Shown piece by piece: positions 1 to 64,000 of a DNA stretch of 64,000 bases (the first letter of the stretch is position 1; each line of letters opens with the position of its first letter). The notes under the pieces were generated by a model that worked only from the letters and a program-made list of their open reading frames with translations, was not told where the DNA came from and searched no databases. The stretch spans positions 1 to 64,000 of the IMG/VR virus record IMGVR_UViG_2886098363_000001. One strand, written 5' to 3'. The translations under genes and the position numbers were made by a program. This stretch comes from a virus. Taxonomy: Duplodnaviria; Caudoviricetes.

Positions 1-1635
1 CTATGTTGATTTTGATATCTTAACTTCCAACTCAGAAATAATGGTTTTTTTTGCTGCAATATCTTTCTCTAATGGGGCTATAATTAGGGTGTTGGCTCTG
101 GGGTGACATGTTTCGGTAATGTACTTTTGGTAATCTGCATCCATTAATTTTTTCATTGTAGCTTCTTGCGCGCATTGCTCAATTGTTATTTCGACACTCA
201 TTTTAATTTCATTTGAGTTGAGTCTTTCAATTAGTTCATCTAGGGCTGCTTGCTCATGGAGCAGTTTTGCGGGCACTATATAATAATCCAAATAGGCCTG
301 TTTGTTATCAAGGCAAACAAGTTTTGTACACGAATATTCACTTGGGTGCTGAGTGCATACGGATGTACTTTCTTCTACATTGCCTTGTTCACATTTGTTT
401 ATAGCTGATAGGATAAAACTAAGTTGCGTGAGCTTTATGTTTTTGTTACAGGTCGCATCAGGCTCACAAGAAGATATTGTGTTTGAATATTCATTTTCTA
501 TCTCTTGGTAGATGTTGTTTTTTGCTGATGCAATTTTCGGTAACTTAACAATATAGCTTTCAATAATTTTAAATGGAATGTTTTCCAATTCTTGATGCCC
601 TTTATTTTCATAAGTACAGGCATCGTACACAGACTGCGCAACTGTGTTTATATCATTGGCGATTAGATTGTCAAATGCCAGTTGTTTGTGGTCGCTCAAA
701 GTAAGGTTACTAGAAATGGTTTTTACGGTTTCTGATAATCCAGACTGATAAATCTCAATCTCTTTTGCATTATTCAACGGTTTGTTATCCCAGTCCTGGG
801 TTGGTTTAGTCGCCCAGTCAAATTGCTGGATAAAACGATGGCAGTCTACTCCCTCTGAATTTGCAGTGCTATGACTGAGCTCTAGCATACGGGTATCATA
901 CTCTCTTTTGGATTGATCCAGTTGAGCCTTTCGTCGTTCTTTTTCTGCTTGATTCACTAATTTTTTTGCAGTGGCAAATGTAACCTCATGTATAACGGCA
1001 CTAGCAATTTCATCAGGTTTTTGTGCGCAGCTAGTGTTGATGTCTTTTATTAGTTGATCCTTGTTGAAATTTCTGTCACTAGACATATTTAATAAAAGAG
1101 TATCTTTTTTTCCAACGATATCATCATAACTAAAGAGATTTTCACCATAATTTTTACAAGTGATTGCTCTAGGGGTCTTTAATAATTTAGCATATAGTTC
1201 ATTTAATTGTTCAGTAAGGATTAAGTTAAGATCTTTTTCTGGGTTTACAGCACACGATGCTAATGTATGCTCTGTTATATATGTGGTGTAGGATTTTCTC
1301 AAATGGTTTCTATAGTATTTTTCAATGGAAGTATCTCCTGTATATTCCGCATCGTGCATGCTCAGTGCTGAGTCAATAATGCTCCTGATATTTTTCATTT
1401 TAACGCTTGCGTCGATGTAGTGCTCAGATAATTGCTTATCACCATCGCGATATATTTCAAGTTGTTCGTTAAATCCTTTGGTTTCTAGGGTCTCATATTG
1501 AGACGCTAGCTCAAGTAATTCTCCACACGTACTTTTATTATTGTCGCTGACTGTTGGTAGATGGTTTTCATCACCACCATCAGTGCATCCTAATAATACT
1601 GACACACTGATGAGCAATACTAAATGAAATTTCAT
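1..1635 (-). CDS. Large hypothetical lipoprotein (~544 aa)
   Basis: ORF 1..1647; likely start MKFHLVLLISVSVLLGC, with lipobox LLG-C; Cys-rich; no family recognised. Confidence 0.7.
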   Translation of the reverse strand: MKFHLVLLISVSVLLGCTDGGDENHLPTVSDNNKSTCGELLELASQYETLETKGFNEQLEIYRDGDKQLSEHYIDASVKMKNIRSIIDSALSMHDAEYTGDTSIEKYYRNHLRKSYTTYITEHTLASCAVNPEKDLNLILTEQLNELYAKLLKTPRAITCKNYGENLFSYDDIVGKKDTLLLNMSSDRNFNKDQLIKDINTSCAQKPDEIASAVIHEVTFATAKKLVNQAEKERRKAQLDQSKREYDTRMLELSHSTANSEGVDCHRFIQQFDWATKPTQDWDNKPLNNAKEIEIYQSGLSETVKTISSNLTLSDHKQLAFDNLIANDINTVAQSVYDACTYENKGHQELENIPFKIIESYIVKLPKIASAKNNIYQEIENEYSNTISSCEPDATCNKNIKLTQLSFILSAINKCEQGNVEESTSVCTQHPSEYSCTKLVCLDNKQAYLDYYIVPAKLLHEQAALDELIERLNSNEIKMSVEITIEQCAQEATMKKLMDADYQKYITETCHPRANTLIIAPLEKDIAAKKTIISELEVKISKST

Positions 1636-1660
1636 GGCTAATCTCACAGAAAATTATATT

Positions 1661-2380
1661 TCAATTTATTTTTTTGAAAACATTTAGATGTTCATTATCC
1701 CAAATCCACATTTCTCTGGGATTACCGGGAAGATCGAGGGTAAATCCTTTGGCATCATGGCTTAATTTCCCAAGGTCACTACAGGTGCCAAACGTCCCCG
1801 ATATCATGCTAGGGGTGTTTTGTCTAACCACTATTAATTGGTAGAGCACTGGGCAACCAACGCCACCGGTGAATAATTCTAGCAATGCGACCTGCCCATC
1901 TGGGATCACAAACTGGTGAGCAATCTTAATATTGTCATAGCTGTCGTGATGAGTTAGTGACTCACCGTTGAACAGCACATCGAAATTTGCTTCGTCAGTT
2001 TTTTGCACGACAAACGTGGTTTGTGGTTTATCCAGTTTGGGCTCGAAGTAGACGCTACCATTGGAGTATGTCACCATGGCACCCTCGAGTGACACCTGTT
2101 TATCCCTGAGATTGATTAGCTGCTCTTCATCGTCAGCATCAATGTCCAGTTCCACATTCTCTTTGCCTGGTACCTCTATCCAATAATTCATACTTGCATA
2201 ACCGAGTTTTCCGCTCAGGGTGGTGGGGATTTTCGATTCAATCTGTAGCGCATAATCGGCAGTAAAGGCAGTGAACGAACAACTTAACAGGATTGCCATT
2301 GTCGTCGCTCGAATTACTTGTATTATCTGCATGCTTAGGGTTCTCATTTTGTAGATGCCATAGGTGATATCTTCTTCCAA
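1661..2380 (-). CDS. Hypothetical exported protein
   Basis: 239-aa ORF with signal-peptide-like MAILLSCSFTAFTA; co-oriented with the lipoprotein. Confidence 0.6.
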   Translation of the reverse strand: MEEDITYGIYKMRTLSMQIIQVIRATTMAILLSCSFTAFTADYALQIESKIPTTLSGKLGYASMNYWIEVPGKENVELDIDADDEEQLINLRDKQVSLEGAMVTYSNGSVYFEPKLDKPQTTFVVQKTDEANFDVLFNGESLTHHDSYDNIKIAHQFVIPDGQVALLELFTGGVGCPVLYQLIVVRQNTPSMISGTFGTCSDLGKLSHDAKGFTLDLPGNPREMWIWDNEHLNVFKKIN

Positions 2381-2800
2381 AAGTATCCTAACCTCAGTCC
2401 CTGCAAACCTGCCAGTAGATCAATCCGGTCACTATAGGCTCGAAAATATACCTCATAATGAACGTCCATTATCAGCAGCTGTGTCTAGCACTAAGGAAAG
2501 TCCGATCTAGAGCAGTGGAATTATCATGTTCTTTCTCCAGTTACATGATTTTGGTAATAGAAACCTATCCGATGAGATGGGCTGTCAATTGGCCGAGCGT
2601 GATAAGCGTGGTGTCAGTTGGTGAGCTGGCAGATGATCAAAGCCATCGTGGGAGAGCAGAGTGTTAGATCGTTGGGAGAGCTCCATTCAATTTAGAACCA
2701 TGTAATTCAATGAGATAAATCTATTTAGTTGATATTCAGTCGAGTAAGTACTTTATGTCAATAGGTCTTTCTTCAACCATAAAGGTTGATTGGAGGATTT

Positions 2801-3148
2801 ATGACGGATATCAACGTTGAGTTGCTGGCTAAAAGTGTGGGTAAGGCGATTGGGCGGCAGCGCCAGCAGGCTGGATTGACCCAGGATCAGGTGGCCGAAC
2901 ATCTCAGTATCGGGATGGAAGCCGTCTCTCGGATGGAGCGCGGTATCGTGGTGCCGACCATTGCCCGGCTGGCTGAACTGGCTCAGCTGTTTGGGTGCGA
3001 GCTGGCCGATTTCTTGCGCGAAACCAGCCCGCGCCCAACTGAGCAGGGTATCGTCTTGGGGCAGAAACTCGCCCGGCTGGACAGCGACGACCGGGCATTG
3101 CTGCTGGAGACATTTGAGCGGTTGGTCGAGCGCCTGGCCAAATCCTGA
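2801..3148 (+). CDS. XRE-family HTH transcriptional regulator
   Basis: GLTQDQVAEHLSIGMEAVSRMERG HTH motif; GGAGG RBS before ATG 2801. Confidence 0.9.
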   Translation: MTDINVELLAKSVGKAIGRQRQQAGLTQDQVAEHLSIGMEAVSRMERGIVVPTIARLAELAQLFGCELADFLRETSPRPTEQGIVLGQKLARLDSDDRALLLETFERLVERLAKS

Positions 3149-3149
3149 G

Positions 3150-4088
3150 TTAGGGTGTACCGGGTGCCGGTGTGGCGTCCTTGCCTAGCTTGTTGGTTAA
3201 CGGGGATGCCCGTGCTCGCGTTCCCCGTGGCTGGGCCACTGTTTGCGGTGCTGGTTCGGCAGTCGAATGCTCCCCTTCCTCCACCTGGGGGTAAAACTCT
3301 TCCAGCAGCATTGGCACCTCTTCATCCACTTCCTCGAACTGACCATTGCGCAGTAGCGCCCGCGCCACGGCTTCCATCTCGCTAATCGTCAGCCCAGCCT
3401 CATCATCCAGCAACGCTTCCTGCCGTGCCTGACAGACTGCCTCAGTCAGGGTCAGTTCATCGCGCAGGGTCAAATCCACGTAGTAGACCGGGGTACGGTA
3501 GGACTGGGTGGTGCTCTTGGCACGCAGCCGTAAGGTCAGCGGCAGGTAGCGAGTCAGGCCACCACTCACCGCCTCAAAGTACTTGAGCCGTGCCGCCAGG
3601 GTCCGTACCGAGTTATAGCCGGTGGTGCGAAAGATAAAGCTGCCGAGTTCATCCCCCTGTCCCTCCACAAACAGGTTCAGTCGTCCGTACAGCTTGCAGC
3701 CCTGCTGCTGGCCATAAGGGCAGCGCTCCGGACCGGGGCAACTGACCTCCTCCATCCCTTGTGCCCCCACCCGTTTAGCCATCTCTCCATTGCCGACACA
3801 GAGCGGTCTGCCAGTTTGGCGGTCAAAGGCGCTGTACTCTGCCCGCAGGTTCAGGTCGCTGTCATTGAACAGCACCCGCACCGGAATGGCGCGGATCTTG
3901 GCCTGCTCATGCCCTTGAGCGAACTGCTGATGCAAGGGATGGAGTAACCATCCCCCCTTTTGCTGGACCTGGGTGGTGAGGGTGAAACTGTCGTCCTTCT
4001 CCGGCACCCATTTCCCCTCTTTCTGTACCAGCCTGCCAATACAGATCCGCCCGATCACGGGCGGTGTGATAGCGAGTCCTTTGATCAT
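3150..4088 (-). CDS. Conserved island protein usually next to YqaJ (often annotated hydrolase/metal-binding protein)
   Basis: Start MIKGLAITPPVIGRICIG overlaps the YqaJ stop; CxG..C..C motif; family recalled from proteobacterial islands. Confidence 0.7.
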   Translation of the reverse strand: MIKGLAITPPVIGRICIGRLVQKEGKWVPEKDDSFTLTTQVQQKGGWLLHPLHQQFAQGHEQAKIRAIPVRVLFNDSDLNLRAEYSAFDRQTGRPLCVGNGEMAKRVGAQGMEEVSCPGPERCPYGQQQGCKLYGRLNLFVEGQGDELGSFIFRTTGYNSVRTLAARLKYFEAVSGGLTRYLPLTLRLRAKSTTQSYRTPVYYVDLTLRDELTLTEAVCQARQEALLDDEAGLTISEMEAVARALLRNGQFEEVDEEVPMLLEEFYPQVEEGEHSTAEPAPQTVAQPRGTRARASPLTNKLGKDATPAPGTP

Positions 4089-5089
4089 GGCGTGTGTCTC
4101 CTGGCAGAGTGAACTGCCTGAATGGTGAAACGGCGTGAGCCGGGCACCGGTTTGACGTAGTGGCTGAGTAGGTCGGGATGATCCTGCCCGAGCCGTTCCA
4201 AGTCCGGGGCCAGCCGATCCTTGCTGCGTTTCCAAGTGATCTTGCCGTCGGCAAAGAGTCCTGCCGTAGCCTCTCCCAGCGTGGCCTGTAGCCGCTGCTT
4301 GATCTGCGATTCGCGTAGCTCCACTTCCTCCTTGTGTTCGCGCAGATGCAGCAACTCCCCGAACAGCTGGTTGAACTCGGGCGAATCGGAGAGATCGACG
4401 GTTTCCCCGTCATCGCGGGGGAAGAGCCAAGCCAGCGCCGAGCCTGCATCCTCGGAGCCATCAGGCTCGGGCTGCTGGTCGTGGGTGACCTGATGCCAGA
4501 ATTGCGCTTCCCGCTCAGTGAGATCCCGGATCTTCTCCTCGTCGCGCTCGATGCGGTAAATCCGAAAATCTTGACCGCCGATGAGTACCGCCACTTCCGC
4601 CCAGGCATGACCGGTGACGGCGAGCTGATGCAGTACCTGACATTGGTAGGCGACCGGCACGCCTTCCTCCCACTGCGGCGCACTGTGATAACTGGCGGTT
4701 TTGATTTCGAGGATGCCGGGGCCGTCGGGGTGACCCACGATTTCCCGGTCGAGATTGGCGAGCATAAACAGATGCTCGGGGTGCTGGAGTACCGCATTGA
4801 CCCGGCGCACCTTGAAGCCGGTGCGCTTGGCGTAGACCTGCGCCAACACAGGCTCCAGCTCGATACCCCACAACACAGCTTCTTTCTGAGAGATATTGTC
4901 CGGCTCCTTGCGACCGGTTTTCTCCAGCCACAGCGACAGCGGGCATTTATAGGGTGAGAGGCCCACCGCCACGGCGGCATCGGACGAACCGAGCCCCAGT
5001 TTGCGGATCGCCAGCCACTGTTCGCGAGAGAGGTCGGTGGTGGAGGCTAAGCGAATAGCCTGACCGTATTTGGCTTTTGCTTTCATCAT
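4085..5089 (-). CDS. YqaJ-like viral recombinase/exonuclease
   Basis: WLAIRKLGLGSSDAA, ANLDREI, LEIKTA, YQCQVLHQLAVTG motifs of the lambda-exonuclease/YqaJ family. Confidence 0.9.
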   Translation of the reverse strand: MMKAKAKYGQAIRLASTTDLSREQWLAIRKLGLGSSDAAVAVGLSPYKCPLSLWLEKTGRKEPDNISQKEAVLWGIELEPVLAQVYAKRTGFKVRRVNAVLQHPEHLFMLANLDREIVGHPDGPGILEIKTASYHSAPQWEEGVPVAYQCQVLHQLAVTGHAWAEVAVLIGGQDFRIYRIERDEEKIRDLTEREAQFWHQVTHDQQPEPDGSEDAGSALAWLFPRDDGETVDLSDSPEFNQLFGELLHLREHKEEVELRESQIKQRLQATLGEATAGLFADGKITWKRSKDRLAPDLERLGQDHPDLLSHYVKPVPGSRRFTIQAVHSARRHTP

Positions 5090-5262
5090 GACTCCTGCCT
5101 GACGGCATAAATGCTCCCGCCCGGATAGGCTTATACCAGTCCGGGTGAGGGGATCTTTGCTTTCGGATGGAATGAAAAGAGGCTGCAAATGCAGCCTCAG
5201 GATGGGGTGTTGAAGGGAGGTCTAAATCGGTAGATGCCTGTTATCGGGTCGTCGCAACGGTG

Positions 5263-5565
5263 TCAGACGTTGAACCCGATGTGTCGTCCGGTTGGTAGTT
5301 CAACATCCACACGCAGCTTGCCGCCCATGGCTTCGACATAGCGTTTCATGGTGGAGAGCTTGATATCACTGCCACGCTGCTCCATCGCCACGACGGCAGG
5401 TTGGCTGACACCGAGTGCTTTAGCCAACTCGACCTGTGACACTTCCAGCTCTTCGCGTAGCGCCTGTATACGTACCTCCAGCAACAGCTCGGTAGCCATT
5501 TCCTGGATGCGTTGCCGACTCTCTTCTGAACGGGAGGCCAGCAAATCGTCAAGTGTTCTTCCCAT
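5263..5565 (-). CDS. HTH antitoxin (HigA-like)
   Basis: VSQVELAKALGVSQPAVVAMEQRGSDIKLSTMKRYVEAMGG; overlaps the toxin stop. Confidence 0.85.
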   Translation of the reverse strand: MGRTLDDLLASRSEESRQRIQEMATELLLEVRIQALREELEVSQVELAKALGVSQPAVVAMEQRGSDIKLSTMKRYVEAMGGKLRVDVELPTGRHIGFNV

Positions 5566-5915
5566 TACTTTCCCTCCAACTCAGCCAGATGACTGGCGTA
5601 CTGTGCCTCAGCCAACGGCAGCATCTCTTTGTAAAACCGCTTCTCGTTCCCGCCCTTGTTGCCAGCACACAGCACAATGGCTTGTCGCAACGGGTCAAAG
5701 GCGAAGAATGCACGTAGCGGCTCCCCCTGATGCTGTACCCTCAGCTCTTTCATGTTTGTAAAACGCGAGCCCTTGATGGTATCGACCAGGGGACGTCCTA
5801 CCGATGGGCCGTCCTGCGCTAAGGCGAGTAGCCCGGCCAAGACTTTCTCCTGCGTCGCTTCATCTTGTACATCAAACCAAGCATCAAACAGCTCGGTTGT
5901 TTTTACTGTCCACAT
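5565..5915 (-). CDS. RelE/ParE-family toxin (HigB-like)
   Basis: GPSVGRPLVDTIKGSRFTNMKELR..RAFFAFDPLRQAIVLCAGNK; toxin precedes antitoxin. Confidence 0.85.
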   Translation of the reverse strand: MWTVKTTELFDAWFDVQDEATQEKVLAGLLALAQDGPSVGRPLVDTIKGSRFTNMKELRVQHQGEPLRAFFAFDPLRQAIVLCAGNKGGNEKRFYKEMLPLAEAQYASHLAELEGK

Positions 5916-5962
5916 AGCGCACCAATATAATCTTTAGTTTATATCCTAGATGGATACGGCCA

Positions 5963-6913
5963 TTACTGCAACAGGTTGAGGGCCCGGTTTAACGCCTGGG
6001 TTTTCAGTTGCGCCCCTTGACCGAACCAAGCTGAATCGAGCCGGTGATCCTGACTGCGGGCACGACGATGGTGATCCACGTATTCGGTCACCGCATTGAC
6101 CAGCCCCCAAGCGGTATTGCGGGAGCTCGATAAATCAGACCCCATCCCGGCGCCCTGATAGAGCTCGTGCAGGCGTTGTACTGGACGGGTGAGGATGATG
6201 TTTTCGTCATCCAGCGGTTGGGCTAGCAGGTCACTAAAGAAGCGCAGCGCCTCTTCAGGAGCGACCGGGCGTTGCGCCAATGCCTTAGTCTGGGCTTTGA
6301 ACTCATCCCAATGGGAGAGACCTAGCCCAAGCGATTCTTTCACCACAGCCGCATCGAACTGGGTGGAGTGGGGGACCTTGATGGCCCCGGTGCTGTCACG
6401 TAGCGCCATCTGCAAGGTGTTATTGCAGACCACCCGCAGGGAGGTGAACTGCGCCGTGGTGCAGAGCGTGCCATCGCAACTGGTGGCGAGCAGCAGATAG
6501 GACTTCACCACATCCCCACCCTTGAGTTTCAAGTCCTGGCCGGTACGGGCCAGCGCCCAGAGCTTGCGACCGCCTTTAAGTGAGCCTGCCGTTTCTAATT
6601 CAAAGCCGCCGGCTTCCACTAGATCCTGATAGAAGTGCAGTACCTCATGGGGCTGCACCACGTTATAGCGTTGGGAGACCACCGAGAGCGGTTCGAGTGT
6701 ATCGGAGCGGAAGAGCACCTTACTATCGCGATAGGGGCGAATATGGAGAGCATCGGAAGCCACATTAAACATTACGTCGCTCTGCTCGATGGTCCAGTCC
6801 ATTCCGGCAGCTTTAAGCCAGATCTCCAAGGATTGTTGTGGGGGCAAGATATTGCCGAGGCCGTGCCAAGGCGTCTGGCCAATGTAGGCAATGCTATCGA
6901 TGAGGTGAGCCAT
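5963..6913 (-). CDS. DUF932-family protein
   Basis: PWHGLG, ETAGSLKGGRKLWALA, RVVCNNTL, TAWGLVNAVTEYVDH motifs. Confidence 0.9.
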   Translation of the reverse strand: MAHLIDSIAYIGQTPWHGLGNILPPQQSLEIWLKAAGMDWTIEQSDVMFNVASDALHIRPYRDSKVLFRSDTLEPLSVVSQRYNVVQPHEVLHFYQDLVEAGGFELETAGSLKGGRKLWALARTGQDLKLKGGDVVKSYLLLATSCDGTLCTTAQFTSLRVVCNNTLQMALRDSTGAIKVPHSTQFDAAVVKESLGLGLSHWDEFKAQTKALAQRPVAPEEALRFFSDLLAQPLDDENIILTRPVQRLHELYQGAGMGSDLSSSRNTAWGLVNAVTEYVDHHRRARSQDHRLDSAWFGQGAQLKTQALNRALNLLQ

Positions 6914-7372
6914 ATATCAATCTCCAATGAAAATGGGACTGCATAGCGCAATCCCAGAGGTAGGTTCACAGAGAGAATATATATCTGAAATTTATTCGAT
7001 TGGAGGTAATGGGAACGCTAGGTGACGTCACCGTACCATAAAAACAGCATGGCTCCAAATGGAGTATTGTGGGGCCACTAGTAATATCAATAGAGGCTCG
7101 TTAGTGACTGATGTTTTTGATATTACAGATATTTTTGATATTCGTATCTGAAAATATCCGGAGAATGCATACTTGAAAGGTTGAATGGAGCTTGAGGACC
7201 AGTAGAGGAGACGTAACCATACATCAAAGGTAGTTGTGTCACGACCATGTTTCCAGTACACCAATCTACGCTTTTTCAACTTGATCCTCCCTAGAAAAAA
7301 TACATTAGAATAAAAAGTTATTCAAACCATTCTTCGCAGATGCGCTTGGATGATATTTACATAAAAAAGTGC

Positions 7373-9439
7373 TTATTCGTTAACTGAAGGCGTCCAAGGA
7401 TGTTTATACCTGAACAATAGTTCTACGACTTTAGTTTTTTTGCCCAACTCTACAATGTTTTCAACATGTTCACCTGGAACAGAGAAAAGCAATATGATGG
7501 TTGAATAGTCTAAGAGACAAACACCAAGAGAAGATCCTGTAATTCCTTGGATTAAATTATCATTTAACTCCTCTCTGGATATAATATTTTCTCTAACCAA
7601 ATCATTTGCAAATTTTGCAGGGCCAGCAGGAAATTTAGGATCTACATCGATGCTGATTTTATCCAGTCCAGCTAATATTTTTCCTGAGACATCATTTAGT
7701 TTTTTAAGCAAGTTACGGATAATCAATGACGAAGAGTAATTGAGGTTTGCATGAGTCAATACTGACGAGTTTTTGATAGATTCGTTTGTCGTTGGATTGT
7801 GCGAGGGGGTGTGTCGTGCGACGGTGAAATTATAAGTATAGATGGCTTGTGCTACGATCGCGTTATATGTGTTGCCGCCATAAATAATAGAGTGTTCCTC
7901 ATATTCAGGTATAGAAAGCCATCCGCCATTATTAATTTTTAATAAATGGGGTGACGCAAGGATAGGAATGTAATTAATGCCTTGATGGTTTATTATGTCA
8001 ATAACCTGTTCATTTAATGACTGGTGTTTAATGCTTCTTGGCTTTAAGTTGTACATCAACCCTATTTTAAGCACTGCTAGCGAATACTTAATAAACCCAA
8101 ATGATGATCGTGCTTCATGTTTCACATTATTAATTATATTTAATGCTGCATCTGGTTTGCTATGTTTTATGCAATCGAGTGATTTAATAAGAGGTATATA
8201 TTGCATGAAGAGCTTTTGAAATTTATTAGTCTCTATGTATATTAACCCTGAAATAGCAGAGACCTTAGAATGATCAAATGCAATCACATGATTTTCACGG
8301 TGGTTTGCCTTATTATCTAATGATGCATCCTTGTCAACAATAACCATAGGTATACTAAATTGAGGAGGAGGCGTGACCATTTTACCTAGATATGACTCTT
8401 CTACTAGTAGTGGCATCAAATCTAGCTCTGAATCAGATAGAGTGCAAACTCCAAACATTTCAAATATGTAAGAAGTTATTTTCTCTAAATATCCCTGTTT
8501 TTTACTGCTTAATATTGTTTCTGGTTGATTGTCATCATGTAAATAAATGGATGATTCATTATGGTTTAAGTCCTCATAGTTTTCACTGAGTGCTGTGTGT
8601 AGGCTTAAATATAAATCGTCCAGTATTGGACTTTGTTTTTCGATAAGGATGTTATATGTATTATAAAAATGAGCAATCATGCTAGTTTTATTCGCGATAT
8701 CCTGCAGAATTATGATGGCAGTATAAGCGGCGATTATTGGTTGGATGCTAAATGACGAATTGTCAATTTTTGCGATAGAAAGCCTTTCATTACAATATTC
8801 AAGTTTCTCATGTAGTGTTGCACATGTTTGGTTGTCTTTTTTATAAAACACACCCAAATAATTTAGTAATTCAGGGATTAACAGATTTTCATTTTTGAAG
8901 TTGGTTTTTTTAAGTATGTCTATATGCTTTTTGAAGTGGTGTTTTATATATTCTCGCACATATTTTTGTGCTGTAATTTTTCTGAGTTTTTGTTTGTTGT
9001 CATCAAAGGTAGCTAAACTATCCATTGTAAGGATTCGGTCAAGGTGATAATAGATGGAGTTTTCATTTGAATAACTTTTAAAAATAAAAATGTCGACGCA
9101 AATTAAAGGAATTAATGCGTTGCCAATATAGTTTTGGATGGGGTCCTCGTAGAGGACATCAAGAACATTAGGCTGTCTAGCAAGAGCGTAGTACACGCTT
9201 TCTATTATATCGAAATGATTTACATCCATTTTGGGTGGCAAATCGCAACCAATATGCAGCAGCTTGAATATCTTCTCTAGTCTTCTAGTGGGGTCATTTG
9301 GGTTTGTTTTTGTTTGTAATTCTTTACGATGCGAATCAAAGCTAGCTTTGTTGGCTTCCTCGGTTGGGCGGGCCTTGCTTCTGAGTCCAAGAGTTTTTTC
9401 TACAGAGTAGATAAGTGCTGCGAAACGATGTTTTTTCAT
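7373..9439 (-). CDS. AT-rich hypothetical protein (688 aa)
   Basis: Long ORF in visibly AT-rich DNA, divergent from alpA; no motif recognised. Confidence 0.75.
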   Translation of the reverse strand: MKKHRFAALIYSVEKTLGLRSKARPTEEANKASFDSHRKELQTKTNPNDPTRRLEKIFKLLHIGCDLPPKMDVNHFDIIESVYYALARQPNVLDVLYEDPIQNYIGNALIPLICVDIFIFKSYSNENSIYYHLDRILTMDSLATFDDNKQKLRKITAQKYVREYIKHHFKKHIDILKKTNFKNENLLIPELLNYLGVFYKKDNQTCATLHEKLEYCNERLSIAKIDNSSFSIQPIIAAYTAIIILQDIANKTSMIAHFYNTYNILIEKQSPILDDLYLSLHTALSENYEDLNHNESSIYLHDDNQPETILSSKKQGYLEKITSYIFEMFGVCTLSDSELDLMPLLVEESYLGKMVTPPPQFSIPMVIVDKDASLDNKANHRENHVIAFDHSKVSAISGLIYIETNKFQKLFMQYIPLIKSLDCIKHSKPDAALNIINNVKHEARSSFGFIKYSLAVLKIGLMYNLKPRSIKHQSLNEQVIDIINHQGINYIPILASPHLLKINNGGWLSIPEYEEHSIIYGGNTYNAIVAQAIYTYNFTVARHTPSHNPTTNESIKNSSVLTHANLNYSSSLIIRNLLKKLNDVSGKILAGLDKISIDVDPKFPAGPAKFANDLVRENIISREELNDNLIQGITGSSLGVCLLDYSTIILLFSVPGEHVENIVELGKKTKVVELLFRYKHPWTPSVNE

Positions 9440-9538
9440 GATTTACCTTTTGTAGCCGTAGTTTGCCCCCCTGACGTTACCCGATAGGCTAGCCATAATG
9501 CGAGCTCATTCAATCAGGCGCTAGAAGGACATCACGTA

Positions 9539-9751
9539 ATGTCAGAGACAATAGATCGCTTCATTAGAATGCGTGAGCTCAAGGAGATGATTAGCCTATC
9601 GAGATCAAGCATTTACGACAAGCTCAATGCCAAGTCTCCTCGGCATGACCCCAGCTTTCCGAGGGCGGTTAAGCTTGGGGTATCAGCCATAGGCTGGCGT
9701 CAGAGTGAGATCCACCAATGGATTAAAACTAGGTCAAAAAACAGTCAATAG
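9539..9751 (+). CDS. alpA: AlpA-family regulator/excisionase
   Basis: RFIRMRELKEMISLSRSSIYDKL..FPRAVKLGVSAIGWRQSEIHQWI. Confidence 0.92.
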   Translation: MSETIDRFIRMRELKEMISLSRSSIYDKLNAKSPRHDPSFPRAVKLGVSAIGWRQSEIHQWIKTRSKNSQ

Positions 9752-9764
9752 ATGGAGGTTAGCT

Positions 9765-11342
9765 ATGAATCAGTACAGAGCAATTGAAGATGTCATCGAG
9801 AGGCTAGACCAGTCCCTTTGGGAGCCACTGGATGTCGTAGCCTATAGAACAAAGGCTCCGAAATTTATGATCTTGACTCAGATGCTGTCTGTTATCGGAA
9901 TCGCATCACAGCAGCTGGTAGACATTAGCCCCAAAAGCGGGATGAAAATACCGACATCACTTTACACTCTCATTCTAGCGGGTTCCGGTGAGCGAAAAAG
10001 TTCGGTCGATAGAATACTGATGAAGCCAGTCCGTGAATTTGAGAAATGGCTGAGTGAGCAGGCAGAGCATGCACAGCAGAGGTATGAGGTGGATCTTGAA
10101 TTGTGGTGTATGAAGCAAAAAGTGCTAAAGAAGGAATTAGATGAAATGTGTAAACAGGGTGAGGATCAGCCCACCCTGATAGAGGCATGGCGTACTCACA
10201 ATTTGAGTAAACCTACTTCACCAATAGTTAGTAGAATTTTAGCTGAAGATGTAACAGTCGCAAAATTGAAGTCAATTTTAGCAGGTAAAAATACGTCATT
10301 AGCACTAGTGTCCGATGAAGCCGGAACGCTGCTTTCGAGTGATTTGATGAAAGATAATGCATTATTCAACTCATTATGGTCAGGTCAAACTATACGGGTA
10401 GACAGAGCCAACGCTACTGAAGTTCATATCGAAGGTGCACGTTTGACTTTAAGCATGCAAATCCAGCCTGATATATATAAAGCATTCAGGGCCAATAACG
10501 GTGATGCGATGAGAAGCTCAGGATTAGATGCTCGAATTCTAATTTGCGAGCCTGAATCAGAAATTGGTTACCGCCAAGAAGATAGAGATGATAGTCCATC
10601 ATTAGAAGATGATGCTAAATTAGGGAGGTTTAATTCAAGGGTTGATACCCTGCTAAAAGAAGGAATAGGGAATAGACTGAAAGATAAGCCTAGGCATTGC
10701 CTATCATTGACTGATAGGGCTAAGACGTTATGGCTTGATAAATTCAATGAAATTGAATATGCAATGAGAGATGGCGAGTATTTAGAGCACTATAGAGATT
10801 TTGGTTCAAAGTTCATGGAGCAAGCATCTAGAATTGCAGCCGTACTTCATGTCTTTGAACATGACGACTATAGTGGTGTATTTGTTGATTATGACACTAT
10901 GAAAACAGCAATACAGTTGACTGAAATATACTTGCATCAGGCAATGATAATTTTTAGGGCTCCTGAGGCTAGAGAGTATCTGGACATGACTCATGTTAAT
11001 AAATTATTGGAGTGGATAATTCAAAATTGGAAGGGAACATTGTTTTTAAAAAGTGACATCAGACGAAGTGGCCCCCACTGTATACGTAATTTGGATAAGT
11101 TGGAGGACGCGCTTGAAGTTCTTATTGCTAGAGGGGATGTGATTTGCTACAAGAAGAAACAGTCTATATATATTTGTTTATCTTGGAGGAAATATCCACG
11201 TTATGCTCGCCGATCGACATTGAACACTCCGGATGGCACTCATATTAATAAGCTTTCTGAATATTTTGGAAGGTATGACTCACGCATCGCATCAATAAGA
11301 AAATTAAGTGTGCCAGTTATAGATATCCTAGGATCTTATTAA
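9765..11342 (+). CDS. DUF3987/YfjI-family P-loop protein (putative replication helicase)
   Basis: Walker A-like LAGSGERKSS and Walker B-like LVSDEAG; directly after alpA. Confidence 0.85.
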   Translation: MNQYRAIEDVIERLDQSLWEPLDVVAYRTKAPKFMILTQMLSVIGIASQQLVDISPKSGMKIPTSLYTLILAGSGERKSSVDRILMKPVREFEKWLSEQAEHAQQRYEVDLELWCMKQKVLKKELDEMCKQGEDQPTLIEAWRTHNLSKPTSPIVSRILAEDVTVAKLKSILAGKNTSLALVSDEAGTLLSSDLMKDNALFNSLWSGQTIRVDRANATEVHIEGARLTLSMQIQPDIYKAFRANNGDAMRSSGLDARILICEPESEIGYRQEDRDDSPSLEDDAKLGRFNSRVDTLLKEGIGNRLKDKPRHCLSLTDRAKTLWLDKFNEIEYAMRDGEYLEHYRDFGSKFMEQASRIAAVLHVFEHDDYSGVFVDYDTMKTAIQLTEIYLHQAMIIFRAPEAREYLDMTHVNKLLEWIIQNWKGTLFLKSDIRRSGPHCIRNLDKLEDALEVLIARGDVICYKKKQSIYICLSWRKYPRYARRSTLNTPDGTHINKLSEYFGRYDSRIASIRKLSVPVIDILGSY

Positions 11343-11877
11343 CAGTATCGTCTGCTCTATGGTCCAGTATCGAAATGTGAATATTTATCGATTGGATTAA
11401 TTAACTTAAGAGTTGTTTTAAGCATGTCTTTGCCACAATATCATACATTATTTAAACATATTGATGCTTACATTCAATGATACATATATCTATTTTGATT
11501 TGTGCGGGTGTGTAAAAATACATCATTGGTTGGTATATGTATTATATATTAATATTAACACTCATTATTAACTCACCACCCGATACACTGTGCTACCTAG
11601 CACCAAGTATAACGTGATGGCTACGCTTATATACGCATGCCTCTAAGCATGCAACACTATAGGAGACGTATGCGCTACTAATGGTGTCTCACACACCACA
11701 TTATAACCTGTTACGTTAAATGTATTTGCGTAATAAAAACAAGCCATTAATAGATATCGTGCGATAGCACCATAACTCTGCATTCATTAATACAGGGTAG
11801 GGACATCTACACTCACTCACCTTCTATAGCCTATCGCTAGGAAGGTGAGTGTTAATTAAATTAATAAAGAGATAGCT

Positions 11878-12564
11878 ATGTTGAACCACTTACAACGTTC
11901 GGTATTCAAGATGAAGCAGTTTATTAGCCAATGTGAAGACTGCTACGGCCCCATGAATTACACCTATTTGAGGCGTAGCCTAGATGTTGTTTCCGATACC
12001 CTTGCCAGGTGTCCTCGCGTTTATGCTCTGCGGATAGATCTGCGCTTCGCTGTTGAGTCACCGGATGATGATGCTGATACGCTAACCTGTTTACAGCGTT
12101 CTGACCCATCAGTGATTACTCGCTTTATGGAGTCCCTGAAAAGCCAGCTACGTGCGGACCATTATCGTCAGAAGCGACGTGGTACTCCATCTCTACCGGC
12201 CTTTATCTGGTGTCGGGAGCAGGACTCCTCAGCATCTCCCCATTACCACCTGATGCTGCTCTTTAACAAAGACGTCTATGCCTTCTTGGGAGACTATCGG
12301 GACTATGACGCTAATAACATGGGAACCAGGATCCAGAAGGCGTGGTGCAGCGCTCTGAGCCTCCCTTATCCTGATAACGCGACGTTAGTGAATTTTCCTG
12401 ATAATCCGGAGTACCGGTTTGATCGCAAGTCAGTCCGAGATAGAGATGATAACTTCAACGCATTTCTATTTCGTATGGCGTACCTGAGTAAAAAGAATAC
12501 GAAGAGCGGCGGCGATGGTTATCGAAACTTCGGTACCAGCCAACTGACCCGAGCTGAGCATTGA
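11878..12564 (+). CDS. Inovirus Gp2-like / YagK-YfjJ family (HUH-type motif)
   Basis: RVYALRIDLRF, WCREQ...HYHLMLLFNKD, RMAYLSK motifs. Confidence 0.85.
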   Translation: MLNHLQRSVFKMKQFISQCEDCYGPMNYTYLRRSLDVVSDTLARCPRVYALRIDLRFAVESPDDDADTLTCLQRSDPSVITRFMESLKSQLRADHYRQKRRGTPSLPAFIWCREQDSSASPHYHLMLLFNKDVYAFLGDYRDYDANNMGTRIQKAWCSALSLPYPDNATLVNFPDNPEYRFDRKSVRDRDDNFNAFLFRMAYLSKKNTKSGGDGYRNFGTSQLTRAEH

Positions 12565-12580
12565 TTTATTAGGGTGGCAA

Positions 12581-12862
12581 ATGAAGCTTGCATCAAGTGT
12601 GTTTACAGATACCCGATCGTTACGGTCGGCATTAAAGGGATTGTCATCGGAGGATTTGTTAGCACTGAATGCTGAAATCGAGGCGATAGCGCTGGAGCGC
12701 ATTGAGGAAGAGGAGGCTGCGAGGGTAAGAGCACATGAGCGGCAGCAGGTGATCGCTGACATTAAAGAATTGCTCGCTTTAGAGCGTATTAATCCTGAAG
12801 AGCTGTTAGCGTTCACCAGATGCCCTGTAAGCTCGTCTAAGCGAAGCCGGAAACTTGGGTAG
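12581..12862 (+). CDS. Truncated H-NS-like protein (oligomerisation domain only)
   Basis: TRSLRSALKGLSSEDL...ERQQVIADIKELLALERINPEELL aligns with the N-terminus of the neighbouring H-NS; no DNA-binding motif. Confidence 0.65.
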   Translation: MKLASSVFTDTRSLRSALKGLSSEDLLALNAEIEAIALERIEEEEAARVRAHERQQVIADIKELLALERINPEELLAFTRCPVSSSKRSRKLG

Positions 12863-13207
12863 TATAAACAACAGCTGCTTCTGTATGAACGTTCTAGTAG
12901 CATTTACGGAGATGACTAGTCTGTTAAGCACAGCGAGGGGACCAATCCCCTCGTTTTTATGTGTTGCGTATAAATACAACAAATTCAAATGGACACTGAT
13001 GACGACAGAATGCTAAAACGATAATTAATGGCATTTGCATCGATGAGGTGTAATAGCGTAAAATTCAACACTGTTATTACTACCTGAATCGTGCTGTTCA
13101 CTATTCAGACCAGTCACCAGAACGATCCAGATTGAAAGACCTATATCACCAGAGTCAGTAGCTATCCATGTGGCTGACGGTGTGCCCCTTATTGAGAGAT
13201 CTTAATC

Positions 13208-13612
13208 ATGACTGAATTTCTGAAAGTGTTGCTGAATATCCGTAGCTTGCGGGCTGCATTGCGTGAGCTCTCTTTTGAACAGTTGCAAGAAGCGAATGAG
13301 AAGTTCTCCTCGATTTATAACGAGCGGGTTGCTGAGATAGAAAAGACCCGCGCAGCCGATGCCGAGCGTTTGGCCAAGCTGGCCGAATTCCAAGCAATGC
13401 TGGCTGATGCTGGCATTGACCCTACTGAGCTCGTACAGGGCGTTCCAGCCGGGAAAGCTCAACGTGATGGCACGAAACGTGCTCCGCGTCCGCCGAAGTA
13501 TCGTTATATGGCAAATGGTGAAGAGCGCACCTGGACCGGCCAGGGACGCACTCCTAAAGCGTTGGCCGCCATGCTGGAGCAAGGCAGGCAGTTGGAAGAA
13601 TTCCTGATTTGA
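13208..13612 (+). CDS. hns: H-NS/StpA-family nucleoid protein
   Basis: LLNIRSLRA N-terminus and PPKYRY...TWTGQGRTP DNA-binding motif. Confidence 0.92.
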   Translation: MTEFLKVLLNIRSLRAALRELSFEQLQEANEKFSSIYNERVAEIEKTRAADAERLAKLAEFQAMLADAGIDPTELVQGVPAGKAQRDGTKRAPRPPKYRYMANGEERTWTGQGRTPKALAAMLEQGRQLEEFLI

Positions 13613-13616
13613 TGTC

Positions 13617-13643
13617 AAAAGGACTGGCTAACCAGTCCTTTTT
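13617..13643. terminator. Bidirectional intrinsic terminator between hns and the island integrase
   Basis: AAAA-GGACTGG-CTAA-CCAGTCC-TTTTT between convergent genes. Confidence 0.8.
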
Positions 13644-13674
13644 CTATTGCGTTGTTGAGTTATTGAAACTTAGC

Positions 13675-14919
13675 TCAGCTGACATTTGACGATGGCAACC
13701 ACGTCAGTGCTGAACCGACTCTGGATGCTGCATCGATATATTCTGACCACCAGACCATCATTTCTCGGCGACGTTCCAGATAATCCGTGCGGTTGTATGC
13801 GCTACGGACTTCATCTTTGTCAGAGTGCGCCAAGGCAGCTTCTATAACGTCTCGATCAAATCCTCTCTCGTTCAGGGTGGTGCTGCCCAAGGCTCGCAGG
13901 CCGTGAGCGACCAAGGTCCCTTCATATCCCATTCTTTTCAAGGCCGCATTGGCTGTTTGCTCGTTGGTGTGCGTTTTAGGATTACGGATACCAGGGAAGA
14001 TAAATTCACGATGGCCGCTGATCGGTCGCATGAGGTCCAGGTAGGCAAGTGTCTGCGGCGTCAAGGGCACGTCATGACCTCTGCGCTTCTTCATTCTCTC
14101 TGGTGGGATCCGCCAGAGTTTCTTTTCCATATCGATCTCTGCCCACCTTGCTCCGGCCGCCTCGCTGGGGCGAGCCAAGGTATGCAGGCTCCATTCGATG
14201 AGGCAGCGGGTCTGCAAATTGATGCTGGCCTTCGATAGCCTGTTCATCAGTTCTGGTAACTGGTTGGGGTTAATGCTGGGCATGTGCTGTTTGGCTGGCC
14301 GCTGAAACACCTTGCTGATCCCCGAGCAAGGGTTGGCGTCGATCAGACCAGAGTTAACAGCAAAGGTCATGATCTCGTTCACCCGTTGCGTGAGGCGACG
14401 CACGGTTTCGAGTTTTCCAGCAGCAGCGATGGGCTCGATGATCTTGATGGCTCGCTGTGCCTTTATTTCCATAACGGGCACTGTGCCTATCTCGGGGAAC
14501 AGGTACATTTCGAGAGAACGCCAGAGATCCTCGGCATATGCCGGGGTGACGGAAGGGCGCTTAACATCAAACCAGCGCTTGGCGACGGCTTCAAAGGTGT
14601 GCTCGCTCTGTGATAACGCAGCGGATGCCTGCTCATCACGATGGTGTTGGGGATCGATGTTTTGTTGCAGCAACGTTTTGGCTTCGGAGCGTTTCTCTCT
14701 CGCTTCAGCCAACGACATCTCCGGCCAGGAGCCAAAGCTGATCATGTTTCTCTGTTTAGTTAGGGGGCGGTAGTAACGCAGGCGCCACAACTTGGAGCCA
14801 TTGGGCTTGATGACGAGCTCCAGACCAGCCCCGTCGCAGAGGGTGTATTCCTTCTCTTTGGGCTTGGCTGCTTTGATCTCGGTTGGGGATAAGGGACGGG
14901 TGATACGAGGCATAGGCAT
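13675..14919 (-). CDS. P4/CP4-57-family tyrosine integrase (island)
   Basis: Arm domain YTLCDGAGLELVIKPNGSKLWR; catalytic R (LARPSE), HGLR, LAH, Y (AYNR). Confidence 0.95.
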   Translation of the reverse strand: MPMPRITRPLSPTEIKAAKPKEKEYTLCDGAGLELVIKPNGSKLWRLRYYRPLTKQRNMISFGSWPEMSLAEAREKRSEAKTLLQQNIDPQHHRDEQASAALSQSEHTFEAVAKRWFDVKRPSVTPAYAEDLWRSLEMYLFPEIGTVPVMEIKAQRAIKIIEPIAAAGKLETVRRLTQRVNEIMTFAVNSGLIDANPCSGISKVFQRPAKQHMPSINPNQLPELMNRLSKASINLQTRCLIEWSLHTLARPSEAAGARWAEIDMEKKLWRIPPERMKKRRGHDVPLTPQTLAYLDLMRPISGHREFIFPGIRNPKTHTNEQTANAALKRMGYEGTLVAHGLRALGSTTLNERGFDRDVIEAALAHSDKDEVRSAYNRTDYLERRREMMVWWSEYIDAASRVGSALTWLPSSNVS

Positions 14920-14940
14920 ACGCTCCGGAAGGCATACAAA

Positions 14941-14964
14941 ACGATATGCCTAACGATATGCCTA
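14941..14964 (+). repeat. Tandem 12-bp repeat, probable integrase arm/Xis sites
   Basis: ACGATATGCCTA x2; inverted AGGCATA copies at about 14909-14937. Confidence 0.55.
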
Positions 14965-15077
14965 AAAGGGCTGGATGGCAACGCACCCCATTGGACAGCA
15001 TAAGACAACAAAAAACCCGCAAAGCCTTATGCTATGCGGGTTTCTTGGACTTCGTTGGTCACTGTTGGACCGGTATT

Positions 15078-15106
15078 TGGTGGAGCTGGGGGGATTTGAA
15101 CCCCCG
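15078..15106 (-). other. ssrA: Displaced 3' end of tmRNA (T-arm + acceptor strand); att junction shared by prophage and island
   Basis: Minus strand reads GGGGG-TTCAAAT-CCCCC-CAGCTCC-ACCA, then similarity stops; lies between two integrases. Confidence 0.85.
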
Positions 15107-15143
15107 GACTGAGCAGCTTTACCAATTGAACTATAAGACTTTT

Positions 15144-16346
15144 TTATTTTCCGGTTGGATTTTGGATCAGGATTGGCGCTTTTGCTGTCTGGCCGTCGTA
15201 CTCGGCAAGGTAGGATCCGTAGTGCCGAAACAGCATCTCTGGCCCCTTGTGTCCCATCTGGGTGGAGAGCCAAAACAGGTTGCAGCCGCGGCTGATGTTG
15301 GCGGTGGCGAAGGTGTGGCGGGTTTGGTAGAGGTGGCGGTAGCGAACGCCTGACCGCTTGAGGGTGTAGAGCCAGGCTTTCTTCCTGATGGCGTCGGCCC
15401 CGGCCCAGGGCTGGTTGAGCTTGGGGTCGTCAAAGACATACTCCCCCCGCATGAAGGTGAAGCGCTTCTGGCTGGTCAGCGCCGCCAGCGCCTCGCCGGT
15501 CAGTTCGATGGTGCGAGTTCCGGCCCGGGTCTTGGTGGTCTTGATGACTCCGACCACTTTGGCGCGAGATACCTGCACGGTGTTACCGATCCAGTCGATG
15601 GCCTCCCAGCGAAGGGCGCACAGCTCGGACGGCCGCATCCCGGTTGCGAACGCGAAGGCGAACAGGTTGGCCCACTGCTCATTGATGCCGTGGGCTGTCG
15701 AGAGGATGGCGGACACTTCCTCCGGGGTGAAGGGGTCAACGTCCTTGGCTCCCTGTTCGGGAACTGAACTCCCGTCCAAATACCGGGAAACGGTCACCAG
15801 AGAAACAGGGTTTGATGCCAGCAAACCATCCGTGACAGCCTCGTCGATGGCGCTGCGCAGGAACGACAGCCGGTTGCGGGCCGTCTTCGCGGTAGTGCCT
15901 CCCCTGATCAGCCAGTTTTTCACCTGGGCGGGGGTCAGCTCCGAGACGGTGATCCCGTGCAGATCGGCCAGCGCCTTGTGGCATTTGCGGTACCCAACCA
16001 TCGTGGATGGGCTCAGCCCCCGGAGCTCACAACGCTGCAGGTACTCGTCCAGGTAGTCGGCCACCTTGGCGGCGATCGAGGCGCCGCCGAACATCCGCAG
16101 CTTCTTGGATTTCGGGAAGTAGTCGGCGTAGGCGAATTGACCCCGCTCTATCTTGCCCTGGATCTCCCCGAGCAGGCGGGAGGCGTAGCGCACGTTGGCG
16201 GTGGTGTTCGGCAAGTTGGACAGGGGCTCACGACAGCGAACCCCCTTGAACGTGAAGGTGATGTTGATCGTCTCCCCGCGGACCGTTACGCCGCGTGGGA
16301 GCTGTTTTTCATTGCCCACTTGGTTACCTCCGCGATGTTGACCCAA
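15144..16346 (-). CDS. int: Prophage tyrosine integrase
   Basis: TGMRPSELCAL, YQTRHTFAT, QMGH, HY catalytic motifs; stop codon ~40 bp from att; start may be GTG 16319. Confidence 0.95.
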   Translation of the reverse strand: MGQHRGGNQVGNEKQLPRGVTVRGETINITFTFKGVRCREPLSNLPNTTANVRYASRLLGEIQGKIERGQFAYADYFPKSKKLRMFGGASIAAKVADYLDEYLQRCELRGLSPSTMVGYRKCHKALADLHGITVSELTPAQVKNWLIRGGTTAKTARNRLSFLRSAIDEAVTDGLLASNPVSLVTVSRYLDGSSVPEQGAKDVDPFTPEEVSAILSTAHGINEQWANLFAFAFATGMRPSELCALRWEAIDWIGNTVQVSRAKVVGVIKTTKTRAGTRTIELTGEALAALTSQKRFTFMRGEYVFDDPKLNQPWAGADAIRKKAWLYTLKRSGVRYRHLYQTRHTFATANISRGCNLFWLSTQMGHKGPEMLFRHYGSYLAEYDGQTAKAPILIQNPTGK

Positions 16347-16489
16347 CGCTCCTTTACCCCGTCCACGTTGACGATGTGAACCCCCAACTGCCAGATACCG
16401 CGCTGGATCCGCTTGTTGATGGTGTCCCGGTCGGTGAGCTCGATAGTGCTCAGGTAGGTGCTGAGCGGGATGGCGTCAGGCATTCTCAT
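16286..16489 (-). CDS. xis: Excisionase
   Basis: TINKRIQRGIWQLGVHIVNVDGVKERWVNIAEVTKW; overlaps the int start. Confidence 0.75.
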   Translation of the reverse strand: MRMPDAIPLSTYLSTIELTDRDTINKRIQRGIWQLGVHIVNVDGVKERWVNIAEVTKWAMKNSSHAA

Positions 16490-16913
16490 TATGATGAGCT
16501 GGCCCTGAATGTGGGTTTGCGCCGGGTCTGCTGCTGTTCCCATGGTTGTTGGTCCTCGTCAGTCTGGTGATTTCATCCCGGCCCGCTCGGTTGTAGAGGA
16601 AGCATTCCACCTGCTTCCTGCTGCTGACCGCCTGGTCAAGGCGGTACTCCCCGAACGCCGGGCGTTTGAGTTGGTGCTGGTTGGCCAGCCGGCCAATGGC
16701 CTGGGCGCTGACCCCCAGCTCCTTGCCCAGTTCGGTGGCGCTCCAGAGCTGGCCGGCAACCCGGGGCGCTTCGATGGGCAGATCGAAGTGCGCCAGGATG
16801 CGGCCGATCTCGGCGAGCTTGGCCGATCGGGAAAGGGTGGGGGAGCGCACGGCGCTGACCAGCTCGTTGAGAAGCTGGCTGTCCTGGTCGATGGTCAGTT
16901 GAAGTTGCTGCAT
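16476..16913 (-). CDS. Antirepressor-type DNA-binding protein
   Basis: WSATELGKELGVSAQAIGRLANQHQLK winged-helix-like motif. Confidence 0.6.
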   Translation of the reverse strand: MQQLQLTIDQDSQLLNELVSAVRSPTLSRSAKLAEIGRILAHFDLPIEAPRVAGQLWSATELGKELGVSAQAIGRLANQHQLKRPAFGEYRLDQAVSSRKQVECFLYNRAGRDEITRLTRTNNHGNSSRPGANPHSGPAHHNENA

Positions 16914-17046
16914 GGCGTGGCCCTCCTGTCCCAGAGGATGGGGCGCCGGGTGAGTTGAAGGAAGGGCCGTTATTGGCCGTGCGGCTCGCGGATCCAACAA
17001 AAACCCCGGCGCTAGGGCCGGGGTCTGGGTTGAAATGGGTGGTGCT

Positions 17047-17733
17047 TCAGTGCGACTGCATCAGCGCCTTGGTGCGCCGGGTGACCGAGGCCAGGGTCAG
17101 CTTCATCAGGTCGGCCAGGTCGTCATTGCTCATCAGGTCGAGCATGCGCTGCATGTCGCGCGGGTCGGTGGGGTCGATGACGCAGGCGCGTTCGGCCACC
17201 GGCCAGAGGGTGAGACTGTCACCGCCGTGGCGGCCGCTCATACTGCCACTGTCTGGCTCGATGCTAAGCATGTAACGGGTGGTGCCCAACTTGTGGCAGA
17301 GGGCCTTGGCCAGTTGCTGGGGGCTGCATTTGTGCAGGTCGCTGGCAACGGGCGGGAAGGGGATATCGTTATCAGTCAGCTCAGCAAGCTGGCGGTGCAG
17401 TGCTTCGCTTTCGCTGCGGCGGGCCGCTTGAGCGGCAGCGTACACCTCGACTTCAAAAGCGGGCTCAATCCAGCCTGCATATTTCATGGCCACCAACTCG
17501 ACCGCCCACACTCCTGGCTTATTGCCACCCCTCACCGTTTTCAAAGCGGGAAATCCCGCTTTGGCCTCTACCGCTGCGATGTAGGCGCCATTGAAGCGCT
17601 TGAACTCGCTGGGCTTGTGCGATGTGGTAGCTTTGCCTTGGGCGATGGCAGCTTTATGCAGGTCGTTGAGGTTGTACATACCATCGGCTGCAATGGTGAT
17701 GGAGTGGTTGGCAATGGTGAGCTTAGTGTTCAT
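17047..17733 (-). CDS. KilA-N domain antirepressor-like protein
   Basis: GMYNLNDLHKAA...GTWAVELVAMKYAGWIEPAFEVEV-type KilA-N signature (here PGVWAVELVAMKYAGWI). Confidence 0.85.
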   Translation of the reverse strand: MNTKLTIANHSITIAADGMYNLNDLHKAAIAQGKATTSHKPSEFKRFNGAYIAAVEAKAGFPALKTVRGGNKPGVWAVELVAMKYAGWIEPAFEVEVYAAAQAARRSESEALHRQLAELTDNDIPFPPVASDLHKCSPQQLAKALCHKLGTTRYMLSIEPDSGSMSGRHGGDSLTLWPVAERACVIDPTDPRDMQRMLDLMSNDDLADLMKLTLASVTRRTKALMQSH

Positions 17734-17769
17734 AGTTGATTTCCTTCGGTTCAAAGATGAATCGCCACC

Positions 17770-17960
17770 GAAGAGACCAATCTTACTGGTGACGAACTGA
17801 GCAGGATTGGTCTTACCGGGAACCAAAGAAACCGGCGCCCCCGAAGGGGCTCCTGCCCAGCCCGTCATAACTGAAATTGCGGGTACTACTGGGCTGCACA
17901 TAAAAAAACACGCGGGCGCGTGTTGTGCGCTTTAGTTCATCGGGAGACCAATCCCGGCAA
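17770..17960 (-). ncRNA. C4-type antisense RNA with flanking target boxes
   Basis: Core GGCTGGGCAGGAGCCCCTTCGGGGGCGCCGG...CCGGTAAGACCAATCCTG; AGACCAATCC is complementary to GGATTGGTCT upstream and AGATTGGTCT downstream. Confidence 0.65.
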
Positions 17961-17982
17961 TGGATTTTGCCGTTGCTTTTAT

Positions 17983-18012
17983 AGTATCTAGAAACATTGG
18001 CATGGTTGTCAA
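17983..18012 (-). promoter_or_regulatory. Sigma70-like promoter of the C4/antirepressor operon
   Basis: TTGACA-N18-GATACT on minus strand, just downstream of a terminator. Confidence 0.5.
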
Positions 18013-18018
18013 TCCATG

Positions 18019-18045
18019 AAAAAGCCCAGCGCGAGGGCTGGGCTT
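18019..18045 (-). terminator. Intrinsic terminator after moron genes
   Basis: GC hairpin AGCCCAGC..GCTGGGCT with a U-tract on the minus strand. Confidence 0.7.
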
Positions 18046-18070
18046 GACTTGGTCTGGTGACGGAGGGGGG

Positions 18071-18391
18071 TCAGTATGGCCATTTATCAAGATTGTCCCA
18101 TTTGGAGTCAGCCTTGAAGTCGCGGGCAAACTCCGCGCAGGCCCTCACCACTGTTGCGCGCCTTGATGAGGGGGTTGAACCTTTTGGATACTTAAACTGC
18201 AGCCCTTTGTCGTAAAGGATGTCCGCCAAGGCGGAGCCATTCCCATAGTTGTACTCACCAGTAAATGAAGATGCAGGCATACGCCTTATGACTTCACAGT
18301 TATCAATAATGTCAACCGCATCTTGGGCCGCTATTTTTTCACCATTAAAGTTGAGACAGGCAACCAACCCCAGCATGCATGAAATTCCCAT
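18071..18391 (-). CDS. Hypothetical moron protein
   Basis: 106-aa ORF, AT-richer than flanks, hydrophobic N-terminus. Confidence 0.55.
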   Translation of the reverse strand: MGISCMLGLVACLNFNGEKIAAQDAVDIIDNCEVIRRMPASSFTGEYNYGNGSALADILYDKGLQFKYPKGSTPSSRRATVVRACAEFARDFKADSKWDNLDKWPY

Positions 18392-18416
18392 TATATATCC
18401 CCGATAAATGGCGTTA

Positions 18417-18776
18417 TCACTTATACCTGCATGATCTCACATAGATCGTGTCACTTGGCGATGAGCTGAACCTTGATGGCAGCTCGCTGTGCAATCGACA
18501 CAAATCTCCGCGAGTGCTGATTCCTGCCACGATAAAGTCTGTGGCGATCCAGTCGCCATCTTTCTTGTAGCGTATCGGAATTCTGCTTCCATCCTGGATT
18601 TTGGTTGGTATCACAACGTCATAGTCCGTGCCTTTTGAGAAGAGGAGATAATTGCTCACTATCTCAAGCCGCCCTGTTCCCGGTGTGACAGCCACGATTG
18701 CCCACTCATCATCAGCCATTGAATGGCCAGAGAGCAGCAGCAATGCCGCACCCAACCCAACCTCCAATCGTCTCAT
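18417..18776 (-). CDS. Hypothetical exported moron protein
   Basis: Signal peptide MRRLEVGLGAALLLLSGHSMA; GGAGG RBS. Confidence 0.65.
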   Translation of the reverse strand: MRRLEVGLGAALLLLSGHSMADDEWAIVAVTPGTGRLEIVSNYLLFSKGTDYDVVIPTKIQDGSRIPIRYKKDGDWIATDFIVAGISTRGDLCRLHSELPSRFSSSPSDTIYVRSCRYK

Positions 18777-18857
18777 AACACCTCCTTGTTATTTATGGGG
18801 GGTATTATTGCACCGATTGGAGCTGACGTTAATGCCCCGGACTTGCCGGGGCTATGG

Positions 18858-19076
18858 TTATGCTCGCCAGCCCCGGTACCCGATAAAGCCGGGATCCATG
18901 ACTTGCCTGAACGGCAGGACGGGGAGGTGGGCTATCAGGGTCTTGAGCTGGGGGTTATCGGGTTGGCTGTCGATGGTGACCCGGGCGCCGGGGTTGATGC
19001 GGAGGTATCTGGCGCGGGTCTCTTCGGCTTCGGTGCGGGTCAGGCCGGGCTGAATGATGGGGGCTCGGTAGCGCAC
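18858..19076 (-). CDS. Hypothetical phage protein
   Basis: Coupled ORF in the leftward early operon. Confidence 0.55.
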   Translation of the reverse strand: MRYRAPIIQPGLTRTEAEETRARYLRINPGARVTIDSQPDNPQLKTLIAHLPVLPFRQVMDPGFIGYRGWRA

Positions 19077-19672
19077 GGCTCACCTCCTTGTAACACCGCA
19101 GGCGCGGCGAGATCCGCCCGCACATACGGCACCTCGCAGCCAGTCACGGAATCAGCGCACCAACTCACCTCGCTGGTATCGCTCGGGAATGGCTCGCTGT
19201 GGTAGTGGCTCTGGTCGCCAACCTGCAGCCAGATGCGCTCCGGCGCGGTGCGGATGGTTTCAGTAATTGTCACGGTAGGGGATGGCAGCTGGTCAGCCAG
19301 TAGCGCGTCTATGCGATTATGCAAAGCTCGCGCTTCATCTTCGCCGACACCGCCGCACTCCCAGTTGAACGCATCCATGGCCTCCCTAAGTACCGGTTCA
19401 GAATCCCGTACGAAATCAAGCGCCGCCTTCATACGGCTCTGCACTTGGTCGTGCTGGGCCTGCAGCTCACGGTAGTCCTGCTCGTTCGGGGTGGTAGTGG
19501 CCTCGGTCCAGTCGGCATCTGGTTGCGCTTGTGGGGTGCCAGCCAACGCGGCATCGATGCGATCAAGCAGGTCGCAACCCAGGTAGTGTTCGGAAATGGT
19601 CTGCGGTATCGAGGCACCGATGTATTCGTGTAGATCTCGCAGCAGATCTGTTATGCGCTGCTGTTCGCTCAT
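19040..19672 (-). CDS. Hypothetical early protein (APERIWLQ...YVRADL module)
   Basis: 210-aa ORF overlapping its neighbours. Confidence 0.65.
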   Translation of the reverse strand: MSEQQRITDLLRDLHEYIGASIPQTISEHYLGCDLLDRIDAALAGTPQAQPDADWTEATTTPNEQDYRELQAQHDQVQSRMKAALDFVRDSEPVLREAMDAFNWECGGVGEDEARALHNRIDALLADQLPSPTVTITETIRTAPERIWLQVGDQSHYHSEPFPSDTSEVSWCADSVTGCEVPYVRADLAAPAVLQGGEPCATEPPSFSPA

Positions 19673-20028
19673 ACATCCCCCAGAATTCTGATTTCGTCGT
19701 CCGTCAGGCCAGCGGCCCGGGCCTTGTCCATCACCCGCAGGCGCTCGGCGTTGAGCGCGTCAGCGCGGCGATCTGCGTCGTTGGGCTCGATGATGCTCAC
19801 CGGCGCCAGCCAACTGCCGCGCACCTTCACGGCGATCTCCTTGCTGACGTTGGCGTCGCTCCCCTGGACGCCCTTGCGTATCGCCATGCGTTCCGCGGTT
19901 GCGGGTGAGCCGCAGACGTGGATCGGGTACTGATACCCACGCCCCTCGGTAAGGTCGGTGTTGGTGTAAACCACCCAGACCTCCTTGGTGTCGGTTATGG
20001 TGAGATCGGTCATGACCCCTTCCCCCAC
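19669..20028 (-). CDS. Hypothetical phage protein
   Basis: Coupled ORF; TNTDLTEGRG motif seen in phage proteins. Confidence 0.65.
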   Translation of the reverse strand: MGEGVMTDLTITDTKEVWVVYTNTDLTEGRGYQYPIHVCGSPATAERMAIRKGVQGSDANVSKEIAVKVRGSWLAPVSIIEPNDADRRADALNAERLRVMDKARAAGLTDDEIRILGDV

Positions 20029-20282
20029 TTGCGCATGGCCTGCCGTTTGCTCAGGCCCTTGGCGTTGCCAAAAATCATTTGCCCCATGATCTCCGCCCGG
20101 CTACGACCGACCTCCAACACGCTATCGTCGCCGTGCCGCACCAGCACATACGCCTTCTTGTACTTTCCAGACTTGATTTGCGTGCTGTAGAACGCGAGGC
20201 GAAATGCGGTCCTGAAGCTCTCCGTGTCATCGCTCTCCCTCATGCGCCGGATGTAGAGCGATCCCTTGCGATATTTGCTCAT
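20010..20282 (-). CDS. Hypothetical basic protein
   Basis: Overlaps the rdgC stop. Confidence 0.55.
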   Translation of the reverse strand: MSKYRKGSLYIRRMRESDDTESFRTAFRLAFYSTQIKSGKYKKAYVLVRHGDDSVLEVGRSRAEIMGQMIFGNAKGLSKRQAMRKWGKGS

Positions 20283-21190
20283 AGCGGGGCCTCCTCACCA
20301 CCCAGGGCATTGAACAGGGCCGGGATGAATTGGGAGAGCTCGCCGGTCACCAGGGCGAAGTCTGCGTCCAGGCGGGCGGCGGGATCTTCGCTGGTCACAT
20401 CATCGTTCTGCTCGCGCAGCTCCTCGCTGAACTTCAGGCGCTTGATGGAGAGGTCATCGCCCAGCACGAAGCTGATGCTCTCGCCCCAACTCAGGGCTAG
20501 CTTGGTCACCAGCTTGTCGTTGGCGAGGTGGTTTTTCACCTCGTCGGTCATCAGGTCCTGCTGTTTGAAGCGGGCGATGCCGCCATGCTGCTGGGCGCTG
20601 CGCAGTTCGGATTCGTCTTCAAGCAGGAACGGGGCGGGCACGATGCTCTTGCTCAGCCACTCGGTCATGGTGATCTCGGGCGGGTTCTTCAGAGCCACCG
20701 GCACCACCGGCAGGCTGCCAATGGACTTGCGCAGCAGGGCGAGCACGTCGTCCGCCTTCTTGGCGGAGGAGGCATCGACCATCAGCAGGCCGTCTGCCGG
20801 GTTGATCCAGGCGAAGGTCTGGCTGGTGCGGCTGAATGCCCGGGGCAGCAGGGTGTGCAGCAGCTCCTCCTTGAGCGCTTCCTTCTCTTTCTTCTTGAGG
20901 GCGCGGCCCTGCTCGTACTCGATGGCCTCCACCTTCTCTGCCAGCGCCTCCTTGATGACGGCGGTCGGCAGGATCTTGTCCTCGCGGCGGGCACACAGCA
21001 GGATCTGGCCGTTGGCGACATGGGTCAGGGTACGACCGAACTTGCCGAGAGGGCGGGTCCAGCCGAAGCGGGAGAGGTCTTGGCTGCCGCAGGGGGTGAA
21101 GGCGCATTCCTCGAGCTGGGTTTCCAGCTGTTCGGCGGTCAACTCGAACGGGCGGGTGAAGCGGTAAACTTGAAGGTTTTTAAACCACAT
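20279..21190 (-). CDS. rdgC: Recombination-associated protein RdgC
   Basis: MWFKNLQVYRF...PCGSQDLSRFGW...KILPTAVIKE...LDADFALVTGE. Confidence 0.95.
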   Translation of the reverse strand: MWFKNLQVYRFTRPFELTAEQLETQLEECAFTPCGSQDLSRFGWTRPLGKFGRTLTHVANGQILLCARREDKILPTAVIKEALAEKVEAIEYEQGRALKKKEKEALKEELLHTLLPRAFSRTSQTFAWINPADGLLMVDASSAKKADDVLALLRKSIGSLPVVPVALKNPPEITMTEWLSKSIVPAPFLLEDESELRSAQQHGGIARFKQQDLMTDEVKNHLANDKLVTKLALSWGESISFVLGDDLSIKRLKFSEELREQNDDVTSEDPAARLDADFALVTGELSQFIPALFNALGGEEAPL

Positions 21191-21219
21191 GGTCTGGGTC
21201 CTTTGGTCGGTTTGGTCGG

Positions 21220-21399
21220 TTAGTTGCGGGCTTTCTTGGCCTGCAGGTCGTGGATCTTCTTGGCTGCGGCCTCGGCGGTTTGCCGGTCGCAGGTGATGCC
21301 GCCGGGCAGGATGAATTTGCCGGGCTGCTTGGGATCGGGCATGACGACGCCCAACCCGATGACTACTGCACCGCAGTAGGGGTTTTCCGTGGCTTTCAT
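21220..21399 (-). CDS. Small conserved phage protein
   Basis: MKATENPYCGAVVIGLGVVMP...ILPGG. Confidence 0.5.
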   Translation of the reverse strand: MKATENPYCGAVVIGLGVVMPDPKQPGKFILPGGITCDRQTAEAAAKKIHDLQAKKARN

Positions 21400-21457
21400 G
21401 GGGGTCCTCGACTTATCCACCGTTTCTGTGTGGCCTGCGGTGGATGGGTTGGGGGTA

Positions 21458-22036
21458 TCAGGCGGCAGCGCTGATGGGCTCTGCTCCGGCAAGCAGCAGG
21501 GTGAGCTTGCTGACATCGCGGATCCGGCATTCACCGCGCCAGTTTGGGGCGAAGATGAGGAGCATGGAGCCCTTGGGGTTGCCCTTCATCTCCTCGCCGG
21601 TGGCCTTGTTGATGAAGCTCACCCGGCCGTTGCGCCATTTGCCATTGGCATCGTGGTAACCAGTGATGTGGCGAACTTCGCTGGCGCGCTCACCGGGGTA
21701 CCATTCCGTGCTGGTGTCCTGGGGTACCAGCATGACGGTACCAATGCCGCGCCCCTGCTGCTCGATGGCCTTCTCAACCCACGGCCCGATATCGGAGTAG
21801 GGCGGATTGAGCCAGGCCCATGGGGCCCGCGCCGACGGGCTGATAAAGTCGCCCCAGTCCACGCTCAGGGCGTCGATATCCGGTGTTAGGTACTTCTCGC
21901 AGAGCGCCGTTTCCGGCAGTGCGGCGGCATCAAGGGCGAAGTTGAATTCCAGATCCATCGCCCGGAACAGCCAGAGCGGTGTCTGGGTCATGTCGCGGGT
22001 GGCTTCTGGAGTGGTGGAGCCGCGGTAGTCAGCCAT
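21458..22036 (-). CDS. dam: Phage DNA N6-adenine methyltransferase
   Basis: QTPLWLF, FALDAAA, catalytic WLNPPYS. Confidence 0.9.
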   Translation of the reverse strand: MADYRGSTTPEATRDMTQTPLWLFRAMDLEFNFALDAAALPETALCEKYLTPDIDALSVDWGDFISPSARAPWAWLNPPYSDIGPWVEKAIEQQGRGIGTVMLVPQDTSTEWYPGERASEVRHITGYHDANGKWRNGRVSFINKATGEEMKGNPKGSMLLIFAPNWRGECRIRDVSKLTLLLAGAEPISAAA

Positions 22037-22643
22037 TGGCGGCCTCCTTGCTGGCGTTGTACTGCTGAATCCCCCAGACGATAGCGTGCAGGATCCACAG
22101 GTAGTGGTGGCTGTATCGCTTCATCGTCAGCCCCTCCATCAACTCATATTGGCTTGGCAGGTCTGAATCGTGGATAGCCTGGCAGGCCTGAAACTCGTGG
22201 CTGTAGCTCTCTTCGCAGATTTCATTGACCGCGCTGATAATGCCTGAGCAGTCCTTGCCATCTTCTTCACAATCTTGTTGCAGCTCCGCTATCCACTCCT
22301 GCAGCCCAGACTTGAAGGATTCCTCGTCAAACTCCATGCAGATTTCATCGCAGCGGCCAGAAGCTCCCATCTGGAGTTTTTCGCCCCAGTACCGCGGATT
22401 GACGCCCTTCTCGAAGTTGCCACCGAAGAACTCGAACATGTCGGCGGTTCGGCTGAATGTCCATGTCCCCATGTCGCCGCAGACCGTGAGGTGGCCAGGC
22501 CATGTAACCAGGTCGAAGCGGTAGACAGAGCTGCCACGGTTAGAAAACTCAAGGTGACGGTAAAGGCCATCATCACGATGCACCTTCATGGTGTGTTCAG
22601 AGGTGTCGCGCAGAAAATCATTTTTCGCTTGCTGGGTGCTCAT
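22029..22643 (-). CDS. Conserved hypothetical phage protein
   Basis: 204-aa coupled ORF. Confidence 0.7.
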   Translation of the reverse strand: MSTQQAKNDFLRDTSEHTMKVHRDDGLYRHLEFSNRGSSVYRFDLVTWPGHLTVCGDMGTWTFSRTADMFEFFGGNFEKGVNPRYWGEKLQMGASGRCDEICMEFDEESFKSGLQEWIAELQQDCEEDGKDCSGIISAVNEICEESYSHEFQACQAIHDSDLPSQYELMEGLTMKRYSHHYLWILHAIVWGIQQYNASKEAANG

Positions 22644-23857
22644 GCCGCCTCCTTGTGCTGTTCAGCCTGCTGGTTGGCTGCAAACTGCTCCTCCCACAGC
22701 TTCACCTTGAGCTCGCAGGCGTAGACGATCTGGCCGACCAGCTTCTCGCCGATACCCTTCACCTTGTCCAGCTTGTTCCCCTGGTGGCTCATCACCTTGT
22801 AGAGGGTGTCGATCCCGGCCTCCTCCAGCGGCTTGATGGTGCGCGGCGGCAGGCCGCATTCATGGATGCTGACTGTCTTGGCCCATTCGGTGCGGGGTTG
22901 CAGGTGGGGGTGACTCTGCTCCAGTGCTTCCTGCATGAAGTCGAAGATGTCCTGAGTCATGTCGTCCGGGGCCCCGGCACCATAGGGCGTCGGGTAGATG
23001 GGGTTCATCCACTGGCTCAGCATGACCGAGCAGCCGGAGCCATCGGATTTCATGGCGTGCAGCTTCCAGTTGAGGTCGTTGATGAGGTAGGGGAGGTTGG
23101 ATTTCAGGCCATGATCCACCAGGTAGACGTTCCAGAGCATGCCATCCTCACCCTTGTAGGTGTTGGCGAGGTGTTTGTGCCAGACCAGCTTGGCGGCGCG
23201 GGCGCTTTCCAGCTCCATGATGACGGTGTGGCGGCGCTCCAGTTCACGATCCTGATCGTTGATGACGCCCAGCAGCTCACTGATACGGCGCTCCAGCTTC
23301 AACACTTCAGCGCGGTAGGCTGCCTCGTTGCTCTTGTGCTTGGCGATGGCGGTGCGCTGCTCCTCAAGCAGCTCGTTCTTCTCCTTGATGCGGCGTTTCA
23401 TGCCTGCCGGATCCATGGCGTTGAGGTCGGCCAGTTGGCGTTCGAGCTGGCGGGCGCTGTATTGCAGGGCGCTGTATTTGGTCTGGACGTCGTTCAGGGC
23501 GCGCTGGGCCTTATAGAGCTCGTCGGCCTTGGCTTCCAACCCGGTGGCGCCTTCTTGTCGTGCGGTAGTAATGCGCTGCTCGGCTTCGGCAATCTGCTGG
23601 CGCAGCTCGCTGACCAGGGCCGCCTGGGTGAGCAGCTCGCCATCCCGGCCTTCCAGCTCGCCGATCAGGGTGTTGAACTCGTCGATATGGGCGTTGGCGG
23701 CCTCGCTGATCATGGTCAGGTTGGCGGTGAGCAGGGTTTCGAAGCTGCCGATGGCGGCCTTGGCCGGGGCGTCCGGCATCAGCAGGATGTTGCGGATCTG
23801 GCTGGTGAGGGTGTTCAGGGCGAGACTGGTCGCCTCGCTGGGGTTCAGCGTGGTCAT
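22640..23857 (-). CDS. Coiled-coil protein with C-terminal RNAP alpha-CTD/HhH-like domain
   Basis: SIHECGLPPRTIKPLEEAGIDTL...LDKVKGIGEKLVGQI resembles the alpha-CTD fold. Confidence 0.65.
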   Translation of the reverse strand: MTTLNPSEATSLALNTLTSQIRNILLMPDAPAKAAIGSFETLLTANLTMISEAANAHIDEFNTLIGELEGRDGELLTQAALVSELRQQIAEAEQRITTARQEGATGLEAKADELYKAQRALNDVQTKYSALQYSARQLERQLADLNAMDPAGMKRRIKEKNELLEEQRTAIAKHKSNEAAYRAEVLKLERRISELLGVINDQDRELERRHTVIMELESARAAKLVWHKHLANTYKGEDGMLWNVYLVDHGLKSNLPYLINDLNWKLHAMKSDGSGCSVMLSQWMNPIYPTPYGAGAPDDMTQDIFDFMQEALEQSHPHLQPRTEWAKTVSIHECGLPPRTIKPLEEAGIDTLYKVMSHQGNKLDKVKGIGEKLVGQIVYACELKVKLWEEQFAANQQAEQHKEAA

Positions 23858-23906
23858 GGTTGGTCCTCTGGGATTGCAAAAGCCCCGTTGGCGGCGGGGC
23901 GGGTGA

Positions 23907-24995
23907 TCAGTAGTTGATGGTCAGGTGGTCGATCTTGTTGCTGGCGATGTGCTTGATGAGGTTGATGGCTTTCCCCTCATCGATCCCCAAGCCCATCAGG
24001 TCCATCAGGATGGCGTTGTTGATGGTGCGGCGGTGCTCCATGTCGGCGGCGCGCGCAGCATCCTCTGCGGCTTTCTGGCGCTGCTCGTCAGCGATGCGCT
24101 GACGCTCTTCCTCAGCAGCGCGAGCGGCGGCCTCTTCCGCCTGGCGTGCAGCGTTTGCTTCGGCCTGCTGGCGGGCCAGCTCGGCGGCTTCGGAATCACG
24201 CCGGGCCTGCTCTGCAGCCTGCTGTGCCACCTGGGCTTGGCGTTGGGCCTCTTGCTCGCGGTGCTGGGCGGCTTCACGCTCCAGGCGCTGGCGATTCTCT
24301 TCCTGAAGGCGGGCTTGCTCCGCCGCCTGCTCGGCTATCAGGCGCTCGCGGTCGATGCGATCCTGTTCGGCCTGCTTCTGGCGCAGCTGCTCCAGCTCGG
24401 CCTGCTCGGCTTCGTACTTCTGGCGGGCTGCCAGGGCCTCGCCGAGGCGCTTGGCGGCGAGCTCCTTGGCTACGGTCGCCTGGGGCAGCAGCTCTTGCCA
24501 GGTGTCGTCCAGGGGATTCTGCTCGGCCTCCTGCAGCATGGCCTGCAGGTTGGCGGCGGCGATCTCGATGCTGGCAGAGGATCCCAGTTCATTGAGGCGG
24601 GCCAGTCGGGATTGCAGTGCTGCCACCCGGGCCTCCTCTGCCGCTTCGTACTGGGTGAGCGGGGCGCGCACCTCGTCTTTCAAGGTGTCCAGGGTGTCGC
24701 GCAGGGTTTTGCGGTTGGCGTCGATGCGCTTGGGGATCTCCTTGTACTGGTCGGTCAGCTCTTTGCCGAGCCCGTCCAGGTAGGTCTTGGTGCGGGCAAC
24801 GGCATGGGCGACGCTGGCGATCTCCTTGCGGCCCTTGGCGGTGGTGATGTCGGGTACCAGGCTGGTTGCCTTCTGGCGAATGTCGGCCAGCAGTTCAGCC
24901 ACGCCCTGGCCCTCGGTGAACAGGGCGACGGCGGTAGTGGGTTCGATGACAACCAGTTGGGCCTGGGTGTTGTCGGTCTTGGCTTGTTCGGTCAT
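23907..24995 (-). CDS. Coiled-coil phage protein of the recombination region
   Basis: 362 aa, A/E/Q/R-rich; follows bet after a terminator. Confidence 0.75.
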   Translation of the reverse strand: MTEQAKTDNTQAQLVVIEPTTAVALFTEGQGVAELLADIRQKATSLVPDITTAKGRKEIASVAHAVARTKTYLDGLGKELTDQYKEIPKRIDANRKTLRDTLDTLKDEVRAPLTQYEAAEEARVAALQSRLARLNELGSSASIEIAAANLQAMLQEAEQNPLDDTWQELLPQATVAKELAAKRLGEALAARQKYEAEQAELEQLRQKQAEQDRIDRERLIAEQAAEQARLQEENRQRLEREAAQHREQEAQRQAQVAQQAAEQARRDSEAAELARQQAEANAARQAEEAAARAAEEERQRIADEQRQKAAEDAARAADMEHRRTINNAILMDLMGLGIDEGKAINLIKHIASNKIDHLTINY

Positions 24996-25043
24996 GACGG
25001 GTCCTTAGGATTGAAAAGGCCCGCAGTGAGCGGGCCTGATGAG

Positions 25044-26972
25044 TTATTGCTGGGCGCCGTTCCCGGCACTGAGTTGCTTCTTGCGCTCGCCGGCGATCTG
25101 CTTGATACCTGCGATGATGTTCTGGTCGCCGGTTTCGTTGGCCCAGGTCCAGGCGGTGGTGTAGGCCTGCTGCCATTCGGTGGTATCACATGCCCCCTCG
25201 ATGGCGGCGCAGTGGTCGGCGTAGGCGTTGGCGTGGTCCGCCTGGGCGGGTTCGGCCATCTGCTCATGCTCCAGGGTGACCGATTCGATGCTCTGGCCGC
25301 GGATGGCATCCAGGGTGCGGCTCTTTGCCGGTGCGCCATGCTGCGGTTGGCTACCTGGGATCTCGTTGATGATGATCTCCTTGCCCTCCATCTCCTCGGC
25401 GGTGGGCTCGCTACCGATCTCCGGCCAGGCCTTGCGTAGCGCCTGCGCTTCTGTGCAATTTCCACACAGCATAGACAGCCCCTTGCGACGAACAACGATG
25501 ACGCCGGATGGCACAGTGACGCACCATACTTGGCCACCTATGTTTGGTTGAATGGTTAGTGAGGCGCGGTTCTTCTCAACGCCCTTTACCACCGGAGAGC
25601 TGATGGTTTCCGAGAGTGTGAACCGGCTACATTGGCCAAGGTCGCTATTTTGAACAGCAGCAACGCTTATCGAGTAGCCAGCTTGCACGGCCAGCACCTC
25701 GAAGGCTTTAATGACATTGGCGTTCGACTGGTGTAACCGCCGCACCGAACCATTATGTGATCCGTCGAACTCCAAAAGGGCATCAACGACAATCCGCGCT
25801 TGGCGCACCGAAAGACTTAGCGCCCACTCAGGGCTTACAGATTTGTCGTGGCACATGATGCCGTTGACCAGCGCTGCGTCATATGTGAATGACTGTTTGT
25901 TACTGGTCGTAGTTATGGGACGATCACCACCGCTGATCCGGCCTGCATCCCGTTTTATTGTCTTTCGCATGTGCAACTTGAGTGAATCAAGTGCGAGCAC
26001 CTTGTATGGGCGCGATACGGCGATGCGGTACTGGTGATAGCCGGTATGTGAACCATCCGCCAGCAAATACCCAACCAGAGCCAGCAGGGAATCTGAAAAT
26101 GGTGCGTCTCCACGGTTTCCCAAAACTGTGCGAGGAATGCTCCATTTATCAGAATCCGTGGTGGCTTGCTCGTAAAGCAACCCCGCCTCGACCCTGCCCT
26201 GATTCGTGATCATGTCGTGATTTGGCGTCACGCAGAAATTTAGGCGAGTGCCATCGGCAACGACCATGGGGCCGTCATAACTCTGAACGAATGGTACAGC
26301 ATCGGTGTATTCGAGTCCGGCATCGGTAACCTGCAAAATACGACCTGTAACTTGGGCGAATCGTTGGAACCCCTCGGAAGTAAGCACCTCAGTCTCCGAG
26401 TCAAAACATTTTGCCAGCTGGGCATACGGACGCTTACGCCACATGGCGTTGGGGCACTCGGTCTTTCCGCTCTGGGTTGCGTAGTTCTCCTTCCAGCGCT
26501 CCAGGGCGTGGAAGGCAACCCGCTGGCCGTTGACCATCTTATAGACGGTGTACTTGCACCACTGCGGGTAGGTGACCTTGATCTTGGCGCTCTGGTTGTA
26601 GGGGTCTTGGAACTCTTCGGTGACATCCGGCCCGAACACGGGTTCATCGGCCCCCGCGTAGTTGCCGGAGCGATCGGCCTGGATCCGGTACATGCCGATC
26701 CCGGGCATCGGCACATCCCGCCAGACCTTCTCTTTGCTGCGGGCATCGGTTACCTGCATGGGGACGAGGTGGACCGGCTTGAGCAGAATATCCAGGCCGC
26801 GCGCCTTACAGTAGTCGATGGCCATGACCACCGAATCGGGGTTGGCTCCCGGGTAAATGGTGTTGCACAGGGCGTTCCAGGTCGGCTCGTCGATGCCTCG
26901 CTGGACAAGAATGGGGAACTGGGCGGCGAAGTTATCGGCCGCCTGCTGTTTGAGGCTGGTGATGTTGCTCAT
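25044..26972 (-). CDS. bet: Bet-like single-strand annealing protein precursor containing an intein
   Basis: YCKARGLDILLKPVHLVP, GIGMYRIQADRSG, MWRKRPYAQLAK|CTEAQALRKAWPE once the insert is removed. Confidence 0.9.
   Translation of the reverse strand: MSNITSLKQQAADNFAAQFPILVQRGIDEPTWNALCNTIYPGANPDSVVMAIDYCKARGLDILLKPVHLVPMQVTDARSKEKVWRDVPMPGIGMYRIQADRSGNYAGADEPVFGPDVTEEFQDPYNQSAKIKVTYPQWCKYTVYKMVNGQRVAFHALERWKENYATQSGKTECPNAMWRKRPYAQLAKCFDSETEVLTSEGFQRFAQVTGRILQVTDAGLEYTDAVPFVQSYDGPMVVADGTRLNFCVTPNHDMITNQGRVEAGLLYEQATTDSDKWSIPRTVLGNRGDAPFSDSLLALVGYLLADGSHTGYHQYRIAVSRPYKVLALDSLKLHMRKTIKRDAGRISGGDRPITTTSNKQSFTYDAALVNGIMCHDKSVSPEWALSLSVRQARIVVDALLEFDGSHNGSVRRLHQSNANVIKAFEVLAVQAGYSISVAAVQNSDLGQCSRFTLSETISSPVVKGVEKNRASLTIQPNIGGQVWCVTVPSGVIVVRRKGLSMLCGNCTEAQALRKAWPEIGSEPTAEEMEGKEIIINEIPGSQPQHGAPAKSRTLDAIRGQSIESVTLEHEQMAEPAQADHANAYADHCAAIEGACDTTEWQQAYTTAWTWANETGDQNIIAGIKQIAGERKKQLSAGNGAQQ
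25458..26408 (-). mobile_element. 317-aa intein with LAGLIDADG homing endonuclease
   Basis: Begins CFDSETEVLT; block B VTPNH; GYLLADG and ALLEFDG motifs; ends VIVVRRKGLSMLCGN before Cys+1; AT-richer than flanks. Confidence 0.92.
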
Positions 26973-27814
26973 GCTGCTTTCCTTGTCGCCCAGGCTGGGC
27001 GCTGGAGGGGTTTGAAGTCGTGCCAGTCGTTGTTGACCCGGCAGTCGTGGAAGCGATGGAGGTCGCGGCGGAACAGGTCCTTGCCCGCATCCTTCCAGTC
27101 ATCCGTCAGGGGGCGCACCCGCACCGGGTAGCGGCCACAGTTCACGCTGGTGCTGACAGCCAGAAAGACGAATTCCGGCTCCTCGCCCATCACCCGGTGG
27201 AAGCCTTCGGAGTACATGGCATCCTGCACGTGGTAGCGGAAGTCCTCGACATGGCGCTCGAAGCGCCCCATATCGTCCACCGACTTCACGTCGATCATGA
27301 TGGGGTGATTGCTCAGGTGGCGGTCGGGGCGGATCCGGCACAGCTCCTGGGTCTGGGGGTCAATCCAGTAGAAGGAGGCCTCGCTGTGCCCTTCCTGCTC
27401 CAGCAGCCAGCGGGCGTCCGGGTGGGCCATCACGCTGTCGCGCATCAGGTAGAGCTTGCGTCCCTCCTCGGCATCCATCACCGTCTTGCCCAGCTCTGCG
27501 CAGCTGGCTAGGAACTCAGCCTCTTCTGCCTTGCCGGCGTTGGTGCGGCGGTTGAACGGTGGGGCGATGATGAAGCGGTCTTTGAACTCGTCGGGCTCCA
27601 GCAGCAGGCAGTGGATGGCGCTGCCCATGTCGAAGGCCTTGAGCTTCTCCTCATCTACCGGGGCATTCTTGGCCCAGATATAGGTGGCTGGGCTTTCGGC
27701 GATCTGGTCGAGCTGGCTTTTGCTGACCCCGGGGCCAGCGTGGTACTCCTCGTTGGAGAGGCCGAACACCCGGCCAAGCAGGTGCGCGGTGGAGGTGTCG
27801 GCGATGGCATTCAT
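26969..27814 (-). CDS. recE: RecE/exodeoxyribonuclease VIII-like PD-(D/E)XK exonuclease
   Basis: LSNEEYHAGPGVSKSQLD, GSAIHCLLLEP, CRIRPD, IDVKS, YHVQDAMY. Confidence 0.9.
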   Translation of the reverse strand: MNAIADTSTAHLLGRVFGLSNEEYHAGPGVSKSQLDQIAESPATYIWAKNAPVDEEKLKAFDMGSAIHCLLLEPDEFKDRFIIAPPFNRRTNAGKAEEAEFLASCAELGKTVMDAEEGRKLYLMRDSVMAHPDARWLLEQEGHSEASFYWIDPQTQELCRIRPDRHLSNHPIMIDVKSVDDMGRFERHVEDFRYHVQDAMYSEGFHRVMGEEPEFVFLAVSTSVNCGRYPVRVRPLTDDWKDAGKDLFRRDLHRFHDCRVNNDWHDFKPLQRPAWATRKAA

Positions 27815-28176
27815 GCTGCGCTCCTGTGTTGGTACTGCTCCCATTGCTCCTCGCTCATGGCGTCGTGCAGGGCGGCGAGGTGACAACCCCATTCTTCCTT
27901 GGCCAGGGCGGCCAGGGCGGCGTCCATCAGCTGCTTGGTGAGCTGCATCAGCGGGGCAGGATCGCCCTCGGTCATCAGCAGGAACATCGCCTGGTTGAGC
28001 TGCAGGCCCTGGTCGTAGTTCACCTCGGCCAGCAGGGTGGACAGGTCGGTATCGAGTTCCCCGGCCAGTAGCAGGGGGCGGTTGGCCGCGGTCCACTCGG
28101 CGACCCACTCGGCCTTGGCGTTGGCCTCGGCCTCGCGGCTTTCGAGCAGGGCGAGCATTTCGTTATCTCGGGTCAT
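27811..28176 (-). CDS. Hypothetical phage protein
   Basis: Coupled to recE. Confidence 0.7.
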   Translation of the reverse strand: MTRDNEMLALLESREAEANAKAEWVAEWTAANRPLLLAGELDTDLSTLLAEVNYDQGLQLNQAMFLLMTEGDPAPLMQLTKQLMDAALAALAKEEWGCHLAALHDAMSEEQWEQYQHRSAA

Positions 28177-28178
28177 GG

Positions 28179-28370
28179 CTAGAGCTCCTGGGCAAGTCGC
28201 TGAGCACGCCGTTCGTGATACTCCTCGATGGCACGGCGGGTGGCGGCCTTGGTCTTGGCCATCCGCTTTTGCTCGGCGGATGGGGCGGCGTCTACGTCAT
28301 ATTTGCGGCGGGTGGGTGGCACCATCGCGCCGCGAAAGCCCATCAGCTGGGCTTCGGTCAGTGGTTTCAT
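28179..28370 (-). CDS. Small hypothetical protein
   Basis: GGACCCAGACCATG start context. Confidence 0.6.
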   Translation of the reverse strand: MKPLTEAQLMGFRGAMVPPTRRKYDVDAAPSAEQKRMAKTKAATRRAIEEYHERRAQRLAQEL

Positions 28371-28393
28371 GGTCTGGGTCCTGTGGTGGTTGA

Positions 28394-28870
28394 TTAGTCG
28401 CTGGTCACGCTGATGGTCAGCTGTTTGCCGCGCCCCATAAAGTCAGCCAGGGCGGCGACGCGATCCTGCTGTTGGGTGACGCGGTGGCGCTGGCTGGTAT
28501 CCAGCACATCCAGATTGACGTTGACGCTGACCTCGACCAACTTGCGGGTCTCGCGTTCCAGCGTCTTGGTGTACTGCTTGGCGGCAATGGCTATCTGTTC
28601 GGACGGGGAAGCCAGCTCGTAACCGTGCCCACGCTTGATGTCGAGATAGATCTTGCGCTCGGTCAGCAGCAGCTCCCGCAACTCGTTGACGCTACGCAGC
28701 ACCCGCCACTCATACTCGTCGCGGGCAGCATCGTATTCGGGGATGCTGTGGTATTTTTCCGGGAAGGGGCGTTCCAACCCCAGCATGCGGCGCAAGTCTG
28801 CGTGACTGATGAAATCGCCGTAGTGGAGCCCGAGAGCATCCCAGGCTGTCAGTTGTTCTTCCTGAGTCAT
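28394..28870 (-). CDS. Accessory protein coupled to the RAMP-like gene
   Basis: 158 aa; its ATG overlaps the upstream TGA (ATGA); helical C-terminus. Confidence 0.75.
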   Translation of the reverse strand: MTQEEQLTAWDALGLHYGDFISHADLRRMLGLERPFPEKYHSIPEYDAARDEYEWRVLRSVNELRELLLTERKIYLDIKRGHGYELASPSEQIAIAAKQYTKTLERETRKLVEVSVNVNLDVLDTSQRHRVTQQQDRVAALADFMGRGKQLTISVTSD

Positions 28871-29454
28871 CCGGCCACCTCCACGTTGAAGCGGCCGTAA
28901 GTGCCGCCGCAGGCTGGGCGCCAGTCGCCCACGCCCACATAGCGACCGGCGTTGCCGAGCACGGTCAGCAGTTCGCTGCGATCCAGCCTGGTGTCGTCAA
29001 ATTCGATGTGAAAGACCAGTTGCCAGCCAGCAGGGAAGCGCGGGCGGTGGCGCATCACTCGTGCGGTCCCCACCTTGACGCTTTTGGCCAGCGAGAAGCC
29101 CGGCGTGTCTACCAGTTGCTGCGGGTCTTGCGGGCCGTCGTAGCGCAGTGTGATCTCATCTTCCAGCACCAGCAGGCTGCGCTTGAATTCGGTACCCAAC
29201 TTGTTGAGCTTGGCCGCCTCGGTCAGGCAGGCTTTCAGGTTGCTGCCCGGCAGGTGGATGCCACTGGCCCTGCTGAAGTAGATCGCCCCCAGTAGTTCGG
29301 AGCGGGCGATATCCTCGTGGTCGGTGTCGGATTTCTTGCGCTTGGAGGTCAATGCCTTGTGCGCCTTGGTCATCGGATCCAGCGGGTCGCTAAAGCGGTC
29401 GCTGTGCATCAGTAACGGGGTGGTGCCCGTCAGTGTCAGTTTCAGTGTTGCCAT
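28867..29454 (-). CDS. Stand-alone RAMP/Cas7-like protein (candidate Vipr-type effector), 195 aa
   Basis: N-terminal LKLTLTGTTPLLMH strand, LPGSNLKACL helix, C-terminal Gly-rich loop GRYVGVGDWRPACGGTYGRF; GAGGA RBS before ATG 29454. Confidence 0.75.
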   Translation of the reverse strand: MATLKLTLTGTTPLLMHSDRFSDPLDPMTKAHKALTSKRKKSDTDHEDIARSELLGAIYFSRASGIHLPGSNLKACLTEAAKLNKLGTEFKRSLLVLEDEITLRYDGPQDPQQLVDTPGFSLAKSVKVGTARVMRHRPRFPAGWQLVFHIEFDDTRLDRSELLTVLGNAGRYVGVGDWRPACGGTYGRFNVEVAG

Positions 29455-29485
29455 TGTGTAGTCCTCGTTGATGTGCCCTTCCGGG

Positions 29486-29547
29486 CCCTTGCCTTGCCCA
29501 GCCAAGCCGGGCCCTGCCACGCCGCGCCCAGCCGGGCCGAGCCGCAG
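29486..29547 (-). ncRNA. GGC-NN pentamer array unit 2 (candidate guide RNA)
   Basis: CTGC GGCtc GGCcc GGCtg GGCgc GGCgt GGCag GGCcc GGCtt GGCtg GGCaa GGCaa GGG, followed by a GCCC-GGAA-GGGC hairpin. Confidence 0.8.
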
Positions 29548-29608
29548 GGCCAAACACACTCAGGGAATGCGCTTGGCGCTGGGCGGTTTTTAACGAGGAC
29601 CGCCACCT

Positions 29609-29670
29609 CCCACGCCTTGCCACGCCATGCCACGCCATGCCCGGCCCTGCCTTGCCTCGCCAGGCCGCAG
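29609..29670 (-). ncRNA. GGC-NN pentamer array unit 1 (candidate guide RNA)
   Basis: CTGC GGCct GGCga GGCaa GGCag GGCcg GGCat GGCgt GGCat GGCgt GGCaa GGCgt GGG, between hairpins at 29668-29704 and 29582-29604. Confidence 0.8.
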
Positions 29671-30080
29671 CCTGGAACCCCCTGTGACAAGAGGCTCCAG
29701 GCTGGCCACTGTCACCAGTGGCCTGCCGGTTACGTTATCCGGCGCTGTCTGGTCAGCCGTTCGCGGTGTCGCGCTCTTGCCGCTAATAACAGGTATCCAC
29801 CCCAGAGTTGCGGACTGCTCTACCCATGCCGCTTGGTTTATTGACCCTGGCCAGATGCAAAGCTGGCTCCCTACAAGGGGACTCGGGGCGCCATCATTAC
29901 TGGCGCATGGATTGGCCGCTTTTAACGGCTGTCGGTCACATCGTTCGCACTCCATGTTGTGTTGAGGTCGCAATAGTCGAGTGATAAATCGTTCACGTTC
30001 ACACGCCGCTTTCCGAATTTACGGGTTATCGGCGCATCCCTACCGGCATCGGGATTCGTGGTTGTGAGCCGGTTCCTGGT

Positions 30081-30092
30081 TGTTAAAGAGCG
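30081..30092 (-). promoter_or_regulatory. boxA antitermination element
   Basis: CGCTCTTTAACA on the pL-direction strand, near-identical to the rrn/nut boxA consensus. Confidence 0.65.
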
Positions 30093-30191
30093 AGCTCAGC
30101 CGAATTTGGCGTGAGCGAAGCCAAAGCATCCTTGCGGTGCTTGTGAAAGAGGCTTTGGCTACGGCGCTATCAGGGAAGCGCCAGACCCGGG

Positions 30192-30446
30192 TCAGATGGC
30201 GTTGCGGTGGAACTCAGCGCGCCAGTGGAGGAGGGCGCGGCATTTCATGGCGGTCATGGTGCGCACCTTGGCAGACTGGGCGGTGCGGGCTGCGACGAGC
30301 TGGTGCCGCTCGGTGGCCATCATGGCAACCGCCAAGCGTTGCTTGATGGTTCGGCGGCGGGCGGCGTTGCCGTTCAGGCGGTCGGCGATGGCGGCAACGA
30401 TCTGGTCGGCGCGTTTTGCGGCTCTGGAAATAGTGACTTTCATCAT
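30192..30446 (-). CDS. First pL gene; small basic protein, possibly N-like
   Basis: MMKVTISRAAKRADQIVAAIADRLNGNAARRRTIKQRLA; Arg-rich. Confidence 0.55.
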   Translation of the reverse strand: MMKVTISRAAKRADQIVAAIADRLNGNAARRRTIKQRLAVAMMATERHQLVAARTAQSAKVRTMTAMKCRALLHWRAEFHRNAI

Positions 30447-30828
30447 GTTATCCTTGCGTCTGTTGGCGAGTTGGTCCTCGCTAATTCCCAGTTGATTCGT
30501 CATGCTGGGTCCTGATTGCTGGGGTTGGTCCCTCGGCTTTCACTGACCGGGTGGTACCCGGTCCTTCGAAGCCCGCCTTGTGCGGGCTTTGTCGTTCTTA
30601 CGCGCTGGTCAGGCGCTTCACTGCTGCCCTGGTTGGGGCTGGGTCCTGTTGCTGGGTGGTACTCAATTCTTTGCTGGCTTTTTACTCCGCCAGATCCGGA
30701 GGTTTGCCGGTTACGTCTCCGGCCCGGGCTCTCACCGTTCGTGTGGCATTACCCAAGACCTTCACCACGATTGGCCGCCTTCCACGCTGCCCCTTGTTGC
30801 TCCCGGCCTTGGGTATTCCATCTCAGCC

Positions 30829-30918
30829 CTTTCCAATTTGAACCGGTTGTTGCTGTTTTGGAATGAGCTGATTATTGCCAAATAGAAATGAAAGGTCAAT
30901 GACGTTCCAAAAAGAAAT
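30829..30918 (-). promoter_or_regulatory. pL promoter with oL operators
   Basis: TTGACC(30899-30894)-17-AATAAT(30876-30871); operator-like 16-mers at 30829, 30874, 30903 (consensus ATTTC-N6-GAAAT). Confidence 0.65.
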
Positions 30919-30939
30919 TCATAATTTTTTCAGAGCAAC

Positions 30940-30963
30940 AAAAAGCCCGCCAAGTGGCGGGCT
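30940..30963 (-). terminator. cI terminator
   Basis: AGCCCGCC-AAGT-GGCGGGCT hairpin with a U-tract on the minus strand. Confidence 0.75.
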
Positions 30964-30986
30964 ATCAATGTGCAGTAGAAGGCAGT

Positions 30987-31598
30987 TCAAGAGGGGAGGC
31001 GGATCTCGATAACTTTGCCTATGGGGAGTAGTTGTTTATCGGTGAGAGAACCTGCACGAGGGTCATCCACGCCATAACGCCAATCTGGTAGGCCCTGGAT
31101 CGCACGCAGGAACATGAACTTGTCGTCCACCTTGGCCAGCATGATCTTGTTGTGTTCTGGCTTGTTATCACTGAGATCAACCAAGCACAAGGCTCCATTG
31201 GTAATGCCTGCATCAGCCAGTTGGTCATTGTCAGCTACCACGGCTATCAGGTGGCCGTCCCTCTCTGTAGCCAGCTTGCGGCCTGTGTCTGCGTGGGGCC
31301 AGGCATCGATAGTGGGGTCTTCCAGTAGCCCAGGCATAGTAAAAACAGGCACCATGCCGGGACCCGCTTCGATGTCACGAATAAGGCTGTCTGCGGAGCG
31401 CCCTAGATATAGCCAGACAGGGTCAACCTTCAACTGCTTGGCAATGGACATGAGGCTACTTGCTCTAACCTCTCGGCCAGGTTCAGAGAGTATTCGGCTG
31501 ATCACCGGTGGGGATATCCCTGTTTTGCGGCTCAGTTCAGCGGCGCTCACATGTAACTCTTTCATCCTTGCCTGCAATCGTTCCGCAAAGTTTTTCAT
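30987..31598 (-). CDS. cI: CI-like repressor (HTH + S24-like C-domain)
   Basis: LHVSAAELSRKTGISPPVISRIL HTH; divergent from cro. Confidence 0.85.
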   Translation of the reverse strand: MKNFAERLQARMKELHVSAAELSRKTGISPPVISRILSEPGREVRASSLMSIAKQLKVDPVWLYLGRSADSLIRDIEAGPGMVPVFTMPGLLEDPTIDAWPHADTGRKLATERDGHLIAVVADNDQLADAGITNGALCLVDLSDNKPEHNKIMLAKVDDKFMFLRAIQGLPDWRYGVDDPRAGSLTDKQLLPIGKVIEIRLPS

Positions 31599-31643
31599 CG
31601 ATTCACCTATTGCATTTTGTAAACCAAGTCTATCAAGGAGGAA

Positions 31644-31695
31644 ATTTCCAATGGGAGCGGATTGGGTTGCAAAAATTTCCGTTTAGAAATAAAGT
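31644..31695 (+). promoter_or_regulatory. pR promoter with oR operators
   Basis: TTGCAA(31667)-17-TAAAGT(31690); palindrome ATTTCCGTTTAGAAAT at 31675-31690 and a variant at 31644. Confidence 0.65.
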
Positions 31696-31727
31696 TCGTG
31701 TGAGCACCAACCACACGAGGACCACCT

Positions 31728-31943
31728 ATGCGTATCGACGATGTAACCAAGTTCTTTGGCAATGCGGCCAAGGCGTGCAACGCCATCGGCACGAGCCAAT
31801 CAAATTTCACCAAGTGGAGGAAGCTGAACAAGGGCATTGTCCCGGCCCAGCATGCCGTCCAGTTTGTGTTGGCCAGCAATGGCGAGCTGCGACTGGGGCT
31901 GGAGGATTACTCCCTCAGCAAGACCCAAGACCAAGCCGCCTAA
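31728..31943 (+). CDS. cro: Cro-like repressor
   Basis: FFGNAAKACNAIGTSQSNFTKW...GIVPAQHA. Confidence 0.85.
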   Translation: MRIDDVTKFFGNAAKACNAIGTSQSNFTKWRKLNKGIVPAQHAVQFVLASNGELRLGLEDYSLSKTQDQAA

Positions 31944-31975
31944 CCAGCTGCCCAACCACCAACAGGACCCAAACC

Positions 31976-32761
31976 ATGACCAATTTGATTAGCAAGGCCT
32001 TTGAAGGGCACAACATTCGCATCATTACCGACCAGCAGGGCGAGCCCTGGTTCGTGGCTGCCGATATTGCCAGGGCTTTGGGGTACAACGATGCCGATCA
32101 AGCCATCCGCCGCCACTGCAAGGGTGTGACTAAAGCCCCCGTTGAAACGACGGGGGGTATGCAACGAGTCTCTATCATCCCCGAGCGCGACGTTTACCGC
32201 CTCGTCATGCGATCCAAACTCGAAAGCGCAGAGCGTTTTGAAGAGTGGGTGGTAGGTGAAGTGTTGCCCAGCATCCGCAAGCATGGCGGCTACATTGCCG
32301 GTCAGGAGCAGGATGCGCCGGAGCTGATCATGGCCAAGGCGCTGATGGTAGCGCAATCCGTGATCGACCGGAAAAGCCAAGAGCTGGCTGCCGCCCAGCA
32401 GACCATTGCGGCCAACGCCCCTGCAGTGGCGTTTGCCGGTCTGGTCGCGGAGGATGACAAGGGCGTTTTGCTCGGGAACTTCGCCAAGGCAATTGGCTTT
32501 GGCCCCCGGAAGATTTTCCCGCTGCTGCACGAGCTGCGCATCCTGATGCAGGGTGGCAATCGTCATAACCTGCCGTTCCAGGAGTATCTGGATCGGGGTT
32601 ATTTCAAGGTGGTCGAGAAACCTTATAACGCGAATGGCGAAACCCGCATCAGTTTTATCACGCATGTCACCGGTAAGGGCCAGCAGTGGCTGACCAAGCG
32701 TCTGCTCGATCTTGGTTACCTTAAGGCTAGCGCGGGCAGCGCTAGCTTGGAGGGGATCTAA
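31976..32761 (+). CDS. BRO-N / KilAC antirepressor
   Basis: EPWFVAADIARALGY, YRLVMRSKLESAERFEEWVVGEVLPSIRKHGGY, VTGKGQQW. Confidence 0.92.
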   Translation: MTNLISKAFEGHNIRIITDQQGEPWFVAADIARALGYNDADQAIRRHCKGVTKAPVETTGGMQRVSIIPERDVYRLVMRSKLESAERFEEWVVGEVLPSIRKHGGYIAGQEQDAPELIMAKALMVAQSVIDRKSQELAAAQQTIAANAPAVAFAGLVAEDDKGVLLGNFAKAIGFGPRKIFPLLHELRILMQGGNRHNLPFQEYLDRGYFKVVEKPYNANGETRISFITHVTGKGQQWLTKRLLDLGYLKASAGSASLEGI

Positions 32762-32763
32762 CC

Positions 32764-33120
32764 ATGTCCAATATTCGTCTTGTTTCATTTTCTGACCAAT
32801 CCAAGCAGAAGCAAAAAGTGATAACCAGCAGCAGGCGGAACTATGAGTCCCAGGTCATGGCTTACGGCTCCTACAACCTGATCGAGTTTGTTATCAACAG
32901 CATATGCTGCGTCGAGTGCGTGAACGAGGAGGATCAGGCGCTTATCAGCGAGATGTGCGACTGCCTTGAGCACGCGGCGGACATGCTTAAGGCGCATTTG
33001 GGCATTCTTGCTGGGCACAAGGTGCCAGCCGAAAAGCGCGAAAAGCTGACCAGCTTTATCAAACGCTGGGAAGAGTGCGCCATCAAGAATGGCGACGCAT
33101 CTCCAACCACCAAAGCCTAA
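32764..33120 (+). CDS. Hypothetical protein
   Basis: 118-aa ORF directly after the antirepressor. Confidence 0.55.
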   Translation: MSNIRLVSFSDQSKQKQKVITSSRRNYESQVMAYGSYNLIEFVINSICCVECVNEEDQALISEMCDCLEHAADMLKAHLGILAGHKVPAEKREKLTSFIKRWEECAIKNGDASPTTKA

Positions 33121-33140
33121 ACCACCAGAGGACCAACCCC

Positions 33141-33530
33141 ATGGGAAGAGTAACGCTCCCCGATCATGAAAATATGAGCACCCGCTCCCCGCTGCGGGTG
33201 CGCGGCACCCCAGCTCAGCGCCAGGTATGGCAGGAAGTAGGCGCCGAGTGTGGCATGACTGAAACCGCATTTGCCCGCACCTCGCTGCTGATCCTGCTCC
33301 AGGCAATATCTCAGCATGAGCCCGGCATCTTGGCGAGGGCCGTCAAACGGGCCAATCGGAGCCTGCTCGAGCAGGGATTTCCGCCCGTGACCGTCGAGGA
33401 GATCCTGGATGGCTCCGGTCTGCCCGAGCGCGGCCTGCTCCAGTTCAGCCAAGAAGACGAGGCCGCCTACAACGAGGAGCGCCCGCTGCGCCCCCTGCAA
33501 AAACTCATCAACTTTGTCCTCGGGAGGTAA
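33141..33530 (+). CDS. Hypothetical regulator (CII position)
   Basis: RHH-like PLRVRGTPAQRQVWQEVG; GAGG RBS. Confidence 0.6.
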   Translation: MGRVTLPDHENMSTRSPLRVRGTPAQRQVWQEVGAECGMTETAFARTSLLILLQAISQHEPGILARAVKRANRSLLEQGFPPVTVEEILDGSGLPERGLLQFSQEDEAAYNEERPLRPLQKLINFVLGR

Positions 33531-33533
33531 CCC

Positions 33534-33752
33534 ATGACCATGCAATTACGTCCGCCGCGCCCGGCATCCCAGCACGTCAGCGATCGCGACAACATCATCC
33601 TGAAGTCGGTCATGCATGAGCTGGCCCTGGCCCTCGATGAGCCGCTGATTTCGACTGCCCATGCCGCCGGTACCGACCGGCAGGCCCTGCGCCTGGCCCG
33701 CGAGCTGGAAGCCCGCACCCTGGAGCGTGCCGGGTCGCAGCCCAGCGCATAA
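33534..33752 (+). CDS. Hypothetical protein
   Basis: GGAGG RBS; coupled. Confidence 0.6.
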   Translation: MTMQLRPPRPASQHVSDRDNIILKSVMHELALALDEPLISTAHAAGTDRQALRLARELEARTLERAGSQPSA

Positions 33753-33802
33753 CCACCATTCGCCTGCCTCACCACCAGGCTTACTGAATCAGGATCTGAC
33801 CA

Positions 33803-33958
33803 ATGACCAATCCGACCATGGCCCATGGGGGCCATTCCTTGCCGCATGATCTCGACCATTGCCCGCTGTGTGGCGGCGAGCTGCAATCCGGTACCCATGA
33901 CCGCGCTTACGAGTGCCCCGCCTGTGAGTACACCGAGCAGGAGGTGACCAATGGCTAA
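33803..33958 (+). CDS. 51-aa zinc-ribbon protein (below ORF-track cutoff)
   Basis: Hand-translated: CPLCGGE...YECPACEY. Confidence 0.55.
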   Translation: MTNPTMAHGGHSLPHDLDHCPLCGGELQSGTHDRAYECPACEYTEQEVTNG

Positions 33959-34082
33959 TCCGTCATCTGTTGCCACCTGGGAGCTCTATGAGCTCAAGAA
34001 GCGTGAATTGCAAGCAATGGGGTTATCCCAGCGTGAGTACGAGCTGGCCGTGCGCCAGCTTGCTGATGAGCTGGGGGTGTGA
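33951..34082 (+). CDS. 43-aa hypothetical protein
   Basis: Hand-translated MANPSSVATWELYELKKREL...; GGAGG RBS; coupled to the O gene. Confidence 0.5.
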   Translation: MANPSSVATWELYELKKRELQAMGLSQREYELAVRQLADELGV

Positions 34083-34083
34083 G

Positions 34084-34881
34084 ATGAGCATGGCTCTTAT
34101 GGTTAAGGCGATGAGCATCAAGGTAGGTAACCCGCTTCGCAAACTGGTGCTGATCAAGCTGGCAGACAATGCCAGCGACAACGGTGAATGCTGGCCATCA
34201 CATCAGCATATTGCCGATCAGTGTGAGATCTCCCGGCGTTCAGTGATCAATCACATTGAGGCTCTGTGTGAATCCGGCTTGCTGAAAAAAGAGGGTCGAT
34301 TAGGGCCTAATGGCAAGAAGTCGAACATGTACGTTTTGAGTCTTGATGGTGCAGGAGCTGCACATCAGAATGTGCAGGAGATTCACCAGGGTGGTGCAGG
34401 AGCTGCACATCCGAATGTGCAGGAGATTCACCAGGGTGGTGCAGGAGCTGCACAAGGGGGTGGTGCAGGAGCTGCACATAGAATCAGTCACTCTTTAGAA
34501 CCAGTCATTGAACCAGTAATACCCCCTGTATCCCCCAAGGGGGAAAAATCAAAGCGCGGGACGCGTTTGCCTGATGACTGGAAACTTCCCAAAGCCTGGG
34601 GTGAGTGGGCAATGACCGAGCTTGGCCTGTTGCGAAACCAGATCCTGCTGGAGGCGGAAACTTTCGCCGACTACTGGCAATCACTGCCAGGCGCCAAGGC
34701 GGTGAAGCTGGACTGGGAGAAGACCTGGCGAAACTGGGTCCGTCGCTCCTGCACCAGCCCGTCGCGAAAACCTGCTAACCGCAAACCGGAGCCGCCGATG
34801 CCACGGGCCTTTGGCGAGGACGCTGCCCCGAGCGGCAAGCCATCGGCTCCGGCCTTCCGTCCACGCGCTTTCGGGGAGTGA
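34084..34881 (+). CDS. Replication initiator (O-like, wHTH)
   Basis: KLVLIKLADNASDNGECWPSHQHIADQCEISRRSVINHI; internal iterons. Confidence 0.9.
   Translation: MSMALMVKAMSIKVGNPLRKLVLIKLADNASDNGECWPSHQHIADQCEISRRSVINHIEALCESGLLKKEGRLGPNGKKSNMYVLSLDGAGAAHQNVQEIHQGGAGAAHPNVQEIHQGGAGAAQGGGAGAAHRISHSLEPVIEPVIPPVSPKGEKSKRGTRLPDDWKLPKAWGEWAMTELGLLRNQILLEAETFADYWQSLPGAKAVKLDWEKTWRNWVRRSCTSPSRKPANRKPEPPMPRAFGEDAAPSGKPSAPAFRPRAFGE
34348..34479 (+). repeat. Replication-origin iterons inside the O gene
   Basis: Four GGTGCAGGAGCTGCACA (34348, 34393, 34438, 34462) and two TGTGCAGGAGATTCACC; 45-bp duplication. Confidence 0.85.
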
Positions 34882-34885
34882 TGCC

Positions 34886-36229
34886 ATGAGAAACCAAAAC
34901 GTTAGCGCCATCGCCCCGCAACAGGCCGAACACCACCTGAGCGAGCGGCTCTACAGCCACGATGCGGAGTCCTCCGTGCTGGGCTGTGTGCTGCTCGATG
35001 CCAGCCTGATGGCCGAGTGCCGCCTGACCCAGGAGTCGTTCAACTCGCAGGTCCATCGCCGGATCTTTGCCGCCTGTCTGGCGCTGCACCTGAGCCGGAC
35101 GCCCATCGATCTCATCACCCTGCAGGGGGAGCTGGAGCGCCGCAACGAGCTGGACATGATCGGCGGGTTCGCCTACCTGGTCGAGATCGCCAAGAACACC
35201 CCAAGCTCGGCGAACTTCAGCGCCTACCAGGAGATCGTGCAGTCCCGTTACCAGTTGCGTAAGACCTACCTGATGCTGCGTGAGGCCCTGCCGCGGCTGG
35301 AGCGCGGCGAGAACGTCTCTGACGAGCTGGCATCCTCGCTGATGCGCATAGCTCAGCCCAGTGGCCGCTACGAGCATGGTCCGGAGGAGATTGCCAGGGC
35401 GGCAGTCGATGCCATCGAGCGCTACCAGATGGGGCTTGAGCAGGGGGTCACCTACGGGATCCCCGATCTGGATGCGGCCGCCAACGGAGCGCATAACTCG
35501 GACCTGGTGATCATCGCCGCCCGCCCGGCCATGGGGAAAACCGCGCTGCTGCTGAACATGATCCTGGGCGCTCTGGCGGTGCCCGCCGGCCATTCGGTGG
35601 GGTTTATCTCAGCCGAGATGCCGGTCGCGCAGATTGGCACCCGGATCTGCTGCATGGATGGCCGCGTGAACAGCCACAAGATGCGCACCGGCCAGTTGGA
35701 TGACGAGGACTGGGCGCGGCTGACGGCCGCCACCGGGCGCCTGATTGGCTCCAAGCTGCGGGTGTTCGACAAGTCCGGGGTGAGCATTGGCGAGATTGAG
35801 CGGCTCGCCCGGCGCTGGAAGCACGAGCACGGCCTGACGGCGCTCTACGTGGATTACCTGCAGCGCATCAAGGGGGTGAACCCCAACGCCGAGCGCTGGC
35901 AGCAGGTGGGGGACAACGTCATGCGGCTCAAGGAGCTGGCCCGCGAGCTGGATATCCCGGTGATCTGCCTGGCCCAGGTGAACCGGGCCTGCGAAGAACG
36001 TGGCAACAAGCGGCCCGGCATGGGGGACATCGCCAACTCGTCCGAGGTCGAGAAGGAGGCCGACCAGATCATGGTGTTGTATCGGGATGAGGTCTACGAC
36101 GAGAACAGCACCGACAAGGGGACCGCCGAGATCAACTACGTGAAGAATCGCCACGGCCCGACCGGGGTGGTGCGGGTGCGCTGGCAGGCGCCATTCATGC
36201 GGTTCTGCAACCTGAAGGAGGAATACTGA
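34886..36229 (+). CDS. dnaB: DnaB-like replicative helicase
   Basis: IAARPAMGKT Walker A, VDYLQ, LAQVNR, EKEADQI, KNRHGPTG. Confidence 0.95.
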   Translation: MRNQNVSAIAPQQAEHHLSERLYSHDAESSVLGCVLLDASLMAECRLTQESFNSQVHRRIFAACLALHLSRTPIDLITLQGELERRNELDMIGGFAYLVEIAKNTPSSANFSAYQEIVQSRYQLRKTYLMLREALPRLERGENVSDELASSLMRIAQPSGRYEHGPEEIARAAVDAIERYQMGLEQGVTYGIPDLDAAANGAHNSDLVIIAARPAMGKTALLLNMILGALAVPAGHSVGFISAEMPVAQIGTRICCMDGRVNSHKMRTGQLDDEDWARLTAATGRLIGSKLRVFDKSGVSIGEIERLARRWKHEHGLTALYVDYLQRIKGVNPNAERWQQVGDNVMRLKELARELDIPVICLAQVNRACEERGNKRPGMGDIANSSEVEKEADQIMVLYRDEVYDENSTDKGTAEINYVKNRHGPTGVVRVRWQAPFMRFCNLKEEY

Positions 36230-36408
36230 TGGACGCTATTGCTGTGCCAGCAAGCCAGATCTTGCAAGAGTGGGAGGCTGAGATGCGCATCAGGGCGAAG
36301 TTGACACTACCAGAGTTGGCAGCTCGGGAGCGCCAGCAACGCATGGTCAGAGAACGGGAGATATCCCGTGCCTTTGGGCGGCGCTATCGCATCGAGGAGG
36401 ATTGCTGA
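36229..36408 (+). CDS. 59-aa hypothetical protein
   Basis: Hand-translated; overlaps the dnaB stop. Confidence 0.5.
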   Translation: MDAIAVPASQILQEWEAEMRIRAKLTLPELAARERQQRMVREREISRAFGRRYRIEEDC

Positions 36409-36409
36409 C

Positions 36410-36712
36410 ATGTTCAATCCTGACGTGAGTGCCGCGGTCGTGGCCGCGAAATTCTGCCGGGTGGTGATCTATCCGCCCGTTCGGGGTTGGTGCGGGGAGC
36501 GTGTGCAGCTGGAGGTGGCCGACGAGATCGACGCGCTGGGCCACACCGACCAGCTGCGTGGCGCAGGGCATTGGCTGGTGCAAAGCACGACGCCGGAGCG
36601 AGTGGCGGAGGAGGCTGCACGGCTGAGAGCCGCGCCAGTGCTGGTGTTGCGGTGTAGTGCTTCGTTTGGGGCTGTGGATAACTTCGAAGGGGAGGGCCTT
36701 GCCAACCAGTGA
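36410..36712 (+). CDS. Hypothetical protein
   Basis: GAGGAGG RBS; MFNPDVSAA... Confidence 0.55.
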   Translation: MFNPDVSAAVVAAKFCRVVIYPPVRGWCGERVQLEVADEIDALGHTDQLRGAGHWLVQSTTPERVAEEAARLRAAPVLVLRCSASFGAVDNFEGEGLANQ

Positions 36713-36787
36713 CACAGGGGGTAGCGCCCCGTACCATTGCCAGTGCCGGACCTAGACCACCCGGCCGTTGACCAAAGGACCCAGACC

Positions 36788-37081
36788 ATGACCAAACCGC
36801 ATACCCGAGATCTCTCCATCGCGACCCAACTTGGCCGCGTGATTGCGATCATGAGCGACGGAAAAGCCCGTACCCTGCGCGACATCGAGCGCGAGTGCTG
36901 GAGCCGCTACGGCCACGCCGACACCCAGGCCGCCATCAGCGCCCGCCTGCGCGAAGTCAGCTGCCACGGCTGGGTGAAACATTCCAGCAATCAGGTCATC
37001 GACGGCAAGCAGGTGTGGCATTACCGCATCGAGCTGCCTCCCACCACCGAGGCCGTTGCGGCTAAGGCGGTGGCAGCATGA
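36788..37081 (+). CDS. Winged-helix DNA-binding protein
   Basis: MSDGKARTLRDIE...AAISARLRE. Confidence 0.65.
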   Translation: MTKPHTRDLSIATQLGRVIAIMSDGKARTLRDIERECWSRYGHADTQAAISARLREVSCHGWVKHSSNQVIDGKQVWHYRIELPPTTEAVAAKAVAA

Positions 37082-37257
37082 GATTCACCCACGCTATCGC
37101 AGCCGTTCTGGCCGCCACTGCTGCCCAATCGCCCTGGTTCAACCCGCTTGATTTCAAGCCTGGCCATGGCTTCTGCATCCCCAACCCGCGCAATGACCGG
37201 GCCGCACAGCGTCAGCGTGCCGCCTCCAAGCGCCGCAACAAAGCCAAGCGGGGGTGA
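37078..37257 (+). CDS. 59-aa basic protein
   Basis: Hand-translated; ends RQRAASKRRNKAKRG; coupled on both sides. Confidence 0.45.
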   Translation: MRFTHAIAAVLAATAAQSPWFNPLDFKPGHGFCIPNPRNDRAAQRQRAASKRRNKAKRG

Positions 37258-37700
37258 GCATGAGCTACCCCAAGTATTTTCTGCGCAGCCCCGATATCCG
37301 GGCCCGCGCCAGCCAGTTGGTTGCCAGCCTGCCGGTTGACCAGGACAAGCCGCTGGTCATCGAGATCAAGGAGCTGACCCGGACCCTGGCCCAGAACGCT
37401 CTGTTTTGGGCGGTAATGACCGACATCGCCGAGCAGGTCAACTGGCACGGCCGCAAGCTCTCCAAGGAGGACTGGAAGCACGTTCTCTCCGCCGCCCTGT
37501 ACCAGCAGGACGTGGTGCCGAACATCGACGGCAATGGCTTCGTGGTGCTGGGTAAGTCCACTTCCAAGATGACCGTGCGCGAGATGCGCGATCTCATTGA
37601 GCTGGCCCAATCCTTCGGCGCCCAGCAGGGCGTGAAGTTCGGGGATGAATCCCGCCGAGGTTTCGACTGGGTGGCGGCCTACGGGAGGGCTGCAGCATGA
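37254..37700 (+). CDS. ninB: NinB/Orf-family recombination protein
   Basis: RTLAQNALFWAVMTDIAEQVNWHGRKLSKEDWK...STSKMTVREMRDLIE. Confidence 0.9.
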   Translation: MSMSYPKYFLRSPDIRARASQLVASLPVDQDKPLVIEIKELTRTLAQNALFWAVMTDIAEQVNWHGRKLSKEDWKHVLSAALYQQDVVPNIDGNGFVVLGKSTSKMTVREMRDLIELAQSFGAQQGVKFGDESRRGFDWVAAYGRAAA

Positions 37701-38014
37701 GCAAGACCAAGGCTGATAAGCAGTGGTTGGACGATGTGAGCTCTCTGTGCTGCATTGCTTGCCGAAATGCTGGCCTGGGGGCGAGCCTCGCCGAAATTCA
37801 CCATGTGCGCTCTGGCGCCGGGATGGCGCAGCGCTCTGCTCACACCCAGGTGCTGCCTCTTTGCCCTCGCCATCATCGCGCCTGCTACCCCACCGGCTTC
37901 CACGCCGCACCGCGCACATGGCAGCAGGAGCACGGCAGCGAGGAGGCCCTGCTGGAGCAGGTAGCCAGAGAAGTCACCGAACTGCGCAAGAACACCATCG
38001 GGAGGGCGGCATGA
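37697..38014 (+). CDS. Zn-binding HNH-like nin protein (DUF1364/Ref-like)
   Basis: CCIAC...AEIHHVR...LPLCPRHHR. Confidence 0.8.
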   Translation: MSKTKADKQWLDDVSSLCCIACRNAGLGASLAEIHHVRSGAGMAQRSAHTQVLPLCPRHHRACYPTGFHAAPRTWQQEHGSEEALLEQVAREVTELRKNTIGRAA

Positions 38015-38433
38015 TCCACCTTTCCGCCCTTGATGCGGCCCGGTTGCTGGGTAGCAGCCCGAAGGTCAGGGGCGCAGCCAACCAGGTGCGTAAGGCCCAG
38101 CAGGTCACGTCCCTGCACGACAAGGTGCTGAGCCAACTGGTCGGCCTTCCTGACCCCGCCACCGAGCTGTTGTTTCACCCCAAGCGCAAATGGCGCTTCG
38201 ACTATGCCTGGCCCACTCGCATGATCGCCCTTGAGGTCCACGGCGGGATCCACTCCGGTGGCCGGCACACCCGGGGGAGGGGGTTCGTAGAGGACCGGGC
38301 CAAGATGAACGAGGCCACCTTGCTCGGGTGGACCGTGCTGGAAGTTACCCCGGAACACATCAAATCCGGCCAGTTGCGTGCCTGGCTGCTCGCCGCTTTC
38401 AATCAGGACCCAGGCCTGAGGACCAAACCATGA
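38011..38433 (+). CDS. PD-(D/E)XK endonuclease (resolvase-like)
   Basis: FHPKRKWRFDYAW...IALEVHGG...KMNEATLLGWTVL. Confidence 0.8.
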   Translation: MIHLSALDAARLLGSSPKVRGAANQVRKAQQVTSLHDKVLSQLVGLPDPATELLFHPKRKWRFDYAWPTRMIALEVHGGIHSGGRHTRGRGFVEDRAKMNEATLLGWTVLEVTPEHIKSGQLRAWLLAAFNQDPGLRTKP

Positions 38434-39131
38434 CCAACTCTATCGAAATGGCTCTGCGCCTATTCTCGCCGAAGGGGGCGCTCCATGAGCCCGCCGCCGG
38501 CAGGCAGTTCAATGCTCTGGGCCGGGACGAGTTTATCGGCGCCCTGCAGGTTGCTGCAAAGAACAACCCCCAGGGGCTCCAGTTCCTCATGGCTGACCAC
38601 CTGGGGGATGAACAAGCCCTTGCGTCGCTGCTGACGCACTTCAGCGCCACGCTGGGCAGCGACGAGGCCGGTGGTATGGCCATGGCAATCCTGCTGCGCC
38701 GCCCGCTGCCTGAGCAGTTGGAGCACTTGGTGCTGTCTCACCCGCACTATGACAAGGAGCGCCGCCGGGCCGCCGTGGTGATGGAGAAGGCCAAGCGCGC
38801 CCACCGGTCCGGCAATGACCACGAGTACCAGCGCCTGCTGGCCGAGCGGAACGAGATCCTGCAGTTGGCTCGCGACCACTGTGTCGCCGAGATGCTGCGG
38901 TCAGGGCGTTGCCCGCACTGCAATGGCACCGGGATCCGCCCGCGTAAGGGTGACGACTGCCCCAAGTGCCAAGGCACCGGCCGGGTCGTGCCACACGTAG
39001 AGTTGGTGTCGCGGCGGTTCGGGCAGGAGATGCGGCAGGCCGTAGAGCGTGCCGTTGATGAGGTGATCCACCAGGCGTCAGACCTGTCAAAGCTTATGGG
39101 CCGGCAGGTGAGGGAGATGCGGGCGGCTTAG
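38430..39131 (+). CDS. Late antiterminator Q-like protein
   Basis: CPHCNGTG..CPKCQGTG zinc finger; last gene before the late promoter. Confidence 0.8.
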   Translation: MTNSIEMALRLFSPKGALHEPAAGRQFNALGRDEFIGALQVAAKNNPQGLQFLMADHLGDEQALASLLTHFSATLGSDEAGGMAMAILLRRPLPEQLEHLVLSHPHYDKERRRAAVVMEKAKRAHRSGNDHEYQRLLAERNEILQLARDHCVAEMLRSGRCPHCNGTGIRPRKGDDCPKCQGTGRVVPHVELVSRRFGQEMRQAVERAVDEVIHQASDLSKLMGRQVREMRAA

Positions 39132-39183
39132 GTGCGGAGCATTCGCCGCCGAGCAGGCGCAACCCCATGAATAGACGCAGTGA

Positions 39184-39253
39184 TTGAATCCACCCCTCCC
39201 CGGCGTTAGTATTGCTCAAAGATGGCCAGAGTCCCCGTGACCCTGGCCTTTTT
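39184..39253 (+). promoter_or_regulatory. pR'-like promoter/pause/terminator cassette 1
   Basis: TTGAAT-17-TAGTAT, AAAGAT 5 nt later, then GGCCAG..CTGGCC-TTTTT. Confidence 0.8.
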
Positions 39254-39299
39254 CATTTCTGGCCCGCCTCGTGCGGGCTTTGTCGTTTCTGGAGGGGCG

Positions 39300-39614
39300 A
39301 TGACGCCTGACAAGGACCCACAGAACTACAGCGTGCTCGCCTATCTGGCATTCGGTGGGCTGAGCGTATGGGGAGGGCTTGTGACCTACATACAGACGGT
39401 GAAACGCGAGGGAAGGCAGTTCCGATGGGCCGAGGCGCTGCTGCAGGTGGTGGTGTCAGGGTTCGCCGGGATGTTGACCATGCTGCTGAGCTGGTACATC
39501 GCAGCCCCGCTCCCGTTGTGCGGCTTCATGGCTGGCCTGGCTGGCTTGATGGGGTCGAAAGCACTGGAGCTGTACGAACGCCGGGCAACCGGCTGGATGG
39601 GAGGGAAGGAGTGA
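39300..39614 (+). CDS. Holin
   Basis: Small, 2-3 TM segments, charged C-terminus, precedes the endolysin. Confidence 0.85.
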   Translation: MTPDKDPQNYSVLAYLAFGGLSVWGGLVTYIQTVKREGRQFRWAEALLQVVVSGFAGMLTMLLSWYIAAPLPLCGFMAGLAGLMGSKALELYERRATGWMGGKE

Positions 39615-40096
39615 TGGTGAAAATGCGCTGGGTAGATGAAGCCCGTAGGCATATCGGGTTGACGGAGATTAAGGGGCCCCAACACAACCCCGAGATCGTG
39701 GCGATGTGGAAGGCCATCAAGCGGGGTGGCATCCGTGATGATGAAACCCCGTGGTGTGCCGCCTTTGTTGGAGCGTGCCTAGAGCGGGTCGGTATTCAGT
39801 CCACCCGGTTCGAGGGTGCGCGTTCCTATGCCTCCTGGGGGGAGAAGCTGGAAAAGCCGGTGGCAGGCTGCGTAGTGGTGTTTTCCCGGGATGGTGGCGG
39901 ACACGTTGGGTTCGTAGTGGGGCAGGACAAGGCTGGCAATCTGCTGGTATTGGGCGGCAACCAAGCGGACGCGGTGAACGTGAAGGCGTTTCCTCGCTCT
40001 CGGGTAACCGCATACCGCTGGCCCGCCGGTGAGCCGAAGCCTGTGGGGGAATTGCCTGTGATGGCTGCGGCAGAGTTCTCGAAGTCCGAGGCATAG
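39614..40096 (+). CDS. Endolysin, NlpC/P60-like (TIGR02594-type)
   Basis: DETPWCAAFV, GGGHVGFVVG, LGGNQ. Confidence 0.85.
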   Translation: MVKMRWVDEARRHIGLTEIKGPQHNPEIVAMWKAIKRGGIRDDETPWCAAFVGACLERVGIQSTRFEGARSYASWGEKLEKPVAGCVVVFSRDGGGHVGFVVGQDKAGNLLVLGGNQADAVNVKAFPRSRVTAYRWPAGEPKPVGELPVMAAAEFSKSEA

Positions 40097-40149
40097 GCGC
40101 AAGCCTTGCCAATATCGCCGGATAACCGGTAACAGCAGAGGAGAGTGCG

Positions 40150-40374
40150 ATGGAACACATCGTTGAGGTGGTCATCAACTGGATTGTCATCCTGATGGCT
40201 GTAGTGGGCGGCGCGTCCATGGTGGTGCAGGGGCTGGCCAAGATCGCGGCCGTCACCCCGTCCACCCGGGACGATGAGGTGATCGGGAAGGTGCAGGCCT
40301 TCTTGGTTGGCCTGACCAAGGTGCTGGACAAGCTGGCTATGAACCTGCCGGCTGAGAAAGCCAGGAAGCAATAA
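40150..40374 (+). CDS. Small membrane protein of the lysis cassette
   Basis: N-terminal TM; TPSTRDD motif. Confidence 0.65.
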   Translation: MEHIVEVVINWIVILMAVVGGASMVVQGLAKIAAVTPSTRDDEVIGKVQAFLVGLTKVLDKLAMNLPAEKARKQ

Positions 40375-40375
40375 C

Positions 40376-40606
40376 ATGAACAGCTTGCTCCAACTGCTCG
40401 ACATTCTAACGGCCCTTCTGGGCCGTTGGCTTAAGCAGGAGAGGGCAAGGGAGGTGCAGGAACGCTATGACAAGAATCATGCGGACCCACAGGGGTGTTT
40501 TGCTGAGCGTTTCGGTGCTGCTTCTGGTCAGTTGCCAGACAGCTCCAAGCCAAACAGCGAACTGCCCGCCACCCACACCCAGGCTGACATGGAACCCCGC
40601 CGCTAA
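40376..40606 (+). CDS. i-spanin-like protein
   Basis: N-terminal hydrophobic helix; overlaps a lipoprotein ORF. Confidence 0.55.
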   Translation: MNSLLQLLDILTALLGRWLKQERAREVQERYDKNHADPQGCFAERFGAASGQLPDSSKPNSELPATHTQADMEPRR

Positions 40607-40685
40607 TGGCGGGGTTTGTCTTTCTGGGGAATCCACAGCCGACCTACTGGACTATCTCGATGCACTGGAGCGATGCGGTGGTTAA
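40467..40685 (+). CDS. o-spanin-like lipoprotein
   Basis: Lipobox LLVS-C, Pro-rich; overlapping reading frame. Confidence 0.6.
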   Translation: MTRIMRTHRGVLLSVSVLLLVSCQTAPSQTANCPPPTPRLTWNPAANGGVCLSGESTADLLDYLDALERCGG

Positions 40686-40839
40686 TGGCATTACCGTGAC
40701 CGGGGTTGTTACTCAGGTGAGGGAGTATGACGGGAGTCAGGCCCTGGTCACCCTGAATACTGGCGTCTCCGTCGTGGTACCGGCTACCCATGAGCCTGTA
40801 CCTGGTGATGCCATCGTCGAAGGCGAGCTATCTCTCTAA
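40663..40839 (+). CDS. Small hypothetical protein
   Basis: MHWSDAVVNG...; its stop abuts the terS start. Confidence 0.45.
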   Translation, partial: HWSDAVVNGITVTGVVTQVREYDGSQALVTLNTGVSVVVPATHEPVPGDAIVEGELSL

Positions 40840-41730
40840 ATGGCAAAGACCGACTGGGCACAGCTCAATGCAGAGTTCCTGCAGGAGCATGAAGCGACAG
40901 GCATCACTGCGAAAGACTGGTGTGACAGCCGCGGCCTGAACTACAACTCGGCGCGTCGCTATTTGAAATCTCGGGGGCAATCTCCTGCGCAACCTGATAA
41001 ATCTCGCGTAGCTGCGCAATCTGCGCATTCCGAAGTGCGCAAAACTGCGCAATCTGCGCAAAGTGCGCAAACCAAGGAGAATGAGGCCAAGGCCAAAGGG
41101 GGAGAGCGAAGAGGGGAGAAGTCCTCGGCATCCACTTATACCCCGGCCAGCTTGGACCAGAACTCGAAAACCAACTCGGGGCGCCAGCCAGATGGGCGCT
41201 TTGACAAGGGAAATCGGGAGTCCGTAGGCAACCAAGGCAACCAGAACCCACCGAATAAGTGGCAACCCGGCGACCGGCCTGCACTGACCCATGGCGGTTA
41301 TGCCAAGTACCTCGATGCGGAGGAGCTGTTCGACCAGGCTCGCGAGCTGCAACTGCGCGACGAGCTGGACTTCACCCGGGCGCGAGTCATTTCCGTCACC
41401 AAGCTGCTCAAGGGTCTGCAGCAGGACCTGGTCACGGCCAGCGAGATGACCGACCGGATTGCGCTCTATGACAAGATCCTGAAAGCAGAGCAGGCCCTCG
41501 ACCGCAACATCCAGCGGATTGAGTCCATCGAGCGAACCCTAAGCGCCCTTCGCATCGACGAAGTGAGTGTGCCGAAGATTGAGGAAGATACTCGCCGGAT
41601 CCGGGCTGCTGCGCGCAAGCTGACCGCCGAAGCCGACCGGCTCGAGAAGGATGGCGGCAGCGAGGCCACTCCGGTCAGCGAGATGGTTTCCGAGCTCCAC
41701 GACATGGGGACCGGGGGGCTGATGTCGTGA
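40840..41730 (+). CDS. terS: Terminase small subunit
   Basis: N-terminal HTH (AKTDWAQL..KDWCDSRGLNYNSARRY), GRFDKGN, ALTHGGY. Confidence 0.85.
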   Translation: MAKTDWAQLNAEFLQEHEATGITAKDWCDSRGLNYNSARRYLKSRGQSPAQPDKSRVAAQSAHSEVRKTAQSAQSAQTKENEAKAKGGERRGEKSSASTYTPASLDQNSKTNSGRQPDGRFDKGNRESVGNQGNQNPPNKWQPGDRPALTHGGYAKYLDAEELFDQARELQLRDELDFTRARVISVTKLLKGLQQDLVTASEMTDRIALYDKILKAEQALDRNIQRIESIERTLSALRIDEVSVPKIEEDTRRIRAAARKLTAEADRLEKDGGSEATPVSEMVSELHDMGTGGLMS

Positions 41731-41742
41731 TAGTATTTACAA

Positions 41743-42060
41743 ATGTCATTAGCGCGGGTTGGTGAGATGAAAATTTACAGCGTGGGAGAATCAGGAGCTT
41801 TGGTGAGCATTGGTGATGATAGCGTGCTGCCAAAGGATGTAAGTCACGCCCTACGCCGTGGTGAGAGGCTAACCTATTGTCTGACGGATGCGATGGATGG
41901 CTTTGATGGTGGCTCTGTTACGTTTGAGCCGACATTGATATATCAAGATGGCAAACTTCATGAGTGTGGGTCTGTAATCCGGGATGCCAGAGAAGCTCAG
42001 GCATTCGCAGAGTATTACGAGCGTTACACAGAGCTCACCCCATGCAGGAGCCAGCCATGA
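41743..42060 (+). CDS. Moron between terS and terL
   Basis: 105 aa, AT-richer; followed by a terminator at 42089-42110. Confidence 0.5.
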   Translation: MSLARVGEMKIYSVGESGALVSIGDDSVLPKDVSHALRRGERLTYCLTDAMDGFDGGSVTFEPTLIYQDGKLHECGSVIRDAREAQAFAEYYERYTELTPCRSQP

Positions 42061-42128
42061 AACAAGTAGCCACAGCTTCAACAACACCAACCCGCCTCGG
42101 CGGGTTTTTTATTGCCTGAGATCCCACG

Positions 42129-43826
42129 ATGACCGAACTCGACACCTCCGCCATGACTGAGCAGGAGCAGATGGCCTACATCCGCTCGAAGCTCAGCGAT
42201 AAGTGGTGGCGGATGAACAACCTCTACATGATCGAGAACGAGCAGGGCCAGCTGGTGCGCTTCCGGCTGCGCCCAGCACAGGAGCTGCTGTTCCGGACCA
42301 TGTGGTACCTGAACATCATCCTCAAGGCGCGTCAGCTCGGATTCTCCACGGCCATCGACATCTATCTGCTGGACGAGGCGCTGTTCAACAAGAACCTCAA
42401 GTGCGGGATCATCGCCCAGGACCTGACGGCCGCCGGCGAGATCTACCGCACCAAGATCGAAGTCCCGTTCGATAACCTGCCGGGCTGGCTCAAGGCCCAG
42501 TTCAAGGTGGTGACCCGGCGCGGCGGGGCGAATGGCGGACACATCCTGTTCCGGCATGGCTCCAGCATCCAGGTGGCTACCTCGTTCCGGTCCGGTACCG
42601 TCCAGCGCCTGCATGTCTCCGAGCACGGGAAGATCTGCGCCAAGTACCCCGAGAAGGCCAAGGAGGTGCGTACCGGTACCCTGCAGGCAATCCACCCGGG
42701 CGCCGTGGCCTTCATCGAGAGCACAGCCGAAGGGGTAGGGGGCGACTTCCACGCTATGAGCATGAAGTCCCTCGAGCTGGCCAGGGCATCCGGTGAGCTC
42801 AGCCAGCTTGATTGGAAGTTCCACTTCTTCGCCTGGTGGCAGGATCCCAAGTATCGCGCCGACGTGCCGGCATCCGGCGTAGTGATGAGCAAGACCCAGG
42901 CGGAGTATTTCGCCGCGGTCGAGAGGTCGATGGGTTGCACCATTACCGACGAGCAGCGGCAATGGTACGTGCTGAAAGAGTCCACCTTGGGCGCCGAGAT
43001 GAAGCAGGAGTTCCCCAGCACGCCGCTGGAGGCCTTCCTGACCTCTGGGCGCCGGGTGTTCGACCCCATCCATACCATGGATGCCGAGGGCGATTGCATG
43101 GCCCCGCTCATCGTCTACGACATCGACCCGGTGACCGGCAAGCGCGAGAAGGCTCGCAAGCCGGAGAAGCTGGACGAGCGTGGCCAGCGCTCCCTCGAGA
43201 ACATGCTGCTGGTCTGGGAGCTGCCAGACCCCGACGAGGATTACGCCATCGGCGCCGACGTGGCGGAAGGACTGGAGCACGGCGACCGCTCAAGCCTCGA
43301 CGTGACAGCCAAGAGCGACGGCCGGCAGGTGGCCCACTGGTTTGGGCATCTCGACCCGGGGCTGTTTGCCCAACTGCTTGCCCACGTTGGCAGGTTCTAC
43401 GGCACCGCAGAGCATGGCCCGGCCTACATCGGCCCGGAGCGCAACAACCACGGCCACGCTGTGCTGCTCAAGCTCCGTGAAATCTACCCAACCCGGCGCA
43501 TCTACACCCAGGAGCACATCGACCGGGACCGCGACGACGAGACCCCGCGCCTCGGCTGGCTCACCACTCGGCAGTCCAAGCCGATCCTGGTTGATGGCCT
43601 CAAGGCCCTGCTGCGTGCCGGGCAGTCCGGGATCCGCTGGATCGGTACCATTTCCGAAGCCACCACCTACGTCTACGACAAGAGCGGCAGCATGAACGCC
43701 CAGGACGGCTGCTACGACGACCAGCTCATGAGCTACATGATTGCCCAAGAGATGCGTGCCCGGATGCCGGCCCGCATCGTCAAACCTGAATCCTTCCGCA
43801 AACCCAAGCACTGGATGGCCAACTGA
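42129..43826 (+). CDS. terL: Terminase large subunit
   Basis: ILKARQLGFST Walker A, LHVSEHG, FIESTAEG, GADVAEG nuclease, DDQLMS. Confidence 0.93.
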   Translation: MTELDTSAMTEQEQMAYIRSKLSDKWWRMNNLYMIENEQGQLVRFRLRPAQELLFRTMWYLNIILKARQLGFSTAIDIYLLDEALFNKNLKCGIIAQDLTAAGEIYRTKIEVPFDNLPGWLKAQFKVVTRRGGANGGHILFRHGSSIQVATSFRSGTVQRLHVSEHGKICAKYPEKAKEVRTGTLQAIHPGAVAFIESTAEGVGGDFHAMSMKSLELARASGELSQLDWKFHFFAWWQDPKYRADVPASGVVMSKTQAEYFAAVERSMGCTITDEQRQWYVLKESTLGAEMKQEFPSTPLEAFLTSGRRVFDPIHTMDAEGDCMAPLIVYDIDPVTGKREKARKPEKLDERGQRSLENMLLVWELPDPDEDYAIGADVAEGLEHGDRSSLDVTAKSDGRQVAHWFGHLDPGLFAQLLAHVGRFYGTAEHGPAYIGPERNNHGHAVLLKLREIYPTRRIYTQEHIDRDRDDETPRLGWLTTRQSKPILVDGLKALLRAGQSGIRWIGTISEATTYVYDKSGSMNAQDGCYDDQLMSYMIAQEMRARMPARIVKPESFRKPKHWMAN

Positions 43827-45952
43827 TGATCAACGCCCAACCCAAGGCCCCTGAAAAAGGCGGCCTCGATACCCCGCGCCTGCTCAAACTGATGAGCGAT
43901 ATCAACGGCCAGCCGGACTGGCGAAGCCTTGCCAATCGAGCTTGCGCTTACTACGACAACGACCAACTGCCACCTGCGGTAAAAAAGGCACTCGATGAAC
44001 GCGGGCAGCCCGTCACGATCCACAACCTCATCGCCCCGACTATCGACGGCGTGCTGGGGATGGAGGCCAAGAGCCGCACCGATCTGATGGTGATCGCCGA
44101 TGACCACGACGACGAGCTGGAGCAGCTGGCGGAGGCCGTCAACGCTGAATATGCCGATATGTGCCGCCTGGGTGGACTGGACCGCGCCCGAGGCGAGGCG
44201 TATGGCGGCCAGATAAAGACCGGTGTGGGCTGGGTTGAGGTATGCCGCCGCGATGACCCGTTCGGCCCGCGCTACAAGTTCAGCAACGTCCACCGAGACG
44301 AGGTTTATTGGGACTGGCACAGCAGGGAGCCGGACCTAAGCGACTGCCGCTGGTTGATGCGCCGCCGCTGGGTCGATCTGGATGAGGCCAAGACCATGTT
44401 CCCGAGCAAGGCACAGGCGCTGCAGTGGGGCGTCAACGACTGGGAGGGGATGGTAAGCCTGACCGCCATCGAGGGGATGGATCCCAACCTAGTCAGTGCC
44501 TATGACGAGTGGAGTCAGTTCAGCGGCAAGGAGATAGAGTGGTGCAGCCGGGAGCGGGACCGGGTGCTGCTGCAAGTGGTCTACTACCGCACCTACACCA
44601 TGCGTCAGGTGCTGAAGCTCGACTCAGGCCGGGCGTTGGAATACGACAAGACCAATCAACTGCATCTCGCTGCTGTGGCCATGGGGCGCGCCAAGCTGGA
44701 ACGCTGCCCGGTGGCCGTGATCCGGGAATCCTGGTTCGTCGGCCCTCATCATCTGGTTGATCGACCCTGCTCTGCTCCCCACAACATGTACCCGCTGGTG
44801 CCGTTCTGGGGGTATCGCAAAGACCGCACCGGCGAACCCTATGGGCTGATTGCTCGAGCCATGCCGGCGCAGGACGAGGTGAACCTGCGGCGTATCAAGC
44901 TCACCTTCCTGCTGCAGGCCAAGCGCGTCATCATGGACAAGGACGCCACCAACATGAGCCGGGATCAGGTGCTGGAGCAAGTCGAGCGCCCCGATGGCTA
45001 TATCGAGCTCAACCCTGACCGAGCCAACAAGACCAGCGTGAGCGATGCCTTCAAGGTAGAGCAGGACTTCAACGTGGCGGCCCAGCAGTTTCAGGTGATG
45101 CAGGACTCGGTGAAGCTGATCCAGGACACCATGGGGGTTTATGCCGCCTTCCTGGGCCAGGGCTCCACCGGACAATCTGGTGTGGCCATCAGCAACCTGG
45201 TGGAGCAGGGGGCAACCACGCTTTCCGAGATCAACGACAACTACAGGATGGGCTGCCAGCAAGTGGGGCAGTTGGCACTGGCATACCTGCTGGAAGACAT
45301 GGCCAGCAAGCGCAACTACAAGGTGACAGTGAACCGGGATGACCCCCGCCGCCGCAAGGCCGTAGTGGTCAACGTGGAGCAGGAGGATGGCAAACTCACC
45401 AATGATGTGACCCGGCTGCGGGCACATATCGCACTGGCGCCGATCCAGCAGACTGCCGCCTACAAGCAACAACTGGCCGAGCGGATGACCCAGGCTATGT
45501 CCCAACTTCCGCCAGAGGCTGCAGGTGCCTGCTTTGACCTGCTGGTCGAGCTGATGGATGTACCGCGCAAGGCCGAGTTTGTGGAGCGGATCCGCAATGC
45601 CCTGAACATCCCGAAAGACCCGGACGAGATGAACGAGGAGGAGCGCGCAGCCGCCGAGCAGCAAGCCCAGCAGGCCCAGATGCAGCAGGAGCTTGCCATG
45701 CGCGAGATGCAGGCCAAGCTGGCCGAGCTGGAGGGCAAGGCCGCCAAGTGGCAGGCAGAGGCCCAGCGCATCGCCAAGCTGACCGACTCCATCCGGTTCG
45801 AGGATGCCCTCAAGCAGGCCCAGACCGGCAAGACGCTGCAGGAGATGGAACGGCTCGCCGCCGAGCAGCAGAGCATCCAGGGGGAGCAGGCCGTGCTGCA
45901 GGCTCAGCTGTTGGACACCATCCAACAGCAGATCGACGCCATCGCGCTCTGA
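43826..45952 (+). CDS. Portal protein (podovirus type, ~700 aa)
   Basis: ERGQPVTIHNLIAPTIDGVLG, YPLVPFWG; long coiled-coil C-terminus. Confidence 0.9.
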   Translation: MINAQPKAPEKGGLDTPRLLKLMSDINGQPDWRSLANRACAYYDNDQLPPAVKKALDERGQPVTIHNLIAPTIDGVLGMEAKSRTDLMVIADDHDDELEQLAEAVNAEYADMCRLGGLDRARGEAYGGQIKTGVGWVEVCRRDDPFGPRYKFSNVHRDEVYWDWHSREPDLSDCRWLMRRRWVDLDEAKTMFPSKAQALQWGVNDWEGMVSLTAIEGMDPNLVSAYDEWSQFSGKEIEWCSRERDRVLLQVVYYRTYTMRQVLKLDSGRALEYDKTNQLHLAAVAMGRAKLERCPVAVIRESWFVGPHHLVDRPCSAPHNMYPLVPFWGYRKDRTGEPYGLIARAMPAQDEVNLRRIKLTFLLQAKRVIMDKDATNMSRDQVLEQVERPDGYIELNPDRANKTSVSDAFKVEQDFNVAAQQFQVMQDSVKLIQDTMGVYAAFLGQGSTGQSGVAISNLVEQGATTLSEINDNYRMGCQQVGQLALAYLLEDMASKRNYKVTVNRDDPRRRKAVVVNVEQEDGKLTNDVTRLRAHIALAPIQQTAAYKQQLAERMTQAMSQLPPEAAGACFDLLVELMDVPRKAEFVERIRNALNIPKDPDEMNEEERAAAEQQAQQAQMQQELAMREMQAKLAELEGKAAKWQAEAQRIAKLTDSIRFEDALKQAQTGKTLQEMERLAAEQQSIQGEQAVLQAQLLDTIQQQIDAIAL

Positions 45953-45955
45953 CAG

Positions 45956-46024
45956 TTGCTTTCCTGACCTGCCAGCGTTACGATTTCCCCAACATGGCCC
46001 AGTCTCTCGAGATTGGGCCTTTTT
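45956..46024 (+). promoter_or_regulatory. pR'-like cassette 2
   Basis: TTGCTT-17-TACGAT, CAACAT 5 nt later, then GGCCCAGT..ATTGGGCC-TTTTT. Confidence 0.7.
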
Positions 46025-46072
46025 CATTTCCAGACCCGGCCATTGTGCCGGGTTTTTTATTTGGAGCTGGAC

Positions 46073-47038
46073 ATGACCGACAAGGTTGAGTTGAAAGGTG
46101 TACTTGAAGCAGCCCTCAGTGAAGATGGTGGCATTATCCTCATCCGTAACGCGATGGCCGAGTTCCAGTCGCACAAGAAGGTTCATGCGGCAGTAATCTC
46201 CGAGATTCATCCGTGTGATGATCATGGCAGCTTCATGATCGACATCTCCAGCCCCCTCAATGCCGATATCACCATTCCCTACATGGTTACCCCTGACATG
46301 GTTGCCCGCTTTACCCCCAGCATTGGTGACTACATCGTGCTCTATGAGAACGACTATGTGTCATTCAGCCCGAAAGATGTGTTTGAGGGTGGATACCTCA
46401 TGATCGAAGAACCGGCCGTGTGCGCCAGTGAAGAAGATGCCGAGATGGAGCGCGAGATCCAGACTCTCGGACTGACCGCGCCGCGTGTTACTCCGGACCA
46501 GATCGATGCTCTGATGCGTGGCGTTCGCTATGAGGTTCAGGTTGTTCCCGGTACCACAACCACGCTGGCTACCGCCATTGCTGCCAACGGCTTCACCCTG
46601 GCCATCGGCATGACCGCCTGCGCCGACCCGGCCAACTTCAATGCAGATCTTGGCGCCAAGTACGCCATCAAGGATGCCGAAGCCAAGGCCCGCCAAGAGC
46701 TGTGGAAGCTGGAAGGGTGGCGGCTCAAGTGCCAGCTGGCAGAACAGTCGAGCCTCTCACCCACCCCAGATCCCATTTTCACCGGGTTCGCCAACTATCA
46801 TTCCAAGCCTATCGTGCGCACCGCTCACCAGATCACCGAGGCCGATATCGTTGACGATATTGACGAGGTAGACGGCAGAGGAAGCTACATACTGGCCTTC
46901 ATCAAGAATGGCGAGGAACATATCTACAACTTCTTTGCCAACAAGCGTCCGGTGTTGGGGGATTACGTCGTATTCCTCAACGCTGATGATATGTATCACT
47001 GCGACAAGGCCACGTTCGACGAGCGCAACCACACCTGA
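46073..47038 (+). CDS. Three-domain moron: duplicated P..GDY.V domain flanking a Gp49-family domain
   Basis: APRVTPDQID...NGF..IGMTACADPANFNADLGAKYA...LWKLEGW core; PSIGDYIV and PVLGDYVV repeats. Confidence 0.75.
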   Translation: MTDKVELKGVLEAALSEDGGIILIRNAMAEFQSHKKVHAAVISEIHPCDDHGSFMIDISSPLNADITIPYMVTPDMVARFTPSIGDYIVLYENDYVSFSPKDVFEGGYLMIEEPAVCASEEDAEMEREIQTLGLTAPRVTPDQIDALMRGVRYEVQVVPGTTTTLATAIAANGFTLAIGMTACADPANFNADLGAKYAIKDAEAKARQELWKLEGWRLKCQLAEQSSLSPTPDPIFTGFANYHSKPIVRTAHQITEADIVDDIDEVDGRGSYILAFIKNGEEHIYNFFANKRPVLGDYVVFLNADDMYHCDKATFDERNHT

Positions 47039-47060
47039 CCCTATTACCTACCAGCCAGTT

Positions 47061-47084
47061 AGCCCGCCCCGTGCGGGCTTTTTT
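47061..47084 (+). terminator. Terminator after the moron
   Basis: AGCCCGC-CCCGT-GCGGGCT-TTTTT. Confidence 0.75.
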
Positions 47085-47174
47085 ATGCCCAGCTCCAGCC
47101 GGAGAGGGCTTTCACCGAGAGCCTTCCCCCGCTTGGGCAGCGATACCACCCACTGAAAACCCACGAGGACAACC

Positions 47175-48101
47175 ATGGATATGAACATCGACGACCTGAA
47201 CGGCACTGAGAGCCTGGACGAACTGGAAGCCATGCTGGAAGCGATCGAGCGTGAGCCCGATAGCGAGCTGGATGATGGCACTGGCACCGAGCAAACGGAC
47301 GTACAACCCGCGCCGTCGGCGGGCGAGGTGGCAGCCGGTAACGAACAGGGCAGCACCGAGCAGGGCGGTGAAGGGGTCGCGGAGCCTGAGAAGGTGATCC
47401 TGGCCAAGAGCGGTCAACACACCATCCCGTATGAAGTGCTGGAGCAGGCGCGCAATGAAGCCAAGCAACTGCGTGAGCAGCTGGCTCAGTCGCAGCAGGC
47501 CCAAGCCGAGCGGGACAAGCTGCAGGCGCTGATGGAGAAGCACGGGATCAACCCCGACGTGGACCCTGACGATATCAGCCAGGAGGAGCTCGAGCAGTTG
47601 GCGCAGGACTACCCGGATCTCGGCAAGTCCATCGCCGCCATTGCCCGCAAGCTCCAAAAGCTGGAGCCCCAGGTCGCCCCGCAGCAGGTTCAACCCACCC
47701 TCAACCCGGTACAGGCCGCACTGCAGGCGGTACCTGATCTGGTGAGCTGGCGGGAAAAGGACCAGGACCGTTTCGACTTCGCCATCATCGTCGATGAGAA
47801 GCTCCAGGCTGATCCCGCGTGGCAAGGCAAGTCGCTGGATGAGCGATTCGCAGAGGCGGCGCGCCGCACCAAGCTGGCCTTTGGTGATGAGGTTATTCCT
47901 CCCACCAAGGCCCCCAGCAAGGAGGCGGAGAAACCTGCCGATTTCATCCCGTCCAGCCCTTCGGCACTCGGCCAGACCCATCATGCCGCCCCCACTGGAG
48001 TGGAGCGCTTTGGCGCCATGTCTCAGACCGAACTTATCGGCGAGATGGGCGCCATGACGGACGCCCAGATGGAGGCGCTGCTGGAGCAGGCCGGGTTCTA
48101 A
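47175..48101 (+). CDS. Scaffolding protein
   Basis: Acidic; KSGQHTIPYEVLE motif; located before the capsid gene. Confidence 0.75.
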   Translation: MDMNIDDLNGTESLDELEAMLEAIEREPDSELDDGTGTEQTDVQPAPSAGEVAAGNEQGSTEQGGEGVAEPEKVILAKSGQHTIPYEVLEQARNEAKQLREQLAQSQQAQAERDKLQALMEKHGINPDVDPDDISQEELEQLAQDYPDLGKSIAAIARKLQKLEPQVAPQQVQPTLNPVQAALQAVPDLVSWREKDQDRFDFAIIVDEKLQADPAWQGKSLDERFAEAARRTKLAFGDEVIPPTKAPSKEAEKPADFIPSSPSALGQTHHAAPTGVERFGAMSQTELIGEMGAMTDAQMEALLEQAGF

Positions 48102-48172
48102 CCCACCACCCATTTCAATAAGCCAACCCCGACCACTGTGTCGGGGTTTTTGTTTTCATGTAGGAGAGGACC

Positions 48173-49390
48173 ATGACCCAAGTCACCTCGGCGCAAGCCA
48201 ACAAGATTTTGCAGGCCGCACTGTTTACGGCGGCCAACCGTTCTCAATCGCTGGTGAACATGCTGACCGAAGAGGCCCCCAAGGGTGCCAAGGTCAACGG
48301 CGGCAAACAGACCAGCGCCGGCGCCCCCGTGGTGCGCATCACCGACCTCGGTAAAGGCGCCGGGGATGAAGTGGACATGCAGCTGTTCCACCAACTGTCT
48401 GGCCGCCCGACCATGGGTGACAAGAAGCTGGCAGGGCGCCTCGAGAGCATGTCCTTCGCGGACTTCTCGCTCAAGATCAACCAGACCCGCCACGGTGTGG
48501 ACGCAGGCGGCAAGATGAGCCAGAAGCGCACCAAGCACGACCTGATCAAGACGGCTCGCGTGCTGCTGGGCGATGGCTACTACGGTCGCCTGGTTGACCA
48601 GCGTGGCTTTGCTCAGCTGGCCGGTGCTCGCGGGGATTACTCGGCCACCGATATCATCCTGCCGCTGGCGGATGACCCCGAGTTTGCCGACATCATGATC
48701 AACTCATTGACTGCACCGACCTACGAACGCCACTTCTTCGGTGGTGATGCGACCAGCTTCGAAGCCCTCGATGCAGCGGATCGCTTCAACCTCGGCTGCG
48801 TGGACAACATGGCGCTCTATCTGTCCGAGATGGCCAACCCCATCCAGCCGATCCGCATGGTGGCGGACCCGTCCGGTGGTGAGCCGCTCTATGTGCTCTA
48901 CGTGACCCCGCGCCAGTGGCACGACTTCTACACCTCCAGCTCCGGCAAGGACTGGAACGCCATGCTGGCGGCGGTGGCGGAGCGAGCCAAAGGCTGGAAT
49001 CACCCCATCTTCCGCGGGGAAGGCGCCATGTGGCGCGGCATCCTGGTCAAGCCCTACAAGGGCATGCCGATCCGCTTCAACCAGGGCAGCATCGTCAAGG
49101 TGTGTGCGGCCAACTCCGCGACCGGGGCGGAAGTGGACAAGGTTGCGGGCACCCTGATCGACCGCGCCGTGCTGCTGGGCGGCCAGGCGCTGGCCAATGC
49201 CTTTGGCTCTGGCGAGCAGGGCGGCTCTTTCGGCATGCACGAAGAGAAGACCGACCACGGCAACAGCACCGAGATCTCTATCAGCTGGGTCTCCGGCCTG
49301 CAGAAGATCCGCTTCAAGCAGCGCAACGGCAACATTCAGGACCATGGCTGCATGGTGTTGGATACCGCCGTCAGCGCCGTCGGCCGCTAA
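48173..49390 (+). CDS. Major capsid protein (N4-gp56/933W-like)
   Basis: PVVRITDLGKGAGDEV, INQTRHGVDAGGKMSQKRT. Confidence 0.9.
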   Translation: MTQVTSAQANKILQAALFTAANRSQSLVNMLTEEAPKGAKVNGGKQTSAGAPVVRITDLGKGAGDEVDMQLFHQLSGRPTMGDKKLAGRLESMSFADFSLKINQTRHGVDAGGKMSQKRTKHDLIKTARVLLGDGYYGRLVDQRGFAQLAGARGDYSATDIILPLADDPEFADIMINSLTAPTYERHFFGGDATSFEALDAADRFNLGCVDNMALYLSEMANPIQPIRMVADPSGGEPLYVLYVTPRQWHDFYTSSSGKDWNAMLAAVAERAKGWNHPIFRGEGAMWRGILVKPYKGMPIRFNQGSIVKVCAANSATGAEVDKVAGTLIDRAVLLGGQALANAFGSGEQGGSFGMHEEKTDHGNSTEISISWVSGLQKIRFKQRNGNIQDHGCMVLDTAVSAVGR

Positions 49391-49457
49391 TCCACCCACC
49401 AGAGCGAGGGGGCGATGCCCCCTCCTGTTGATATCTGACCAGACAAGGAGCCATATC

Positions 49458-49847
49458 ATGGCCAAGATTACCCTGCTCGCCCGAGCGTACCGCTGGTTTG
49501 TCGGCGCGTTCGGCAACCTCTCTATCTCCCCGACCCTGGTGGCCAAGCTGGCTGCCGTACCCGCTGGCGATGTTGTCGCATACGGCGACAAGGTGGAGCC
49601 CAACCTGAAAGTGGTGGGTGTGACGATGTTCAGCACTGCGCTGGGCGCGAGTACCACCATCACAGCCAAGATCGGCACGACCACCATCATCAACGCCGAG
49701 AGTACGGTGGGGACGGTGGCAAAGTATTACCCGGTCGATGACCTGATGACCGAGCCTGACCAGGAGCTCACCCTCACCGTTGGTGGCGGCGCTGCGACGG
49801 GCACCGTCAAGCTCAAGCTGTATTACGAGGTAGTCGGCAACCTGTAA
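49458..49847 (+). CDS. Head decoration/cement protein
   Basis: 129 aa beta-rich ORF after the MCP (in frame within track ORF 49197..49847). Confidence 0.7.
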   Translation: MAKITLLARAYRWFVGAFGNLSISPTLVAKLAAVPAGDVVAYGDKVEPNLKVVGVTMFSTALGASTTITAKIGTTTIINAESTVGTVAKYYPVDDLMTEPDQELTLTVGGGAATGTVKLKLYYEVVGNL

Positions 49848-49913
49848 GGCAGCCGATCACTGTCCGCCCGGCCCTGTGCCGGGCTTTTTCGTTTCTGAAT
49901 AGGAGTCATCGCC

Positions 49914-50351
49914 ATGAGCGACAAGATTGCCGTGGTTTACATCGGCGACAAGCCGAGCAAGAAAGACACGGTCACCGGCAGCCGCCTGGTCTTCCCGCGC
50001 CATACCGCAGTGGATGTGGAGAGTCACATCGCCATGCAATTGCTGGAGTTCCCGACCGTCTGGATCCGCCATGAGGCACTGGCTGGCGAGCTGGCGCGTC
50101 AGGAGACTGTTGCCGAGATGGAAGCCCTGGAGCTTCAGCGCCTCGCCGCCGAGCAGGCCCGCCTGGCGGAAGAGCAGAGCATGGTGGTCGGTGAGCGCGA
50201 TCTGGCCAAGATGACCTCTGCCCAACTGGCCACCCTGGTGGAGGGGGAAGATCTGGATATCGAGCCACAGGGCCCGCAAGAAAAGGTGCCCGATTACCGG
50301 GTGCGCGTGCGTGATGCCCTGAAGGCCAAGCTGGCAGAGCAGGGGGAATAG
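49914..50351 (+). CDS. Virion-associated protein
   Basis: MSDKIAVVYIGDKPSKKDTVTGS. Confidence 0.7.
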   Translation: MSDKIAVVYIGDKPSKKDTVTGSRLVFPRHTAVDVESHIAMQLLEFPTVWIRHEALAGELARQETVAEMEALELQRLAAEQARLAEEQSMVVGERDLAKMTSAQLATLVEGEDLDIEPQGPQEKVPDYRVRVRDALKAKLAEQGE

Positions 50352-50352
50352 C

Positions 50353-50934
50353 ATGCAGATGGTGTCGCGTGAGCAGTTCCTGCCCACTGTCAGGCTGCAC
50401 ATCACCGGCCCGCTCGAAGTCATGCTGAGTGAGGCCGTCACAGAGGCGGCCATCACGTTCTGCCGGGAGTCGGCCTTGCTGACCCTTGACCGACTGCTGC
50501 CCAGCGCGTCAGCCGGCAGCCTGGTGGAGGTCTGCAACATCAGCGGGATGACATCGTGCAATGTGCTGCACCTGACTGGTGAAGGGGGCTCGCCATTTGT
50601 CAGTGGGCGTGACTACTTCGCCATGTCTGCCAATGAGCTGAGCATCCTGACCGACCTCAGTAATGTGCGGATCTGGTACGTGGCGGCCCCGGTAAAAGGC
50701 GCCAAGGAGCTACCGGCACAGCTCTACACAGACCATGCCGAGGCCATTGCCCATGGTGTGGCCGCGCTGCTCTATGCCCAACCGGATCGCCCTTGGTCTG
50801 ATCCCAAGCGGGCCAACTTCCATCGCGTCGAGTTTGTCGAGGGGTGGCGTCGTGCCGGCCGCTTCCGCAAGCAGCACAGCGCCCCGACCCAAGTCGAATA
50901 CTACAACCCGCCCCGCAAACACAGCTTTTTCTAA
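50353..50934 (+). CDS. Head-tail adaptor-like protein
   Basis: Position and size match 933W-like modules. Confidence 0.65.
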   Translation: MQMVSREQFLPTVRLHITGPLEVMLSEAVTEAAITFCRESALLTLDRLLPSASAGSLVEVCNISGMTSCNVLHLTGEGGSPFVSGRDYFAMSANELSILTDLSNVRIWYVAAPVKGAKELPAQLYTDHAEAIAHGVAALLYAQPDRPWSDPKRANFHRVEFVEGWRRAGRFRKQHSAPTQVEYYNPPRKHSFF

Positions 50935-50943
50935 GGAGTCGCC

Positions 50944-51621
50944 ATGGCTACCGTGCCTATTGCAATAATCATCAAGCGGGTTAACACCCTGCTGGTCGAT
51001 CCGACCTTTACCCGCTGGCCCAAGCAGGAGCTGCTGGACTACTACAACGACGCCACCAAGGCGATCGTGCTGGTTCGCCCTGATGCCCACACCAAGAACG
51101 TCGAGTTTTCCTGTACTGCTGGCACCAGGCAGGTATTGCCAGCGGACGCCTTGCGGCTGATTGAGGTGCTGCGTAACGCCAATGGGAAGGTGGTTCGCTT
51201 CGTACCACGCAAGGCGCTTGATGACAGCTATCCCGACTGGCACTCAGGTAAGACAGCAACCTCAGTAGATAACTACTGCTATGAAGACCGTGACCCCAAG
51301 AACTTCTATCTGCACCCTGGCCCCGCCGCGGATGTGAAGGTAGACGTGATCTACTCGGTGGCGCCGCAATCAAGAGCGCTGGCTGATGTAGAGGACGCCA
51401 GCACCCCTGCGCTGGCTGACCTGGATGATATCTATATCAACCCAATCATCGACTTCATGCTTTATCGCTGCTTCTCCAAGGATGCCGAGTACGCCGCCAA
51501 CAGCAACCGCGCTGCCGGTCACTACAACGCATTCCTGCAGCAGCTGGGTGAGAAAACCCAGGCTGACGCCAATATGGAAGCCAGACAACAAGCTGGTTTT
51601 AACCGTACCACTGGTCAGTAA
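50944..51621 (+). CDS. Virion structural protein (adaptor/DUF6682-like)
   Basis: RWPKQELLDYYNDA, YMLY/FMLYRCFSKDAEY motif. Confidence 0.7.
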   Translation: MATVPIAIIIKRVNTLLVDPTFTRWPKQELLDYYNDATKAIVLVRPDAHTKNVEFSCTAGTRQVLPADALRLIEVLRNANGKVVRFVPRKALDDSYPDWHSGKTATSVDNYCYEDRDPKNFYLHPGPAADVKVDVIYSVAPQSRALADVEDASTPALADLDDIYINPIIDFMLYRCFSKDAEYAANSNRAAGHYNAFLQQLGEKTQADANMEARQQAGFNRTTGQ

Positions 51622-51632
51622 GGGGGGCATAG

Positions 51633-53267
51633 ATGGCGGGTCTTTGGTATCGGGCTGGCACGGTGGCTGTCACCAACGCCAGTAAAAAAGTAGTTGGCAC
51701 AGGCACAACCTGGAAGAGTGGTGCATCCAAGCCAGACAAGGGGCATACGGTATGGGCCCCCGACGGCAAGGCTTATGAGCTCGACTATGTGGAGAGCGAC
51801 ACAGTGCTCTACCTGGTCACCGCCTATAGTGGCGTGACTGCATCGGGGATGGCCTACTCCATCGACATCAGTCGCAGCGGGTCAAACTCGGCATTCAGCC
51901 GCGACCTGTCAGCATTTGTTGCCTATCACCAGTTGCAGATGGACGGCTGGCAGCAGCTGCTCACCGGCACCGGCGATGTGACGCTCACCGCACCTGATGG
52001 CACAAAGCTCACCGTGCCTAGCTGGGAAAAGGTGATGAACGCAGGCAGCGGTGTGGTGGCGATGGCCAAGACTGAGGCAGACCGCGCCAAGAATGAGGCG
52101 ACCAAGGCCGCTGCCAGCGCCACCGCTGCGGGTGATGTGGTGGCCGCCTCCGCTCTGCCATTGCCGGATGTGTGGGCCCCGCTCTCTGATAGCCTGCGCC
52201 TTATTACTGGCTATGGCCGGGATGTGCTGGTTGGGTCGGATGTGGTGGCGCGGATGGTGAATTTCAGCCGCAACTCAACAAAGATCTATCGTGCAAAGGA
52301 TGGAACGCTCAAGGTAGCCGCTGTCAACGAGCCCGCGTTCGAGGTGGAGGGGCTGCTGCTTGAGGGGCCGAGCACAAATTTAATTACTGCATCAGCATCT
52401 CCATCCCGTCTGGATGGCTACGTTCAGGGTGGGGTGGTTGGCGCCCCATTGGCGGGTCAGAGCGCAAAGGTGTTTGCATTGACAGGCGCCCCCTCATCGT
52501 TAATTCGTTTTAATGACGCGATCAGCCTCAGCGTATCGGATACAAAAACGGCCAGTTGCTTTGTCATGGCCATTGGATCGCCCATGACCGTCACCATTCG
52601 CTGTGAGGGATCTGTAGCGAAAGATTTCGCTTTACCTGCCAATGAGTGGGTGCGGCTGTATGTTACGAGAACGATTCCAACCACCGGGCAATACTCAAAT
52701 TTTTTAGATGTTTGGATAAAGGGTGGGTCAGTAGGGCAGAAGATTGCAGCATGGGGCGCCCAGCTAGAGGCGCTGCCATTCGCCAGCTCTACCATTCTGA
52801 CAGATGGCGCAGCGGTCACTCGGGCGGGCGACATCGTAACCATTCCGTGGTCGATGAACATCAATCCTTCTGCTGTCACGGTTGCGCTGAACTATGACCT
52901 GTTGGGTGTGGGTCAGGCGAACCAGCGGATCCTGGAATATGCCGCGCAAGTTAACCCCCGCTATTTAATGCAGGTAACGCTAGCTGGCGAGTTTGAATCC
53001 TATTGCGGAAGCTCTGCGTTGAAGGTGACCGACCCTCCTGTCGGCCCTGGGTCGCTGGTTGTTGCGTCAACATCCCCCAACCGCCACGCTTTGCGTTTGA
53101 CAGGGAAAAACATTGCAACAGCCGCGCCAACCGGGCCAGCAGGCGCCACCGCAAACATCGCTATCGGCTCAGCCATTGCCGGATCATCGCCAATATATGG
53201 CCATGTTCGTAACCTTCGCATCTGGCATCGTGCCCTCACTGATGATCAACTCAAGGCGGTAGCATGA
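51633..53267 (+). CDS. Tail fibre/spike with LamG-like C-terminal domain
   Basis: WYRAGTVAVTN..VVGTGTTW N-terminus; WGAQLE; GHVRNLRIWHRALTD C-terminus. Confidence 0.85.
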   Translation: MAGLWYRAGTVAVTNASKKVVGTGTTWKSGASKPDKGHTVWAPDGKAYELDYVESDTVLYLVTAYSGVTASGMAYSIDISRSGSNSAFSRDLSAFVAYHQLQMDGWQQLLTGTGDVTLTAPDGTKLTVPSWEKVMNAGSGVVAMAKTEADRAKNEATKAAASATAAGDVVAASALPLPDVWAPLSDSLRLITGYGRDVLVGSDVVARMVNFSRNSTKIYRAKDGTLKVAAVNEPAFEVEGLLLEGPSTNLITASASPSRLDGYVQGGVVGAPLAGQSAKVFALTGAPSSLIRFNDAISLSVSDTKTASCFVMAIGSPMTVTIRCEGSVAKDFALPANEWVRLYVTRTIPTTGQYSNFLDVWIKGGSVGQKIAAWGAQLEALPFASSTILTDGAAVTRAGDIVTIPWSMNINPSAVTVALNYDLLGVGQANQRILEYAAQVNPRYLMQVTLAGEFESYCGSSALKVTDPPVGPGSLVVASTSPNRHALRLTGKNIATAAPTGPAGATANIAIGSAIAGSSPIYGHVRNLRIWHRALTDDQLKAVA

Positions 53268-53578
53268 CCGACTTTATCGACCTCAACTTAAAGGCGGCCG
53301 ACAAGGCCGCTATGTTCAGCGCTATGCTGGGGGCGGGCTTTATCGAGGACAGCGAGACCGGCACTCTCTATCACCCCGCCGCCAGCTTGCAACTGCTGCC
53401 CACTGGCATGGTCACCCGCCCCACAGGCGAGGTGCAGGTTGTCGATGGGATGGATATCGCGATGCGCGAGCCGGTGCCGGGCTATCATGCCAATGTGCGC
53501 ACTACTGACGCCGCGATGTCAGCTGCGCTGGCGCCGGTTACGGTAGTCGTAGACAAGCCACAATATGTCTGGGCATAG
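53264..53578 (+). CDS. Tail-fibre assembly/chaperone protein
   Basis: Coupled to the fibre gene; PGYHANVR motif. Confidence 0.7.
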   Translation: MTDFIDLNLKAADKAAMFSAMLGAGFIEDSETGTLYHPAASLQLLPTGMVTRPTGEVQVVDGMDIAMREPVPGYHANVRTTDAAMSAALAPVTVVVDKPQYVWA

Positions 53579-53688
53579 AATACGGCCACGGCCATGGGCC
53601 GGTCTGCCAAGTGCAGGAGGTTCACCAGGGTAAAACCATCCTGGTGCCGCACCCCTGCGCCGATGTGCTGCAGCCAGCCAAGTGAGCC

Positions 53689-53757
53689 TTGCCTCCTGAC
53701 GCTGGCAGCGTTAGGATTTACCCATCATGGCCCGCTCTGTTCTGAGTGGGCCTTTTT
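53689..53757 (+). promoter_or_regulatory. pR'-like cassette 3
   Basis: TTGCCT-17-TAGGAT, CATCAT 5 nt later, then GGCCCGCTC..GAGTGGGCC-TTTTT. Confidence 0.7.
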
Positions 53758-53781
53758 GTTTTCTGCCTGCCGAGATCTCCC

Positions 53782-55386
53782 ATGTCAGTCATCGATATCG
53801 TCACCATGCGAGGCATTACGCCGCGCGTGGAATCTCACCTTTTGCCTGATGAAGTGGCAGTAGTGGCCAGAGATTGCCACTTTGACCACGGCGTTATCTC
53901 ACCGCTTGAGGAAGATGTCAGCGCTGGCGTTACCTTGCCAATCACCCCCAAGACCCTGTTCAAGTACGGCCAGAACTGGTTTGCATGGAACAAGATTGTT
54001 GAGGCAATCAATTCCCCGATCGCGCAGGATGCCTATGGCCGCGTCTATTACACCGATGGCGAGTACCCGAAAGTCACCCACTTCCAGATCGCGACTGGTG
54101 GTGTCAACAAGCCGACGGCGTGGCACCGCCTTGGTGTGCCCTCTCCCGGCGTTCCAGTAGGGATTGGTGCCATTACGCCGCCAACTGGTAGCAAAGATGA
54201 CGACGCCACCGATGATGAGACCCGCTACTACGTTGATACCTACGTCACGGCGATGGGCGAGGAGGGGCCTCCCGGGCCTGCAAGCGGCAAGGCCAGCATC
54301 ACCATCCCGAACTCCACAGTGACGCTATCCCTCACACCCCCACAGTCACAGGACAACAATATCACCAAGCGCCGGGTATACCGCTCCGTTTCTGGTGGCG
54401 GCCTGGCTGATTACCTGCTGGTTGCTGAGCTGCCGATTGCGCAAGCCTCGTTTGTGGACAATCGCGCTGATGGTGAACTTGGGCCTGTGCTGGAAACCTA
54501 CGGTTATACCCCGCCACCGGCTGCCATGCGCGGCCTGTGCCAGATGGCAAACGGCATGTGTGCTGGCTTTGCTGGCAACTCACTCTATCTGTGCGAGCCG
54601 TATCTGCCATATGCCTGGCCGGAGAAGTACCGGCTCACTACCGAGCACGACATTGTGGCAATCGCCGCTATCGATACCACACTGGTGATTGGTACCAAGG
54701 GGTACCCCTATCTTGCACAAGGTGTCAGCCCTGCTTCGGTGACCAACCAGAAGTTGAGCCAACTGCCACAGGCGTGCATTAGCTCCCGCTCCATGGTGGC
54801 GATGGATGGCGTGGTGCTCTACGCCTCGCCAGATGGGCTGGTCGGGATCGGCGCCAGCGGTGGGCAAGTGGTGACAGAGCAGATCATCACTCGCAAGCAG
54901 TGGCAGGCCATGAAGCCTGAGACCCTGCGCGCATGGCATCACGAAGGCAAGTATGTGGCGATGACCGATACCCATGCCTTAGTCTTTGATCCCAAGAGTG
55001 GGGATTTGCGCGAGCTTACCAACCGCTGGGATGCAGGCGTCTCTGATATGGAGAGCGATCGTCTATTTGTGGCAAAGGGGATGGCCTTGCAGATATGGCG
55101 CGGTGGACAGGCTGGCAATGGCCAGCTTGTCTGGCGTTCCAAGCTGTTTATGATGCCTGATAGCACGCAGCTTGGCTGTTGCCGGGTGCTTGCAGACGAG
55201 ATCCACCTGGTTGGAATCAAGCTGCTCGTGGATGGTGAGCAGGTGATGGATCTGCCGCCAGGCAACTTGGCATCGGGCACATTCAGGTTGCCCCCGGTGC
55301 GAGGTCGGTGGTGGCAGGTGGAGGTATATGGAACCTCTGTGGTGAAGCGCATTACCCTGGCGGGCTCAATGGCGGAGTTGATGTAA
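53782..55386 (+). CDS. Tail tubular/nozzle protein
   Basis: ETRYYVDTYVTAMGEEGPP, CEPYLPYAWP; size matches the 933W-like counterpart. Confidence 0.8.
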   Translation: MSVIDIVTMRGITPRVESHLLPDEVAVVARDCHFDHGVISPLEEDVSAGVTLPITPKTLFKYGQNWFAWNKIVEAINSPIAQDAYGRVYYTDGEYPKVTHFQIATGGVNKPTAWHRLGVPSPGVPVGIGAITPPTGSKDDDATDDETRYYVDTYVTAMGEEGPPGPASGKASITIPNSTVTLSLTPPQSQDNNITKRRVYRSVSGGGLADYLLVAELPIAQASFVDNRADGELGPVLETYGYTPPPAAMRGLCQMANGMCAGFAGNSLYLCEPYLPYAWPEKYRLTTEHDIVAIAAIDTTLVIGTKGYPYLAQGVSPASVTNQKLSQLPQACISSRSMVAMDGVVLYASPDGLVGIGASGGQVVTEQIITRKQWQAMKPETLRAWHHEGKYVAMTDTHALVFDPKSGDLRELTNRWDAGVSDMESDRLFVAKGMALQIWRGGQAGNGQLVWRSKLFMMPDSTQLGCCRVLADEIHLVGIKLLVDGEQVMDLPPGNLASGTFRLPPVRGRWWQVEVYGTSVVKRITLAGSMAELM

Positions 55387-58376
55387 TGGCAAAACCGGCA
55401 TATCGAGCAGGGCGGGATCAGGCCGCAACTTTTGAAAACGTTGAGCTGCTAACTGGGCAACGTGGCGACAAGCTGGATAAGGCCGTCACCTTTCGCGAGC
55501 TGAATGCTCTAGGGTTGGCCACGTTGCGCCCTGGTGCTGGCGGTATCTATGTGCCGGGTAAGAACCCGGATCTCTTTCCTGTTGGCATCTACGACAAGCC
55601 ACATGCACCGGTAAACGTGCAGGCCAGCGGTGCGTTTCATACCGTGCTGGTTGATTGGGACGGGCCTACTTACCGTGGGCATTCCCACGCCGAGGTGTGG
55701 CGGGCGGAGACGGACAGTCTACCCGCCGCGATGTTGGTCGGCACTACTATCGCCAATATGTTCTCTGACGCCATCGGCAAAGGGGCCAAGTTTTACTACT
55801 GGGTCAGGTTCGTCAATGGCAAAGACGACAGCGGCCCGTTCCAGGGTGAGCATGGCGTTGTGGCTGAAACCAGCCGGGATGTGCAGGATATTCTTGACGA
55901 ATTGCAGGGGAAGATTGAAAGCAGCCACCTTGCGCAGGAACTGCTCAAGCCCATTCTCGATGTGCCGCAACTGTCAGTCATTGTCAACGAAACCAAGGCT
56001 AATCTTGCTGCGCTGGATGCCAGAGAGAAGCAGATAAATGATCTCCTAAACCATGCTCAGGGTCAGCTGGGTGACAACTACATCAATGTCACGCTGATTC
56101 AGGAGCAACTGCGCCAGCTGATCAACGGCTACCAGACCGATTTTGAGGACTTCCGTAATGCGGTGTTCTCGGTTAATCCGAGCACCGGCGAGATCACCAT
56201 GGAGGCGGTCAACGCCGTCAGATCAGAGCTCGGCGCGCAAATCACCCAAGTCAGCCAGCACCTTGATGCTGTCGAGGCCATCGTCAAGACCTGTGTTACC
56301 AGAGCTGAGATTAGTGGAGATCTGGAGAAGATCACCTCCATTGAGCAGCAGATAGACGGCATTAATGGAAAGCTGACCCAGACAGCTACAAAGTCTGAGG
56401 TTACCGCTGTCGGGTCACAGGTGACGCAAGTTGGGCAGGAACTGGATGTTGTAAAGGGGGCCTTGACGCAGAAGGCGGCTAAAACGGAAATGGACGCACA
56501 AGGCCAGCGCCTTACCATTGCCGAGCAGCAGATCAGTGCTAACACTACCGCAAACTCTGCTACCGCCGAGCGCATCGAGCAACTCAAGAGTGAGCTGCAA
56601 CTGGCAGACCAGACCATCAAGAGCTCCATCACAGAGCTGGCTCAGAGCGTAGCCACCGACACGCAAGCACTGGCGCAGAAGATGAGCGCCATGGAAGTGG
56701 CCATGAATGGCAATGCAGCTGCCATCAGTGAGTTGAAGCAGGCCGTATCAGGCGATGGACAATCGCTCGCCAGCAAATTTGAAAACATCAGTGCTAGTGT
56801 GGATCTGACCGGTGATGCCGCTATCGGCGCCACGCTGGCAGGCGCCGAAGAGAGTGACCGCCAGCGCAAGGCGACCGGCAAGATCCGGCGTGAGCAGAAG
56901 GTGATTAGCGACCAGCAGCAGGCAATGGCTACCACCCTTGAGCAGCTTGATGCAGAGTTTCAGGCTGAGTCAGCTGATTTGCGCGGCCAAATCATCAACG
57001 AACAGACCGTGCGCGCCACGGAAACAGGCGCATTGGCTCAGCGGGTCGGCACGGTTGAAGCAGAGTTCAAGGCAGCCGACAAAACATTTAGTGCCAATAT
57101 CTCCGAGGTGGCAAAGACCAGCGCTGATGCAGATGCATCGCTGGCCACCCAGATCCAGCAGATTACTGCCGACTATCAAGGGGAAGATGAGCGTCTGACC
57201 GCTCAGATTACAGAGGAGTCCACTGCTCGGGCCAACGCAGTACAGTCGCTGGCCAGCCAGATAAACACGGTTTCCGCCGTCGCCGGCAGTAAGAACAAGA
57301 CATTCTTCCAAGCCACTGCCCCAGGGTCAGCGATGGGCACCGGTGATCTGTGGTTTGACACAGCCAACAACAACAGGCCGTACCGTTACAGTGGTACTGC
57401 TTGGGTTGCCACTGACGACCCGAGGATTGCAGCCAATGCCGCCGCCGTTCAACTCCAGAGCCAAGCTATTGCCGACTTGCAAAATGGTGCCCAGGCCATG
57501 TGGACGGCGAAAGCCAGCGCGGGCCAGATCACTGCCGGGATAGGGTTGATTGCAAACTCTGACGGCACGAGTCAGGTGGCTATCTCTGCCTCTCAGGTGT
57601 TCGTATTCAACCCGAATAGCTCAACGCCCATGGCGCCGCTGTTTGCCATCGACAACGGGCAGGCCGTGATTGCCGAGGCCATCATCCGAAAGGCCACCAT
57701 CCAGATCATCCAGTCAGAGAAGATCACCGCCGACTACATCAAAGCTGGGGTCAGCATGTCGGCGCCTGCGATCTCGGGCGGTTCCATCGATATGGGCAAT
57801 GCCTTCCTGTCTGGCGGGGCAGCAGGGTTCGGTAAAGGCGGGCCTTATGCCAGTTGGGGATTCGGCTGGTACACGATGATCTATGCGGACGGCAGCATCT
57901 ATACCAATCGACTTCGTGCAGAAGGCGGTTATGTGAAGAACATGACTATGAACAACTGCACGATTGCTGCCGATTGCGTGGTCCTGGGGACGTTGGAAGC
58001 GGATCGGATTGTGGGTGATATCACAAGGATGATCAGGGCGTCAGGTAACTTCTCTTTGACAGGTTACAAGCGAGCCAGAAACATGGTCTGCATCAAACCA
58101 CTCACAGGTCTAGCAGAGGTTTCCGGAGCCGGCACGATAGGGCTCATATTGTTGTGCAAGCTCAACGGCACTGAAGTAGCCAGGGCTACGTCCACAGCCT
58201 CGTTCCCTGTGGGTACGAATAGAGCGCCAATGAGTGTGACCTTCCAAGATGCTTTCGTGATCCCCGCTGGGACTGAGACCGTCAACATCACCTTCGAAGT
58301 GGTGGCCTATCCTGGGTCATCTATCCAGAACCAGCGCCTTATCGGGGAGAGCCTATGGCTGATGGGTCTATGGTGA
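55386..58376 (+). CDS. Host-specificity/tail protein (J-like C-terminal DUF1983-type region)
   Basis: ENVELLTGQRG..LDKAVTFREL; coiled-coil middle; AGIGLIA..SQVAISASQVFVF. Confidence 0.85.
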   Translation: MAKPAYRAGRDQAATFENVELLTGQRGDKLDKAVTFRELNALGLATLRPGAGGIYVPGKNPDLFPVGIYDKPHAPVNVQASGAFHTVLVDWDGPTYRGHSHAEVWRAETDSLPAAMLVGTTIANMFSDAIGKGAKFYYWVRFVNGKDDSGPFQGEHGVVAETSRDVQDILDELQGKIESSHLAQELLKPILDVPQLSVIVNETKANLAALDAREKQINDLLNHAQGQLGDNYINVTLIQEQLRQLINGYQTDFEDFRNAVFSVNPSTGEITMEAVNAVRSELGAQITQVSQHLDAVEAIVKTCVTRAEISGDLEKITSIEQQIDGINGKLTQTATKSEVTAVGSQVTQVGQELDVVKGALTQKAAKTEMDAQGQRLTIAEQQISANTTANSATAERIEQLKSELQLADQTIKSSITELAQSVATDTQALAQKMSAMEVAMNGNAAAISELKQAVSGDGQSLASKFENISASVDLTGDAAIGATLAGAEESDRQRKATGKIRREQKVISDQQQAMATTLEQLDAEFQAESADLRGQIINEQTVRATETGALAQRVGTVEAEFKAADKTFSANISEVAKTSADADASLATQIQQITADYQGEDERLTAQITEESTARANAVQSLASQINTVSAVAGSKNKTFFQATAPGSAMGTGDLWFDTANNNRPYRYSGTAWVATDDPRIAANAAAVQLQSQAIADLQNGAQAMWTAKASAGQITAGIGLIANSDGTSQVAISASQVFVFNPNSSTPMAPLFAIDNGQAVIAEAIIRKATIQIIQSEKITADYIKAGVSMSAPAISGGSIDMGNAFLSGGAAGFGKGGPYASWGFGWYTMIYADGSIYTNRLRAEGGYVKNMTMNNCTIAADCVVLGTLEADRIVGDITRMIRASGNFSLTGYKRARNMVCIKPLTGLAEVSGAGTIGLILLCKLNGTEVARATSTASFPVGTNRAPMSVTFQDAFVIPAGTETVNITFEVVAYPGSSIQNQRLIGESLWLMGLW

Positions 58377-58732
58377 GGGCTGCTTTGAACCGCATAGTCA
58401 GGGATACCGGGAATCCTAATCTCCCTCTCAAACTGCAAGACGCCATCCGAAACCGGATGGCGTTTTTGTTTGTGCGCGGTGCTGACGGGTTTGTGCTCAA
58501 GCCGCTGGCCGAAGATGGCGTGATCGGCGTCCTGGTCTGGGTGGGGTGGGGGGATGGCGGGGCGCCTGAGCGGCACCTGCCGGAAGTGAAGCGCATGGCA
58601 CGCCTGATTGGGGCACGCTGGCTGCGCTTCCACTCGGCGCGTAAGGGGTGGCTCAAGGTTGCGCCAAGAATGGGATGGGTCCGTCAGCCGGATGATGCTG
58701 ATGGGCTCTATGTGTTTCAGATCAACCTATGA
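58370..58732 (+). CDS. Conserved protein, GNAT-like fold suspected
   Basis: Coupled to the tail gene; position matches 933W-like modules. Confidence 0.6.
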   Translation: MVRAALNRIVRDTGNPNLPLKLQDAIRNRMAFLFVRGADGFVLKPLAEDGVIGVLVWVGWGDGGAPERHLPEVKRMARLIGARWLRFHSARKGWLKVAPRMGWVRQPDDADGLYVFQINL

Positions 58733-58739
58733 GGTGTAG

Positions 58740-59375
58740 GTGATGGGGAAGGGTGGCTCGAACGAAATTCAGGAGACCGAGGCTCAGAAGGCTGCGGCCA
58801 GTGTGGCCATGGAGCAGTGGGATCTCTACAAGAACGACCTGCAGAAATACGAGGACATCTTCATCGAGAAGGTGGATGACCTCAACAGCGAGGGGGAGTT
58901 CGACAAACTGGCGGGCACCGCAGCGCTTGGCACCGCGAAAACTTTTGGCGAGGCCCGAGCTGGCTTGGCTGATTCCATGGCTGCCAGCGGGGCAGACCCG
59001 ACCAGTGGCCGGTACCAGGAGGCAATGGAAGGCCTGGCAACTGACCAGGCATTGAGCCAGACGGACACCGCCAACCGGGCCCAATCCAGCCAGCAGGACA
59101 AGCATGTTGCTGGGCTCAAGGATGTGGTGAGCATTGGCGCGGGGCAGAAGGCTGAATCTATGGCTGGTATGGGGGATGTGGCCACAACCAGCTTGCGCAA
59201 GGCAACCAGTGACGCACAGAGCTCTTATCAAAGCCAGCAGGCGACGACTGGTTTGGTGGGGACCCTGGCAGGAGCTGCCACCTCGTATGGGCTGGCCAGC
59301 CTGAAAGCGCCGGCTGCAACGGAGATCAAGAAAATCAGCCCGACAGCATCCGTGCTGCAGGGCAAGGGTTACTAA
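58740..59375 (+). CDS. Internal virion (ejection) protein
   Basis: MGKGGS start; Ala/Gly/Gln-rich. Confidence 0.7.
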   Translation: MMGKGGSNEIQETEAQKAAASVAMEQWDLYKNDLQKYEDIFIEKVDDLNSEGEFDKLAGTAALGTAKTFGEARAGLADSMAASGADPTSGRYQEAMEGLATDQALSQTDTANRAQSSQQDKHVAGLKDVVSIGAGQKAESMAGMGDVATTSLRKATSDAQSSYQSQQATTGLVGTLAGAATSYGLASLKAPAATEIKKISPTASVLQGKGY

Positions 59376-59384
59376 GGGGGTTCC

Positions 59385-59765
59385 ATGGGTTACGCCGCAG
59401 ACACTTACGCCAAAATCACCCGAGAGCAGTACCAGGACTGGAAGACGCGCTTCTACCCCAAGCAGCAGGAACTGATGGAACTGGCCACCAACGGCCAGTT
59501 GCTGCGGGAGCAACTGGGGCGGGTGGATGAGAACAACGCCAACGCGCTCCGCTCAGCTCAGCAGGCTACGGCCAACCGCAATGCGCGGATGGGGCTGGGC
59601 ACCAGCAGCAATGCCAATGATAACAGCCAGGGGCTGCGCATGGCGCTGATGACGGCAGGCACCGAGAACGGCCTGCGTGAACAGGAGCAGACCCGGCAAA
59701 TGGGGATCCTGACCGGCGCGGATGCGGGGCTGCGTGAGGCAATTAAAACCGGAGGGGGTGTGTGA
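59385..59765 (+). CDS. Internal virion protein
   Basis: Coupled ORF in the ejection cluster. Confidence 0.7.
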   Translation: MGYAADTYAKITREQYQDWKTRFYPKQQELMELATNGQLLREQLGRVDENNANALRSAQQATANRNARMGLGTSSNANDNSQGLRMALMTAGTENGLREQEQTRQMGILTGADAGLREAIKTGGGV

Positions 59766-60022
59766 TGGGGTACGGCATTTTGGATATCGGCGGTCAGACT
59801 CGCCAGCAAGGTCTGGCAGGCCTGCGCGATGCGGCCAACAGAGAGTCGGAGATGGAGGCTGCCAACAAGAGTCTCAAGACCGCTCGCAAGGGGCAAACCC
59901 TGAGCACCATCGGCACTGGCGCATCGATGGGCGCCATGTTGGGCATGGCGGGTTCACTCGGTGGCCCTCTGGGCGCACTGGCAGGTGCTGGGGTTGGTTT
60001 TCTGGCAGACAGCTTGTTTTAA
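59762..60022 (+). CDS. Small Gly-zipper internal virion protein
   Basis: GASMGAMLGMAGSLGGPLGALAGAGVG. Confidence 0.7.
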   Translation: MMGYGILDIGGQTRQQGLAGLRDAANRESEMEAANKSLKTARKGQTLSTIGTGASMGAMLGMAGSLGGPLGALAGAGVGFLADSLF

Positions 60023-60028
60023 GGAGGC

Positions 60029-61432
60029 ATGATGAGCGTATCGGGATTGGCGGAAGGTTTTCTGGCTGGCTTCAACACCATGGACCGTTATCAACGTGGC
60101 CAGAAAGAAGATGAGCGGATGGATAAGGCCATGGGCCTGCGAGATGCCATGTGGCAGAACGAGCAGGAGCGGCAGAAAGTGGCAGATGAGCGCTACCAGA
60201 GCGAGCTGGCGTACCGCGAGGGGCGCGATAAGCTGGCGGATGCCAAGTATGACAGGCAGTTCGCCCTCACCGAGCGGCAGATGAAGGCGTCAGAGGCGCG
60301 AGCCGGTGCTGCTGAACGGCGAGCGGCGGCACAGGAAGCTCGGCAGCAGCAGGAGTATGAGTGGCAAAAGACACTGCGGGACAAGCAGCTTTTCCAGCAG
60401 GAGAACCTGCCAATTTACCAATCTGGCTGGCAACTATTGCGAGAGGGTAAAGACCCTGGAGAGCAATTTTGGGCGGCAGCTAAGGACGAGCGAGCAGGTC
60501 TATTTAACCCTCATCGCTGGGTGGAGCCGGGTGCACTTGACAAATCTACCTACGTAGTCAAACACACCGGCAATCTTATGAATTTGCTCAAAGATGGCAA
60601 ATTGGACCCCAGCACGCCGGAAGGGAATGCACTGATTAATGACGCTAAATACCTTGAGGGAATGGACTATTTGTATCGGGATGAGGTGCGTAAAGGTGTG
60701 GGAGATATAGATCCCGCCAGCGGCAAGACCATCACCGATAAGAAACTGGCGAATATGATGATCACCCCTGATGGAAGAGGCTTGGTGTTGGGGGTGGAGG
60801 TCACCTATAACGATGGCAGCAAGGATGTGCGCCCAGTAACGAATAACCGAACTTCTGCGCCGGATGACCACCCCAAGGTGATACCCATCAATGACTTCCT
60901 GAAGCCTGCCTTCCAGCGAGCAGCTTTAGTAAAGGAGATTTCCTCCAAAGCAGGCGACATAAGTAGATGGATAGGCCTGGCGGCCGGGCCTGATCAGGGT
61001 GGCTACAAGAAGGCGGTCACCGAGCTGGAGAAGCAGCACGGCCAGAACAGGGCGCGCATCTCTGCCAGCAACGCAGAGGATAAAGACTTGCAACTGGATG
61101 CGCTGGACGCCCAGCTGGAGCAGAGCAAGGCGGCGTTGGCCGACACCTTCGGCATGACTTCCAAAGCTGAGGAGAAGGAGGCGGGTACCCCTATCAAAGA
61201 GTGGACTGGCGGCGATCCCGAGCGCCTGCAGTTCGTGAAGGAGGCCAACCAACATGGCAAACTGAGCAGTCTGCTGGATTCCCCGGCCAAGATGAACATG
61301 GCCTTTGAGCTTTGGCGCCAGCAGGCGGCCAAACAGCGGCAGACTGAGCAGGCTACCGTCACGGCCAATCGACTCCGTGACACGGAGACCAACGCCTATC
61401 AGGCAATGAGCCTGGCCCAGGCTCGCCGATAG
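60029..61432 (+). CDS. Internal virion (ejection) protein
   Basis: MSVSGLAEGFLAGF; coiled-coil; 467 aa. Confidence 0.75.
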   Translation: MMSVSGLAEGFLAGFNTMDRYQRGQKEDERMDKAMGLRDAMWQNEQERQKVADERYQSELAYREGRDKLADAKYDRQFALTERQMKASEARAGAAERRAAAQEARQQQEYEWQKTLRDKQLFQQENLPIYQSGWQLLREGKDPGEQFWAAAKDERAGLFNPHRWVEPGALDKSTYVVKHTGNLMNLLKDGKLDPSTPEGNALINDAKYLEGMDYLYRDEVRKGVGDIDPASGKTITDKKLANMMITPDGRGLVLGVEVTYNDGSKDVRPVTNNRTSAPDDHPKVIPINDFLKPAFQRAALVKEISSKAGDISRWIGLAAGPDQGGYKKAVTELEKQHGQNRARISASNAEDKDLQLDALDAQLEQSKAALADTFGMTSKAEEKEAGTPIKEWTGGDPERLQFVKEANQHGKLSSLLDSPAKMNMAFELWRQQAAKQRQTEQATVTANRLRDTETNAYQAMSLAQARR

Positions 61433-61542
61433 TTGCCTTTCACCTACCCCAGCGTTAGCATCTCTCCATCGTCGATCAGTCTGCATGCTGATCGCCCCAT
61501 CTCAAAAGCCCCGAACGGTTCGCCGCTCGGGGCTTTTCTTTT
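61433..61542 (+). promoter_or_regulatory. pR'-like cassette 4
   Basis: TTGCCT-17-TAGCAT, CATCGT 5 nt later, terminator AAAAGCCCCG..CGGGGCTTTT at 61504-61542. Confidence 0.65.
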
Positions 61543-61562
61543 GCTCGAAATCCGAGGACACC

Positions 61563-64000
61563 ATGGACAAACCTGGACTGCGTGACGCCCTGCCACAACC
61601 GCGACAATCTGACACTCGTAATGACCCCTTCTGGAGCTCGCTCGATAGCAGCCTGTCTGCCGCAGCGGCTGCAACACCCCAACCATCCGAGCCTGTAGCC
61701 AAACGTGATCTTGATGTCGGCCTGGGCGATGTCGCCCGCGGGGTGGGCGCTGGCGCACTTGATCTGGTGGGCGGCATTGGTGAGCTGGCACGGCAGGCAA
61801 GCAACTTCGGCAAAGAGAATGCCGGGAAGCAGGGGGGCGACTACCTGGAACAGGCTCGTGCCAATATGGCCAACAAACTGAGCCCGGTTCTGGATGTGGT
61901 CGCAGGTGCAGGCGATCTGGCCGCGTCTGGGGCGGAATCACTGAATGATGGGATGAGTGCTGACGCCAAGGAGGCACTGGGACGCCGACTGGTCGATGAA
62001 ACGCCAGAAGGCCGGTTGACCCTGGGGGATGGCGCAGGGGATATCGATGTCTGGGCGATGAAAATGGCGCAGGGCGTTGGCTCTTTGCTACCGACACTCG
62101 CCGCTGGCGGGGTGACTGGGGTGGCCGCCAAAGCCTCTATCGGCCGCGCTGTCACTGCATCCATGGTCAAGCGTGGCGCGACCCAGGAGGTAGCCGAAGC
62201 GGTCGCCGCCAAGGCAGTATCCAAAATTGCCACCGGCGCCGCTGTGACCACTGGGGCGACAGGATCGGTGGGCAGTGCCGGGGTGAACACTCGAGACACC
62301 GTGCTGGGCATGAGCTTTGACGAGCTGGCGGCCAGCGATACCTTCCGCCAAGCGTTCACTCGCATCGACCAGGATCAGCAGACCGCCTATCTCTCTGATG
62401 AGGAAAAGCTGGGGCTGGCCCGGGAGGAAACGGCCAACTTGGCCAGCCGCGCCACCATGAGTGATGCCAAGGTGTGGGGAGCTGCCGCCATGGGCTCCAT
62501 GATGGGCGACGCCATGCTGTTCAAGATGCTGGCTGGCAAGGCGGCCACCGGTGGAGTGCTGAAAGGTGCTGCCAAGGGGGCGGCAGGTGAGGGTATCAGC
62601 GAAACCCTGGAGGAGGGGGTGCAGCAATACGCCGTCAACGAATCCCTCAACGAGGTGGCCGCCGCTGATATCGACCCGATGAAGGGGGTCATGTCGAGCG
62701 CGATCGAGGGCGGCTTGATAGGGATGGGGACAGGTGGTGCGGTAGGTGCTGTCGGTGGGGCGCGAGGCGGTAAGCATGCCAGCCAGGAAGATGGCGTTGG
62801 GACCGATCCGGTTGCAGAGCCTTCCGCGCCGGTGACGGAGGGCGCTGCTGGTCCGGCAGTGGATCCGAACTTTGCTTCTGTTCCACTGGAAGAAGGCGAG
62901 CAGGCGCCATCCGCCTCGCAGGCCGAGGGGGAGCTGAATCCGCTCGGCCCCAGCGCAAGCCAGTTTGACGAGCTGCGTGATGTGCCGGCCTATCTGCGTC
63001 AAGACGATACCGCCGATCGCTACAAGGGGATGGCGGCTGATAGCGAGGTGCAGCGCGCCTTGGCGGGTGAGTTCGGCCAGACCGTGCAGGAGCTGGTTGC
63101 CTCCCAGATGAAGGCTGGCGATCAGGGCAAGAGCCTTTATGAGCGAGCTCAGGCTGGTGAGCTTGGGCTTGACCCGTTCGCGGGTAACAAGAGCGCCCAG
63201 CAGGTAGCCATGGAGAACCAGCGCCTAGCCCTGCCGCTCAAGGATGTGATCTTTGCAGGTGACGCCAATGCCAAGCCCAAGGGAGAGGCGTTGGCTGCAC
63301 CAGGGGATCACGATGATCATCAGGCCGGTCCCGGCCCGCAGTTTCGTGGCACAGAGCGCACCCGGTGGCAGAGCGGGCAGGAAGGCGACCTGCTTCCGCC
63401 AGAGCGTGATCCGCGGTATTACGCTGCCGAGGCGCTGCCCGGAGCCACTATCGAGGGTGAAGGGCGCGAAGTCGGCACCGAGTTGCCACACCGTAATGTG
63501 GTGTACGGCACAGATGGCCGCCCGGCACAGCAGCAAGCTGCCAATCTGGCACAGCGCGAGCGTGAGTTAGCCAACCAGCCGCCCCAGATCGGCCAATCAG
63601 ACACCATCTTTGCCGGTGGTGCGTCGGGCAGCGACCCGCGCAACAGCGCCTATACCCCGCCCAAGCTATCCCGCGATCAGGTGGATGGCTCACTCGATAC
63701 CCAATCAACCCGCGACCCGCGCAGCGAGGTAGCCCGTTCGATTGAGGGGGCAGGCAAGGACACCGATTCAGTATTCGGCCCGCTCCAGACACTCCGAATC
63801 ACCCGCAAAGGCAAGCCGTTCGCAACCGAGAAAGAGGCGGCCATGGCCAGCCGCAAGGGCCAGGAGATGCCGGTGCCGCTCAATGGAGGTGGCTTTGGGG
63901 TAGCGGCTATCGGTGAGGTGCAACAGGCCCAAGCGCAGCAGGGCGGAGTCAAGCAACCGTCAAGCAATTCGGCCCAGCAGGATCGCCAAGACGGAAAGAC
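61563..64000 (+). CDS. Very large internal virion protein, N-terminal part (truncated by window)
   Basis: GAGG RBS; MDKPGLRDALPQ...; I read the start of the frame by hand, and its absence from the ORF track fits no stop in the window; position of the giant ejection protein in 933W-like phages. Confidence 0.75.
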   Translation, partial: MDKPGLRDALPQPRQSDTRNDPFWSSLDSSLSAAAAATPQPSEPVAKRDLDVGLGDVARGVGAGALDLVGGIGELARQASNFGKENAGKQGGDYLEQARANMANKLSPVLDVVAGAGDLAASGAESLNDGMSADAKEALGRRLVDETPEGRLTLGDGAGDIDVWAMKMAQGVGSLLPTLAAGGVTGVAAKASIGRAVTASMVKRGATQEVAEAVAAKAVSKIATGAAVTTGATGSVGSAGVNTRDTVLGMSFDELAASDTFRQAFTRIDQDQQTAYLSDEEKLGLAREETANLASRATMSDAKVWGAAAMGSMMGDAMLFKMLAGKAATGGVLKGAAKGAAGEGISETLEEGVQQYAVNESLNEVAAADIDPMKGVMSSAIEGGLIGMGTGGAVGAVGGARGGKHASQEDGVGTDPVAEPSAPVTEGAAGPAVDPNFASVPLEEGEQAPSASQAEGELNPLGPSASQFDELRDVPAYLRQDDTADRYKGMAADSEVQRALAGEFGQTVQELVASQMKAGDQGKSLYERAQAGELGLDPFAGNKSAQQVAMENQRLALPLKDVIFAGDANAKPKGEALAAPGDHDDHQAGPGPQFRGTERTRWQSGQEGDLLPPERDPRYYAAEALPGATIEGEGREVGTELPHRNVVYGTDGRPAQQQAANLAQRERELANQPPQIGQSDTIFAGGASGSDPRNSAYTPPKLSRDQVDGSLDTQSTRDPRSEVARSIEGAGKDTDSVFGPLQTLRITRKGKPFATEKEAAMASRKGQEMPVPLNGGGFGVAAIGEVQQAQAQQGGVKQPSSNSAQQDRQDGK

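What the first reader, a model, noticed from the sequence alone, without database searches (positions are those of the whole stretch)
28394..29704. Candidate RNA-guided system: GGC-NN pentamer arrays feeding a stand-alone RAMP/Cas7-like gene
Seen in sequence (minus strand): two 62-nt units 123 nt apart, each CTGC + 11x(GGC-NN) + GGG, with hairpins around them (29668-29704, 29582-29604, 29475-29486). The GGC is invariant and the period is exactly 5, while the NN dinucleotides differ within and between units. The 10th NN is AA in both. A 195-aa gene starts 32 nt after unit 2 and has RAMP hallmarks: N-terminal LTLTGTTPLLMH strand, LPGSNLK helix and a C-terminal Gly-rich loop. Established: RAMP/Cas7 proteins polymerise along guide RNAs with a fixed nucleotide step. 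Inference: each pentamer binds one subunit, GGC is the handle and NN the information, which makes a CRISPR-independent programmable phage module with no cas1/cas2 or nuclease in view. From memory this matches recently reported VIPR systems (Vipr protein + GGY/NN vrRNA), so the class may be known; I could not verify that here.
Basis: partly seen in the sequence, partly recalled or inferred. Interest (0 to 1): 0.95.

Follow-up and report, generated by a model that had tools for sequence, protein, structure and literature searches.

The report
VIPR guide-RNA system in Aeromonas-type prophage
This is a genuine example of the VIPR system first described in 2026 (a small Cas7-like protein plus guide RNAs built from GGY-NN five-base repeats), carried by a lambda-like prophage, and one of its two guides exactly spells the start of an early gene in rival sister phages while the phage's own copy of that gene does not match.

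Summary
This scan has also met VIPR many times before: 183 notes in at least 149 other genomes.

- **Arrays.** The minus strand carries two arrays of exactly 11 GGC-NN units, each preceded by CTGC and followed by GGG.
- **Vipr.** The 195-aa gene matches the solved SUSP1 Vipr protein over its full length (E = 1.5e-47). It keeps the GGY-binding residues and folds as a Cas7/Csm3-like RAMP.
- **Accessory gene.** The overlapping 158-aa gene is homologous to the gene that follows vipr in SUSP1-type and LESphi2 phages (vap1-like).
- **Sister loci.** In phages whose Vipr is 96-100% identical, GGY, the leader and the tails are conserved, while NN strings, unit numbers and array numbers differ.

New here:
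- Under the published 1-nt-skip rule, units 1-9 of guide vr1 match perfectly (18/18) the start codon region of the first early-left gene of VIPR-less sister prophages. Skipped bases fall on wobble positions. The phage's own allele scores 10/18.
- A sister phage's guide hits the same region of another allele.
- A third sister guide hits this window at 33261-33295.
- No target was found for vr2.

Verdict: a new member of a known kind.

The parts
29705..29722 (-). Leader hairpin 1: 7-bp stem GCCACUG/CAGUGGC with a GNRA-type loop (GUGA here, GCAA in relatives).
   Evidence: The stem is invariant in relatives, and the loop stays GNRA.
29668..29704 (-). Leader hairpin 2: a long stem directly before vr1. 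Its 3' arm runs into the conserved CTGC prefix.
   Evidence: 4 pairs with compensatory double changes among 6 relatives; the leader as a whole folds at -43.8 kcal/mol, z = -6.75.
29612..29667 (-). vrRNA 1 repeat tract: C, then 11 x GGC-NN. NN = CT GA AA AG CG AT GT AT GT AA GT.
   Evidence: Its units 1-9 match a rival allele 18/18. The tract has no structure of its own (z = +0.27).
29569..29611 (-). Tail A of vr1: GGG, then an H-type pseudoknot motif (S1 29606-29609 with 29595-29598; S2 29600-29604 with 29582-29586; A-rich loop GUUAAAAA), then a small hairpin GCGC-CAA-GCGC (29569-29579).
   Evidence: the same pseudoknot layout occurs in 3 of 3 tails of a SUSP1-type phage with different stem sequences, while shuffled tails give a mean of 0.44 hits. 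The SUSP1 tail pseudoknot is reported in the preprints. A nested fold alone is not significant (z = -0.4).
29489..29547 (-). vrRNA 2: CTGC prefix, then 11 x GGC-NN. NN = TC CC TG GC GT AG CC TT TG AA AA.
   Evidence: No natural target was found.
29475..29488 (-). Tail B of vr2: GGG, then hairpin GCCC-GGAA-GGGC. The vipr ribosome-binding site follows directly.
   Evidence: z = -2.6. It is conserved in all sister loci as the tail nearest vipr. It resembles the hairpin-first tails of most family members.
28867..29454 (-). vipr: 195-aa Vipr protein, a minimal RAMP.
   Evidence: PDB 36pp 'SUSP1 Vipr protein', E = 1.5e-47; phrog_4652, E = 1.5e-63. RAMP fold. H17, K33, R137, D177, W178 and R179 are kept.
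28394..28870 (-). vap1-like accessory gene, 158 aa. Its start overlaps the vipr stop (ATGA).
   Evidence: homologous to the gene after vipr in ESCO50 (SUSP1-type, E = 1e-18) and LESphi2 (E = 3e-12); phrog_5926; a homologue follows vipr in 52 of 80 family loci; confident model with only weak winged-helix-like hits.
30192..30446 (-). The phage's own allele of the 84-aa first gene of the early-left operon. The rival allele of this gene is the predicted vr1 target. Function unknown.
   Evidence: own allele scores 10/18 against 18/18 for the rival allele. No Pfam, PHROG or atlas hit.
33261..33295 (.). Predicted incoming target site. It matches the first guide of sister phage G003 at 21/24, inside the 118-aa early-right gene 33174-33530(+), with skipped bases on wobble positions.
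   Evidence: The same site is present in G001, G002, L013 and phiARM81mr p26.
30871..30899 (-). Promoter-like site TTGACC-17-AATAAT downstream of the cI-like terminator. It is a candidate early-left promoter that would drive the small gene, the vrRNAs, vipr and vap.
   Evidence: 10 of 12 consensus positions. This is a consensus match only, not tested.
30080..30092 (-). boxA-like CGCTCTTTAACAA between the small gene and the VIPR leader.
   Evidence: The exact TGCTCTTTAACAA sits at the same place in L012 and phiARM81mr. This is a lead only, and it is not significant by count alone.

Best explanation
The locus is a complete VIPR system with the type II layout (vrRNAs, then vipr, then vap1). It sits as a cassette in the early-left operon of a lambda-like, Aeromonas-type prophage.

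Proposed mechanism:
1. The early-left transcript, or an unrecognised local promoter, yields two vrRNAs. vr1 is about 100 nt and vr2 about 70-75 nt. This step is inferred.
2. Vipr protomers polymerise one per GGC-NN unit. They sequester each GGC and present the NN dinucleotides. This is shown for SUSP1 Vipr and inferred here from homology and conserved contact residues.
3. The filament binds double-stranded DNA that matches NN-x-NN-x..., skipping every third base, and blocks transcription.
4. The vap1-like protein, probably a DNA binder, enhances the effect.

Natural target of vr1: the start-codon region (one codon before the ATG plus the first seven codons and two bases of the eighth) of the first early-left gene in VIPR-less sister prophages of the G001/L013/L014 type. 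A filament there should act as a roadblock on the rival's whole early-left operon. The carrier's own allele is diverged at exactly that patch and escapes.

Sister phages aim their guides at the same patch in other alleles, and one aims at an early-right gene of this phage. The system therefore serves competition among closely related prophages. The target of vr2 is unknown.
For: **Membership**
- full-length match to the solved SUSP1 Vipr, E = 1.5e-47.
- the G1/G2/Y3 and skip-base contact residues H17, K33, R137 (SUSP1 R138), D177, W178 and R179 are kept.
- RAMP fold.
- the accessory gene is homologous to the one beside SUSP1-type vipr.
- in loci with 96-100% identical Vipr, GGY, leader and tails are conserved while NN, unit number (9-13) and array number (1-4) differ.
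- across 211 unique arrays, G is 0.97, G is 0.94, Y is 0.955, and NN entropy is 1.92 and 1.99 bits.
- SUSP1-like pseudoknot tail.

**Target**
- three exact IMG/VR hits for vr1 units 1-9, all at one orthologous site.
- three other 18-base patterns scanned in the same collection gave 0 hits: the backwards vr1 pattern as a control, and two vr2 guide patterns.
- the site is the RBS-ATG start of the gene next to the VIPR slot, with skipped bases on wobble positions.
- own allele 10/18, rival 18/18, other alleles 16/18.
- L005's first guide matches 20/24 (null maximum 18) in the 35 nt that end 5 nt before the same gene's ATG in G003. G003's first guide matches 21/24 (null maximum 19) in this window.
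- no self-target above the null.
- diversity is raised across the target patch between near-invariant flanks.
- the DNA held for the targeted relatives carries no vipr or vap.
- published mechanism, skip rule, wobble bias, and prophage-regulator and VIPR-versus-VIPR targeting.
Against: - No expression, processing or binding data exist for this locus. The vrRNA ends and the promoter are inferred.
- vr1's match stops at unit 9 (19/22 overall).
- The three IMG/VR hits are one homologous site, so they count as one independent event.
- vr2 has no target in the own provirus, four sister proviruses, IMG/VR (exact) or metagenomes. The 20 exact metagenome hits fall into about 9 unrelated groups, which is chance level.
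- The target gene's function is unknown, so the consequence of silencing it is inferred.
- Type II assignment could not be checked against the authors' phylogeny because no supplementary tables are held.
- The Y3-pocket residues E71 and M72 of SUSP1 are S71 and N72 here.
- The variable patch at the target is not the only variable patch in that region.
Confidence: 0.88

Rival explanations
1. It is a genuine VIPR locus, but the vr1 match to the sister-phage gene is a by-product of shared ancestry or chance. The real targets, for vr2 as well, lie elsewhere: in host genes, plasmids or unrelated phages not present in the collections searched.
For: vr2 has no detectable target. The vr1 hits are one orthologous site. 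Only exact sub-patterns could be scanned in the big collections, so imperfect matches at or above 80% elsewhere would be missed. No Aeromonas pangenome was available.
Against: The backwards vr1 control and the two vr2 guide patterns, all of the same information content, gave 0 hits in IMG/VR. The hit lies within about 1 kb of the VIPR slot in sister phages, at a start codon and in wobble register. A second, unrelated guide from L005 hits the adjacent 35 nt in another allele. Arrays and target share no sequence ancestry, because the guide is a gapped code rather than a copy.
Confidence: 0.15
2. The arrays are not guide RNAs. They would be a GC-rich tandem repeat or a cis-regulatory or translated leader of the downstream gene, for example the 230-aa extended ORF or the 82-aa ORFs that overlap them.
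For: ORFs do run through the arrays, and public gene calls extend vipr through vr2 to 217-300 aa. A G-rich 5-nt repeat could form structures that attenuate expression.
Against: Homologues align from Met1 at 29454. NN varies freely, and unit counts change by non-multiples of 3 nt between phages with identical Vipr, which is incompatible with a conserved reading frame. The repeat has no fold of its own (z = +0.27). The same GGY/NN signature accompanies Vipr homologues on the same strand in 77 of 80 loci. vrRNAs of homologous systems are shown to be expressed and bound by Vipr.
Confidence: 0.02
3. The locus is a decaying or inactive VIPR remnant carried passively by the prophage.
For: vr2 lacks the long pseudoknot tail and has no target. 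Sister phage G002 carries a chimeric single array made by a deletion between vr1 and vr2. Some sister arrays have degenerate units. Relatives have lost or never had the cassette.
Against: Both arrays here have 11 of 11 perfect GGC units. vipr and vap are intact and translationally coupled. The contact residues are conserved. vr1 has a perfect 9-unit match to a plausible rival. Vipr is 96-100% conserved across phages whose guides have turned over completely, which implies purifying selection on the protein together with guide turnover.
Confidence: 0.05

Closest known systems
Type II VIPR of the Pseudomonas fulva prophage and relatives such as Pseudomonas phage LESphi2 (bioRxiv 10.64898/2026.04.26.720920)
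   Same: [quoted passage not shown] It is carried by a temperate phage next to the cI/cro region. Natural targets are resident or related prophages, mainly early or regulatory genes, and there is no self-targeting. Tail B here is a hairpin right after GGG, as in LESphi2 tails.
   Different: Vipr is only 48% identical to the LESphi2 protein and vap only 27%. The host is Aeromonas-type. The internal vrRNA has a SUSP1-like pseudoknot tail rather than the two-hairpin tail. The target found here is the start of the first early-left gene, with allele-specific escape.
Type II VIPR of Escherichia phage SUSP1 (Felixounavirus). The solved Vipr is PDB 36pp; see bioRxiv 10.64898/2026.04.26.720920, .720927 and 10.64898/2026.10.15.759431
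   Same: Homologous Vipr (E = 1.5e-47, about 45% identity) with the same RNA-contact residues. Homologous accessory gene (E = 1e-18). vrRNAs of 9-16 GGY-NN units ending in GG(G). H-type pseudoknot tail with the same layout and an A-rich loop.
   Different: SUSP1 is a virulent phage with one vrRNA upstream and three downstream, uses mostly GGT, and targets a satellite's recombinase. Here the carrier is a temperate lambdoid prophage, all vrRNAs are upstream, units are all GGC, two tail types share one array, and the target is a sister prophage.
Class 1 CRISPR backbone (Cas7/Csm3 filament on crRNA)
   Same: RAMP fold with RRM core, G-loop and thumb. Protomers polymerise at a fixed step along a guide RNA and flip bases periodically.
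   Different: There is no CRISPR array, cas1/cas2, Cas6, large subunit or nuclease. The step is 5 nt with only 2 guide bases per protomer. The target is read with a 1-nt skip as double-stranded DNA and is silenced, not cut.

Membership tests
VIPR system (Vipr + vrRNA) | Vipr protein: a minimal RAMP homologous to described Vipr proteins | tested here: met
   PDB 36pp_D 'SUSP1 Vipr protein', E = 1.5e-47, residues 3-193 against 3-189; pLDDT 94, and Foldseek's top hits are Csm3/Cas7 with probability 1.0.
VIPR system (Vipr + vrRNA) | Residues that hold G1, G2 and Y3 and the skip base (SUSP1 H17, D177, R138, W178, R179, K33) | tested here: met
   H17, K33, R137 (aligned to R138), D177, W178 and R179 are present. 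The steric Y-pocket residues E71 and M72 are S71 and N72 here.
VIPR system (Vipr + vrRNA) | Adjacent non-coding arrays of 4 or more (typically 9-16) YNNGG/GGY-NN units on the vipr strand | tested here: met
   two arrays of 11 perfect units, ending 34 and 157 nt upstream of vipr on the same strand.
VIPR system (Vipr + vrRNA) | GGY conserved and NN hypervariable among close relatives | tested here: met
   five loci with 96-100% identical Vipr; 211 unique arrays; NN entropy 1.92 and 1.99 bits against 0.21 and 0.43 bits for the two G positions.
VIPR system (Vipr + vrRNA) | Conserved structured 3' tail after the repeat tract | tested here: met
   tail A (pseudoknot motif shared with SUSP1-type tails) and tail B (hairpin) are invariant across sister loci. 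127 of 152 family arrays have a hairpin within 6 nt of the array end.
VIPR system (Vipr + vrRNA) | No CRISPR array or cas genes; mobile-element context | tested here: met
   (IMG/VR provirus). (lambdoid prophage, 90% identical to Aeromonas phage phiARM81mr in the structural genes). No cas genes among the ORFs around the locus.
VIPR system (Vipr + vrRNA) | vrRNAs are expressed, co-purify with Vipr, and direct DNA binding by the 1-nt-skip rule | not testable with these tools
   Only indirect support: a natural 18/18 match under the xNN rule in wobble register.
VIPR type II (SUSP1 and P. fulva clades) | vap1-type accessory gene (predicted DNA binder) next to vipr | tested here: met
   homology to the gene following vipr in ESCO50 (its Vipr is about 96% identical to SUSP1's) and in LESphi2; the model gives only weak, mostly winged-helix hits, so DNA binding is not shown.
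VIPR type II (SUSP1 and P. fulva clades) | Placement inside the type II clade of the authors' Vipr phylogeny | not tested
   The type tables and tree are not held. The only evidence is 45-48% identity to the two type II exemplar families.
CRISPR-Cas class 1 | CRISPR repeat-spacer array plus cas1/cas2 or multi-subunit effector genes | tested here: not met
   No such array or genes in the locus or the window. There is a single RAMP only.

The most novel reading that the evidence does not exclude
Sister lambdoid prophages of one host group wage reciprocal, allele-specific VIPR warfare centred on the start of the first early-left gene.
- Guides from different phages converge on this about 70-nt patch, and the patch diversifies to escape.
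- Guides turn over by replacement of whole vrRNAs and by recombination between arrays, as in the G002 chimera.
- A single Vipr serves vrRNAs with two or three different tail architectures, which implies the tail is a modular cap not read specifically by Vipr.
- Silencing at this position would shut the rival's whole early-left operon, presumably including recombination and excision functions, and so immobilise it.
Probability: 0.45. Interest if true: 0.55.

Novelty: new member of a known kind. Interest (0 to 1): 0.42.

Why it matters
The VIPR class was published in 2026, so the locus does not reveal a new kind of system. Its value is as a clean natural case.
- Guide, target allele, escape allele and VIPR-less victim are all identifiable within one family of near-identical prophages.
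- That gives a directly testable pair: Vipr-vr1 against the G001-type start allele versus the window-type start allele of the same gene.
- It extends the reported prophage-versus-prophage use of type II VIPR to Aeromonas-type lambdoid phages.
- It shows that pseudoknot and hairpin tails coexist in one array.
- It shows a guide chimera made by recombination between arrays.
- It flags an annotation artefact: gene callers extend vipr through the last vrRNA.

Tried and rejected
- **Pfam** on Vipr, vap, the 63-aa and 121-aa neighbours and the two target genes: nothing useful.
- **Rfam** on the locus: only one sub-threshold riboswitch match inside vipr, E = 0.9.
- **Relatives of a virus record** cannot be drawn, so no Aeromonas genome set could be searched by pattern.
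- **vr2 target**: not in the own provirus (16/22, which is null level), not in four sister proviruses at up to 3 mismatches, no exact hit in IMG/VR for units 1-9 or 2-10. The 20 exact metagenome hits fall into about 9 unrelated groups with GC 0.39-0.64 and no similarity to the phage backbones, so they are treated as chance.
- **Pseudoknot covariation**: the MAFFT alignment of tails from the two clades put the pseudoknot arms out of register, so I replaced formal pair counting with a motif search against shuffles.
- **Nested folding of tail A** is not better than shuffles.
- **Protein atlas** gave no lead for the 84-aa target protein, and only 'hypothetical viral' clusters for vap.
- **vap fold search** gave no hit below E = 0.03, and the profile against PDB sequences gave nothing.
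- **Supplementary tables** of the discovery preprint are not held, so I could not check whether this Aeromonas clade is among its 664 loci.
- **Other short GGY runs** in the record (18036-18060+, 18743-18762-) have 4-5 units and look like chance.
Full report
**1. Observation**

On the minus strand there are two tracts of exactly eleven GGC-NN pentamers, at 29612-29666 and 29489-29543. Each is preceded by CTGC and followed by GGG. They are the only runs of six or more GGY-NN units in the 64-kb window. They are also the only credible ones in the whole 76-kb provirus record.

- 29668-29704 is the second of two leader hairpins. The leader folds at -43.8 kcal/mol with z = -6.75, and hairpin 2 has four pairs with compensatory double changes among six relatives.
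- 29582-29604 is stem 2 of a pseudoknot motif in the tail of the first RNA.
- 29475-29486 is a GCCC-GGAA-GGGC hairpin after the second tract, z = -2.6.

The repeat tract itself has no fold beyond shuffles (z = +0.27).

**2. The protein genes**

ORF 28867-29454(-) encodes 195 aa.
- It has no Pfam family.
- It matches the solved 'SUSP1 Vipr protein' (PDB 36pp) over its whole length, E = 1.5e-47, and phrog_4652, E = 1.5e-63.
- The residues that the cryo-EM preprint reports as holding G1, G2, Y3 and the skipped target base (H17, D177, R138, W178, R179, K33) are present here as H17, D177, R137, W178, R179 and K33.
- The two steric Y-pocket residues E71 and M72 are S71 and N72 here.
- An AlphaFold2 model built on 36 homologues has pLDDT 94.1.
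- Foldseek's top PDB hits for it are Csm3/Cas7 backbone subunits of type III-A and type VII CRISPR complexes, with probability 1.0, E about 6e-6 and TM about 0.5. That library predates the Vipr entry.

The next ORF, 28394-28870(-), encodes 158 aa.
- Its start overlaps the vipr stop.
- It is homologous to the gene directly after vipr in Escherichia phage ESCO50 (E = 1e-18). ESCO50's Vipr is about 96% identical to SUSP1's.
- It is also homologous to the gene after vipr in Pseudomonas phage LESphi2 (E = 3e-12).
- A homologue follows vipr in 52 of 80 family loci. It is therefore a vap1-like accessory gene.
- Its model is confident (pLDDT 89.4), but Foldseek returns only weak hits (E of 0.04 or more), nearly all winged-helix DNA-binding domains. 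That agrees with the preprint's description of type II vap proteins as predicted DNA binders, but it is not proof.

**3. Comparative test of the arrays**

IMG/VR holds five loci whose Vipr is 96-100% identical to this one, and two at 69%.
- In the near-identical loci the leader, the CTGC prefix, GGY, GGG and the tails are conserved.
- The NN strings are unrelated, unit numbers range from 9 to 13, and there are one to four arrays.

I surveyed 80 IMG/VR loci with Vipr at 45-100% identity.
- 77 have arrays on the vipr strand, 64 of them within 1.2 kb upstream. Only three loci have any array on the opposite strand.
- Over 211 unique arrays the unit composition is G 0.97, G 0.94, Y 0.955, and NN entropy is 1.92 and 1.99 bits.
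- The last NN is AA in 82 of 152 arrays, and GGG follows in 115 of 152.

**4. Tails**

Tail A follows vr1 and the internal vrRNAs of sister loci. It reads GG-GAGG-U-GGCGG-U-CCUC-GUUAAAAA-CCGCC.
- The three tails of the SUSP1-type phage have the same H-type layout with different stem sequences (GUGG/CCAC with GGUAG/CUACC; AAGG/CCUU with GGCAG/CUGCC; GUAG/CUAC with AGUCUCA/UGAGACU) and the same A-rich loop.
- Among 146 unique family tails, only this clade, the SUSP1-type phage and two doubtful cases show the motif. Shuffled tails give a mean of 0.44.
- The preprints report a tail pseudoknot for the SUSP1 clade, and the cryo-EM work resolves it.

Tail B follows vr2 and is a short hairpin straight after GGG. 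It resembles the first hairpin of the two-hairpin tails that most family members have, LESphi2 included. Sister loci L006 and L007 add a third, two-hairpin tail. One Vipr thus appears to serve vrRNAs with different tails.

**5. Context**

The window is the first 64 kb of an IMG/VR provirus of 76,317 bp. Its structural genes are 90% identical over 76% of their length to Aeromonas phage phiARM81mr.

The immunity region is lambdoid:

| Coordinates | Gene |
|---|---|
| 30987-31598(-) | cI-like repressor (HTH plus S24 peptidase) |
| 31728-31943(+) | Cro-like |
| 31988-32761(+) | Ant (anti-repressor) |
| 33970-34881(+) | O-like replication gene |
| 26969-27814(-) | ExoVIII-like |
| 25044-26972(-) | RecT/Bet-like |

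The order on the minus strand, downstream of cI, is as follows:
1. Terminator, then a promoter-like site at 30899-30871.
2. A small 84-aa gene, 30192-30446.
3. A boxA-like CGCTCTTTAACAA at 30080-30092.
4. Leader hairpins, vr1, vr2, vipr and vap.
5. The recombination genes.

No separate promoter was called before the arrays. I therefore infer that the vrRNAs are cut out of the early-left transcript.

phiARM81mr has nothing between the small gene (p21) and the next gene. Provirus G001 keeps the leader hairpins but has a 101-aa signal-peptide ORF in place of the arrays, vipr and vap. VIPR is therefore a swappable cassette in a fixed slot.

**6. Natural targets**

I applied the published rule, in which GGY is replaced by one wildcard.

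Self-targeting: neither guide matches its own provirus beyond shuffled-guide nulls. The best scores are 15-16 of 22, and the null mean is 15.2-15.3.

vr1:
- Units 1-9 (18 specified bases) gave three exact hits in IMG/VR.
- All three lie at one orthologous site. On the opposite strand it reads AGGAG-N9-ACC ATG ACC ATA CGC CUU UUU UCC AG. This is the ribosome-binding site, the start codon and the first codons of the homologue of the window's own small gene, with every skipped base on a codon third position.
- The backwards control pattern and two vr2 patterns gave no hits in the same collection.

| Allele | vr1 units 1-9 |
|---|---|
| G001, L013, L014 | 18/18 |
| G003, L003, L005, phiARM81mr | 16/18 |
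| This phage and G002 | 10/18 |

- The DNA held for the perfectly matched relatives carries no vipr or vap.

All-against-all scan of the clade's guides over 318 kb of sister DNA, with 60 shuffles per guide. Only two further pairs rose above the null:
- L005's first guide matches 20/24 (null maximum 18) on the 35 nt that end 5 nt before the same gene's ATG in G003, on the other strand sense.
- G003's first guide matches 21/24 (null maximum 19) at window 33261-33295, again in wobble register. The site lies inside the 118-aa early-right gene 33174-33530 and is also present in phiARM81mr p26.

Pairwise diversity among nine relatives is 0.14-0.32 across the target patch and 0-0.09 in both flanks. 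Other variable patches exist further along.

vr2: no target was found.

**7. Mechanism and confidence**

- Shown here by sequence and structure: a complete vipr, vap1-like gene and vrRNA set with conserved contact residues, the family's GGY/NN signature, and an exact gapped match to a rival allele.
- Taken from the preprints: one protomer per pentamer, GGY sequestration, NN pairing with a 1-nt skip, triplex or R-loop binding of double-stranded DNA, transcriptional silencing, and enhancement by vap1.
- Inferred: co-transcription with the early-left operon, processing at the leader and tails, a roadblock of the rival's early-left operon, and escape by allele divergence.

I put membership in VIPR at about 0.95 and the vr1 target assignment at about 0.7.

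**8. Novelty**

VIPR is described in bioRxiv 10.64898/2026.04.26.720920, 10.64898/2026.04.26.720927 and 10.64898/2026.10.15.759431. It was recovered independently in 10.64898/2026.10.21.760802. No held paper mentions Aeromonas together with vrRNA. The supplementary locus tables are not held. This scan has flagged VIPR loci in at least 149 other genomes. The locus is therefore a new member of a known kind. Its specific points of interest are the allele-specific target and escape pair, convergent targeting by sister phages, mixed tail types in one array, and a recombinant chimeric guide in G002.

Noticed in passing
L004 2922-2966 (= G002 46905-46949), compared with window 29489-29666: A sister provirus with a 100% identical Vipr has one 9-unit array that equals window vr1 units 1-4 joined to vr2 units 7-11. 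The junction lies in the shared GGCAGGGCC, so a 133-nt deletion (or the reverse event) between arrays made a chimeric guide. That guide no longer matches vr1's target.
   Followed up: partly
window 30080-30092 (-): A boxA-like CGCTCTTTAACAA sits between the small early gene and the VIPR leader hairpins. The exact rrn-type TGCTCTTTAACAA is at the same place in L012 and phiARM81mr. This may be a nut-like antitermination site, with leader hairpin 1 (GNRA loop) as a boxB-like element. The count alone is not significant.
   Followed up: partly
L012 3824-4265 (G001) and KT898134 12202-12570: G001 keeps both leader hairpins but carries a 101-aa signal-peptide ORF where the arrays, vipr and vap sit in this window. 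phiARM81mr has neither the leader nor the cassette. The slot between the small gene and the 63-aa gene is a cargo-exchange point.
   Followed up: partly
window 29454-29559 (-); proteins P0001, P0002: Public gene calls for this protein are 217 and 300 aa, and the window ORF from GTG 29559 is 230 aa. They run upstream through vr2 (and vr1). This is an annotation artefact that hides the vrRNAs.
   Followed up: yes
window 25044-26972 (-): The RecT/Bet-like annealase ORF is 642 aa and has an intein-like insertion (begins CFDSETEVL..., ends ...SMLCGN/C). First readers of this genome noted it too.
   Followed up: no
window 33174-33530 (+): A 118-aa early-right gene between ant and the O-like replication gene (homologue of phiARM81mr p26) has no family match. 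It is the predicted target of a sister phage's vrRNA.
   Followed up: partly
window 30504-30870 (-): A roughly 370-nt untranslated leader lies between the promoter-like site and the small gene. It has repeated CCCAGCAAyAGGACCC motifs and a strong hairpin (30567-30591). Its function is unknown.
   Followed up: no
L109 14971-16604 (KT898134 36971-38604): phiARM81mr carries an annotated retron-type reverse transcriptase among its structural genes. I did not check whether this window has the counterpart.
   Followed up: no

What the first reader, a model, noticed from the sequence alone, without database searches (positions are those of the whole stretch)
29486..29670. Decoded guide strings predict gapped DNA targets, possibly in rival phages or satellites
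Seen: with GGC removed, unit 1 reads CT GA AA AG CG AT GT AT GT AA GT and unit 2 reads TC CC TG GC GT AG CC TT TG AA AA, i.e. 22 informative nt each. Inference: if every third target base is skipped (my recollection of the VIPR rule), the targets are CTnGAnAAnAGnCGnATnGTnATnGTnAAnGT and TCnCCnTGnGCnGTnAGnCCnTTnTGnAAnAA, or their reverse complements. In coding DNA the skipped base could be the wobble position, which would resist synonymous escape. Unit 1 would then read L-D/E-N/K-S/R-R-I/M-V-I/M-V-N/K-V. A partial search by eye found no match in this window.
Basis: inference. Interest (0 to 1): 0.75.

Follow-up and report, generated by a model that had tools for sequence, protein, structure and literature searches.

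The report
Phage VIPR guides; one target found
Two repeat arrays in this Aeromonas prophage are guide RNAs of the recently published VIPR gene-silencing system: the first spells the start of an early gene as rival sister phages carry it, while this phage's own copy is recoded there, and no target was found for the second.

Summary
They are the only such arrays in the 76-kb contig. They lie directly upstream of a gene whose product matches SUSP1 Vipr (PDB 36pp, E 1.5e-47) and of a vap1 homologue.

Unit 1 has a real target. Its first nine dinucleotides match 18/18 (19/22 overall) at one homologous site in four Aeromonas sister prophages. That site is the ribosome-binding region, ATG and first eight codons (MTIRLFSR) of the first ORF behind the PL-like promoter. 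It is read on the reverse complement, and the skipped base is the codon wobble position. No shuffled guide reached this score, and other gap sizes gave nothing. The window's own allele matches only 11/22, in a 32-nt recoded patch inside an otherwise about 98% identical gene.

Unit 2 found nothing above chance in the contig, 1.1 Mb of sister phages, IMG/VR or JGI metagenomes.

This is a new member of a known kind. This scan reported "guide beside recoded target" earlier on other DNA (e1-5700458, e1-5759963).

The parts
29612..29666 (-). vrRNA 1 guide array: 11 GGC-NN units (CT GA AA AG CG AT GT AT GT AA GT). This is the 'A-slot' guide of the clade.
   Evidence: The same guide with a different last unit occurs in L031.
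29569..29611 (-). Tail A of vrRNA 1. It begins GGGAGGTGGCGGTCCTCGTTAAAAACCGCC and is conserved in the clade. By inspection, GAGG/CCTC and GGCGG/CCGCC could form an H-type pseudoknot. The stretch that follows is the conserved leader of the next unit.
   Evidence: The pseudoknot is my inspection only and was not tested by covariation.
29672..29700 (-). A 13-bp hairpin immediately 5' of vrRNA 1, conserved as the leader of A-slot units.
29489..29543 (-). vrRNA 2 guide array: 11 GGC-NN units (TC CC TG GC GT AG CC TT TG AA AA). It has a B-slot leader but a C-slot tail, so it is a hybrid unit left by a deletion between the B and C arrays. Its target is unknown.
   Evidence: three-unit loci compared with the window and L003. 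Its last five units recur in G005.
29455..29488 (-). Tail C (GGGCCCGGAAGGGCAC...), which runs into the Shine-Dalgarno sequence and ATG of vipr.
28867..29454 (-). vipr, 195 aa, a RAMP protein.
   Evidence: E 1.5e-47 to PDB 36pp 'SUSP1 Vipr protein'. H17, K33, R39, K82, R138, D177, W178 and R179 are conserved (one search read). It matches phrog_4652.
28394..28870 (-). vap1-like accessory gene, 158 aa, with a 4-nt overlap with vipr.
   Evidence: 30% identity, E 1e-18, to the gene after vipr in SUSP1-like phage CL1; 27%, E 3e-12, to that of LESphi2. It matches phrog_5926.
30192..30503 (-). Small early-left ORF (103 aa; the probable true start is the invariant internal Met20, giving 84 aa). It is the first ORF after the PL-like promoter and its function is unknown. 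Its alleles in sister phages are the target of unit 1.
   Evidence: No family was found. The AF2 model is one long helix.
30424..30455 (-). The window's own copy of the unit-1 footprint. It is recoded, matching the guide at 11/22, and is 19/32 identical to G002 while the rest of the ORF is 229/232 identical.
30871..30899 (-). PL-like promoter TTGACC-17-AATAAT, downstream of the cI terminator (30963..30944).
   Evidence: An identical promoter stands in target phage L041. This is a consensus match only.
30987..31598 (-). cI-like repressor (HTH_3 plus a weak Peptidase_S24 match below Pfam's gathering cut-off).
29590..29624 (-). Junction of the vrRNA 1 array and tail A. It is the predicted target (21/22) of the A-slot guide of the L004-type sister phages.
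   Evidence: That guide matches its own locus at only 17/22.

Best explanation
This is a type II VIPR locus inserted in the early-left (PL) operon of a lambdoid Aeromonas prophage. The two GGC-NN arrays are vrRNA genes. By homology with SUSP1, Vipr protomers bind one GGC each, present the NN pairs, and bind double-stranded DNA in which every third base is skipped, blocking transcription. vrRNA 1 is aimed at the coding strand of the first PL gene of sister phages. Its footprint covers the ribosome-binding region, the ATG and codons 2-8 of the MTIRLFSR allele, about 550 nt downstream of the PL-like promoter. It would therefore act as a roadblock on the rival's early-left operon. The phage's own allele is recoded across exactly this footprint, so it is spared. 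vrRNA 2 is a genuine guide of the same kind whose target lies in DNA I could not search or that has not been sampled. Shown here: the anatomy, the homology, the in-silico targeting rule, the target site and the avoidance of self. Inferred: that the vrRNAs are expressed, that the complex binds and silences, and what silencing does to the rival.
For: Vipr matches PDB 36pp at E 1.5e-47 with the RNA- and DNA-contact residues conserved, and there is a vap1 homologue. The scaffold and tails are conserved while the NN dinucleotides are hypervariable across 30 loci. Across the clade, hits number 601 at gap 1 against 10, 21 and 47 at other gaps and 29-51 for shuffled guides. For unit 1, the exact nine-unit pattern gives 3 hits in the whole of IMG/VR, all at the same gene start; two other patterns with 18 fully specified bases gave 0 hits. 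Unit 1 scores 19/22 in L025 plus three IMG/VR proviruses and at least 17/22 at the homologous site 52 times at gap 1, and never at least 17/22 at gaps 0 or 2; at gap 3 the two matches of 17 or more are presumably guide arrays of the same family in fetched VIPR loci (21 = L031). None of 200 shuffles reaches 19/22 or 18/18. The skipped bases are the codon third positions. A sister guide (L026A) follows the MTKRIFSR allele of the same site. The best match in the own contig is 15/22 and the own allele scores 11/22. The recoded patch is 19/32 identical inside the footprint against 229/232 downstream. Other guides of the clade hit antirepressor start codons, cro and a rival's vrRNA junction, which matches the published target classes.
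Against: The two 3'-most units of unit 1 mismatch the best targets at 3 of 4 nt, whereas in the SUSP1 cryo-EM series the protomers near the 3' pseudoknot are resolved in every class and further protomers appear in an apparent 3'-to-5' direction; the mismatch tolerance of this clade is unknown. The target ORF has no known function, so the effect on the rival is a guess. Unit 2 has no target above chance anywhere I searched.
Confidence: 0.8

Rival explanations
1. Unit 2, and perhaps both units, is a dead recombination product. The arrays recombine through their GGC repeats, so the hybrid B-leader/C-tail unit would be a scar with a guide that no longer has a target.
For: The window lacks the middle unit found in most relatives. 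G005, whose Vipr is 100% identical, carries a single chimeric array made of unit-1 units 1-4 plus unit-2 units 7-11. L017 has a four-unit internal duplication. No target was found for unit 2.
Against: In L003 the same kind of hybrid keeps an intact B-slot guide that it shares with L026, so the deletion removes a tail and a neighbouring array, not the guide. Most B- and C-slot guides of intact three-unit loci are equally without a target in the same databases, so having no target here reflects sampling, not decay. Unit 1 clearly has a target.
Confidence: 0.15
2. The vrRNAs regulate the phage's own genes by binding sites in its own genome, rather than attacking rivals.
For: The locus sits in the phage's own early operon, and tail A contains a 9-10 nt complement of the vipr Shine-Dalgarno region.
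Against: No site in the 76-kb contig exceeds 16/22 at any gap, the same as for shuffled guides. Within the locus and the small ORF the best scores are 14/22 and 12/22. The own allele is the worst-matching allele of the target site.
Confidence: 0.03
3. Unit 2 is aimed at a host gene, for example a defence gene, or at a satellite or plasmid, and not at a phage.
For: Published SUSP1 guides hit a satellite, and satellite guides hit host REP elements. Earlier notes of this scan report VIPR guides that spell motifs of defence genes (not checked by me). B- and C-slot guides of this clade almost never hit sister phages, even five whole sister proviruses.
Against: Nothing direct. No Aeromonas chromosome, satellite or plasmid set could be pattern-searched here. 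The 20 exact 18/18 hits in JGI metagenomes are in mixed frames, mixed GC content and unrelated contigs.
Confidence: 0.5

Closest known systems
Type II VIPR of Pseudomonas prophages (the P. fulva prophage system of bioRxiv 10.64898/2026.04.26.720920; a similar locus in P. aeruginosa phage LESphi2, OQ594955)
   Same: A temperate lambdoid phage with the layout cro | cI | one ORF | vrRNAs | vipr | vap. Vipr is 48% identical and vap is homologous. The published targets are lysis-lysogeny regulators of other prophages and other VIPR loci, as found here for the Aeromonas clade.
   Different: A different genus. Vipr is under 50% identical. There are three slot-specific tails of different sequence. The unit-1 target is an uncharacterised first PL ORF, not a named regulator.
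Type II VIPR of Escherichia phage SUSP1 (Felixounavirus; PDB 36pp; bioRxiv 10.64898/2026.04.26.720927 and 10.64898/2026.10.15.759431)
   Same: Vipr is 45% identical with the contact residues conserved. It has vap1, GGY-NN vrRNAs of 9-16 units with a 3' tail, the one-base skip rule, the skipped base at the wobble position, guides against rivals' vrRNA junctions, and solo vrRNAs in vipr-less relatives.
   Different: SUSP1 is a lytic myovirus with one vrRNA upstream and three downstream. Its main target is a satellite's excision recombinase. In the SUSP1 structures all 12 units pair, whereas here the last unit usually does not match.
Class 1 CRISPR Cas7-crRNA backbone
   Same: A RAMP filament on a guide RNA with thumb-induced periodic base flipping.
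   Different: There is no CRISPR array, no adaptation genes and no nuclease. Three guide bases and one target base are skipped per unit, instead of one base in six.
'Solo VIPR guide beside recoded target', reported earlier in this scan (e1-5700458, e1-5759963)
   Same: The guide spells a neighbouring gene as sister phages carry it, and the own copy is changed at the letters the guide reads.
   Different: Here the guide is part of a complete vipr-vap locus and lies about 750 nt from the recoded patch. Those notes were not re-checked by me.

Membership tests
VIPR (type II) | Vipr RAMP protein homologous to characterised Vipr | tested here: met
   phmmer E 1.5e-47 over residues 3-193 to PDB 36pp SUSP1 Vipr.
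VIPR (type II) | Residues that read GGY and hold the DNA (SUSP1 H17, D177, R138, W178, R179, K33, R39, K82) | tested here: met
   All eight are identical in the alignment, using the numbering. The pocket and clamp residues E71, M72, K88 and C173 differ (S, N, T, V).
VIPR (type II) | vrRNA genes of 9-16 tandem GGY-NN pentamers next to vipr, on its strand | tested here: met
   Two arrays of 11 units lie 1-210 nt upstream of vipr.
VIPR (type II) | GGY conserved and NN hypervariable among close relatives | tested here: met
   51 distinct guides among loci with at least 90% identical Vipr, with the scaffold invariant.
VIPR (type II) | Invariant structured 3' tail (a pseudoknot in the SUSP1 clade) | tested here: inconclusive
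   Three conserved tail classes, A, B and C. Tail A can be drawn as a pseudoknot by inspection. No covariation test was done and no RNA ends are known.
VIPR (type II) | vap1 accessory gene after vipr | tested here: met
   BLASTP E 1e-18 (CL1) and 3e-12 (LESphi2).
VIPR (type II) | Natural targets follow the one-base skip rule at >=80% NN match, with no self-target | tested here: met
   Clade: 601 hits against 10, 21 and 47. Unit 1: 19/22 = 86%. Own contig: at most 16/22. Unit 2: not met.
VIPR (type II) | vrRNAs are expressed, co-purify with Vipr and silence transcription | not testable with these tools

The most novel reading that the evidence does not exclude
The vrRNA slots divide the work. 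A-slot guides such as unit 1 attack the switch and early genes of near-identical sister phages, and each sits beside a recoded, resistant copy of its own target. B- and C-slot guides such as unit 2 are reserved for a different class of element, not yet sampled, such as a satellite, a plasmid or a host gene. On this reading the guide and its resistant allele travel as a linked weapon-and-immunity pair that drives the 30-nt hypervariable patch in the first PL gene of Aeromonas lambdoid phages.
Probability: 0.35. Interest if true: 0.6.

Novelty: new member of a known kind. Interest (0 to 1): 0.45.

Why it matters
VIPR was described only in 2026, and natural targets are published for the E. coli SUSP1 and Pseudomonas clades. 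This locus adds an Aeromonas prophage clade in which the rule can be checked against natural allele series. One guide family follows at least two alleles of one 32-nt site, the carrier's own allele is recoded exactly under the footprint, and rival phages aim guides back at this phage's vrRNA junction, small ORF and cro. That gives a compact, testable case of phage-phage conflict. The start of the first PL gene becomes a candidate control point. The data also suggest that the last repeat unit of this clade is not used for pairing. None of this changes the known mechanism.

Tried and rejected
Unit 2 target search:
- Own contig at gaps 0-3: best 16/22, the same as shuffled guides.
- 1.07 Mb of sister-phage loci: best 16/22 at gap 1, 17 at gap 0.
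- Five whole sister proviruses; then three further IMG/VR sister-phage records (two linear fragments, one provirus; 39-87% complete) and phages phiARM81mr and PCAh2, all at up to 3 mismatches: none.
- IMG/VR, exact nine-unit pattern: 0 hits.
- IMG/VR, three 16-base sub-patterns: 9 hits each, all in environmental contigs, scoring 16-18/22.
- JGI metagenomes, nine-unit pattern: 20 hits (about 9 distinct), in mixed frames and GC content, none continuing into AA AA. I read this as chance.

Other attempts:
- A guide family shared by three relatives gave 0 hits in IMG/VR.
- Aeromonas species genomes could not be reached.
- An even sample of 401 genomes drawn from the class of the one bacterial genome with a handle (G009) gave no named handles.
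- Small ORF function: no match in Pfam, PHROGs, NCBIfam or the Atlas. The AF2 model is one long helix, so I ran no fold search.
- Co-segregation of the recoded allele with VIPR (16/19) turned out to be a sampling artefact. In the unbiased IMG/VR sample 1 of 5 loci with the recoded allele carries vipr, against 3 of 42 with other alleles.
- The complementarity between tail A and the vipr Shine-Dalgarno region shows no covariation.

Full report
**What is there.**
- Read on the minus strand, window 29700..29455 holds a 13-bp hairpin, then CTGC, then 11 GGC-NN pentamers, then GGG and a tail. After a conserved linker the same plan repeats, running straight into the Shine-Dalgarno sequence and ATG of a 195-aa ORF.
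- A scan of the whole 76,317-bp record, of which the window is the first 64 kb, finds only these two arrays.

**The system.**
- The 195-aa protein matches the solved 'SUSP1 Vipr protein' (PDB 36pp) at E 1.5e-47 over its full length.
- Reading that alignment against the cryo-EM paper, the residues that hold G1, G2 and Y3 and clamp the DNA are all identical: H17, D177, R138, W178, R179, K33, R39 and K82. E71, M72, K88 and C173 differ.
- The next ORF (158 aa, 4-nt overlap) is homologous to the gene after vipr in SUSP1-like phage CL1 (E 1e-18) and in P. aeruginosa phage LESphi2. It is therefore a vap1 homologue.
- VIPR is described in three 2026 preprints. Vipr protomers bind each GGY of a vrRNA and present the NN pairs. 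These pair with double-stranded DNA in which one base is skipped per unit, and binding represses transcription.

**Genomic setting.**
- The locus sits in a lambdoid Aeromonas prophage. The nearest named phage is phiARM81mr, which lacks vipr.
- On the minus strand the order is: cI-like repressor, terminator, a PL-like promoter (TTGACC-17-AATAAT), a small ORF (30503..30192), about 490 nt of non-coding DNA, the two vrRNAs, vipr, vap, a 63-aa ORF, a PD-(D/E)XK exonuclease and RecT.
- Whole-provirus comparison shows that window 28385-29990 has no counterpart in four sister proviruses. Part of this stretch (29706-29990) is a separate variable element. The VIPR cassette proper is therefore about 28385-29705.
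- LESphi2 has the same layout: cro | cI | ORF | vrRNAs | vipr | vap.

**The clade.**
- Proteins at least 90% identical to this Vipr occur in A. salmonicida, A. veronii and many metagenomes.
- Thirty loci were fetched.
- Most have three vrRNAs upstream of vipr, each slot with its own conserved leader and tail (A, B, C). The NN dinucleotides differ freely, giving 51 distinct guides.
- The window has two units. Unit 1 is an A-slot unit. Unit 2 has the B leader and the C tail, so a deletion between the B and C arrays removed one unit. L003 shows the same, and there the B-slot guide survives intact.
- G005, whose Vipr is 100% identical, carries one array made of unit-1 units 1-4 plus unit-2 units 7-11. 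This is a 123-nt deletion between the window's two arrays. The arrays evidently recombine through their repeats.

**The rule holds here.** I searched all 51 guides against 1.1 Mb of Aeromonas phage loci and counted hits at >=80% NN match:

| Search | Hits |
|---|---|
| Gap 1 | 601 |
| Gap 0 | 10 |
| Gap 2 | 21 |
| Gap 3 | 47 |
| Shuffled guides, gap 1 | 29-51 |

The first, smaller database gave 135 hits at gap 1 against 1, 4 and 0 at the other gaps.

**Unit 1 target.**
- The best matches are 19/22, with the first nine units perfect (18/18). They occur in L025 (an Aeromonas genome) and in three IMG/VR proviruses.
- An exact nine-unit pattern scan of the whole of IMG/VR returned three contigs, all at this same site. 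Two other patterns with 18 fully specified bases returned none.
- None of 200 shuffled guides reached 19/22 or 18/18.
- The reverse complement of the guide reads ACn TTn ACn ATn ACn ATn CGn CTn TTn TCn AGn. On the target this is ..ACC ATG ACC ATA CGC CTT TTT TCC AGG, which encodes T-M-T-I-R-L-F-S-R of the small ORF. Every skipped base is a codon third position.
- The vrRNA therefore has the antisense sequence and would pair with the coding strand. The published system silences from either strand.
- Met20 of the 103-aa reading is invariant, and the first ATG is missing in several relatives. The footprint probably covers the ribosome-binding region, the start codon and eight codons of an 84-aa protein. 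It lies about 550 nt downstream of the PL-like promoter.

Among 47 dereplicated sister loci found through the ORF itself, the site scored as follows:

| Score | Loci |
|---|---|
| 19/22 | 3 |
| 18/22 | 7 |
| 17/22 | 28 |
| 15-16/22 | 4 |
| 11/22 | 5 |

- The three best loci lack vipr.
- A related guide in L026 follows the MTKRIFSR allele of the same site (18/20), and L031 carries unit 1 with a different last unit.

**Avoidance of self.**
- The window's own allele (..KDNMMKVTISR) scores 11/22.
- Against provirus G002, the ORF is 229/232 identical downstream of the footprint and 43/48 upstream, but only 19/32 identical inside it. G002's cI-cro region aligns to the window's at 94% nucleotide identity.
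- The recoded patch is window 30455..30424.
- An apparent association of this allele with VIPR disappeared in the unbiased sample, and I do not claim it.

**The last unit.**
- In 10 of the 15 best guide-target pairs the 3'-most unit mismatches.
- Many guides end in AA or AA AA.
- This suggests that the unit next to the tail is structural in this clade. It sits uneasily with the SUSP1 structures, in which all 12 units pair and the protomers near the 3' pseudoknot are resolved in every class, with further protomers appearing in an apparent 3'-to-5' direction.

**Other targets in the clade.**
- Guides hit the start codons of two antirepressor types (Bro-N/ANT and pRha/ANT), cro, other parts of the small ORF, and the array/tail-A junction of rival vrRNAs.
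- The window itself is a predicted target in five places:

| Window site | Score | Feature |
|---|---|---|
| 29624..29590 | 21/22 | vrRNA 1 array/tail-A junction; the attacker's own locus scores 17/22 |
| 30187-30221 | 19/22 | 3' end of the small ORF |
| 30450-30484 | 20/24 | 5' part of the small ORF |
| 33261-33295 | 18/20 | not identified (a 151-aa ORF overlapping it has no Pfam match) |
| 31839-31870 | 16/20 | cro |

(Sites and scores.)

- These classes match the published ones.

**Unit 2.**
- No site reaches 80% at any gap in any of the following: the contig, the sister loci, the five whole sister proviruses, the three further (incomplete) IMG/VR sister-phage records, or two deposited Aeromonas phages.
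- The IMG/VR exact nine-unit scan gave 0 hits. Three 16-base sub-patterns gave 9 hits each, all environmental and scoring 16-18/22.
- JGI metagenomes gave 20 exact hits, about nine distinct, in unrelated contigs and frames. This looks like chance, although I have no figure for the number expected.
- B- and C-slot guides of intact loci are almost all equally without a target. The one clear exception hits an antirepressor start codon.
- The likeliest reading is that these slots aim at DNA that is not in the collections I could pattern-search. Aeromonas chromosomes, plasmids and satellites were out of reach.

**Verdict.** The locus is a new Aeromonas member of published type II VIPR systems. The target map, the recoded patch and the reciprocal targeting are useful but expected extensions of that work. 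This scan has already reported guide-beside-recoded-target cases on other DNA.

Noticed in passing
window 29706-29990: A non-coding element of about 210-285 nt lies between the small ORF and vrRNA 1. It is present in some sister phages whether or not they carry VIPR. It also occurs at 82-84% identity in an intergenic region of the apparently unrelated Aeromonas phage PCAh2 (PQ314494; apart from this ~200-nt stretch it shared nothing with the 6-kb query) and in a 44-kb A. hydrophila plasmid (NZ_CP095283.1). It has no Rfam match. It could be a small mobile or structured RNA module.
   Followed up: partly
L050/L085 (IMGVR_UViG_2879030280_000001), about 10564-10610 in L050: The closest relative (Vipr 100% identical) has a single vrRNA, CT GA AA AG CC TT TG AA AA. 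This equals window unit-1 units 1-4 joined to unit-2 units 7-11, a 123-nt deletion that makes a chimeric guide.
   Followed up: partly
L064 (IMGVR_UViG_2639762719_000002) 10570-10754: A sister phage with no vipr or vap by tblastn still carries GGC-NN arrays, one of them interrupted and followed by tail A. This is the solo-vrRNA situation published for the SUSP1 family. Its guide family is predicted to hit the 3' end of the window's small ORF (30187-30221, 19/22).
   Followed up: partly
window 25458-26406 (inside RecT, 25044-26972): The 642-aa RecT carries an in-frame insert of about 950 nt that is absent from sister proviruses G001 and G002.
   Followed up: partly
window 29590-29600 and 29462-29472 (minus strand): The loop of tail A (GGTCCTCGTT) is complementary to the vipr Shine-Dalgarno region (AACGAGGACT). 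The minimum-free-energy fold pairs them around unit 2. Relatives show no compensatory changes.
   Followed up: partly
L004, L006-L008, L012, L013 (about 4219-4644 in L004): In one sub-lineage a PemK-family toxin gene is inserted just after vap.
   Followed up: no
L017 2761-2842: This B-slot array has 16 units because a four-unit block (GC GT GC CG) is duplicated relative to L014. This is further evidence of slippage or recombination within arrays.
   Followed up: no
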